Below are positions 1-37,414 of a stretch of DNA of 37,414 nt, in pieces. Source of the DNA: Candidatus Hadarchaeales archaeon. GTDB taxonomy: Archaea; Hadarchaeota; Hadarchaeia; Hadarchaeales; WYZ-LMO6. The translations under genes and the position numbers were made by a program. Below the pieces are notes generated by a model, which saw nothing but the letters and a program-made list of their open reading frames with translations, made no database searches and was not told the DNA's origin. Each line of letters opens with the position of its first letter. Position 1 is the first letter of the stretch. The stretch covers positions 1 through 37,414 of the forward strand of contig JAWCKR010000014.1 in assembly GCA_038851755.1 (NCBI GenBank), read 5' to 3'.

Positions 1-182
1 CGAAGGGGCAGGTCTGGCCCATCGACCTCACCAGGGAGAAGATGGAGATCATGGTGGAGGAGGGGTACGACGGTTCGGGGAAGGATATCCTGCACTACAG
101 CTGCCTGGCGGACAGAAAGATGGGGCAGTACGGGAAGACCATCATGCTGGGGACGATGCCGTACAAGCTCCCCGAGGAGTAG
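1..182 (+). CDS. 3' end of a second copy of the unknown protein at 1849-3408 (partial, cut by window edge)
   Basis: Positions 1-186 are base-for-base identical to 3227-3412; encodes ...KGQVWPIDLTREKMEIMVEEG...MPYKLPEE*, stop TAG at 180-182. Confidence 0.85.
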   Translation, partial: KGQVWPIDLTREKMEIMVEEGYDGSGKDILHYSCLADRKMGQYGKTIMLGTMPYKLPEE

Positions 183-186
183 AAGG
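1..186 (+). repeat. Exact direct repeat, copy 1 (copy 2 at 3227-3412)
   Basis: Direct comparison: identical through ...GAGGAGTAGAAGG, then diverges (CTCA vs TTCC). Confidence 0.95.
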
Positions 187-187
187 C

Positions 188-910
188 TCAGCCAGATAGA
201 ATTATCCTGGCGTCCACGGCCCTGGCTCCCTTTCCCTCCTCGAACACGAAGATGGGATTGATGTCCATCTCCTCTATCTCAGGGAAGTCGGAGAGCAGCT
301 TCCCGGCCCTGAGCAGCATCTCCACCAGGGCCTTCAAATCCGACCTGGGCTTCCCCCTCAGCCCCTTCAGCACGGGGGAACCCTTGATCTCCTCGATCAT
401 CTCCTCCGCGTCTGCCCTTTCCAGGGGAGCCAGCCTGAAGCTCACGTCCTTCAGCACCTCCACCCAGATCCCGCCCAGGCCGAACATCACGACGGGGCCG
501 AAGGTGGGGTCCTTCATCCCCCCGATGATGACCTCCGTTCCCTGGGGTACGTACTGGGAAACGGTGACGCCCAGGATCCTGGCGTCGGAACGGTAGGCCC
601 TGGCGTTGGCCATCACCTCCTCGAAGGCTCCCTCCAGCTCCTGATCGGAGGATAAACCCACCTTCACTGCCCTGGCGTCGCTCTTGTGGAGGATGTCGGG
701 AGAACATATCTTCAGGTTGACGGGGTACCCCATCTTCCTGGCCAGCCCCAGGGCCTCCTGCTTGCTCCTGGCGAGCCCGGTGGGGTTGACGGGGATACCA
801 TAAGCCTCCAGCACCCCCTTGGCCTCGTGCTCCATAAGTTCCTTCCTTCCCTCCGCCCTGACCCCCCTGAAGATCTCCTCCGCCCTGGCCCTGGAGTCCA
901 AGAGCATCAA
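188..910 (-). CDS. acdB: ADP-forming acetate/acyl-CoA ligase beta subunit (ATP-grasp)
   Basis: LMEHEAKGVLEAYGIP, LKICSPDILHKSD, DPTFGPVVMFGLGGIWVEVLKDVSFR, EMDINP, AVDARI motifs. Confidence 0.9.
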   Translation of the reverse strand: MMLLDSRARAEEIFRGVRAEGRKELMEHEAKGVLEAYGIPVNPTGLARSKQEALGLARKMGYPVNLKICSPDILHKSDARAVKVGLSSDQELEGAFEEVMANARAYRSDARILGVTVSQYVPQGTEVIIGGMKDPTFGPVVMFGLGGIWVEVLKDVSFRLAPLERADAEEMIEEIKGSPVLKGLRGKPRSDLKALVEMLLRAGKLLSDFPEIEEMDINPIFVFEEGKGARAVDARIILSG

Positions 911-937
911 GAAAGGGGGGGACCGAGGTATAAAAAG

Positions 938-1732
938 CTACCCGCCCCTCCAAGAAGGCGAAAATCCGGTCCTCCTCCAGAACCTTCCCGTGTCCCTGAG
1001 GAAGGGCCACCTGGACCTCACCTCCCTCAAGACGGAGAGGTTCACCTCACCCTCCAGGATGGTCTCCTCCTCCCCCGCCTCCGCCAGGACCTCACCCGTG
1101 GGGGAAACCAGGAAGCTGTGCCCCACCACCTTCCTCCCGTCGGGATAGGTGGAGTGCGTGTTGTTGACGAAGGCGAAGAACACGCCGTTCTCCACCGCCC
1201 TGGTAACCCCCACCTGCCTCCAGGTGCCCACCCTGTTCTCCGGGATGTTGGAGGGGTTGAGGAGGAGCTGGGCCCCCCTGGCGGAGAGGGCCCTGCAGGG
1301 CTCCGGGTAGAGGGCGTCCACGCACACCACCACCCCCAGCTTGACTCCGCCGAGGGTGAAGGGGCCAAACTCCCTCCCCCTGCTCAGGAAGCTCCTCTCC
1401 CCCGTGGACTGCGAGGGGAAGAGCTTGTCGGAGCGCCCCACCACCCTCCCCCTTTCATCCAGGGCATAGCAGCTGCTCAGAATCCTCCCCCCTCTCCTTA
1501 GGTAGGCCCCCCCCGTGAGGAGGGAGAACCTTCCCTCTCTGGCGATCTCACCCAACTCCCCCAGCACCTCCCTCCATTCCCCTTCCTCCAGCACCTCCCT
1601 GCCCACCCAGTTCTCTGGTAGGCACACCAGATCCGCCCCGGAGATGGTGGAGAGGAGGTCCAGCATGCGCCTGAGGTTTTCCTCCCTCCTCTCCCCCCTC
1701 GCGAACTGCACGAGGGCCAGCCTTAGCCCCAT
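938..1732 (-). CDS. Carbon-nitrogen hydrolase (nitrilase superfamily)
   Basis: LALVQF start; catalytic E-K-C in CLPENW, SDKLF, VCVDALYPE; TRAVENG and GHSFLVSPTG motifs. Confidence 0.9.
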   Translation of the reverse strand: MGLRLALVQFARGERREENLRRMLDLLSTISGADLVCLPENWVGREVLEEGEWREVLGELGEIAREGRFSLLTGGAYLRRGGRILSSCYALDERGRVVGRSDKLFPSQSTGERSFLSRGREFGPFTLGGVKLGVVVCVDALYPEPCRALSARGAQLLLNPSNIPENRVGTWRQVGVTRAVENGVFFAFVNNTHSTYPDGRKVVGHSFLVSPTGEVLAEAGEEETILEGEVNLSVLREVRSRWPFLRDTGRFWRRTGFSPSWRGG

Positions 1733-1848
1733 CCTGCACCTCCTCTGGGGGAATCAGCAAAAAGCTCCATCAAACCCCACTTTCTCCGCCTCGGGAAAAA
1801 AATATATGTCAGGTGGAATAAAAGAAAAGGTTCGGGTGGGGGGATAGT

Positions 1849-3408
1849 CTGGCCTATCTGGACTACCTGGAACTGGCGCTTGGGCCCGAGGGTTTTGCGA
1901 GGCTGACGAAGAGGGCCGGCGATACCCTCCTCCTTCAGGAGGAGGTCTCGGAGGAGTTCAAGCACCTCAACCTGGGCAACCGCTTCATCCCCCCCGAGCT
2001 GTGGGAGACAGAGCCCTGGATGGCGAACTGGGTGAGGGAAAGGTACAGGTGGGAGGAGGGGCTCTATCACAGGCTCGCGTACGAGGAGTTCATGGAGTGG
2101 GCCCACAGGGTGTGGGAGGGAATCCTCCGCTGGAGGAGGGTGGTGAAGGAAAAGCCCAAACCCGAGGAACTCGCGACCACGGACTGGCTCGCCTATCTGG
2201 GGGCCCCTCCAGGTTTTCTCACCAGGCCTGACCTCGCCCTCAGGAACTCCCCCCTCACCTACCCCACCACCTTTGTCTGGTTCCATCTGGACTACTGGAA
2301 GATGGAGTTCGACTGGGCACAGGGCGTTCACTTCAGGGGTAAAATGCCACACTCCTACTGGGCCATAGGAGTGGGTGACGAGCTGGCCTCCCACATGACG
2401 GAGGAGGAGAGGATGGGCTTCCCGCGCTCCTACGCCATCTCTCCCACCAACTTCACCTACATGCCCTATCGCAAGGACCTGACCACGGGGATCAGGCTCT
2501 TCGAACTCCCGCGCAGGTACTCCTTCGACCCGCAGGAGTGGTTCCCCCTCGCCAGAAACATCGTCAGAGACTTCCTGGACGAGATGTTACCCTGCTGGTC
2601 CAAGTTCCCTCTGGTGGTCTCCCTCTCCCCCGGAGTTTCCGGCATAGGAAGCCAGCAGAGCTTCTGGAGCTTCTCCGGCTTCCTCTCCGAGGTCTGGCTG
2701 TCCATGCAGAATCACAAGCTGGGGTACCCCTTCCGCTTTTACGGTTACGAGGGGCCCAACACACCCGAGCGTGAGATCGCAACAACCATCAGCAGGGAGG
2801 GCTTCGCCAGGCTGATGGCCGGTCTCTACCTGAGGGGACCGGGTGGCATCCTTTGCGACGCCGTGGGAAAGAACTCCAGTCCGCCCAAGAGGGCTCCCCT
2901 CCTGCACTCCATCAGGAAGCTCACTTTCGAAGGGAAGATGTTCAAGGGATTCGCCGCACCCTTCGACGACGGGATACCCCCGCCCAGGGCCCTGCTCACC
3001 GCTTTCCCCGCCCCCGTCTACAAGGAAACTACGGTAGAGAAGCTGAACCTCTGGGAGAAACCGGAGAACCTGCCGAAGGAGTACAAGGAGCTCCTGGAGT
3101 CCGAGGCCGGGGTGGACTTCAGGACCGGCAGGGTACCACCCTACGACGAGGTCCCCAGGCTGAAGTGGCTGTTCGATCCCACCATAGAGTGGCTGAAGCC
3201 CAAGGACTTCCCGCCCATAGACTGGTCGAAGGGGCAGGTCTGGCCCATCGACCTCACCAGGGAGAAGATGGAGATCATGGTGGAGGAGGGGTACGACGGT
3301 TCGGGGAAGGATATCCTGCACTACAGCTGCCTGGCGGACAGAAAGATGGGGCAGTACGGGAAGACCATCATGCTGGGGACGATGCCGTACAAGCTCCCCG
3401 AGGAGTAG
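1849..3408 (+). CDS. Unknown W/F/P-rich protein (~519 aa if it starts at CTG 1849; 462 aa from ATG 2020)
   Basis: Host-like codon usage; frame is open from 1822; GGTGG SD-like site about 10 nt before CTG 1849; AT-rich promoter region 1795-1830; no family recognised. Confidence 0.75.
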   Translation: MAYLDYLELALGPEGFARLTKRAGDTLLLQEEVSEEFKHLNLGNRFIPPELWETEPWMANWVRERYRWEEGLYHRLAYEEFMEWAHRVWEGILRWRRVVKEKPKPEELATTDWLAYLGAPPGFLTRPDLALRNSPLTYPTTFVWFHLDYWKMEFDWAQGVHFRGKMPHSYWAIGVGDELASHMTEEERMGFPRSYAISPTNFTYMPYRKDLTTGIRLFELPRRYSFDPQEWFPLARNIVRDFLDEMLPCWSKFPLVVSLSPGVSGIGSQQSFWSFSGFLSEVWLSMQNHKLGYPFRFYGYEGPNTPEREIATTISREGFARLMAGLYLRGPGGILCDAVGKNSSPPKRAPLLHSIRKLTFEGKMFKGFAAPFDDGIPPPRALLTAFPAPVYKETTVEKLNLWEKPENLPKEYKELLESEAGVDFRTGRVPPYDEVPRLKWLFDPTIEWLKPKDFPPIDWSKGQVWPIDLTREKMEIMVEEGYDGSGKDILHYSCLADRKMGQYGKTIMLGTMPYKLPEE

Positions 3409-3412
3409 AAGG
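3227..3412 (+). repeat. Exact direct repeat, copy 2 (copy 1 at 1-186)
   Basis: Identical to 1-186. Confidence 0.95.
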
Positions 3413-3436
3413 TTCCAACCCGCCTCTCCTGGTTTT

Positions 3437-4648
3437 TCAACTGTTTTGAACCAAATCCCTTGGATTGCCCTCAAGCAGGCCCTTTACCCATTCACAAACC
3501 GTTATCCCGTTTATTTGCCTGGTGTAAAAGTCAGAACCGACGAGGGGGTAACCATAGAGCACCGTGTGGCCTATCCCACAGGGCAAAAATCTGAAGATGT
3601 TGTTTTCAAACTGGTCCCTGAGTTCACCCCAGACCTTCAGCAGCGTCTCTTCGAATTCCTCTCCCGTATACCACAGGAACATGTTCCCTATGACGAAGTC
3701 CCTCTTATCCTCGTAAAAGGCGTAGATACTCTCTCTGTAATTTGAATTGTCATAAAGCTCCGAGAAATACTCCAATCCATACGCTACCTCCCCCTTTTGA
3801 AGTATTATCTGTCTCACCCCTTCAGGCTGGTTCTGCAGGAAGCCCCAGCAGTGGTCTGTCATCTCCAGCGTAAAGTTGGGATTCCTCTTGGAGGTCAGCC
3901 CGGGACCCGCGTCGTTTATGATGGTTACGGGTTTGTTGAACAACTCGATCACGTTGAGAGCATGCGCGAGCGTTCCGTATCCGCCCGCGCTCGAGCCCGC
4001 CAGCACTACTTTGCCTGGGTTCGGAAGTTGCTGGGCTGCCCAACGGATGGCCACGGTCGCGTTGACGTATCCCACATGGTACACCACCTTGCTCTTCTTC
4101 GGGTTGAGGGGGTTCAGGTACTTCATCACCCTGTTGCCGGCATGAACATCGGCCGTGCAGTAAGGAATGAAGACGAAAGTCCAATCCCGGAACGGATTGG
4201 TGGGATTCTTTCTGTCGAAGATACCGCACCTGGGGGGAAGCAGTTCACATATGTAACTGAACGCCATGGTGTAGTATGTGATGAAATCCGTGGCAGCACC
4301 CCCTCCTTCCAGGTATATGAGGAGGTTGTTGGACCCACCCCTGCTCACCATGATGTACGTGCGCTTGTTATCCGCATTGACGCAGGGATGGGGCAAGTAG
4401 ACTTTTTCCCAATCGATACCATCGGCCGGGTCGTCTATTTCGAGGTCTTCCATTCCCCTCATGGAAGAAAGGTCGACCTTGAAGGGATCTGCGTAATACG
4501 GGACGAGAATTCTTCTGCAAGCGGTACCATCCACCCTGGCGCCGGTTGCGACACCCTGGGAAAAAACAAGGCAGATCAGAATCAAGATACCTGCCACTAC
4601 GAGGAGATGGCGAACCGGGTGCTTCCTGCTCCTTTGAAGCCTCCCCAA
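3437..4648 (-). CDS. Pectin acetylesterase/Notum-like secreted alpha/beta hydrolase
   Basis: Hydrophobic N-terminal signal/anchor; LLIYLEGGGA, NPFRDWTFVFIPYCTADVHAG, nucleophile GSSAGGYG. Confidence 0.8.
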   Translation of the reverse strand: MGRLQRSRKHPVRHLLVVAGILILICLVFSQGVATGARVDGTACRRILVPYYADPFKVDLSSMRGMEDLEIDDPADGIDWEKVYLPHPCVNADNKRTYIMVSRGGSNNLLIYLEGGGAATDFITYYTMAFSYICELLPPRCGIFDRKNPTNPFRDWTFVFIPYCTADVHAGNRVMKYLNPLNPKKSKVVYHVGYVNATVAIRWAAQQLPNPGKVVLAGSSAGGYGTLAHALNVIELFNKPVTIINDAGPGLTSKRNPNFTLEMTDHCWGFLQNQPEGVRQIILQKGEVAYGLEYFSELYDNSNYRESIYAFYEDKRDFVIGNMFLWYTGEEFEETLLKVWGELRDQFENNIFRFLPCGIGHTVLYGYPLVGSDFYTRQINGITVCEWVKGLLEGNPRDLVQNS

Positions 4649-4821
4649 CCTTTTTCTTTTTTGTCAGACACTTTATAAACTTTGACCATCTTGGGGGGAA
4701 ATCTTGTGATCTCACGTCAAGCTCAAGGAGTGGAATGGTGCTCAAATTCAGACCCGGGAGACCAGCACCCGGTTTCAGTGCATTCGTGAGCGAGCCGTGG
4801 GGTCTAAGGCCTAAGAGGATT

Positions 4822-5345
4822 TCACTTTATCCTCAGCCTGAGTTTCGCCAAATCTTCCCTCACCGAAACGTCAGAGCCCATCTCAGTCAGGGTTCCAAGC
4901 ACGAGTTCCTTTACAAACCTCTTAGTCAGACTGGAGTTTAGAACCAAAGTGTACTCATTTTCTGTATTCTTGTTCAGTTGATAGAAGTTACAAGTCTCTT
5001 CAGGTAATCTTCAGGTGTATTTATGACACTCGCTAGCTGTTCAGCGTGTGACTTGGCTATCTTCTTTCCCTCCTCATAAAATGACTCTTTTTTGTCGGAC
5101 GACTCGATATATTTAAGAAAGAGGAGCCAGTGATCGATATCCAAAATTATGTGCTCACCTTTCGCAAGTAGATTGGACCAAAGTTTCATGTTTTCAACCT
5201 CTTTGGCTGATTCCTTGTTCTGCGAGAAAAATCTCAATGCTGCACGAATCAACGCGCTATAGGTCACTCCCATCTCTTTAGACAGCTTTTCCACGATTTT
5301 CTCAGTCTCTTCGTCCAGCGCTATTGTTATTCTTATTTTTTCGAG
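4822..5345 (-). pseudogene. Frameshifted ribbon-helix-helix (CopG-like) regulator with C-terminal putative ligand domain
   Basis: KIRITIALDEETEKIVEKLSKEMGVTYSALIRAAL is RHH-like; reading frame shifts near 4990 and continues as CNFYQLNKNTENEYTLVLNSSLTKRFVKELVLGTLTEMGSDVSVREDLAKLRLRIK* to 4822; no canonical start after TAA 5348-5346. Confidence 0.7.
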
Positions 5346-5392
5346 TTAGACCTGCAAATGAATTAACCTCGTAGTATAAGAACCTGGTTGTT

Positions 5393-7095
<1,703 letters not shown>

Positions 7096-7145
7096 TTTCA
7101 CCAAAAGATAGAAGCAAAAAAGCGAAAATAAAACTAGTTGAGATT

Positions 7146-7165
7146 GTTTCATATCTATTATGAAA
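7146..7165. promoter_or_regulatory. Candidate operator: TTTCATA-N5-TATGAAA inverted repeat upstream of amt
   Basis: Perfect 7-bp inverted repeat; GTTTCATATCT is shared with 7343-7353. Confidence 0.45.
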
Positions 7166-7179
7166 AATTGGGATTTCAA

Positions 7180-7260
7180 TATCTCCTCTCTAACCTTCCT
7201 CTTTGTGAGGTGGGAGTACTGCCCGCCGAAGTCCAGGACTAAAATATCATTGTCTTACAT
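7180..7260 (-). pseudogene. guaA: Remnant of GMP synthase glutaminase (guaA) N-terminus
   Basis: Reads M*DNDILVLDFGGQYSHLTKRKVREEI, matching the ILVLDFGGQY.HLI.R.VRE start of GuaA; stop at codon 2, remainder absent. Confidence 0.75.
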
Positions 7261-7342
7261 GCCGTTACGTCCCTATTGAAATCTCCGCATGCTTTTCAAA
7301 GATACTTTCAAAAATAATGTCGGCGCAAATCCTAAAATAGTG

Positions 7343-7360
7343 GTTTCATATCTTTTCATA
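7343..7360. promoter_or_regulatory. Candidate operator: TTTCATA direct repeat at 10-bp spacing upstream of glnA
   Basis: GTTTCATATCTTTTCATA; same half-site as the amt-side palindrome. Confidence 0.4.
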
Positions 7361-7417
7361 CTTTCTCACACCTTTTCTCAACAACAGTTAAGTTTTGAAT
7401 TTTATTAGGTAAACACG

Positions 7418-8758
7418 ATGAAAGTGAAAGAAAATACCGAGGCAGAAGCTGAAGTTTTGAATCGGGTGAAAAAGGAAGACGTGAAGTTCATTAGACTCTG
7501 GTTTCCGGATATTCTTGGACAACTGAAGAGCTTCGCTATTCCTTCTGAGGAACTGGAGAAGGCTTTCGCAGAAGGGATGGGTTTCGACGGTTCTTCCATA
7601 AAGGGTTTTGCCAGAGTCGACGAGAGCGACATGATCTCCAAGCCAGACCCTACCACTTTTGCAATTCTACCTTGGAGGCCGAGAGATAAAGCAGTGGCCA
7701 GGATGTTCTGCTACATTCTGCAACCGGATGGCAGTCCTTATGAGGGCGACTCCCGGTACATATTAAAGAGAAATTTGGAACAACTGAAGGAGAAAGGCTA
7801 CATCTTTTACGTGGGACCGGAGCTGGAATATTTCTACTTCAAGAGTAACTCCTCTCCCGAGGTCTTGGATGTGGGAGGATATTTTGACCTCACAACTCTG
7901 GATGCGGCTAGCGACTTGCGGAGGGACACGATTTTGGCCCTGGAGGAGATGGGAATAAAGGTGGAATATAGCCATCACGAGGTCGCTTTCTCCCAGCATG
8001 AGATAGACCTGCGATACACGGATGCTCTCACCATGGCAGACAACGTGATGACGTACAGGATCACGGTTAAGGAGATTGCACACAGACATGGTTTCTACGC
8101 GACATTCATGCCTAAACCAATTTTTGGGATCAACGGAAGCGGGATGCATACCCACCAGTCTTTGTTCAAAGGAAAAAGAAATGCCTTCTTCGACCCTGAT
8201 GATGAGTACCACCTCTCTGAAATTGGGAAAAGATACATAGCCGGCCTGCTGAAACATGCCCCAGAGATTACCGCTATTACCAATCAGTGGGTCAATTCCT
8301 ATAAAAGATTGGTCCCTGGGTACGAAGCGCCCGTTTACATTTCCTGGGCCCGTCGAAACAGATCTACTCTGGTGAGAGTCCCGATGTACAAACCTGGAAA
8401 GGAAGAGGCCACGAGAGTTGAGTACAGAAGCCCGGATCCCGCCTGCAACCCGTACTTATGTTTTGCGGTAATGCTAGCCGCAGGTCTAGAGGGGATAGAA
8501 AAGAAATATGAACTTCCTCCTCCGGTGGAAAAGGATGTCTATCACCTCAGCCCTGAGGAGAGGGAGAAGCTTGGAATAAAATCGCTCCCTGGAAGCCTGA
8601 AAGAAGCTTTGGAGTTGACCAAGAGAAGTGAACTCGTGCGCAAAACCATAGGGGAACATATCTTCAACGAATTCATCAAAAGCAAGGAATTGGAGTGGGA
8701 AGGATACAGGGTAATAGTCCATCCCTGGGAAATACAGCAGTATCTGCCCATTCTATAA
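7418..8758 (+). CDS. glnA: Glutamine synthetase type I
   Basis: FDGSSIKGF, ESDM, GPELEY, HHEVAFSQHEI, ATFMPKPIFGINGSGMHTHQS, NSYKRLVPGYEAP, RVEYRSPDPACNPY. Confidence 0.97.
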   Translation: MKVKENTEAEAEVLNRVKKEDVKFIRLWFPDILGQLKSFAIPSEELEKAFAEGMGFDGSSIKGFARVDESDMISKPDPTTFAILPWRPRDKAVARMFCYILQPDGSPYEGDSRYILKRNLEQLKEKGYIFYVGPELEYFYFKSNSSPEVLDVGGYFDLTTLDAASDLRRDTILALEEMGIKVEYSHHEVAFSQHEIDLRYTDALTMADNVMTYRITVKEIAHRHGFYATFMPKPIFGINGSGMHTHQSLFKGKRNAFFDPDDEYHLSEIGKRYIAGLLKHAPEITAITNQWVNSYKRLVPGYEAPVYISWARRNRSTLVRVPMYKPGKEEATRVEYRSPDPACNPYLCFAVMLAAGLEGIEKKYELPPPVEKDVYHLSPEEREKLGIKSLPGSLKEALELTKRSELVRKTIGEHIFNEFIKSKELEWEGYRVIVHPWEIQQYLPIL

Positions 8759-8768
8759 TTGGTCTATC

Positions 8769-9851
8769 ATGATGCGCATGGAGATGGATAGAGGAGGATG
8801 CTCCCTCTTCGGGATGATAGACGAAAGTGGAAGGAGGTTCAGCGGAGCCCAGGCTATAGAGGCGATTGAATCAATGCAGGAACGTGAGAACGGCCTTGGG
8901 GGAGGATTTGCCGGCTATGGGATATACCCCAGATTCAAAAATCACTACGCCTTTCATTTGCTCTATGAGGATGAAAAAGCGAAGGAATCGATCGAACAAT
9001 ACCTAGAAGAAAATTACTCAATCGAGAAGGACGAACCTATTCCAACGTGCAAAAAAGCTCAAGTGAGAAATCCTCCCATCCTCTGGCGATATTTTTTGAG
9101 CATAAAGGAGGGAAAAACTGGTAATGGAATCGACCAAGATGACTTCGTGGTTAGAACTGTGATGAAGATAAACAAAGAAAAAAATGGGGCCTTTGTGTTC
9201 TCAAGCGGCAAGAACATGGGCATCTTCAAGGGCGTTGGTTTTTCCGGTGAAGTAGGGAGATTCTTCAAATTAGAGAACTACATGGGCTATGCTTGGCTTG
9301 CCCATGGAAGGTTTCCGACAAACACGGTGGGATGGTGGGGCGGTTCTCACCCATTCGGACTGCTTGATTGGTCGGTGGTTCACAATGGAGAAATCTCATC
9401 TTATGGAATAAACAAGAGATATCTGGAAAATTTTGGATACTATTGTACGCTTTTCACGGACACCGAGGTGATAACATATCTCTTTGACCTCCTCGCGAGA
9501 AAGCACGGATTCAGTTTTGAAATCATAGGCAAGATATTGGCTGCCCCCTTCTGGGATGAGATAGGGAGGCTCCCAGAAAGTCAGAGGATGATATTCAAAA
9601 CGTTGAGGATGACGTATGGGAGTGCCCTGGTCAACGGTCCGTTCGCCACAATAATCGGTCGCACGGGAGCCATTGTCGGGATAAGTGATCGGATCAAGCT
9701 CCGCCCTCTCGTCGCCGCTCGTAAGGGCAGTGTGCTTTACCTGTCGAGCGAGGAATCTGGAATCAGGAAGGTGTGCGGGTCTCCAGATGAGGTCTGGAGA
9801 CCTAGAGCCGGAGAAGTAGTGGTAGGTAAGCTGGAGGGTGTGCATGGTTAA
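8769..9851 (+). CDS. Glutamate synthase amidotransferase domain subunit (class II GATase, GltB domain 1)
   Basis: N-terminal GCSLFG, ERENGLGGGFA, AHGRFPTNT, GGSHPF, HNGEISSY, DTEV, DRIKLRP. Confidence 0.9.
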   Translation: MMRMEMDRGGCSLFGMIDESGRRFSGAQAIEAIESMQERENGLGGGFAGYGIYPRFKNHYAFHLLYEDEKAKESIEQYLEENYSIEKDEPIPTCKKAQVRNPPILWRYFLSIKEGKTGNGIDQDDFVVRTVMKINKEKNGAFVFSSGKNMGIFKGVGFSGEVGRFFKLENYMGYAWLAHGRFPTNTVGWWGGSHPFGLLDWSVVHNGEISSYGINKRYLENFGYYCTLFTDTEVITYLFDLLARKHGFSFEIIGKILAAPFWDEIGRLPESQRMIFKTLRMTYGSALVNGPFATIIGRTGAIVGISDRIKLRPLVAARKGSVLYLSSEESGIRKVCGSPDEVWRPRAGEVVVGKLEGVHG

Positions 9852-11361
9852 ATCATCACCCCGATCGGGTTTCCTGGTCGACAGGGACGACAAAAGATGC
9901 ATAAGATGTCAGGCATGTGTTCGAATGTGCTCCTACGATGTTCACGTCTACGACCCTGAAGACGACATCATAGTGAGTGACAGTTCCAAATGCGTAGGCT
10001 GTCATTTTTGTGAGGCGATATGTCCAACTTCTGCGCTGATCATCGGGTATAACCCTTCTCAATACAGAGAAAACTTCAACTGGACATCGGAGGTCATAAA
10101 CGATATCAAAACGCAAGCAGGAACGGGGGGGGTCATCCTCACTGGGATGGGCTGTGACAAACCCTATCCGATCTACTGGGACCACATCGTCCTCAACGCG
10201 TCTCAGGTAACCAACCCCTCCATAGACCCGCTCCGTGAGCCCATGGAGCTGAAGACGTTTATCGGGCGAAAGCCGGATAGGATAGAGATTGAAAACTCCG
10301 CAGAGCCAAAACTCACCACCCAAATTTCGCCCCAGTTGGAACTCGAGACTCCTATAATGTTCAGCGCCATGTCATATGGATCTATAAGCTACAACGCCTG
10401 CCTGGCCTTGGCTCGCGCTGCATCTGAATTCGGGACGTTTTGGAACACTGGGGAGGGAGGACTCCACAGGAACCTTTACATGTACGGGTCTCACACGATT
10501 GTCCAAGTGGCATCTGGCAGGTTTGGGGTAACACGGGAATACCTGAACGTCGCTGCAGCCATAGAGATAAAGATAGGGCAGGGGGCTAAGCCGGGCATTG
10601 GTGGCCATCTCCCGGGGGAGAAAGTAACGGGCCCCATAAGTGAGACCAGAATGATACCAGAGGGCACGGACGCACTGTCACCCGCACCTCACCACGACAT
10701 ATACTCCATTGAGGATCTGCGCCAGCTCATCTATGCCCTCAAGGAGGCGACTAGATACGAGAAACCGGTTGGTGTGAAGATTGCGGCTGTCCACAATGTC
10801 GCCCCCATCGCGAGCGGGATAGTGAGGGCGGGAGCTGATTTTGTTGTCATAGATGGCATAAGGGGAGGTACAGGGGCAGCGCCAAAAGTGATCAGGGATA
10901 ACGTGGGAATACCTATCGAGATGGCGATAGCGGTTGTGGACAGCAGGCTGAGGGAGGAAGGTATCAGGAACCATGCGTCGATAATAGCCGCCGGAGGGTT
11001 CAGGAAGAGCTCAGACGTAATCAAAGCCATTGCCTTGGGTGCTGATGCTGTGTATATAGGCACCGCAGCGTTGGTGGCCATGGGCTGCACGGTCTGCCAG
11101 AAGTGTTACACCGGAAAATGTAACTGGGGGATAGCGACTCAGGATCCATACCTGACGAAAAGGTTGAACCCCGAGATAGCTACGAGGAGGTTGAAAAACC
11201 TGCTCAGGGCTTGGTCCCTCGAAATGAAGGAGATGATGGGCGGGATGGGAATAAACGCGGTCGAGAGCCTGAGGGGGAACCGCGAGCAATTGAGGGGCGT
11301 GGGGCTGAATGAGGTCGAACTGAAGATGCTCGGGATAAAACCTGCGGGGGAAGCGTGGTAG
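9844..11361 (+). CDS. Glutamate synthase FMN-binding subunit with N-terminal 2x[4Fe-4S] (GltB domain 2, archaeal GltS type)
   Basis: CIRCQAC and CVGCHFC motifs; AMSYGSIS, NTGEGG, QVASGRFG, EIKIGQGAKPGIGGHLPGEKV, CTVCQKCYTGKC. Confidence 0.95.
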   Translation: MVKSSPRSGFLVDRDDKRCIRCQACVRMCSYDVHVYDPEDDIIVSDSSKCVGCHFCEAICPTSALIIGYNPSQYRENFNWTSEVINDIKTQAGTGGVILTGMGCDKPYPIYWDHIVLNASQVTNPSIDPLREPMELKTFIGRKPDRIEIENSAEPKLTTQISPQLELETPIMFSAMSYGSISYNACLALARAASEFGTFWNTGEGGLHRNLYMYGSHTIVQVASGRFGVTREYLNVAAAIEIKIGQGAKPGIGGHLPGEKVTGPISETRMIPEGTDALSPAPHHDIYSIEDLRQLIYALKEATRYEKPVGVKIAAVHNVAPIASGIVRAGADFVVIDGIRGGTGAAPKVIRDNVGIPIEMAIAVVDSRLREEGIRNHASIIAAGGFRKSSDVIKAIALGADAVYIGTAALVAMGCTVCQKCYTGKCNWGIATQDPYLTKRLNPEIATRRLKNLLRAWSLEMKEMMGGMGINAVESLRGNREQLRGVGLNEVELKMLGIKPAGEAW

Positions 11362-11362
11362 A

Positions 11363-11800
11363 ATGAAAAAGATTCGGATCAGGGAGCAATACTGCATGGG
11401 GTGCAGACTGTGTGAAATATACTGCGCAGTTCAGCACTCCAAGTCCAGAAATCTGATCAAGGCGTACAAGGGAGAATATCCCAAGCCTATGCCTAGGATT
11501 CTGGTAGAGGAGAAGGAATACCTCTCTTTCGCGATCCAGTGCAGGCACTGCGAAGACGCCCCGTGCATAAGCGCTTGCATCACCGGAGCGATGCACAGAG
11601 ACCCGGACTCTGGGGCCGTCCTGTGTGACGAGAGAAAGTGCGTCGGCTGCTGGATGTGCATAATGGCCTGCCCCTTTGGCGTTATCAGCAGGGGACGGGA
11701 GAAGAAGATAATCTCCAAGTGCGATCTGTGTTTGGGCGAGGAGGGGCCCGCATGCGTGAAGAATTGTCCGAACGAGGCTCTGGTGCTGGAGGGGGAATAG
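11363..11800 (+). CDS. 4x[4Fe-4S] CooF/DmsB-like electron transfer protein
   Basis: CMGCRLCEIYC, CRHCEDAPC, CVGCWMCIMACPFG, KCDLC...PACVKNCP. Confidence 0.9.
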   Translation: MKKIRIREQYCMGCRLCEIYCAVQHSKSRNLIKAYKGEYPKPMPRILVEEKEYLSFAIQCRHCEDAPCISACITGAMHRDPDSGAVLCDERKCVGCWMCIMACPFGVISRGREKKIISKCDLCLGEEGPACVKNCPNEALVLEGE

Positions 11801-11801
11801 C

Positions 11802-13079
11802 ATGATAAAATACCTCATAGTTGGAAATTCCGCCGCGGCGGTTGGGGCCGTTGAGGCCATACGGCAAGTTGATAGAGACGGAAGAATCGTCATTGTATCT
11901 AAAGAGCCACATCCACTGTACTCCAGGCCTCTGATCACATACCTGCTGGCGGGTCAGATCGATGAAAGCAAGATGTCATATGGCGACCCAAGGTTCTACA
12001 GTATATACAATGTTGAGGAAGTCCTGGGGAAGGAAGTTGTGGCGATTCATCCAGAAGACAAAAATGTAGTCCTCGACGATGGGACTAAACTTTCCTATCA
12101 AAAACTGCTCCTGGCCACGGGCGGACGCCCAATCTTTCCCCAAGTGGAAGGCAGAGACCTCACTGGGGTTTTCACTTTTACAACACTTAGTGACGCTAGG
12201 AAGGTGAACGAGTTCATAGAAAAGAACAGGGTCAGAAACGCAGTCGTTGTAGGCGGCGGGCTGATAGGGCTAAAAACCGCAGAGGCCCTCATCGCCCGCG
12301 GGATAAAGGTGACCATCGTTGAGCTCGCGGACAAAGTCCTCTCCGCCACTTTCGACAGGAGGGCGTCCGAGATTGTGGAGAAGGCCATGCAGGAGAGAGG
12401 TGGTGTGTTCGTGAAGAAGAACACCGTTTCGAGGATCATAGGTGAGAAAAAGGTGGAAAAAGTGGTCTTACAGGATGGAACCGAGGTAAGCTGCCAGCTC
12501 GTGATCTTTGCCATAGGTGTCACGCCAAATGTGGAGCTGGCAAAACGCGCCGGAATAGAGGTGGGAAAGGGGATTCTAGTGGACGATCACATGCAGACGA
12601 ACTTGCCGGACATCTACGCGGCCGGGGATGTTGTCGAGGCCTATGACATAGTGATGTCCTCAAACAGGCAGATTGCCATCTGGCCAAACGCCTATGTCCA
12701 GGGAAGGATCGCTGGATTTAACATGGCAGGAAAGGTCGAGAAATACGAGGGCAGTTTCGCCATGAACTCAGTGGAAATATGCGGGGTGCCCACGATCTCC
12801 ATCGGTTTGACGGACCCGCAGGAGAAGGGCTACGAGATACTTGAGCGCTACGATGAGGCCCAAAAGGTGTACAAGAAAATCGTGCTGAAGAACGATGTCA
12901 TAGTAGGGGCGATTTTCGTGAACAAGATAGACAGAGCCGGAGTGTTCACCGGCCTAATAAAAAGTAGGGTCAACGTTCACCTCTTCAAGGATGCCCTGCT
13001 TCGCGACGATTTCGGTCTTGTCTGGCTCCCGGAGAAATTCAGGAAACACATGGTCGTGGGGGAGGGAATCGAGATATGA
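11802..13079 (+). CDS. FAD/NAD(P)H-dependent oxidoreductase (NirB/NADH oxidase-like)
   Basis: IVGNSAAA, LLLATGG, VVGGGLIG, TNLPDIYAAGD. Confidence 0.9.
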   Translation: MIKYLIVGNSAAAVGAVEAIRQVDRDGRIVIVSKEPHPLYSRPLITYLLAGQIDESKMSYGDPRFYSIYNVEEVLGKEVVAIHPEDKNVVLDDGTKLSYQKLLLATGGRPIFPQVEGRDLTGVFTFTTLSDARKVNEFIEKNRVRNAVVVGGGLIGLKTAEALIARGIKVTIVELADKVLSATFDRRASEIVEKAMQERGGVFVKKNTVSRIIGEKKVEKVVLQDGTEVSCQLVIFAIGVTPNVELAKRAGIEVGKGILVDDHMQTNLPDIYAAGDVVEAYDIVMSSNRQIAIWPNAYVQGRIAGFNMAGKVEKYEGSFAMNSVEICGVPTISIGLTDPQEKGYEILERYDEAQKVYKKIVLKNDVIVGAIFVNKIDRAGVFTGLIKSRVNVHLFKDALLRDDFGLVWLPEKFRKHMVVGEGIEI

Positions 13080-13810
13080 GGATTGATGCCAGCGGTATGC
13101 CCTATCGAAAGCTGAACGAGCTGATCCGCTCAGCAGTGAAGAGCGGGGAAAAAGAGATCACGATTGACAACGTGAACGGGCAGAGGTACATCGGCGCTGG
13201 GCTCGCTGGAGAGGTAACGATACGGATAAAAGGCGTGCCTGGGAACGACCTGGGGGCTTTCATGGATGGCCCCACCATAATCGTGAACAACAATGCTCAG
13301 GATGGGGTAGGCAACACGATGAACTCTGGGAAGGTCATGATAAACGGAGACGCTGGGGACATCGTGGGGTACTCCATGAGGGGAGGTAAAATCTACATCC
13401 GGGGTAACGCTGGTTATCGCGCCGGTATCCACATGAAGGCGTACAAGAATTTTTATCCGGTGATAGTAATCGGCGGCCGGGTTCATGATTTTCTAGGAGA
13501 GTATATGGCGGGTGGCCTTTTGTTGGTGCTTGGCCTCGATGAGTCCGAGAAAGGATCGCCCGTTGGGAGTTACGTCGGCACGGGTATGCACGGGGGGGAG
13601 ATGTACATCCGTGGGGCCGTGGAAAACCACCAGCTTGGAAAGGAAGTCAAAATTGAAAAACCAAGCGAAGAGGATTACCGTAAAATCATGGGGCCGCTAA
13701 AGGAGTTTTGTTCCCAATTCTCTTTCAGCCTAGAAAAGATAATGGATGAAGAATTCGTCAAGCTGATACCATTTTCCCATCGTCCTTACGGGCAAATCTA
13801 TGCATACTGA
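13076..13810 (+). CDS. Glutamate synthase domain 3 subunit (GXGXG beta-helix)
   Basis: NGQRYIGAG, GNDLGAFMDG, GNTMNSG, FLGEYMAGG, GTGMHGG; ATGA overlap with the upstream gene. Confidence 0.9.
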   Translation: MRIDASGMPYRKLNELIRSAVKSGEKEITIDNVNGQRYIGAGLAGEVTIRIKGVPGNDLGAFMDGPTIIVNNNAQDGVGNTMNSGKVMINGDAGDIVGYSMRGGKIYIRGNAGYRAGIHMKAYKNFYPVIVIGGRVHDFLGEYMAGGLLLVLGLDESEKGSPVGSYVGTGMHGGEMYIRGAVENHQLGKEVKIEKPSEEDYRKIMGPLKEFCSQFSFSLEKIMDEEFVKLIPFSHRPYGQIYAY

Positions 13811-13961
13811 TCCGTGAGGGACAACTTAGAAACAGTTCGTTACCCTAAAGCCTGTGGAAAAAACACTGAATACATGCGCGATCCCCCTATGCGTTCTCTC
13901 GGGTACTTCTGATTTTCTTAACGACAAATTTCCCTCATTGTCGGTACTCCCGGAAGCGGGG

Positions 13962-14105
13962 GAGAGGGTCCCGAGGGTGGCCGTCCAGGAGACGGGCCTG
14001 CCCGTCAGACCCCCGGAGGTCCTGTAGGAGGTCCTGAGGAAGGCGCTGGAGGAGGGGGAGCTGGAAGGACTGGAGGAAATGGCGGGAAAGTTAAGGGTAT
14101 CTAGA
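13962..14105 (+). pseudogene. Host-like gene fragment at the island junction (possibly a PIN/DUF3368-like C-terminus)
   Basis: ERVPRVAVQETGLPVRPPEVL*EVLRKALEEGELEGLEEMAGKLRVSR; host codon usage, no start, internal TAG 14025. Confidence 0.35.
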
Positions 14106-14108
14106 AGG

Positions 14109-14219
14109 TGCCGGGGGCGGGGCTCGAACCCGCGATCTCCGGATTTCCCATCATCCCAGAGGTCAGCACTCACAGCGGAGCTATGAGTCCGGCGCTCTAA
14201 CCATCTGAGCCACCCCGGC
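14109..14219 (-). tRNA. tRNA-Met(CAT), elongator type, 37-nt intron at 37/38 (14145-14181)
   Basis: Acceptor GCCGGGG/CCCCGGC-A; D arm GCTC..GAGC; anticodon arm CCGGA-CTCATA^A-TCCGG; T arm GCGGG-TTCGAGC-CCCGC; CTCA:TGGG central BHB helix. Confidence 0.93.
14145..14181 (-). ncRNA. Putative intron-encoded box C'/D' guide for 2'-O-methylation of tRNA-Met C34
   Basis: GCTGTGAGT-G-CTGA-CC-TCT-GG-GATGATG; guide pairs with ACTCATAGC; +5 rule gives C34. Confidence 0.65.
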
Positions 14220-14242
14220 CCAAAGAAGATGGTGGAGAAAAC

Positions 14243-14995
14243 TTATAGCTTACTCGAAGCCCCCAGTCCCTTCACCAGCCTCCCGAACTCCCTCCTGCTG
14301 CACAGGGCGGTGCACCCCTCCTCGTGCCCCACCACCACCACATCCGCCATGCCGCAGAAGATCCCGTTCTCCACCACCCCTGGCACCGAGTTTATCCTCC
14401 TCTCCAGCTCACCTGGTCTCTCTATCCTCCCGAAGCGCACGTCCAGCACGTAGTTCCCGTTGTCGGTGAGGAAGGGTCCACCCCCCCCTCCCCTCAGGGA
14501 GGGTTTTCCACCCAGCTTCTCGAGCCTGGCCGCCGTCTGCCTCCATCCGAAGGGGAGGACCTCCACCGGGACAGGCATCCTCTCCCCCAGTGCCCTCACC
14601 AGCTTGGTCCTGTCCACGGCTATCACCAGCCTCCTGGAGGACAGGGCCAGGAGCTTCTCCCTGGTGTGCGCCCCTCCCCCACCCTTCAGGAGGTCCAGCT
14701 GAGGGCTCACCTCGTCCGCACCGTCTATCGTCAGGTCCACCTCCCGGTACTCCTCCAGGGCACCCAGCCTGAGCCCCGCCTTCCTGCAGAGGTCCTCGGT
14801 GAAGCGGGAGGCGGGGACAAAAACCGACCTGGGCCTCCCCTCCGCCAGCACCCTCACCACCTCCGCCACGGTGGTCCCGGAGCCCAGGCCCACCACCAGC
14901 CCTTCTTCCACGAGTCCCGCAGCTCCTCTGGCGGCGTTCCTCTTCCACTCCCCAACCCTCTGCGGCGGGGTGACCCGGCCGCTCCTCCCCGACAC
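14243..14995 (-). CDS. rpiA: Ribose-5-phosphate isomerase A (start uncertain)
   Basis: VGLGSGTT, IDGADEV, KGGGGAHTREK, PVEVLPF, TDNGNY, PGVVENGIF. Confidence 0.95.
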   Translation of the reverse strand: MSGRSGRVTPPQRVGEWKRNAARGAAGLVEEGLVVGLGSGTTVAEVVRVLAEGRPRSVFVPASRFTEDLCRKAGLRLGALEEYREVDLTIDGADEVSPQLDLLKGGGGAHTREKLLALSSRRLVIAVDRTKLVRALGERMPVPVEVLPFGWRQTAARLEKLGGKPSLRGGGGGPFLTDNGNYVLDVRFGRIERPGELERRINSVPGVVENGIFCGMADVVVVGHEEGCTALCSRREFGRLVKGLGASSKL

Positions 14996-15084
14996 CTTCT
15001 CCTCCCGAAGGTCCCTCGGGACCGTTCTCAAACCCTCGGGAGGGAGGGGTTAAATACGGTGGTGGAGAAGAAAAGGAGGAGCCC

Positions 15085-15609
15085 ATGAAGACCGTACCGG
15101 TGAAAGAGATCATGACGGAGAACGTGGTCACGTGCACACCCAACACCGACGTGGCCAAGGCCGCCAAGCTGATGACGGAAAAGGGAGTGGGATGCGTCGT
15201 GGTGACCAGGAACAGGAAACCGGTGGGCATCCTCACGGAACAGGACATCCTCACGAAGGTGGTGAGCGCCGACTTGAAGGCCAGCAGGATAAAGGTGGGT
15301 GATATCATGTCGAAGAAGCTCATCACCGTGGAGGCAGAGGCCGACGTGCTGGAGGCCGCCAGAACCATGACCAGGAACAAGATAAGGAGACTCCCCGTGG
15401 TGAAGGGGGAGGTGCTGGTGGGCATCCTCACCGCCTCCGACATAGCCTCCTTCTCCCCAGGCATGGCGGAGACCATCGAGCACCACGAGGTGCTCAGGAG
15501 GGAGGAGGTGGGTAGGAGCGTGTGCGAGCTCTGCGGGGAGGTCAAAGAGAAGCTCAGGGAGGTCAACGGGATGTGGGTGTGCGAGGACTGCGCCGAGAGC
15601 GGGACCTGA
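15085..15609 (+). CDS. Tandem CBS-domain protein with C-terminal Zn ribbon
   Basis: VKEIMT, VGILTEQD, VGDIMS, IRRLPVV; CELCG...VCEDC; GGAGG SD. Confidence 0.9.
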   Translation: MKTVPVKEIMTENVVTCTPNTDVAKAAKLMTEKGVGCVVVTRNRKPVGILTEQDILTKVVSADLKASRIKVGDIMSKKLITVEAEADVLEAARTMTRNKIRRLPVVKGEVLVGILTASDIASFSPGMAETIEHHEVLRREEVGRSVCELCGEVKEKLREVNGMWVCEDCAESGT

Positions 15610-15771
15610 AGGAAAACCGAGCACCTTTCGAGCCCGCTCCACCGGCGGGACCAGACCTGGGCCTCGATACTCCCCAGAGCAACGGCTGGAAGCCCTTCCC
15701 TTCACACGGTGGACCGAAGGGTTGCACGGCCGGCGATAAAGTTAAAGCGGAAAGAGGGACAAAGCAGTAGG

Positions 15772-15868
15772 GCGGCCGTGGTCCAGCCTGGTTAAGACCC
15801 GGGCTCCCCGTGAGCTGAACGCTCGGGGAGGGCCCGTGACGCGGGTTCGAATCCCGCCGGCCGCACCA
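15772..15868 (+). tRNA. tRNA-Gly(CCC) with 20-nt intron (15811-15830), CCA encoded
   Basis: GCGGCCG/CGGCCGC-ACCA; anticodon stem CGGGC/GCCCG; canonical bulge-helix-bulge (TCCC:GGGG, bulges CG^T and AG^G, GAGC/GCTC outer helix); TATA-like GTTAAAG at 15741. Confidence 0.9.
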
Positions 15869-16024
15869 TAGTCTTCCCAATCCAATCCCCGGGAACCCGT
15901 CGTTCAATCTCTCCCAACCGTTTTCCACCCCGTTACTTCGGCGGGGGCCCCTCCCAGCCGGTGCTGGTCTTATTCATCACTGGCTGAGTCAAGGGGGTCG
16001 CCCGAAACCTGAGTTCTCTCTTCT

Positions 16025-16387
16025 CTACTCGATGCCCCACCTCTTCGAAGCCTTCACGATGAGGAAGATCACGAAGGCGACGATGAGGAAGGTTATGAGG
16101 GCGCCCACGAAGTGGCCTACCCTGAAGGGACCCACCTCCACCTCCTCCCAGGGCCCCGGGGTCACCAGCTGGATGACGGGCATGATCAGGTCGGCCACCA
16201 TCGCCTGGACCAGGGCACCCAGGTAAAGACCCAGGATGAAGGCCACCGCCATCCCGAGCACCTTGTACTTGGAGAGGAAGTCCATGAACTCCGCCCGGAA
16301 ACCCTTGGGCGGGGGAGGAGGGGGCTTGGGCTCCAGGAGGGCCCTTATGCGCTTCAGCTCCTCCAGCATCTCCTCCTCTTTAACCAT
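16025..16387 (-). CDS. mscL: Large-conductance mechanosensitive channel family protein
   Basis: EFMDFLSKYKVLGMAVAFILG, MVADLIMPVI, VGHFVGALITFLIVAFVIFLIVK. Confidence 0.85.
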   Translation of the reverse strand: MVKEEEMLEELKRIRALLEPKPPPPPPKGFRAEFMDFLSKYKVLGMAVAFILGLYLGALVQAMVADLIMPVIQLVTPGPWEEVEVGPFRVGHFVGALITFLIVAFVIFLIVKASKRWGIE

Positions 16388-16410
16388 CCTCTCTCCTCTG
16401 CCGGCGCCTT

Positions 16411-16908
16411 CTAAAGCTTTTCCGTCAGCTCCTGCAGCCTCCTGAACCAGCCGGGCACGCTGGGCTCCGGGAGGAGCCGGCGGGGAACGCAGGGCCTTAT
16501 GTCCAGAACGGGGGTCCCGTCGAAGAGGTCCAGTCCCGAGACCCTCAGGAACCTGCCTCTCCTCTCCTTTAACCTCACCACCGTCATGCCCACGGGGTTG
16601 GGGCGGTGGGGCGAGTCCGTGCAGAAGACCCCCACCTCCGGCACCTCCTCCTCAGGCAACCCCAGCCTGAGCCACCTCCTGGGCCTCACCTTCAGGACCT
16701 TCCTCTCTTCCTCCCCCACCCTGTGCAACCACACCACCAGCCTGAGGTGGGAGAAGCCCTCTATCCCCTCCAGCGCCTGCTCGTACTCCTGGTAGATCTC
16801 CACCTCCCCCTCCACCCCTCCCGATCTCCAGGCCTCCCTCACCCGCTCGTCCGTCAGGCCCACCCTGACCACTCCCACCGGCCTGAGCTCCACCAGCACG
16901 CTCCCCAC
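16411..16908 (-). CDS. trmO: TrmO/TsaA-like tRNA methyltransferase (UPF0066)
   Basis: LRPVGVV, ALEGIEGFSHL, GVFCTDSPHRPNPVG, GLDLFDGTPVLDI. Confidence 0.85.
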   Translation of the reverse strand: MGSVLVELRPVGVVRVGLTDERVREAWRSGGVEGEVEIYQEYEQALEGIEGFSHLRLVVWLHRVGEEERKVLKVRPRRWLRLGLPEEEVPEVGVFCTDSPHRPNPVGMTVVRLKERRGRFLRVSGLDLFDGTPVLDIRPCVPRRLLPEPSVPGWFRRLQELTEKL

Positions 16909-16955
16909 GGGAGTTCGGGCGACAGGGTTAAAAGGTGACCCTCCAAGAACCGGCG

Positions 16956-17621
16956 ATGGAGGAAAGGAAAGGGATGCCTCTGCTGGGGGACCGGTTCCCC
17001 GAGATGAGGGTCAGGACCACGCACGGTGAAAAACTTCTACCGAACGACTACGCCGGGAAGTGGTTCGTGCTCTTCAGCCATCCCGCTGACTTCACCCCGG
17101 TCTGTACCACCGAGTTCGTGGCCTTCCAGAAGAGATATGAAAAGTTCAGGGCCCTGAACTGCGAGCTCATAGGCCTCAGCGTGGACCAGGTGTTCTCCCA
17201 CCTGAAGTGGGTGGAGTGGATCAGGGAGAAGCTGGGGGTGGAGATACAGTTCCCCATCATCGCCGACACGGGGGCCGTGGCGGAGAGGCTGGGGCTCATC
17301 CACCCGGGGAAGGGAACGAACACGGTGAGGGCCGTCTTCGTGGTGGACGCGGAGGGGAAGATACGCATCATCCTGTACTACCCGCAGGAGCTCGGGAGGA
17401 ACATGGACGAGATCCTGAGGGTGGTGGAGGCCATGCAGCTCTCGGACAAGCACGGGGTGGCCATGCCTGCCAACTGGCCCAACAACGAGCTCGTGGGAGA
17501 CCACGTGATCGTCCCACCGGCGAACACCGTGAAGGCCGTGCAGGAGAGGCTGGAGAAGGCGAAGGCCGGGGAGATAGAGTGCTTCGACTGGTGGCTCTGC
17601 CACAAGAAGCTCCAGCGGTGA
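16956..17621 (+). CDS. Peroxiredoxin (archaeal Prx6 type)
   Basis: [45 protein letters not shown]. Confidence 0.95.
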
Positions 17622-17679
17622 CCTCCGGACGGACGAGCCTACCTCAAGGATAATTTAGGGGGACCTGCAAGGGTAGAAG

Positions 17680-18540
17680 ATGGAGATCAAGGCAGTGAGG
17701 CCCCTCGTGTGGAACTTCCAGGTGGTGGGTGGGAAGGACGCCTGGAGGGAGGTGGTCTACTCCGCCAGGCTCTCGGGCGTGCCCGAGACCCTGGAGGAGG
17801 AAGAGGTCTTCCGGATGATGGTGAGGAACGACTACGGCTCAGCCCTCGAGCACGTGCTGATCAAGTTCGACGTGAAGATGTCGAAGGGGATCGCCCCCGA
17901 GTTCCTGGAGCACAGGATGGCCAGTCACTCCGGCTTCTCCACCAGGTACCTCAGGGTGGATGAGGGAGGGGAGAAGGAGAAGCGCGCCTACGAGGTGATA
18001 GTCCCCTGGCACCTCCTGGGGAGGGGGGAGGACGACCCCTCGGTGAAGGGCTTCTGGAGGGCGGTGGGGGAGGCCCTGAGGGAGTACGAGAGGATGCTGG
18101 AGGAGGGCCTGCCCAGGGAGGCGGCCAGGTACGTGCTCCCCTTCTGCCAGGCGGTGGGGATCTACCACGTGACCCTCAACCTCCGTTCCCTCCTGAACCT
18201 CCTGGGCCTGAGGCTCTGCGTCAGATCCTCCCCGGAGTTCAGGTGCCTGGCCTCCCAGCTCTACTTCCTGCTGCTGGAGCACCTCCCCCTCCTGAGAGGG
18301 CTGGTGGGGTGCAGGGGCTTCATGCTGAGGGTCTGCCCGGAGGAGGGGGTGACGGGGGTGAGGAGCGGGAAGCCCCATCCCTTCTACCCGCCCTGTCCCT
18401 TCCGGGAGCCAGGCAGCGAGGTCTTCCTCCCCACGAAGGGGGAAACGAGGAAGTCACCCTTCGACCCCTCGAAGGCCCTGAGGGTCCAGGAGGAACTCTT
18501 CAGGAAGTGGGCCTCCTGGGGCGAGGGGCCAAGGGGCTAG
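17680..18540 (+). CDS. thyX: FAD-dependent thymidylate synthase-like protein
   Basis: YGSALEH, EFLEHRMASHSGFSTRY, GLPREAARYVLP, TLNLRSLLNLLGLRLC..S.PEFR. Confidence 0.8.
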   Translation: MEIKAVRPLVWNFQVVGGKDAWREVVYSARLSGVPETLEEEEVFRMMVRNDYGSALEHVLIKFDVKMSKGIAPEFLEHRMASHSGFSTRYLRVDEGGEKEKRAYEVIVPWHLLGRGEDDPSVKGFWRAVGEALREYERMLEEGLPREAARYVLPFCQAVGIYHVTLNLRSLLNLLGLRLCVRSSPEFRCLASQLYFLLLEHLPLLRGLVGCRGFMLRVCPEEGVTGVRSGKPHPFYPPCPFREPGSEVFLPTKGETRKSPFDPSKALRVQEELFRKWASWGEGPRG

Positions 18541-18552
18541 CCAAGGTCGAGG

Positions 18553-19680
18553 ATGCCCGCCAACCTCCCCCCCGAGTACTTCAAGGCCGAGCAGAGGTAC
18601 CTGCAGGCCAAAACCCTCGAGGAGAAGATCCAGGCCACGCAGGAGCTGATCAGGATCGCCCCCAAGCACAAGGGCACGGAGAAGCTCCTCAGGGTGCTCA
18701 AGCACAGACTGGCCAAGCTCAGGAAGGAACTGGAGGAGAGGGAAAAGAGGAGGGGCGGAGGAGGGGGACCCAGCTTCGCCGTGAAGAAGGAGGGCTGCGC
18801 CCAGGTGGCGCTGGTGGGGCTCCCCAACTCAGGCAAATCCACCCTGCTCAGGAAGCTCACGAACGCCAGGCCGGAGGTGGCGGAGTACCCCTTCACCACC
18901 AGGCTCCCCGTCCCCGGGATGATGGACTACGAGGACGTGCAGGTCCAGCTCGTGGAGATCCCCTCCATCGTGGAGGGGTCGAGCCTGGGGAAAGGCCTGG
19001 GGGCCCAGCCCCTCAGCGCGGCCAGGAACGCGGACGTGATCGCCCTGGTGGTGGACGCCTCCTCCGATCCCCTTCACCAGGTGGAAACTCTGGTGAGGGA
19101 GCTGGAGGAGAGCGGGGTGAGGCTGAACCGCTCCCCTCCCAAGGTGACCATCCAGCGGAGGGAGGAGGGAGGAATCGTGATAAGGGGGAAGGAGCTGGTG
19201 GAAGGGGGGGAGGAGGGGATCAAGGAGCTCCTCAGGGAGCACAGGATCCACAACGCGCTGGTGGTGGCGGAGGAGAGGGTGAGCCTCCAGACGCTGGAGG
19301 AGATCCTGGAGGGGTCGGTGGTCTATCGTCCCTGTTTCGTCCTCCTCACCAAGACCGACCTCTCTCCAGCGAGCGGATCCTTCTCAGGCCTGAGGGTGAT
19401 CGACACGGGGAGGCCCCTGCAGGAGCTCAAGAGGGAGATCTTCGAGAGCCTGGGCCTCATCAGGGTCTACACCAAGAGGCCCAACGAGGAGCCCTCGGAG
19501 AGACCGCTGGTCCTCCCCAGGGGCTCCACCCCGCTGGACGTGGCCAGGGCCATCCACAAGGAGCTGGAAAAGGGAATGAGGTCGGCCAGGGTGTGGGGAT
19601 CCACCCGCTTCCCCGGGCAGTGGGTGCCCAGGGACTACCCCCTCCAGGACGGGGACGTGGTGGAGCTGCACTCGGACTAG
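18553..19680 (+). CDS. DRG/OBG-family GTPase with TGS domain
   Basis: MPANLPPEY, PKHKGTEKL, GLPNSGKST, YPFTT, IRVYTK, ARVWGS.RFPGQ.V, LQDGDVVELH. Confidence 0.92.
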   Translation: MPANLPPEYFKAEQRYLQAKTLEEKIQATQELIRIAPKHKGTEKLLRVLKHRLAKLRKELEEREKRRGGGGGPSFAVKKEGCAQVALVGLPNSGKSTLLRKLTNARPEVAEYPFTTRLPVPGMMDYEDVQVQLVEIPSIVEGSSLGKGLGAQPLSAARNADVIALVVDASSDPLHQVETLVRELEESGVRLNRSPPKVTIQRREEGGIVIRGKELVEGGEEGIKELLREHRIHNALVVAEERVSLQTLEEILEGSVVYRPCFVLLTKTDLSPASGSFSGLRVIDTGRPLQELKREIFESLGLIRVYTKRPNEEPSERPLVLPRGSTPLDVARAIHKELEKGMRSARVWGSTRFPGQWVPRDYPLQDGDVVELHSD

Positions 19681-20078
19681 AGGAGCTTCCTGATCCTCTC
19701 CTCTATGACACCGGCGGGCAGGGCCCCCACCGTCTCGTCCACCAGTTTCCCTTCCCTGAAGTAGAGGAGGGTGGGGATGCTCATGATGCCGTAGCGCTCC
19801 GCCACCGAGGGGTGCTCGTCCACGTTGAGCTTCCCGAAGGCCACCTTCCCGGCGTACTTCCTGGCCAGCTCCTCCACCACGGGGGAGAGGATCCTGCAGG
19901 GCGGGCACCAGGAGGCCCAGAAGTCCACCACCGCCCGGGGATTCTCCCTTATGAACCTGTCGAAGCTCTCCTCGGTGACCTCCACCGGCCCGGACGCGCT
20001 CATCTCCCTCCTCCTGAGCCACCTCTCCTCGAGCTCCCTGAGCTTCCTCTCCCGTATCCTGGAGAGCTCCTCATCCAT
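19677..20078 (-). CDS. trxA: Thioredoxin with N-terminal helical extension
   Basis: MDEELSRIRERKLREL; DFWASWCPPC; GIMSIPTL; GGTGG SD before ATG 20078. Confidence 0.92.
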   Translation of the reverse strand: MDEELSRIRERKLRELEERWLRRREMSASGPVEVTEESFDRFIRENPRAVVDFWASWCPPCRILSPVVEELARKYAGKVAFGKLNVDEHPSVAERYGIMSIPTLLYFREGKLVDETVGALPAGVIEERIRKLL

Positions 20079-20171
20079 CCCACCTCCCCGCTTCACACCG
20101 CTCCCTAAATACCTTACCCACCCCGCGACCCCATAGGTAATCTTTAAAGAGGGCTCCCCAAGGGAAAGAGA

Positions 20172-20840
20172 ATGAAAAAAGCCAGGCTCATAGTCATCGC
20201 CGGCGGGGGGAGGGTGGGCTCCCACCTGGCGGAGGTGCTCTCCCAGAAGGGGAAGGACGTGGTCCTGATAGACAAGGACCCGCAGGTCTGCGAGAAGCTG
20301 GCGGAGAGGCTCAACGTCCTGATCCTCTGCGGCGACGCCACGGAGAAGGAAATGCTGGAGGAGGCCAAGATAAAGGAGGCGGACGTCTTCGTGGGGGCCA
20401 CGGGGAACGACAACGACAACATCGTGGCCTGCCAGCTCGCCAAGAACGCCTACGGGGTGCCCCTGGTGATGGCCAGGGTGGAGGACCCCGAGATGGCCAA
20501 GATGTCGAAGAGCTTCAACATCGACCTGATGGTCAGCCCCTCCCACGTGGCCTCCATGGTGCTGGAGAACGCCATCTCCCTCCCCGGCACCACCTCCATC
20601 TTCCTCTCCGAAACCCCCATGACGGCGGCGGAGATCAGGATCCCCGAGGGGTCCAAGGTGGTCCACAAGAAGCTCTCGGAGCTGGCCATACCCAGGGGAT
20701 GCATCATAGGGATGATCTACAGGGAGGGGGAGCTCGTCGTCCCCAGGGGGGAGACCACGCTGGAGGCCGGGGACATCGTCGCGATCATGGGCAAGGAGGA
20801 GGCCATAGCCAAGCTGGTGGATCAGATAAGGGGTAGGTGA
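20172..20840 (+). CDS. trkA: Trk K+ uptake RCK gating subunit
   Basis: VIAGGGRVG, GDAT...LEEAKI, ATGNDNDN, C-terminal TrkA-C (VPRGETTLEAGD). Confidence 0.92.
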   Translation: MKKARLIVIAGGGRVGSHLAEVLSQKGKDVVLIDKDPQVCEKLAERLNVLILCGDATEKEMLEEAKIKEADVFVGATGNDNDNIVACQLAKNAYGVPLVMARVEDPEMAKMSKSFNIDLMVSPSHVASMVLENAISLPGTTSIFLSETPMTAAEIRIPEGSKVVHKKLSELAIPRGCIIGMIYREGELVVPRGETTLEAGDIVAIMGKEEAIAKLVDQIRGR

Positions 20841-20842
20841 GG

Positions 20843-20992
20843 ATGGCCTTCAGGAAGCTGGGGATAAGGGGATTCCTGAAGCGGAACTTCGACTTCCTGA
20901 GCGGGCTGGTGGTGGAGTTCGTCACCGCCTCCGCCCTGGTCCTGGCGTCGGCGGCCCTCTGCTTTCTGGTGGTGGTCCTCTCCTCCCTGTGA
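20843..20992 (+). CDS. 49-aa single-pass membrane microprotein (not in ORF track)
   Basis: MAFRKLGIRGFLKRNFDFLSGLVVEFVTASALVLASAALCFLVVVLSSL*; GGTGA SD; fills the trkA-trkH gap. Confidence 0.7.
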   Translation: MAFRKLGIRGFLKRNFDFLSGLVVEFVTASALVLASAALCFLVVVLSSL

Positions 20993-21001
20993 GGTGCCCC
21001 C

Positions 21002-22516
21002 TTGCTCTTCCGCCTCACCGGGGAGGACTGGAAGGTCATCCTCTACAACCTGGGGAGGATGCTCCACCTCCTCTCCTTCGTCTTCCTCCTCCCCCTCGCC
21101 CCCGCCCTCTTCTACCAGGAGCTCGACACCCTGTCCTACTTCCTCCTCACCTCCGGCCTCACGTTCCTGCTGGCCACCCTCCTCTCCCACTCCTGCAGGA
21201 CGGAGGATCAGATGGAGCTCAAGCACGCCCTCTGCCTGGTGGCCCTGGCCTGGCTCGTGGCCTCCCTGCTGGCCTCGCTGCCCCTCTGGCTCGGGAGGGC
21301 CTGCTCCTCCCCGCTCGACGCCTGCTTCGAGTCCCTCAGCGGCTTCACCGGGACCGGCCTCACCCTGACCACCGACCCCGACCACCTGGCCCGCTCCCTC
21401 CACTTCCACCGCCATCTGCTCCAGTTCCTGGGGGACGGGGTGGGGATCGTGGCGGTCTCGCTCGCCGTGCTGGGAAGGACGGAGATAAGCAGCCTGCTGG
21501 CCTTCAGGGGGGAGGCCAGGGAGGAAGGGATCAGGCCAAGCGTGGTGCGCACCACCAGGCTCATCTTCGGCATGGCCCTCACCTTCTTCGTGGTGGGGGC
21601 GGTCATGTTCGCCCTCGCGGGGATCTACGAGGGGGCCGACCTCAGCACCGCCCTCTTCGACGGGGTCTGCCACTCCTTCACGGGGTACGCCACGGGTGGC
21701 TTCAGCCCCCACTCCCAGAACCTGCTGTACTACCACGGGCTGATCTACGAGATCGTGGCCATGGTGCTGGCGGTGGTGGGGGCCCTCAACTTCAACCTGC
21801 ACTACGCCCTCCTCACGGGCAAGAGGAGTGAGGTTTTCAGGAACACGGAGGTGAGGGTCTTCTTCCTCACCACCCTCCTCCTGAGCACCTTCACGGCCCT
21901 CCTCCTCTTCGGGAAGGGGATCTACACCTCGGCAGAGGCCCTCTTCCGGAGGGGGATCTTCCAGCTCGTCTCCGCCCAGACCACCACGGGCTTCTCCACC
22001 CTCCCCCCCCTCCACCTGGCGCTGGTCTGGCCCCTCTCCCTCCTCTTCCTCCTCTCCATGGCCATGCTGCTGGGGGGATGCGCCAACTCCACCTCGGGAG
22101 GGATCAAGTCCCTCAGGGTGGGAATCCTGCTCAAGTCGCTGGTGCTGGAGCTGAAGCGTCCCTTCCTCCCCAGATCGGCGGTGGTGGGGGAGAGGTTCCA
22201 CCACCTGAAGGACTCCCCCCTCACCCCCTCCCTGGTGAGGGGTGCGGCCCTGGTGGCCACCTCCTACCTCCTCCTCTTCGCCACCGGCACCCTCATCACC
22301 ATGGCCTACGGCTACACCACCGAGCAGGCCATGTTCGAGACCTCCTCCGCCCTCTCCAACGTGGGGCTGAGCTGCGGCCTTACCCATCCCTCCATGCCCA
22401 CCGGCCTCAAGGTCACCTACATGATGCTGATGTGGATGGGGAGGCTGGAGGTGCTCACCGTGCTGGTGCTCCTCATCGCCCTGGCCCTGGGCCTCCAGAG
22501 GAGGAAGGCCGAATGA
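21002..22516 (+). CDS. trkH: Trk K+ channel membrane subunit
   Basis: Four pore loops: FESLSGFTGTG, YATGGFS, SAQTTTGF, FETSSALSNVGLS; GGCANSTSGGIK; WMGRLE. Confidence 0.93.
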   Translation: MLFRLTGEDWKVILYNLGRMLHLLSFVFLLPLAPALFYQELDTLSYFLLTSGLTFLLATLLSHSCRTEDQMELKHALCLVALAWLVASLLASLPLWLGRACSSPLDACFESLSGFTGTGLTLTTDPDHLARSLHFHRHLLQFLGDGVGIVAVSLAVLGRTEISSLLAFRGEAREEGIRPSVVRTTRLIFGMALTFFVVGAVMFALAGIYEGADLSTALFDGVCHSFTGYATGGFSPHSQNLLYYHGLIYEIVAMVLAVVGALNFNLHYALLTGKRSEVFRNTEVRVFFLTTLLLSTFTALLLFGKGIYTSAEALFRRGIFQLVSAQTTTGFSTLPPLHLALVWPLSLLFLLSMAMLLGGCANSTSGGIKSLRVGILLKSLVLELKRPFLPRSAVVGERFHHLKDSPLTPSLVRGAALVATSYLLLFATGTLITMAYGYTTEQAMFETSSALSNVGLSCGLTHPSMPTGLKVTYMMLMWMGRLEVLTVLVLLIALALGLQRRKAE

Positions 22517-23019
22517 AGGTGCGGATGGCCCTCTGCCTGCTCCTCTGCCTTTCCCTCCTGCCCTGCGCGGGGGCCACCTCCGTCTCCGTGGAGAACCTGA
22601 TGAAGGCCCCTCAGGAATGGGACGGGAAGGTCGTCACGGTGAGGGGTGAGGTGGTGGGAAGGCTGGACAAGGGGGGACACCTCTGGCTGAACCTCCTCGA
22701 CAACGGCTGGCCCATGGGGATCTGGTGCACGAGGGAGCAGGCGGAGGGGATCAGGGTGGTGGGCGACTACTTCCACATCGGGGACGTGGTGGAGGTGACG
22801 GGAGTCTTCCTGGCCAGATGCCGGGAACACGACGGGGAGCCCGACCTGCACGCCGAGAACCTGGTGGTGGTCTCGGAGGGATATGAGGTCCCGAGACCCG
22901 TGAACCTCCTCCTCCTGGCCCTCTCCCTCTCCGCGCTGGCGGCGGGACTCTCCGCGGCCCTCCTCCTCCGCTTCAGGCGCAGGGAGCCCTTCTGGGGATA
23001 CTCCCCTGAAAGCTTTTAA
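22513..23019 (+). CDS. Exported OB-fold-like protein with C-terminal membrane anchor
   Basis: ATGA overlap with trkH; signal peptide MKVRMALCLLLCLSLLPCAGA; WDGKVVTVRGEVVG, GDVVEVTGVF; C-terminal hydrophobic helix plus RFRRR. Confidence 0.75.
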   Translation: MKVRMALCLLLCLSLLPCAGATSVSVENLMKAPQEWDGKVVTVRGEVVGRLDKGGHLWLNLLDNGWPMGIWCTREQAEGIRVVGDYFHIGDVVEVTGVFLARCREHDGEPDLHAENLVVVSEGYEVPRPVNLLLLALSLSALAAGLSAALLLRFRRREPFWGYSPESF

Positions 23020-23042
23020 CTCCGGGCAGAGGGAGTGGGTGG

Positions 23043-23939
23043 ATGCCTCAGGAGCAGGAGCTGGAGGCCTACAGGAAGGCCGGGAAGCTGCTGGCGGAGG
23101 TCAGGGAGCGGATTCGGCCCATGGTGAAGGTGGGGGAGTCCCTGGTGAGGATAGCGGAGGAGGCGGAAAGGCTCATCCAGGAGAAGGGGGCCAAGCCCGC
23201 CTTCCCCTGCAACGTCTCCCTCAACGAGGTGGCGGCGCACTACAGCCCCCCCGCCGACGACCCCACCGTGATCAAGGAGGGCGACCTGGTGAAGGTGGAC
23301 CTGGGGGCCCACCTGGACGGCTACATCGCCGACACGGCCTTCACCGTCGCCACGGACGAGGAGGGAAGGACGCTCAAGGAGGCCGCCGAGAAGGCGCTGG
23401 AGGCGGCCATAGCCGCGGTGAAGGCCGGGGTGGACGCGGGGGAGGTGGGGAAGGCCGTGGAGGAGGCCGCCAAGGGAGCGGGCTTCAAGCCCGTGGCCAA
23501 CCTCACGGGGCACGGCCTCTCCCGCTGGACGCTCCACGGGGGCCTGACCATTCCCAACACCTCCGTGAGGACGGGGCAGAGGCTGGAGGCGGGAGAGGTC
23601 ATAGCGCTGGAGCCCTTCGTGACGGGGGGGGCGGGCTACGTGGAGGACACGAAGGAGGTGCTCATCTTCAGGTACCTGAGGGAGCGTCCGGTGAGGCTGA
23701 GGATGACCAGGGAGCTCCTCAGGGACCTCAAGAGGATGTACAACGGTCTTCCCTTCGCCGAGAGGTGGCTGGCCAAGCGCATGTCCAAGCTCAGGCTCAG
23801 GCTCACCCTCAGGGAGCTGGTGGAGTCGGGCGCCCTCTGGCCCTACCACGTGCTGGTCGAGAGGTCGGGGAAGAAGGTGGCCCAGGCCGAGCACACCGTG
23901 CTGGTGACGGAAGGAGGGTGCGAGGTCCTCACCGCCTGA
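23043..23939 (+). CDS. map: Type II methionine aminopeptidase
   Basis: AFPCNVSLNEVAAHYSP, KVDLGAHLDGYIADTA, NLTGH, ALEPF, AQAEHT. Confidence 0.95.
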   Translation: MPQEQELEAYRKAGKLLAEVRERIRPMVKVGESLVRIAEEAERLIQEKGAKPAFPCNVSLNEVAAHYSPPADDPTVIKEGDLVKVDLGAHLDGYIADTAFTVATDEEGRTLKEAAEKALEAAIAAVKAGVDAGEVGKAVEEAAKGAGFKPVANLTGHGLSRWTLHGGLTIPNTSVRTGQRLEAGEVIALEPFVTGGAGYVEDTKEVLIFRYLRERPVRLRMTRELLRDLKRMYNGLPFAERWLAKRMSKLRLRLTLRELVESGALWPYHVLVERSGKKVAQAEHTVLVTEGGCEVLTA

Positions 23940-25065
23940 GGCCCCTCAGGGAGAGGAGACCCAGCACCAGGGAAAGCAGGGAGTAGGGGAAGAGGAGGAG
24001 GGCGAAGTCACCCGTGCTGAGCACCGCCCCGCCCACGACCGGACCCACCACGTGGCCCACCGAGTACGCCATGAGGAAGAGGGCCGAGGCCGTACCAGCC
24101 TCCGGCACCGCCTCGGTGATGAGGGGGAGGGCGGAGGAGAGGGGGATCCCTATGGCCAGGCCCAGGAGGCAGAAGACCGCGGCCGCCTGCCAGGGGGAGC
24201 CCACGAAGAGGACCACGGGAAAGGAGGCCGAGCAGAAGAGCATGCCCCACCCTATCACCCTCCTCCTCCCGAACCTGTCGCTGGCGGAGCCGAAGACGGG
24301 CCTGGAGGCCGCCAGGAAGAGGGCGGCCAGCCCGAACATCATCCCTATCTCACCCTGGCCGAGCCCCAGGTGGGAGGAGAGGTAGGGTGGGGCGAAGGGC
24401 TCCAGGAAGCCGAACCCCATCCAGATCACCAGGGCCACCAGGCAGGAGAGGAGGGCGTCGGGGTTCCTCACGACCCCCAGGAAGGAGGAGGAGCGGAAGT
24501 TGCTCAGCCTGGAGTGCGGGGGCTCCCTGAGGACTGCGAGGGAGAGGAGGGCCAGGAGGAGGGAGAGGAGGGCCCAGAACCGGAAGGGCGTGGGGTAACC
24601 CCCCACCTCCGCCGTCCACCCCCCCAGGGGAGGGCCGGCGATGGCCCCCAGCCCCATGGAGGCGGTCACCCACCCGAGGGTCCTGCCCCTCCTGCAGGAA
24701 GGGGTGAGGTCCGTCAGGAGGGCCAGGGAGGCCACCCAGGTGGAGGCCGCAGCCATCCCCTGTATCCCCCTGCTCACGAAGAGCTGGAGGAAGGAAGAGG
24801 AGAGGGAGAAGGAGAGGCTGGAGACGGCCAGGACCAGCATCCCCAGGACCAGCACCGGCTTCCTCCCCCACCTGTCGCACAGGAGGCCCAGCGGCAGGGT
24901 GACCACCAGGTGGACCAGGGGATAGGCGGCGAAGACGAGGCCCAGGAGGGAGGAGGAGAGGTGGAGGTCGGAGGCCCTGAGGGGAACGGTGGGGACCACT
25001 ATCCCGTAACCAGCAGCGTCCAGAAAGACGGCCGCGCAGGCCAGCAGGAGGGGGGCCCTCTCCAC
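23929..25065 (-). CDS. MFS transporter
   Basis: About 12 hydrophobic segments; GLLCDRWGRK and GSASDRFGRR motif A. Confidence 0.9.
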   Translation of the reverse strand: MERAPLLLACAAVFLDAAGYGIVVPTVPLRASDLHLSSSLLGLVFAAYPLVHLVVTLPLGLLCDRWGRKPVLVLGMLVLAVSSLSFSLSSSFLQLFVSRGIQGMAAASTWVASLALLTDLTPSCRRGRTLGWVTASMGLGAIAGPPLGGWTAEVGGYPTPFRFWALLSLLLALLSLAVLREPPHSRLSNFRSSSFLGVVRNPDALLSCLVALVIWMGFGFLEPFAPPYLSSHLGLGQGEIGMMFGLAALFLAASRPVFGSASDRFGRRRVIGWGMLFCSASFPVVLFVGSPWQAAAVFCLLGLAIGIPLSSALPLITEAVPEAGTASALFLMAYSVGHVVGPVVGGAVLSTGDFALLLFPYSLLSLVLGLLSLRGLRR

Positions 25066-25101
25066 CTTCCCCTTCTCCCCGACCGGATAAAAACCGGTGC
25101 T

Positions 25102-25782
25102 CTATTCCCTGCGCAGGACGAGGAGGGCGTGGTCCTTCTCGTAGGGCTCCAGCACCCTGAGCTCCACCACCTCCACCCCCTCCCCCAGCTTCTCCCTCTC
25201 CTCCCTGAAGACCTCCCTCGAGTCCCTGGTGACGTCTATGCTCTTCGCCTTCACGAAGAAGAGGGCCCAGCCTCTGGGTCTGAGGAAGGCGGCGAGGTTC
25301 CTCCTCAGGATCTCGGTCTGGTCGGGCTGGGCCACGTCCTGGTAAATCACGTCCGCTTCCCCCACCAGAAAGCGGTAGGAGGCCGGGTCCCTGGCGTCGG
25401 CGAGGATGGGCACCATGTTCCTCCTGCGCTCGCAGAGGGGGATCAGGTCCCTCATGGGGCGGAAGGAAAACTCCACGCACCAGATCATCCCTTCCTCCCC
25501 CACGATGTCCGAGAGGTGGCTGGCCGTGGTGCCGGAGGCAGCGCCCAGGTAGAGGACGCGGGAGCCCCTCCGGACGGGCATCTCCCTCAGCCCCAGGTGG
25601 AGGGCCGAGGAGAGCTTGCTCCTGTAGGGATCCCAGACCCTGTACTCCACCCCTCCCACCTCCACCAGCTCCTCCCCGTAGACCCTCTGACCGGGAAGGG
25701 CGTTCCTGGTGGCCAGCTTTTTCCCCTCCGGGTACCTGAGCCAGTAGACCCCGGGGAACCTCTCCTCCACCTCCACCCTCAT
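25102..25782 (-). CDS. flpA: Fibrillarin (box C/D 2'-O-methyltransferase)
   Basis: VYGE, YRVWDPYRSKL, VLYLGAASGTTASHLSD, YQDVAQPDQ, KAKSIDVT, LEPYEKDH; start ATG 25782 overlaps the nop5 stop. Confidence 0.95.
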   Translation of the reverse strand: MRVEVEERFPGVYWLRYPEGKKLATRNALPGQRVYGEELVEVGGVEYRVWDPYRSKLSSALHLGLREMPVRRGSRVLYLGAASGTTASHLSDIVGEEGMIWCVEFSFRPMRDLIPLCERRRNMVPILADARDPASYRFLVGEADVIYQDVAQPDQTEILRRNLAAFLRPRGWALFFVKAKSIDVTRDSREVFREEREKLGEGVEVVELRVLEPYEKDHALLVLRRE

Positions 25783-26909
25783 CCCCTCCCACCCCTTATC
25801 TCGGCCAGGCGCCTCTCCAGCTCCGAGGAGAGCCTGTCGCCCAGGTACCCCCCGCCCATCAGGTCCACCCTGGCCGCTATGCTGACCTTCCCCGCCACCG
25901 CCCTGGCGATCTTCCCCCTGAGCTTCTTCGGGGCGGAGCGGAGGGGGGGGAAGCGGTAGAGCACGCCGTGCTTCGGTGGCTTCCCCTTCGTGCGCAGGGC
26001 CCTGAAGAGGGCCTTCTCCGCCCCCAGCACCTGGATGGTGCTCGTGGGCATCCTGGAGAGCCTCTCCAGCCCTCCCGCGAGGGAGATGAGGCGGGCGCCC
26101 AGCAGGCTGCCCACCACCGCCTTCAGGTTGGGGGCCACCTCCTCCATCCTGCGGTCCAGGTACTCGGCCAGCTCCCTGCGGAGGGAGAGGAGCCCGAGCA
26201 CCCCCTTCCCGCTCTCCCTCAGGACCTCCAGGTCCCCCTCCCCCAGTCCCACCCCGAGGGAGCTCCTGGCCGCGGAGGAGAGCCTCCTGGCCCTCTCGGG
26301 CGTGAGGCCCAGCCCCACGAGCCTTTCCTCCGTGAACTCCTCCCTCCTCCCCAGCGAGACCAGCAGCCTGACGTACTCCTCGTGGTCCCCCACCAGCCCG
26401 TCCAGCTCGGGGAAGTGGAGGGAGTACCACTCCCGCAGGAGGCCCACGAGGAGGTTGAGGGCCCTGTCCACCTCCTCCAGCATCCTGGAGGCCCCCACCA
26501 CGCACCGGTCCCTCTCCGCCATCCTCTCCCCCACCTCCCTCTTCGCCAGCTCCAGCGAGACCTCCCTCACCCTCTCGGAAAGGACCATCCCGCACCTGCC
26601 GGCCATCTCCTCCCCCCTCCTCCTCAGCTCCCTCCCCCCTCTCCCCGGGAACTCGGAGCGGAAGAGGACCCCGGGGAAGCGAGCCCCCAGCTTCCTCGCC
26701 AGCTCCTCCCCCTCCACCACGAACTCCCTGCACCCCTTCTCCACGAGCTCCTCCACCAGCTGGAGGTGCTCCGGGGTGGGCTCCCCCCTCCGCATGGCCC
26801 GGACCCTCTCCACGGCCTCCGCGGAGGACCCGAAGGCCCTGAAGGCCACCATCCTTTCCCCCTCGAAGGCGAAGACCCCTACAACGTTCTCCGCCAGCTG
26901 GAGCTCCAT
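25779..26909 (-). CDS. nop5: Nop5/Nop56/58 box C/D RNP core protein
   Basis: REWYSLHFPEL, APNL, GARLISLAGGL, STIQVLGAEKALF, PPKHGV, RGKIAR. Confidence 0.95.
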   Translation of the reverse strand: MELQLAENVVGVFAFEGERMVAFRAFGSSAEAVERVRAMRRGEPTPEHLQLVEELVEKGCREFVVEGEELARKLGARFPGVLFRSEFPGRGGRELRRRGEEMAGRCGMVLSERVREVSLELAKREVGERMAERDRCVVGASRMLEEVDRALNLLVGLLREWYSLHFPELDGLVGDHEEYVRLLVSLGRREEFTEERLVGLGLTPERARRLSSAARSSLGVGLGEGDLEVLRESGKGVLGLLSLRRELAEYLDRRMEEVAPNLKAVVGSLLGARLISLAGGLERLSRMPTSTIQVLGAEKALFRALRTKGKPPKHGVLYRFPPLRSAPKKLRGKIARAVAGKVSIAARVDLMGGGYLGDRLSSELERRLAEIRGGRG

Positions 26910-26940
26910 CTCCCTCCCTCCGCTCCGCGTGGCGATAAAG

Positions 26941-28053
26941 CTACCTGAGCAGCCAGGGGTTCCCTATCCTCACCTTCACCAGACCCTCCTTCCTGCACAG
27001 GGAAAGGTACCTCTCCGCCTCCTCCCTCCTGGTGTAGGGTAGGTCCCCCATCCAGTGGAGGGGGTGGAAGGCCAGCAGGACGTAGGGGATGGTGGGATCC
27101 ATGTCGGCGATGAAGGAGGCGAGGGCTCTCACCTCCTCCTCGTCCACGTAGCCTGGGACCAGGAGGGTGCTGGCGCGGAGGAAGGGCACCTCCGGCCTCC
27201 TGCGGTGCAGGCGGGAGAGCCTCTCGAAGTTACGGTAGGGGGCCCTCGTCCTCACCCCCGAGAGGGCGTAGAGCATCTCCTCCGACCAGCACTTCAGGTC
27301 AGCCTTTATTCCTCCCCCGCTCTCCAGGCACAGCCTCCCCACCTCCTCCAGGTCTTTCGGGTTCTGGTTCAGGTTGGTCTCCAGGCAGACCCTGAGGAGC
27401 CTCCCCTCCCCCTCCGCCCTTCCCCTCAGGGCCCTGGCGGAGGAGAGGACGAAGGGCATCTGGCTGGAGGGATCCCCGCCGAAGTAGCAGGCGCAGCCCA
27501 CCGCCTCGTCGGCCTCCTCCGCCAGCTCCGCCGGTCCAGCCACCGGTCCACCCCTCACCAGCATGGACTTGAAGGTGAAGTTCTGGCAGAAGAGACAGTT
27601 GTAGGTGCAGCTCCCTAGGAAGATGGCCAGGTTGAAGTAGCCCAGGTCCCCCCTGGGGGAGCGGCACCACCTCGGATAGCCTGCCCCTCCGGAGCCCGCG
27701 CAGAACTCCGCCGGGACGCAGTTGGTGGGGAGGGGGTCCAGATACCAGCTCACCAGCCCCCTCTCCTCCGTCCCCAGCGTCCTCACCAGCTTCCCCCCCT
27801 CGTTCCTCACCAGGCCGCAGTAGCCCAACCCTCCCTCGGGTATCCCGCAGGCGTTCCCGCACCCCTGGCAGACGGGGGCCCCCGGCTCCCTGGGGACGAG
27901 GGAGGGGAGCCCCAGACCCCTCCTGGTCCTGGCGTGGGCGGCCTCTATCCAGGGCCTGGCCTCCTCGAAGCGCTCCCTCACGCAGGAGGGGCAGACCCCC
28001 AGCACGGAGGAGGGGGCCTCCTTCCCGCACACCCTGCACCCCGGCATCCTCAT
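26941..28053 (-). CDS. Radical SAM protein (PFL-activase-like) with Cys-rich N-terminus
   Basis: [10 protein letters not shown]; YFGGDP; CLETN; [10 protein letters not shown]; LLAFHP; VRIGN. Confidence 0.88.
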
Positions 28054-28103
28054 CCTCCCTCTCCCGGGAACCCTTTAAGGAAGGAAGGGGGGAGTATAGG
28101 TGG

Positions 28104-29000
28104 ATGGAAGGGAGGACAAAGCTCTTAGGCACGGAGAGGCTCAAGAGGGGCTTCGCCAGCATGTGCAAGGGAGGGGTGATCATGGACGTGACCACCCCGG
28201 AGCAGGCCAGGATAGCCGAGGAGGCCGGTGCGGTGGCGGTGATGGCCCTGGAGGCCGTCCCGGCTGACCTCAGGAGGGCGGGAGGGGTGGCCAGGATGGC
28301 CGACCCCGCCAGGATCAAGGAGATCATGGACGCCGTCTCCATCCCCGTGATGGCGAAGTGCAGGATAGGTCACTTCGCCGAGGCCCAGGTGCTGGAGGCC
28401 CTGGGGGTGGACATGATCGACGAGTCGGAGGTCCTCACGCCGGCGGACGAGGAGTACCACGTGGACAAGAAGAAGTTCAAGGTCCCCTTCGTGTGCGGGG
28501 CCAGGGACCTGGGGGAGGCCCTGAGGAGGATCCACGAGGGGGCGGCCATGATAAGGACGAAGGGTGAGGCGGGGACGGGGAACATCGTGGAGGCCGTCAG
28601 GCACATCAGGCTCACCCTGCGCCAGATAGAGGAGCTGAGGAAGCTGAACCGGAAGGGACTGGAGGAGAAGGCCAGGGAGTACAGGGTGCCCGTGGAACTG
28701 GTGAGGGAGGTGGCGAAGCTGGGGAGGCTGCCGGTGGTCTGGTTCTGCGCGGGGGGAATAGCCACGCCGGCGGACGCCTCGCTGGTGATGCAGTTCGGGG
28801 TGGACGGGGTCTTCGTGGGCTCCGGCATCTTCAAGTCCTCCGATCCCCCGCGCATGGCCAGGGCCATCGTGGAGGCCACCAGGCACTACGACGACCCCGC
28901 AGCGGTGCTGAGGGCCAGCTGGAACCTCCCCTCCCCCATGAAGGGGACGGACCTCAAGGCGCTGAGACCCGAGGAGCTCCTCCACACTCGGGGAGTCTAA
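28104..29000 (+). CDS. pdxS: PLP synthase lyase subunit
   Basis: [59 protein letters not shown]. Confidence 0.97.
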
Positions 29001-29006
29001 TCCCGG

Positions 29007-29636
29007 GTGGGGCCCTTGAGGATCGGCGTTCTGGGGCTGCAGGGGGCCATCTCAGAGCACCTCTCCTCCGTGAGGAGGGCACTGAAAGCCCTGGGCCTGA
29101 GGGGGGAGGCGGTCTGGGTGAGCAGGAAAGAACATCTGGACGGTGTGGAGGGCCTCATCCTGCCCGGAGGGGAGAGCACCACCATAGGGAAGCTCATGGT
29201 GACCACCGGCCTCTTCGAGAGGGTCCGGGAGGAGGCCAGGGGGGGTCTTCCCGTGATGGGGACCTGCGCCGGGCTGATCCTGCTGGCGAAGGAGGGCGAC
29301 GAGGAGGTGAGGAGGACGGGTCAGCCCCTGCTGGGCCTCATGGACATGAAGGTGATCAGGAACGCCTTCGGGAGGCAGAGGGAGTCCTTTGAAACTGACG
29401 TGAGGGTGGAGGGCCTGAAGGGCGGACCCTTCAGGGGTGTCTTCATAAGGGCCCCCGCGGTCGAGCGCGTGTGGGGGGAGGCCAGGGTGGTGGCGGAGGT
29501 GGAGGGAAGGATCGTGGGGGTGAGGCAGGGGAAGCTGCTGGCGCTGAGCTTTCATCCCGAACTCACGGACGACACCAGGCTGCACGAACACTTCCTGGAG
29601 CTCTGCAGGGGAGGAAGGCCCGGCGCTTCACTCTGA
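29007..29636 (+). CDS. pdxT: PLP synthase glutaminase subunit
   Basis: GVLGLQG, ILPGGESTT, GTCAGLI, RNAFGRQRESF, FIRAP, FHPELT. Confidence 0.97.
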   Translation: MGPLRIGVLGLQGAISEHLSSVRRALKALGLRGEAVWVSRKEHLDGVEGLILPGGESTTIGKLMVTTGLFERVREEARGGLPVMGTCAGLILLAKEGDEEVRRTGQPLLGLMDMKVIRNAFGRQRESFETDVRVEGLKGGPFRGVFIRAPAVERVWGEARVVAEVEGRIVGVRQGKLLALSFHPELTDDTRLHEHFLELCRGGRPGASL

Positions 29637-29825
29637 GTCGTACTTCCTCATCCTGAGCTCTCTCTTCTTCTGGTCTATCTCGACCAGCAGGTAGTCGCCG
29701 GGAGAGAAGGGAAAGGCGGAGTCCCTGACCAGCTCCGTCGGGAGGTAGATGAAGAACTTGTCGTACTCCTTCTCCCCCGTCTTCGTGGGCCTGTTGATCA
29801 GCCTTCCTCTTCCCTTGGAAGCCAT
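29628..29825 (-). CDS. Small AbrB/SpoVT-like swapped-hairpin DNA-binding protein
   Basis: KFFIYLPTELVRDSAFPFSPGDYLLVEID fits the I.IP..+....+..GD.+.+.+ pattern. Confidence 0.65.
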   Translation of the reverse strand: MASKGRGRLINRPTKTGEKEYDKFFIYLPTELVRDSAFPFSPGDYLLVEIDQKKRELRMRKYDSE

Positions 29826-29994
29826 CCCATCGCTTCCCTTCCTCCCCCTTATAGGCTTTCCGGTTCTTCCTCCCCTTTAAATGGATGAACACTTTGGTGC
29901 TTCAAAGGATACACAGGGGGAGCGGGGCCCTGACGGGCACAATTTTGTTTACACAAAAACTTAAAGCCCTGAAGGGGTAGGAAGAGGGAGAAAG

Positions 29995-30138
29995 GTGGCG
30001 AGCCCCCAGGAGAAGAGGAAGGTTTGCCCGGACTGCAGGGCGGAGTTCTACTCCACCCTGGGACTGGTCCTCCACCTCCAGCAGCACGGCTACTCGAAGA
30101 AGGAGGCCTGGGAGAAAGCGAGGAGGGGTCAGAAGTAG
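29995..30138 (+). CDS. 47-aa C2H2 zinc-finger microprotein (not in ORF track)
   Basis: MASPQEKRKVCPDCRAEFYSTLGLVLHLQQHGYSKKEAWEKARRGQK*; C-x2-C-x3-F-x5-L-x2-H-x3-H; GTG start, purine-rich SD, TTAAA at 29961. Confidence 0.8.
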   Translation: MASPQEKRKVCPDCRAEFYSTLGLVLHLQQHGYSKKEAWEKARRGQK

Positions 30139-30884
30139 ACCAGGCGGTAGCTCCCCTCCCTGAGGTCCGCGAGCTCCTCCGCCTTGTCCACCGCGTCCCT
30201 GAAGGTCCCCAGGTTGTCCACCAGGCCCAGGGACAGGGCCTCCGTGCCGTAGACGGTTGAACCGTCCTTGAGGGACTCCAGCACGTTCTCCAGCCGCGGG
30301 CGGTTGCGCCTGATGCGGTCCATCACATCCCTGAGCAGGTTCTCCACCAGGCTCTGCAGGTACTGGTTCTCCTCGGGGGTGGGGCTCCTGTACTCCGCCC
30401 CCAGGTCCTTGAGCTGTCCCGTGGACCACCTGTAGTACTTTATTCCTTCCTTCTCCAGCCAGTTCTCGTAGCTGACCCAGATGGCGATCACGCCCAGCCC
30501 GGCGGTGAGGGTGCTGCTCCGGGCGAAGATGTAGCTGGCGGCGGAGGAGAGGAGGTAGGCCCCGGAGGCGGCGTACTCCTTCATGGTGACCACCACCGGC
30601 TTCTCCAGGGCGAGCTGGCGCATGGCCGTCTCCGTCTCGAAGCAGGCCTGGACGGTGCCCCCGGGGCTGTTGACCTCCACCACCACGGCCTTCACGCTGG
30701 AGTCCCTGCGGGCGCTGTCCAGCAGCTCGGCGTAGCTGAAGTCCGAGATTTCCCCCTCCACCCTGATCACGGCTATCTTGTCCCTAGGGCCCAGGAAATC
30801 CAGGGCGGAGAAGACGAACGCCAGCATGAGGAGAAGGCCCACCGCTCCCCAGAGGTATCCCCTCAACCCTCCCTTCTTCCCCAT
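30129..30884 (-). CDS. sppA: Signal peptide peptidase SppA (S49)
   Basis: N-terminal TM; IAVIRVEGEI, VNSPGG, KPVVV, AASGAY. Confidence 0.9.
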   Translation of the reverse strand: MGKKGGLRGYLWGAVGLLLMLAFVFSALDFLGPRDKIAVIRVEGEISDFSYAELLDSARRDSSVKAVVVEVNSPGGTVQACFETETAMRQLALEKPVVVTMKEYAASGAYLLSSAASYIFARSSTLTAGLGVIAIWVSYENWLEKEGIKYYRWSTGQLKDLGAEYRSPTPEENQYLQSLVENLLRDVMDRIRRNRPRLENVLESLKDGSTVYGTEALSLGLVDNLGTFRDAVDKAEELADLREGSYRLVYF

Positions 30885-30908
30885 CGCTCTCCCTTCTCCC
30901 CCCAGGCC

Positions 30909-33293
30909 TTAAAACACCTGGGGAAGGGAGATCTGCTCCACCACGGTGGGTCCTTCCCTGTCCTTGTCCCTGCTGAACCTGTAAAGGTACCCGCTCACGG
31001 CCGCCTCCAGCCTCTCCTCGTGGGTGATGAGCAGGACCTGGCGCACGAGGGAGGGGAGGCGATCCTTGAGCACCCTGGCCAGCTCCTGGATGGCCTCGGC
31101 GTCCAGGTTGTGGGTGGGCTCGTCCAGGACGATCCACCCCAGGCCCGGGGCCATCACCTTGGCCAGGGCCACCCTCATCACGAAGCAGGCGTCCGTCCTC
31201 TCCCCCCCGCTGGCCACGCCCTCCACGGGCAGCCAGTTGCCCCTCCTGTCCCTCAGCTCGAACTCGTAGTCCCCCCCCTCCCCCACCGAGAGCCTGAGGG
31301 AGGTGTAGTCCCCGTAGGGGTAGACCTCCTGCCAGAGGTCCTCCATCAGCTGGTTGACCTGCTCCACGAAGAGCTCGCGCATCATGGCCTGGGTCCTGGA
31401 GAGGGCGACCTGGAGGAGCCCCAGGGCCTCAGAGGCCTCCTCCAGCCTCAGGGCCTCCAGCTCCAGCCTCCGCAGGTTGAGCAGGTCCCTCCTCAGGAGC
31501 TCCAGCCTCTCCCCTTCTTCTTTGAGCAGCCTCTCGAGTCCCCTCAGCTCCCCCCTGAGGCCCTCCAGCTGGCGTAGGAGGGTTTCCTTCTCCTCCCTCG
31601 CCCTCCTCACCTCCTCCTCCCTGTACTTCCTCTCCAGCTCCCAGAGCTCCCTCTGCAGGCTCAGGTGCTGCACCCTCCTGTCCCTGAGCTGCCTCTCCAG
31701 CTCCAGGAGGCTCCTCGCCAGCTCCAGCCTGGCCCTGGCCTCCTGCCACCTCTTCCAGCTCTCCTCCTTCCTCACCCCTGCCTGGCGATGCCTCTCCCTG
31801 AGGACCTCCAGCCCCTTCTCGCAGGCCTCCAGCTCCCCCTCCTTCCTCACCCTCTCCTCACCGAGCCTCTCCAGTTCCCTCCTGAGCTCCGGAAGCTCCT
31901 TCAGCTCCCCCTCCACCGTCCTGACCCTCCGCTCAAGCTCGGAGAGCCTCCTCTCCTCCTCCCCCAGCTCCCGCAGCCTGACCCGCAGCTCCGCCCTCCT
32001 CCTCCCCAGCTCCTCCAGCTCCCTCCTGCGCCTCCCCTGAAGGGCCTCCTTCCTCCCCCCGTCCAGGGGAGCCTCGCACACCGGGCAGGAGGACCCGGCC
32101 GAGGAGAGCTCCTCCAGTCCCTTCCTCACCTCCCCCTCCCTGGCCTCCACCCTAGCCAGCTCGCCCCTCACCTCCTCCAGCCTCTTCCTCACCTCCTCCA
32201 GCCTCGAGGGGAGTTCTCCCGCCCCCACCTCCCTCAGCCAGCCCTCCTTCGCCTCCTTCTCCCTCACCCTCTGCTCCAGCGCCCTCCTCTGTCCCTCCAT
32301 CCCCTGCAGCTCCGCCCTCAGGGACCCCTTCCTCCTCTCCGCCGCGAGGAGCTCCGAACCCGCCCTCTCCTCCTCCGCCCTGGCCTCGGAGTGGGCCCTC
32401 TCCGCCTCCCCCGCCTCCCTCTCCAGGGCCTCCAGGTCGGGGGGCCCTCCGAGCCTCGCCCTCAGCTCCTCCTGCTGCCTCTGGAGCTGCTCTATCCTCG
32501 CCCCCTCCTCCCTCTCCCTGGTCCTGAGCCTCTCCACTCTCCTCCCCAGCTCCTCCAGCTCCTCCAGCCTCTTCCTCACCTCCTCCAGCCTGGGTGAGAG
32601 CTCACCCTCCTTCCGCCTCAGTTCCTCCGCCTTCCTCTCGTCCCCCTCCCTCTTCCTCCTCAGCTCCTCCAGCTGCCTGAGGAGGGCTTCCCTGTCCTGG
32701 CCCTCCACCATCCTCCTCCTGTCCCTGGCCTCCTCGGAGAGCCTCTTGGAGAGGGTCCCCAGCTTCTGGCGGGCCACCTCCAGCCTGTCCATCCCCATCA
32801 CCTCATCCACCTTCTTCTTCCTCTCCGCGGGGCGGAGGGTGAGGAAGTAGTCCAGCCTGTTCTGCTGGGAGTAGACGGCCCTCTCGAAGAGGTCGTAGTT
32901 CAGCCCCAGCAGCTTCTCCACCAGCTCCGTGACCTTCCCCGAGGTCCCTCCCTCCACCAGGGTGCCGTCGGCCTTCCTCAGCTCGGCCGAGGTGGTCCCG
33001 CCCTTCCTCCTTATCACCCTCCTCACCACGTACTCCTCCCCGGTGGGGAGCGAGAAGCCCACCTCCACCTCCGCCGACTCGGCCGGTTCGGGCTTGCTCC
33101 TGATCAGGTCCTCCAGCTTCACCCCCCTCTCCTTCAGGCCGGGGACCTTGCCGAAGAGGCCCATGGAGATGGCCTCCAGCACGCTGCTCTTGCCGCTCCC
33201 CATCCCCCCCACCAGCAGGTTGGTACCGTCGCCGAACCTGAGTTCGGTCTGCGCGTGGGACTTCCAGTTCCTAAGCCTCACGCGGGTGATCAT
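30909..33293 (-). CDS. rad50: Rad50 DNA double-strand break repair ATPase
   Basis: Walker A GGMGSGKSS, Q-loop YSQQ, coiled coil with CPVC zinc hook, SGGE signature, LDEPT, LITH. Confidence 0.93.
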   Translation of the reverse strand: MITRVRLRNWKSHAQTELRFGDGTNLLVGGMGSGKSSVLEAISMGLFGKVPGLKERGVKLEDLIRSKPEPAESAEVEVGFSLPTGEEYVVRRVIRRKGGTTSAELRKADGTLVEGGTSGKVTELVEKLLGLNYDLFERAVYSQQNRLDYFLTLRPAERKKKVDEVMGMDRLEVARQKLGTLSKRLSEEARDRRRMVEGQDREALLRQLEELRRKREGDERKAEELRRKEGELSPRLEEVRKRLEELEELGRRVERLRTREREEGARIEQLQRQQEELRARLGGPPDLEALEREAGEAERAHSEARAEEERAGSELLAAERRKGSLRAELQGMEGQRRALEQRVREKEAKEGWLREVGAGELPSRLEEVRKRLEEVRGELARVEAREGEVRKGLEELSSAGSSCPVCEAPLDGGRKEALQGRRRRELEELGRRRAELRVRLRELGEEERRLSELERRVRTVEGELKELPELRRELERLGEERVRKEGELEACEKGLEVLRERHRQAGVRKEESWKRWQEARARLELARSLLELERQLRDRRVQHLSLQRELWELERKYREEEVRRAREEKETLLRQLEGLRGELRGLERLLKEEGERLELLRRDLLNLRRLELEALRLEEASEALGLLQVALSRTQAMMRELFVEQVNQLMEDLWQEVYPYGDYTSLRLSVGEGGDYEFELRDRRGNWLPVEGVASGGERTDACFVMRVALAKVMAPGLGWIVLDEPTHNLDAEAIQELARVLKDRLPSLVRQVLLITHEERLEAAVSGYLYRFSRDKDREGPTVVEQISLPQVF

Positions 33294-34564
33294 CTCTCCC
33301 CCTCCAGCTCCGCCTCCACCATCCTCCTGACGAAGGCCCTCACCCTCTCCTCGACCTCCTCCTCCTTCCCCTCCATCGTCAGGGTGCAGAGGCTCCTGGC
33401 CTCCAGCCCGTAGGAGTACCCCAGCTCGGAGAGCTGCCCCTCTAGCAGGCGCAGGGTCATCTCCTCCAGCGAGCGGGCGTCCCTGAGCCTCTCGAGCACC
33501 TCCCTCCTCGCCTCCTCCTGGGGTGAGGAGAGGTCCTCCTTGCTCACCACCAGGAGCGCCCTGTCAGAGAACTCCTCCATCAGGGAGGTCTCGTCCAGGT
33601 CCCCCTTCTTTCCCTTCCCCAGCCTGCCCTTCAGCTTGAGGCGGATGAGGGGCAGCTTCTCCCTGTTCCTCCTCTGCCCCGAGAGGAGGGCCTCCACCCT
33701 CTCCCTCAACCTCCGCTCCAAGGAGGAAACCTCCATCCCCTCCGCGTCCACCTCCTCGTAGAGGAAGTCCCTGGGGCTCTCCAGCTCCACGAAGCGGTAT
33801 CCCTCCTTCCCCACCAGGTAGAAGCCCTTGCGGTTGCTCGCCTCCACCGGGAGGAGCTGCGTGCGCTCGGTGCTCCCCGGAAAGAGGAGGGGTCTGCCCC
33901 ACACGGCGGACTCCGCCCTGTAGTGCACGTGCCCGCAGAGGTAGAGGTCGAAACCCCTGGGGAGGTCCTCCGGCTGAAGGCCCGGGGTCTCCTCCGCGGA
34001 GAAGACGTAGTGGCCCAGGGACTGGTGCAGCATGAGGACGTTGAAGGCGCCCTCCACCGGCCTGGGGTCCCAGGTCTGCAGGAAGCTCCTCGAGTACTTC
34101 TCAGGCACGTGGCTCATCCCGTGCACCGCCACCCTCCCCTCCGGACCCTCGAAGACCACGGACTCCCTGTGCAGGTGGATGAGCATCCCGGCGGCCTCCA
34201 GCACCTCCACCGGGTTCTTCAGACCCTCCGTCCTGCTCTCGTGGTTCCCGTGGAGGGCCACCACGGGGATTCCCTGGAGGGAGAGCGGTGAGATCTCCTT
34301 CTCCTCCTTCCCGATCACCTCCACCAGTCTCATCCTCCCCCTGCCCATCCTGGGAAGGGTGAGGACCCTCATCGCCCTGGCCCACACCTCGTGCCTGGGG
34401 GACCTGGTGTCGAAGAGGTCGCCCAACAGCAGGATGAGGTCGGCGCCCTCCTCCACCGCCCTGCGGAGCGCCTCCTCCGCCTGGTCGAAGGAATCCCCCT
34501 CCCTGGGCGTCCCCCACTTCGTTCCCAGGTGGGTGTCACCGATCACGGCCAGCTTCAAGTCCAC
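33290..34564 (-). CDS. mre11: Mre11 nuclease
   Basis: GDTHLG, LGDLFD, HGNHE, LHQ, GHVH, FPGS; overlaps the rad50 start. Confidence 0.93.
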   Translation of the reverse strand: MDLKLAVIGDTHLGTKWGTPREGDSFDQAEEALRRAVEEGADLILLLGDLFDTRSPRHEVWARAMRVLTLPRMGRGRMRLVEVIGKEEKEISPLSLQGIPVVALHGNHESRTEGLKNPVEVLEAAGMLIHLHRESVVFEGPEGRVAVHGMSHVPEKYSRSFLQTWDPRPVEGAFNVLMLHQSLGHYVFSAEETPGLQPEDLPRGFDLYLCGHVHYRAESAVWGRPLLFPGSTERTQLLPVEASNRKGFYLVGKEGYRFVELESPRDFLYEEVDAEGMEVSSLERRLRERVEALLSGQRRNREKLPLIRLKLKGRLGKGKKGDLDETSLMEEFSDRALLVVSKEDLSSPQEEARREVLERLRDARSLEEMTLRLLEGQLSELGYSYGLEARSLCTLTMEGKEEEVEERVRAFVRRMVEAELEGER

Positions 34565-34664
34565 CTCCCCTCCTTCGCTTCACGCTCTTTAACCCGTGAG
34601 GTGAAAGTGTTATCCGGCCTCCTCCTTTGTAAGCCTTTATTCCGTGGGGAAGATTTTACAGGTG

Positions 34665-35885
34665 ATGACCCTCCCCTGGTCCGAGAAGCACAGGCCCAAG
34701 AAGCTGAGCGAGGTGGTGGGGCAGGGGATGGCCCTCCAGAAGGTGAGGGAGTGGGCAGAGGGATGGAGGAGGGGAAAGCCGGGGAAGAGGGCCCTCCTGC
34801 TCCACGGCGCCCCGGGCTCCGGCAAGACCACCATCGCCGAGGCCCTGGCAGCCGAGGAGGGATGGGACCTCATCCAGCTGAACGCGAGCGACCAGAGGAC
34901 CTTCGAGGTGCTGAAGAGGGTGGCGGGGGAGGCGGCGGTCACGGGCACGCTCACGGGAAAGAAGGGGGAAAGGAGGCTGGTGGTCCTGGACGAGGCCGAC
35001 AACCTCCACCCGCACAAGGACAGGGGTGGGTACAGGGCGGTGAAGGAGATCCTGGAGAGCACCCTGAACCCCGTGGTCCTCACCGCCAACGACCACAGGT
35101 CCATACCCTCCGAAATCCGCGACCTGTGCCTGGAGGTCAACCTGAGGCGTCTCTCCCCGAAGGAAATCGAGGAGATCCTCAGGAGGATCTGCGAGGAGGA
35201 GGGAATAGAGGCTGAGCCCCTCGCGCTGAAGAGGATAGCGGAGGCCTCCAGGGGGGATGCGAGGGCGGCCATCAACGACCTCCAGACCTCCTGCGTGGGC
35301 AAGAAGAAGTGCAGGATCCAGGATCTGGCCCTCTACCTCAGGGAGCTGGAGACCAGCGTGTTCGAGGTGCTGGGGAAACTGCCCCATGTGGAATCGGTGG
35401 AGAGGGGCAGGAAGCTGGTGATGGAGCTCGACCTCCCCCCCGACGAGTTCCTGGGGTGGGTGAGCGAGAACCTACCACCCGCCCTCGACCCCAGGGACAG
35501 GGCCAGACTGTACGATGCCCTCTCCAAAGCGGAGCTCTTCCTGGCGAGGGCCGTGAGGACGGGGAACTACGGGATGTGGAGCTACGCCTCCGAGCTCATG
35601 GGGGCGGGGCCCTCCCTCCTGAGGGAGGGAGAGGTCTCACCCAGGAGGTTCCAGTACCCAAGCTCCGCCAGCTTCTACGCCAGGACCAGGTGGAAGAGGG
35701 CCGTGAGGGACTCCCTGGCGAAGAAGTGGGCCTCGCGCTGCCACACCTCCTCCAGGGCCTGCAGGGAGCAGCTGGAGTACCTGGCCCTCATGGTGGAGCG
35801 GGGGAAAGCGGGGGAGAGGATAGCCCAGGAGCTGGAGCTCACGGAGCAGGAGAGGGAGTACCTGAAGAGCCTGGTGACCGCTTGA
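34665..35885 (+). CDS. rfcL: Replication factor C large subunit
   Basis: PWSEKHRPK, GAPGSGKTT, LNASDQR, LDEADN, GDARAAINDLQ, WVSEN; GGTG SD at ATG 34665. Confidence 0.92.
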   Translation: MTLPWSEKHRPKKLSEVVGQGMALQKVREWAEGWRRGKPGKRALLLHGAPGSGKTTIAEALAAEEGWDLIQLNASDQRTFEVLKRVAGEAAVTGTLTGKKGERRLVVLDEADNLHPHKDRGGYRAVKEILESTLNPVVLTANDHRSIPSEIRDLCLEVNLRRLSPKEIEEILRRICEEEGIEAEPLALKRIAEASRGDARAAINDLQTSCVGKKKCRIQDLALYLRELETSVFEVLGKLPHVESVERGRKLVMELDLPPDEFLGWVSENLPPALDPRDRARLYDALSKAELFLARAVRTGNYGMWSYASELMGAGPSLLREGEVSPRRFQYPSSASFYARTRWKRAVRDSLAKKWASRCHTSSRACREQLEYLALMVERGKAGERIAQELELTEQEREYLKSLVTA

Positions 35886-36973
35886 AGGTGGTGAAGAACC
35901 TCAGGCTGGGCAGGCTGGCCACCGACCTCCCCAACCACGGCCTGCCCGTGTACGGCTGGTTCCCTTTGAAGGAGGCCTTCTCCAGGGACCTGGTGGTGAT
36001 GCTCCTCCGCAGCCTCTGGATGGGGAAGGGGGACAGGGTGCTCGACCCCTTCTGCGGGAAGGGGACCACCCTCCTGGCCTGCAAGGAGCTGGGGGTGGAC
36101 GCGGTGGGCTACGAGGTGCACCCCCTCTTCCTCTTCCTCTCCAGGGTGGAGCTGAGGGACTACGACCTCCCCGCCCTGAGGAGGGCCGGGGAGGAAGTCC
36201 TCTCCGCTCCCTTCCGTCCCCCCAGCACCCCTCCCCCGAAGCTCCTGCAGAAGTTCTTCCATCCAGGCGTCCTCCAGGACCTCCTCTTCTTCAGGGAGGA
36301 AATCCTCAGGAGGGAGGGAACAGAGAGGGACTTCCTCCTCACGGCCCTCATGCTGGCGGCGGTCGAGAGCAGCTGGGCCTTCAAAGACGGGGAGGTGCTG
36401 AAGGTGAGGAAGGGAAAGATCACGCCCCTCAGGGAGGCCCTGGCCAGGAGGATAGGGTGGATGTGCGACGACCTGGAGAAGCTGGAGACCAGGAGGGCCG
36501 ACCTCTCCGTGGTGGAGGGCGACGCGAGGGAGATGGAGGTGGAGGAGGAGTCCTTCGACGCCGTGATCACCTCGCCGCCCTATCCCGGGAAGCTGGAGTA
36601 CGCGCGCGCCTACAGGCTGGAGCAGGAGATTTTGGGGCTTCCCCCTCCCCGCCCGGAGAAGCTGCTGGGGGTGAGGACGAGGGGAGGGGAACCAGAGTTC
36701 GACCAAGAGGCCTACCTGGAGGATCTCTCCAAGGTGGTGGAGAAACTCTACCTCGCATGCGTGGAGGGGGGGGAGGTGGCGATGGTGGTCTCCGACGGGT
36801 GCTTCCCCGAGGAAAGGAAGGTCTTCGAGGTGTGCACCCCGGTCTGCGAGATCGCCGAGAAGGCAGGGTTCAGGGTGAGGAAGGCCATCATCGTGAACGA
36901 GAGGTTCTGCACCACTCCCTCCAGGAAGAAGCTGGGGGTCATGAGGGAGTACCTGCTCCAGTGGAGGAAGTAG
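35882..36973 (+). CDS. DNA amino-methyltransferase (N4-C/N6-A type)
   Basis: WFPLKEAFS, VLDPFCGKGTT (SAM binding) before VITSPPY (catalytic); TTG start overlaps the rfcL stop. Confidence 0.8.
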   Translation: MKVVKNLRLGRLATDLPNHGLPVYGWFPLKEAFSRDLVVMLLRSLWMGKGDRVLDPFCGKGTTLLACKELGVDAVGYEVHPLFLFLSRVELRDYDLPALRRAGEEVLSAPFRPPSTPPPKLLQKFFHPGVLQDLLFFREEILRREGTERDFLLTALMLAAVESSWAFKDGEVLKVRKGKITPLREALARRIGWMCDDLEKLETRRADLSVVEGDAREMEVEEESFDAVITSPPYPGKLEYARAYRLEQEILGLPPPRPEKLLGVRTRGGEPEFDQEAYLEDLSKVVEKLYLACVEGGEVAMVVSDGCFPEERKVFEVCTPVCEIAEKAGFRVRKAIIVNERFCTTPSRKKLGVMREYLLQWRK

Positions 36974-37352
36974 CCAGCCTCCCGACCAGTCCGAGCACTC
37001 TCCTCTTTATCTCCCCCACCACCCTCCTGGCCTCCCCCGGCTCCATGTCCGCCGGGTCGGGGAGTTCCCACCTCTCCACGGGAGCATGCACGACGGGACA
37101 TCGCGTCCCGCAGACCACCACTACCATGTCAGCTCCCTCGAGGAGTTCGCGGGTGAGGAGGCGAGGCTTCCTATCGCCCAGCTCTATCCCCTCTTCCCTC
37201 ATGAGCTCGGCGGCGATGGGGTGTACGACCTGAGCGGGGGAGATTCCGGCACTCACCGCTCTCCACCCCCTGGGCGCATATCTGTTGAAGTAGGCCTCTG
37301 CCACTACACTCCTAAAACTGTTCTCCACACAGACGAAAAGAACGGTCCTCAT
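36939..37352 (-). CDS. arsC: Arsenate reductase / LMW phosphatase family
   Basis: VLFVCVENSFRS P-loop, SAG, VVCGTRCP, WELPDP. Confidence 0.85.
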   Translation of the reverse strand: MRTVLFVCVENSFRSVVAEAYFNRYAPRGWRAVSAGISPAQVVHPIAAELMREEGIELGDRKPRLLTRELLEGADMVVVVCGTRCPVVHAPVERWELPDPADMEPGEARRVVGEIKRRVLGLVGRLATSSTGAGTPS

Positions 37353-37414
37353 CCTCCCCAGTCCAGGAGCCTCCTCTCCCCTTCGATCCTCTTCAGCTCC
37401 GTTATGTCCTGGGT
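37349..37414 (-). CDS. C-terminus of a PAS-domain (DUF438-like) protein, partial
   Basis: TQDITELKRIEGERRLLDWGG*; QDIT is a PAS/PAC end motif; ATGA overlap with arsC. Confidence 0.6.
   Translation of the reverse strand, partial: TQDITELKRIEGERRLLDWGG

What the first reader, a model, noticed from the sequence alone, without database searches (positions are those of the whole stretch)
14145..14188. The 37-nt tRNA-Met intron appears to be a minimal box C'/D' guide aimed at its own wobble C34
Seen (minus strand): intron GCTCCGCTGTGAGTG-CTGA-CC-TCT-GG-GATGATG-GGAA. CTGA is a perfect D box. CC/GG closes a short stem, followed by a 3-nt bulge (GAT) and GA-TG, which gives the tandem G.A, U.U and G-C pairs of a C'/D' kink-turn. 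Just 5' of the D box, GCTGTGAGT is antisense to ACTCATAGC (A31-A37 plus the first two intron bases; 9 bp, one G.U). The fifth base upstream of the D box pairs with C34. Established: the +5 rule; euryarchaeal tRNA-Trp introns carry full bipartite C/D guides; Haloferax tRNA-Met Cm34 is guided by a separate RNA (sR-tMet). Inference: here a single-motif half-guide inside the tRNA-Met intron directs Cm34. I do not know a described case, but I could not search the literature. Fibrillarin and Nop5 are encoded in the same window.
Basis: partly seen in the sequence, partly recalled or inferred. Interest (0 to 1): 0.9.

Follow-up and report, generated by a model that had tools for sequence, protein, structure and literature searches.

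The report
Self-targeting methylation guide in tRNA-Met intron
The intron of this archaeon's methionine tRNA gene carries a small protein-binding kink next to an antisense stretch that looks built to direct methylation of the tRNA's own anticodon before the intron is cut out, a design shared by many archaea but reported only once, without a target.

Summary
The elongator-type tRNA(CAU) gene lies at window 14109-14219 (minus strand). Its 37-nt intron (14145-14181) reads: 9-nt antisense, G, CUGA, 7-nt loop, GAUGAUG, GGAA. The antisense pairs with A31-A37 plus the first two intron bases, and C34 sits opposite the fifth base upstream of CUGA.

The design recurs in 53 of 65 genomes of the class (Hadesarchaea). 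The guide covaries with the intron's first three bases, and the register never shifts. In two other phyla, relaxed versions occur in 22 of 42 and 45 of 121 genomes. There the loop is a covarying hairpin, which gives a textbook kink-turn. Shifting the register by one base drops the count to chance (9 and 10 of 121).

A sister-class genome has a short, plain tRNA-Met intron and a stand-alone C/D RNA aimed at the same C34. Fibrillarin, Nop5 and L7Ae are encoded. The same genome's tRNA-Trp intron is a full C/D guide.

Best reading (about 0.7): a single-kink-turn guide that directs Cm34 on its own precursor before splicing.

It is not unprecedented. The Nanoarchaeum equitans tRNA-Met intron, reported in 2012 as a stable "potential C/D box sRNA", has the same architecture. 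No methylation was measured here.

The parts
14109..14219 (-). Intron-containing tRNA(CAU) gene, elongator-Met type (G1-C72, A73; acceptor stem unlike the genome's tRNA-Ile)
   Evidence: Rfam RF00005, 61.2 bits. Sequence. The initiator (A1-U72) is a different gene on contig C10.
14182..14219 (-). 5' exon (positions 1-37)
   Evidence: Cloverleaf reading of the sequence.
14145..14181 (-). 37-nt intron at the canonical 37/38 position
14109..14144 (-). 3' exon (positions 38-73)
14180..14188 (-). Target strand: A31, C32, U33, C34 (14185), A35, U36, A37, i1, i2
   Evidence: Pairing listed. Covariation.
14177..14179 (-). UCC loop joining target and guide. It is 3-13 nt and variable in relatives.
14168..14176 (-). 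Antisense guide GCUGUGAGU. It occupies positions 10 to 2 upstream of box D'. The G at 14170 is position 5 and pairs with C34.
14163..14166 (-). Box D' (CUGA)
   Evidence: Invariant in 41 of 41 distinct sequences.
14156..14162 (-). K-loop loop CCUCUGG. Its end bases pair (CC/GG).
   Evidence: Closing pair, columns 41-48: UA 25, CG 7, other 4. It is replaced by hairpins of 3 bp or more in other phyla.
14149..14155 (-). Box C' region GAUGAUG (GAU bulge, then GA, U and G facing AG, U and C of CUGA)
   Evidence: AUGAU is invariant in 41 of 41. The same CUGA-N7-GAUGAUG arrangement occurs in this genome's tRNA-Trp intron.
14147..14150 (-). UGGG, the partner of C32-A35 in the central helix of the bulge-helix-bulge splicing fold. 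It overlaps the last two bases of C'.
   Evidence: 98.7% of cells paired.
25779..26909 (-). nop5 gene
   Evidence: Pfam Nop PF01798, E 1.4e-64 at 25803-26483. ORF.
25102..25773 (-). Fibrillarin gene (start codon not fixed)
   Evidence: Pfam Fibrillarin PF01269, E 8.3e-88 at 25111-25773. Frame.

Best explanation
The intron is a one-motif box C/D-type methylation guide built into its own substrate.

Shown from sequence and comparison:
- A kink-loop is formed by box D' (CUGA) and box C' (GAUGAUG).
- It is immediately preceded by a 9-10 nt antisense stretch.
- That stretch pairs with the anticodon loop and the first intron bases of the same pre-tRNA-Met.
- C34 lies opposite the fifth base upstream of D'.
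- This fold excludes the splicing fold.

Inferred:
- L7Ae binds the kink-loop.
- Nop5-fibrillarin docks on the guide duplex and 2'-O-methylates C34.
- The RNP then leaves. The 3' tail UGGG (partly shared with box C') pairs with C32-A35 to form the bulge-helix-bulge, and the splicing endonuclease removes the intron.

Not resolved:
- Whether the guide acts within one molecule or between two pre-tRNA-Met molecules held by a Nop5 dimer.
- Whether the excised intron goes on working in trans.
For: 1. Conservation.
- BLAST with the pre-tRNA found full-length matches across the intron in relatives. All 28 that I parsed have the same layout.
- The pattern CTCATN{4,34}TGAGNNCTGAN{3,12}ATGAT hits 53 of 65 genomes of the class, with 0 reversed-pattern controls.

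2. Covariation, on 41 distinct sequences.
- i1-guide pair: AU 17, GC 16, GU 7, CG 1, unpaired 0.
- i2: CG 38, UA 2, AU 1.
- i3: CG 32, UA 3, AU 1, GU 1.
- The next pair is unpaired in 33 of 37, so the duplex stops at about 10 bp.
- Because the guide tracks intron bases, the selected target is the pre-tRNA itself.

3. Kink-turn.
- In a second phylum, 16 of 21 distinct sequences have a hairpin of 3 bp or more, of varied sequence, exactly between NUGA and GAU-GA. 0 of 2000 shuffles reach this.
- In the window's class the closing pair covaries UA/CG.

4. Register.
- In a third phylum the spacing that puts C34 at +5 gives 45 of 121 genomes.
- One base more gives 9 of 121 and one base less gives 10 of 121. 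Only 1 of those 20 matches lies at a tRNA-Met locus, through a second TGAG in the same intron.
- The three kink-turn introns found by BLAST rather than by pattern (G486, G512, G503) keep the register.

5. Complementary distribution.
- G065 (sister class) has a 15-nt plain intron.
- It also has a stand-alone C/D RNA whose D guide pairs 12 bp with its pre-tRNA-Met, with C34 at +5.

6. Machinery and internal control.
- Fibrillarin, Nop5 and two L7Ae-family genes are present.
- The genome's tRNA-Trp intron is a full C/D guide with 12-nt spacers. Its fifth bases face C34 and C39.

7. Folding. The guide conformer is more stable than the forced splicing conformer in 41 of 41 (mean -19.8 against -14.3 kcal/mol).

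8. Precedent. [quoted passage not shown] G612, which fits that description, has the same guide: 10 bp with C34 at +5.
Against: - No terminal C/D motif exists at the canonical 12-nt spacings (my reading of the sequence).
- Single-site C/D RNPs made in vitro were active but lost site specificity (Hardin and Batey 2006, abstract only). Earlier work reporting that both motifs are needed is recalled, not read.
- No data here show L7Ae binding, Cm34, or even transcription. The only runs available were assembled contigs and showed no joints.
- tRNA identity (elongator Met rather than Ile2-CAU) rests on acceptor-stem likeness and recalled knowledge. The third CAU tRNA was not found in this 93%-complete genome.
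- The patterns used fix the register, so only the BLAST-derived sets and the shifted-register controls test it.
- A third helix (K-loop loop with 3' tail) would compete with the kink-loop.
- The outer helix of the splicing motif is poor, so the splicing fold is not a textbook one.
- The pair between D' position 1 and C' position 6 is not kept as a Watson-Crick pair in the other phyla.
Confidence: 0.7

Rival explanations
1. The kink-loop and the anticodon-masking hairpin are a folding or timing device for splicing. L7Ae would act as an RNA chaperone, or the hairpin would hold back the bulge-helix-bulge. No methylation is involved, and the +5 register is incidental.
For: - The guide hairpin buries the 5' splice site and is more stable than the splicing fold in 41 of 41.
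- A loop-tail helix with some covariation (43-60: CG 17, UA 10, UG 6, CA 3) suggests a multi-state switch.
- There is no second K-turn.
Against: - The register is specific: 45 of 121 against 9 and 10 of 121 when shifted by one base.
- The duplex is held to about 10 bp.
- Where the intronic element is missing, a stand-alone guide aims at the same C34.
- C34 of elongator tRNA-Met is a known C/D target in Pyrococcus, haloarchaea and humans.
Confidence: 0.13
2. The intron matters mainly after excision, as a stable (perhaps circular) small RNA that guides methylation of some other RNA such as rRNA.
For: - The N. equitans intron accumulates as a stable, abundant RNA (PMC3491384).
- tRNA introns, tRNA-Met introns included, circularise in haloarchaea (PMC7714728 and PMC12558985 passages).
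Against: The 5' end of the guide covaries with the intron's own first three bases. An rRNA target could not impose that. I did not screen rRNA for complementary sites.
Confidence: 0.05
3. The gene is tRNA-Ile2(CAU). The hairpin would serve another C34 chemistry, such as controlling agmatidine formation, not ribose methylation.
For: Only two CAU tRNAs (the initiator and this one) were found in the genome, so the assignment is not closed.
Against: - The acceptor stem GCCGGGG is unlike this genome's tRNA-Ile(GAU), which is GGGCCCG.
- GGGCC-type CAU tRNAs exist as separate intron-less genes in other archaea sampled (G485, G508).
- Intron-containing CAU tRNAs in Pyrococcus and Haloferax are the elongator Met.
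Confidence: 0.04

Closest known systems
Nanoarchaeum equitans elongator tRNA-Met intron ('potential C/D box sRNA'; Randau 2012, PMC3491384)
   Same: - Same host gene and same order: antisense, box D, hairpin or loop, box C, tail.
- G612 (one contig of 490,885 bases) has a 66-nt intron with CUGA, GGGAUGA with G at intron position 30, and a GGGGGC/GCCCCC hairpin. These are the features named in that paper.
- Its guide pairs 10 bp with G30..i2, with C34 at +5.
   Different: - The window's intron is 37 nt, has a 7-nt K-loop in place of the CCC/GGG stem, and lacks the extra GC hairpin.
- The paper names no target in the text I read.
Euryarchaeal pre-tRNA-Trp intron box C/D guide (Clouet-d'Orval 2001; Bortolin 2003; Singh 2004)
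   Same: - Intron at 37/38.
- The guide duplex spans the exon-intron junction and targets C34.
- The guide fold and the splicing fold exclude each other.
- It is present in this very genome (G000:C2:67234-67362).
   Different: - The Trp intron is bipartite (C, D', C', D; two 12-nt guides; targets 34 and 39).
- The Met intron has only the D'/C' motif and one guide.
- The original papers were not held. I rely on reviews and recall.
Stand-alone guides for C34 of elongator pre-tRNA-Met: Pyrococcus sR49, haloarchaeal sR-tMet
   Same: - Same target nucleotide.
- The duplex also includes intron bases, so methylation must precede splicing (PMC2584109 passage).
- G065 has such an RNA.
   Different: - Those are separate genes acting in trans.
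- Grosjean 2008 wrote that the tRNA-Met guide is 'always exonic'. Here it is intronic.
Human SNORD97/SCARNA97
   Same: Box C/D RNAs directing Cm34 of elongator tRNA-Met (PMC6601510; title and abstract seen in the listing).
   Different: Eukaryotic, trans-acting, two cooperating guides.
Engineered half-mer or hemi C/D RNPs
   Same: - One K-turn plus one guide.
- A half-mer RNA with target was crystallised with Pyrococcus proteins (Xue 2010, as cited in a PMC6239191 passage).
   Different: - Those are artificial.
- The hemi-complex was active but not site-specific (PMC1635284 abstract).
- The natural element has its substrate tethered by a short loop.

Membership tests
Archaeal box C/D sRNA (canonical, bipartite) | Terminal box C (RUGAUGA) and box D (CUGA) forming a K-turn | tested here: not met
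   There is no C-like box 12 nt upstream of D' and no D-like box 12 nt downstream of C' (my reading of the sequence). The regex picks up the Trp intron but not this one.
Archaeal box C/D sRNA (canonical, bipartite) | Internal D'/C' motif (K-loop or K-turn) | tested here: met
   CUGA-N7-GAUGAUG. The boxes are invariant in 41 of 41. The closing pair covaries. A hairpin version occurs in 16 of 21 in another phylum.
Archaeal box C/D sRNA (canonical, bipartite) | Guide immediately 5' of D/D', with the target nucleotide opposite the fifth base | tested here: met
   Register controls.
Archaeal box C/D sRNA (canonical, bipartite) | L7Ae, Nop5 and fibrillarin encoded | tested here: met
Archaeal box C/D sRNA (canonical, bipartite) | L7Ae binding and guide-dependent 2'-O-methylation | not testable with these tools
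   Needs gel shift and methylation assays.
Intron-encoded self-guide of pre-tRNA (tRNA-Trp type) | Guide in a 37/38 intron, with a duplex across the exon-intron junction onto position 34 | tested here: met
Intron-encoded self-guide of pre-tRNA (tRNA-Trp type) | Second guide onto position 39, and both C/D and C'/D' motifs | tested here: not met
   Only one guide and one motif (sequence).
Intron-encoded self-guide of pre-tRNA (tRNA-Trp type) | Guide fold and bulge-helix-bulge fold mutually exclusive | tested here: met
   Both use C32-A35. Energies.
tRNA-Met-intron C/D-like RNA (N. equitans type) | Elongator tRNA-Met intron with box D upstream of box C | tested here: met
tRNA-Met-intron C/D-like RNA (N. 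equitans type) | Intron accumulates as a stable RNA | tested here: inconclusive
   Only assembled contigs were on hand, and there was no RNA evidence.
Elongator tRNA-Met (versus initiator or Ile2) | Not A1-U72, and acceptor stem unlike tRNA-Ile | tested here: met
   The rule itself is recalled knowledge.

The most novel reading that the evidence does not exclude
These introns are natural single-kink-turn C/D enzymes.

- The substrate is tethered to the guide.
- A three-way RNA switch orders methylation before splicing. The three states are the guide duplex, a helix between an anticodon-like K-loop loop and the 3' tail, and the bulge-helix-bulge.
- The design is old, being present in at least three archaeal phyla.
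- It may be the ancestral form from which the stand-alone tRNA-Met C34 guides (sR49, sR-tMet, perhaps the eukaryotic SNORD97 line) were released as excised introns.
Probability: 0.2. Interest if true: 0.85.

Novelty: new member of a known kind. Interest (0 to 1): 0.62.

Why it matters
- It overturns the 2008 generalisation that the Cm34 guide for pre-tRNA-Met is always a separate gene.
- It gives a function and a target to the unexplained stable tRNA-Met intron of N. equitans.
- It shows the design is common. It occurs in 53 of 65 genomes of this class, and in 22 of 42 and 45 of 121 genomes of two other phyla.
- It offers a natural test case for a long-standing question in the field: whether a C/D RNP needs two kink-turns to be active and site-specific.
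- It gives a concrete reason why tRNA-Met keeps its intron in these lineages.

Tried and rejected
- The whole-collection pattern scan was too loose. It stopped at 120 rows, nearly all chance hits in bacteria, and only L204 was a true tRNA-Met.
- One search was wasted. The flanking Ns were ignored, so the pattern matched every CTCATA.
- Search for a stand-alone guide in the window's genome.
  - [TC][AG]TGAGNNCTGA gave 3 sites: the intron; one at C8:45439 inside purine-rich sequence; and C3:73443-73454, which has no C box and lies antisense inside a 124-aa ORF. I rejected the last two.
  - Looser scans (and across 66 genomes, 31 matches in 26 genomes against 12 reversed controls) were noise-dominated. 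Apart from G065:C87 I examined none in detail. By my count, 8 of the 31 have T opposite A31, about the chance share.
- Family f5 (G012, G015) has an intron-less tRNA-Met. I found no convincing guide for it.
- Nine pattern-negative genomes of families f1, f2 and f4: BLAST found no tRNA-Met gene in them, so they say nothing either way.
- A Halobacteriota-type phylum, reached through a locus titled Methanoregula: 14 of 401 genomes matched the strict pattern, none in a tRNA. I count 8 reversed-control matches.
- Sequencing runs: only contigs, no joints, no cover from the one clear RNA run. This gives no evidence on expression or splicing.
- Rfam at permissive thresholds names no C/D family for the intron.
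- The pair between D' position 1 and C' position 6 does not covary across phyla.
- Papers not held: Clouet-d'Orval 2001, Joardar 2011, Bortolin 2003.
- Supplements were closed. Additional file 2 of PMC3491384 and Additional file 5 of PMC2584109 may bear on whether a target was ever listed.
- My statement that the self-target is not in print rests on searches, and on the passages read.

Full report
WHAT IS THERE

Rfam finds a tRNA at window 14109-14219 on the minus strand, at 61.2 bits. ARAGORN without intron mode misses it. With introns allowed it mis-calls it Ser. Read as a cloverleaf, it has the acceptor stem GCCGGGG/CCCCGGC, A73, the anticodon stem CCGGA/UCCGG, the loop CUCAUA-A and a 37-nt intron between A37 and A38 (14145-14181).

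The intron reads G C UCC GCUGUGAGU G CUGA CCUCUGG GAUGAUG GGAA. A script confirms nine contiguous pairs between guide positions 2-10 upstream of CUGA and A31-A37 plus i1 and i2. The pair at U36 is G.U, and C34 lies opposite position 5. The unconstrained fold of the pre-tRNA forms this hairpin.

The D'/C' motif on its own is at chance frequency in the window, 2 found against 1.29 expected. The combination with an in-register guide inside a 37-mer has an estimated chance of about 3e-8.

WHICH tRNA

The genome is G000: 1.25 Mb, 26 contigs, 62.5% G+C, 93% complete. It holds an initiator with A1-U72 and three G-C pairs in the anticodon stem, on C10. A gene that ARAGORN calls Met on C6 is really tRNA-Glu(CUC) with an intron in the anticodon. 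No third CAU tRNA was found.

The window's tRNA is unlike the genome's tRNA-Ile(GAU). It is like the GCCGGGG-type CAU tRNAs of many other archaea, several of which have introns. I take it as the elongator tRNA-Met. The identity rule is recalled knowledge.

CONSERVATION IN THE CLASS

The record title of one relative's contig reads 'Hadesarchaea archaeon' (L204).

- BLAST with the pre-tRNA against 41 genomes gave matches across the intron. All 28 that I parsed have the same layout.
- A pattern fixing CTCAT, TGAG-NN-CTGA and ATGAT hits 53 of 65 genomes of the class, with no reversed-pattern hit.
- The phylum has 66 genomes.
- Of the 12 genomes without the pattern, three are family f5. Two of them (G012, G015) have an intron-less tRNA-Met. 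In the other nine, BLAST found no tRNA-Met gene at all. Their completeness is 70-93%.

COVARIATION

I aligned 41 distinct anticodon-arm-plus-intron sequences (A1). CUGA, AUGAU and UGAGU are invariant, while the two loops vary in sequence and length.

On the named structure:
- The i1-guide pair is AU 17, GC 16, GU 7, CG 1, never unpaired.
- i2 is CG 38, UA 2, AU 1.
- i3 is CG 32, UA 3, AU 1, GU 1.
- The next pair is unpaired in 33 of 37.

The duplex is therefore held at about 10 bp (9 bp in the window's genus). That length is what a C/D RNP accommodates (recalled from structural work). For the whole structure, 92.9% of cells are paired against 83.7% in shuffles, and the covariation score is 0.320 against 0.135 (0 of 500 shuffles reach it). 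Slid controls give 34-52% paired. Because the guide's 5' end follows the intron's own first bases, the selected target is the precursor itself.

THE KINK-TURN

In the class, the first and last loop bases covary (UA 25, CG 7, other 4). The next pair is CG 16, UG 12, UA 1, other 7.

The decisive support comes from outside the class. BLAST against 38 genomes of other archaeal families turned up three tRNA-Met introns with the same order of parts (G486, G512, G503). A relaxed pattern (NUGA as D', up to 33 nt before GAUGA) then hit:
- 22 of 42 genomes of G486's phylum, with 1 reversed control;
- 45 of 121 sampled genomes of G512's phylum, with 2 reversed controls.

In the first of these phyla, 16 of 21 distinct sequences have a hairpin of 3-8 bp, of quite different sequence, exactly between NUGA and the GAU-GA. 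0 of 2000 shuffles reach this. That is the canonical stem of a kink-turn, and it is kept by compensatory change.

REGISTER

My patterns fix the spacing, so I ran the third-phylum search again with one base more and one base less between TGAG and NUGA. This gave 9 of 121 and 10 of 121 genomes. These hits lie at loci unrelated to tRNA-Met, except one artefact through a second TGAG in a true intron. The +5 spacing gave 45 of 121. The BLAST-derived cases all keep C34 at +5.

COMPLEMENTARY DISTRIBUTION

G065, the one genome of the sister class, has an elongator tRNA-Met with a 15-nt intron and no boxes (L295). It also has a separate RNA with AUGAUGA, CUGA, AUGAGGA, a 12-nt spacer and CUGA (L216). 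The last spacer pairs 12 bp with G30..i4 of that precursor, with C34 at +5. This is the sR49/sR-tMet arrangement described for Pyrococcus and haloarchaea (PMC2584109 passage; PMC7994747 passage; PMC4033218 table). In the window's genome I found no such RNA.

INTERNAL CONTROL AND MACHINERY

The tRNA-Trp gene of G000 (C2:67234-67362) has a 56-nt intron. Its layout is GUGAGGU, 12 nt, CUGA, 8 nt, AUGAUGU, 12 nt, CGGA. The fifth bases of the two guides face C39 and C34. So the organism uses intronic C/D guides, and its D'-loop-C' module is the same as in the Met intron.

Fibrillarin (window 25111-25773) and Nop5 (25803-26483) are adjacent on the minus strand. Two L7Ae-family genes lie elsewhere in the genome.

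TWO OR THREE FOLDS

The tail UGGG (UGAG or UAGG in relatives) pairs with C32-A35 in 98.7% of cells. It leaves U36-A37-i1 and A-A-A38 as three-base bulges, which is the splicing motif. This fold cannot coexist with the guide duplex. In the window's genus it also takes the last two bases of box C'.

With ViennaRNA at 37 C, the guide conformer beats the forced splicing conformer in 41 of 41 (mean -19.8 against -14.3 kcal/mol). The outer helix of the splicing motif is weak, by my reading.

A third helix is possible, between the K-loop loop (YYCAC) and the tail (GUGRG). It is 90% paired. Pair 43-60 is CG 17, UA 10, UG 6, CA 3. Fisher p is 0.005 without correction for relatedness. It would compete with the kink-loop, and I leave it unexplained.

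EXPRESSION

Only assembled contigs of hot-spring runs were available. They show no joints and say nothing on RNA. A relative in two of those runs differs inside the intron only in the two loops.

LITERATURE

- Grosjean 2008 states that the pre-tRNA-Trp guide is always intronic and the pre-tRNA-Met guide 'always exonic' (passage).
- Randau 2012 reports the 66-nt N. equitans tRNA-Met intron as stable and abundant. It notes a consensus box D, a box C with T-to-G at position 30 and a six-GC-pair hairpin, and calls it a potential C/D sRNA. No target is named (section 9 read).
- G612, one contig of 490,885 bases, has exactly such an intron, and its guide fits the same rule.
- Hardin and Batey 2006 found a single-site RNP active but unspecific (abstract).
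- A half-mer RNA with target has been crystallised (passage in PMC6239191).
- I found no paper stating that a tRNA-Met intron guides its own C34. Three key papers and all supplements were out of reach.

VERDICT

The element is real. It is conserved and under selection for pairing with its own anticodon loop at the C/D register, next to a kink-turn. The most likely function is Cm34 formation before splicing (about 0.7). That step is inferred, not shown.

It is a new member, and with this analysis a first functional reading, of a kind glimpsed once in N. equitans. It is related to the tRNA-Trp intron guides.

Noticed in passing
window 15772-15865 (+): A second intron-containing tRNA. ARAGORN calls it Arg(ccg) without intron mode and Gly(ccc) with it. 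Its intron contains GUGAG-CUGA but no C'-like box.
   Followed up: no
alignment A1 columns 43-46 with 57-60 (window about 14157-14161 with 14147-14150): The K-loop loop (YYCAC) can pair with the 3' tail (GUGRG) that otherwise forms the splicing helix. It is 90% paired. Pair 43-60 is CG 17, UA 10, UG 6, CA 3. It competes with the kink-loop, and its role is unknown.
   Followed up: partly
G000:C2:67234-67362 (-), outside the window: The tRNA-Trp intron is a very compact (56 nt) full C/D guide. Its terminal boxes are degenerate (GUGAGGU and CGGA) while its internal ones are consensus.
   Followed up: partly
G000:C6:7030-7081 (-), outside the window: A candidate canonical C/D sRNA (AUGAUGA ... CGGA ... 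AUGAGGG ... CUGA) lies between two tRNA genes. My strict regex found only 5 candidates in the whole genome.
   Followed up: no
G000:C6:6878-6980 (-), outside the window: ARAGORN calls this gene tRNA-Met. It reads better as tRNA-Glu(CUC) with a 28-nt intron inside the anticodon.
   Followed up: partly
G000:C2:6793-6908 (+), outside the window: A weak tRNA match (31.5 bits) with a long insert containing GGAUGAAG and CUGCGA. Not analysed.
   Followed up: no
G000:C2:119433-119515 (+), outside the window: Two copies of a repeat of about 37 nt ending in AUGAGGAUUGAAAG, 72 nt apart at a contig end. It looks like a CRISPR array (seen output).
   Followed up: no
G000, whole genome: No tRNA-Ile2(CAU) gene was found in this 93%-complete assembly.
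   Followed up: partly
G009:C4:43159-43170 (L212): Directly downstream of a tRNA lies a stretch ending in UAUGAGGG-CUGA. It would pair with a CCCUCAUA loop with C34 at +5, but it has no clear C box and no matching tRNA was identified.
   Followed up: no
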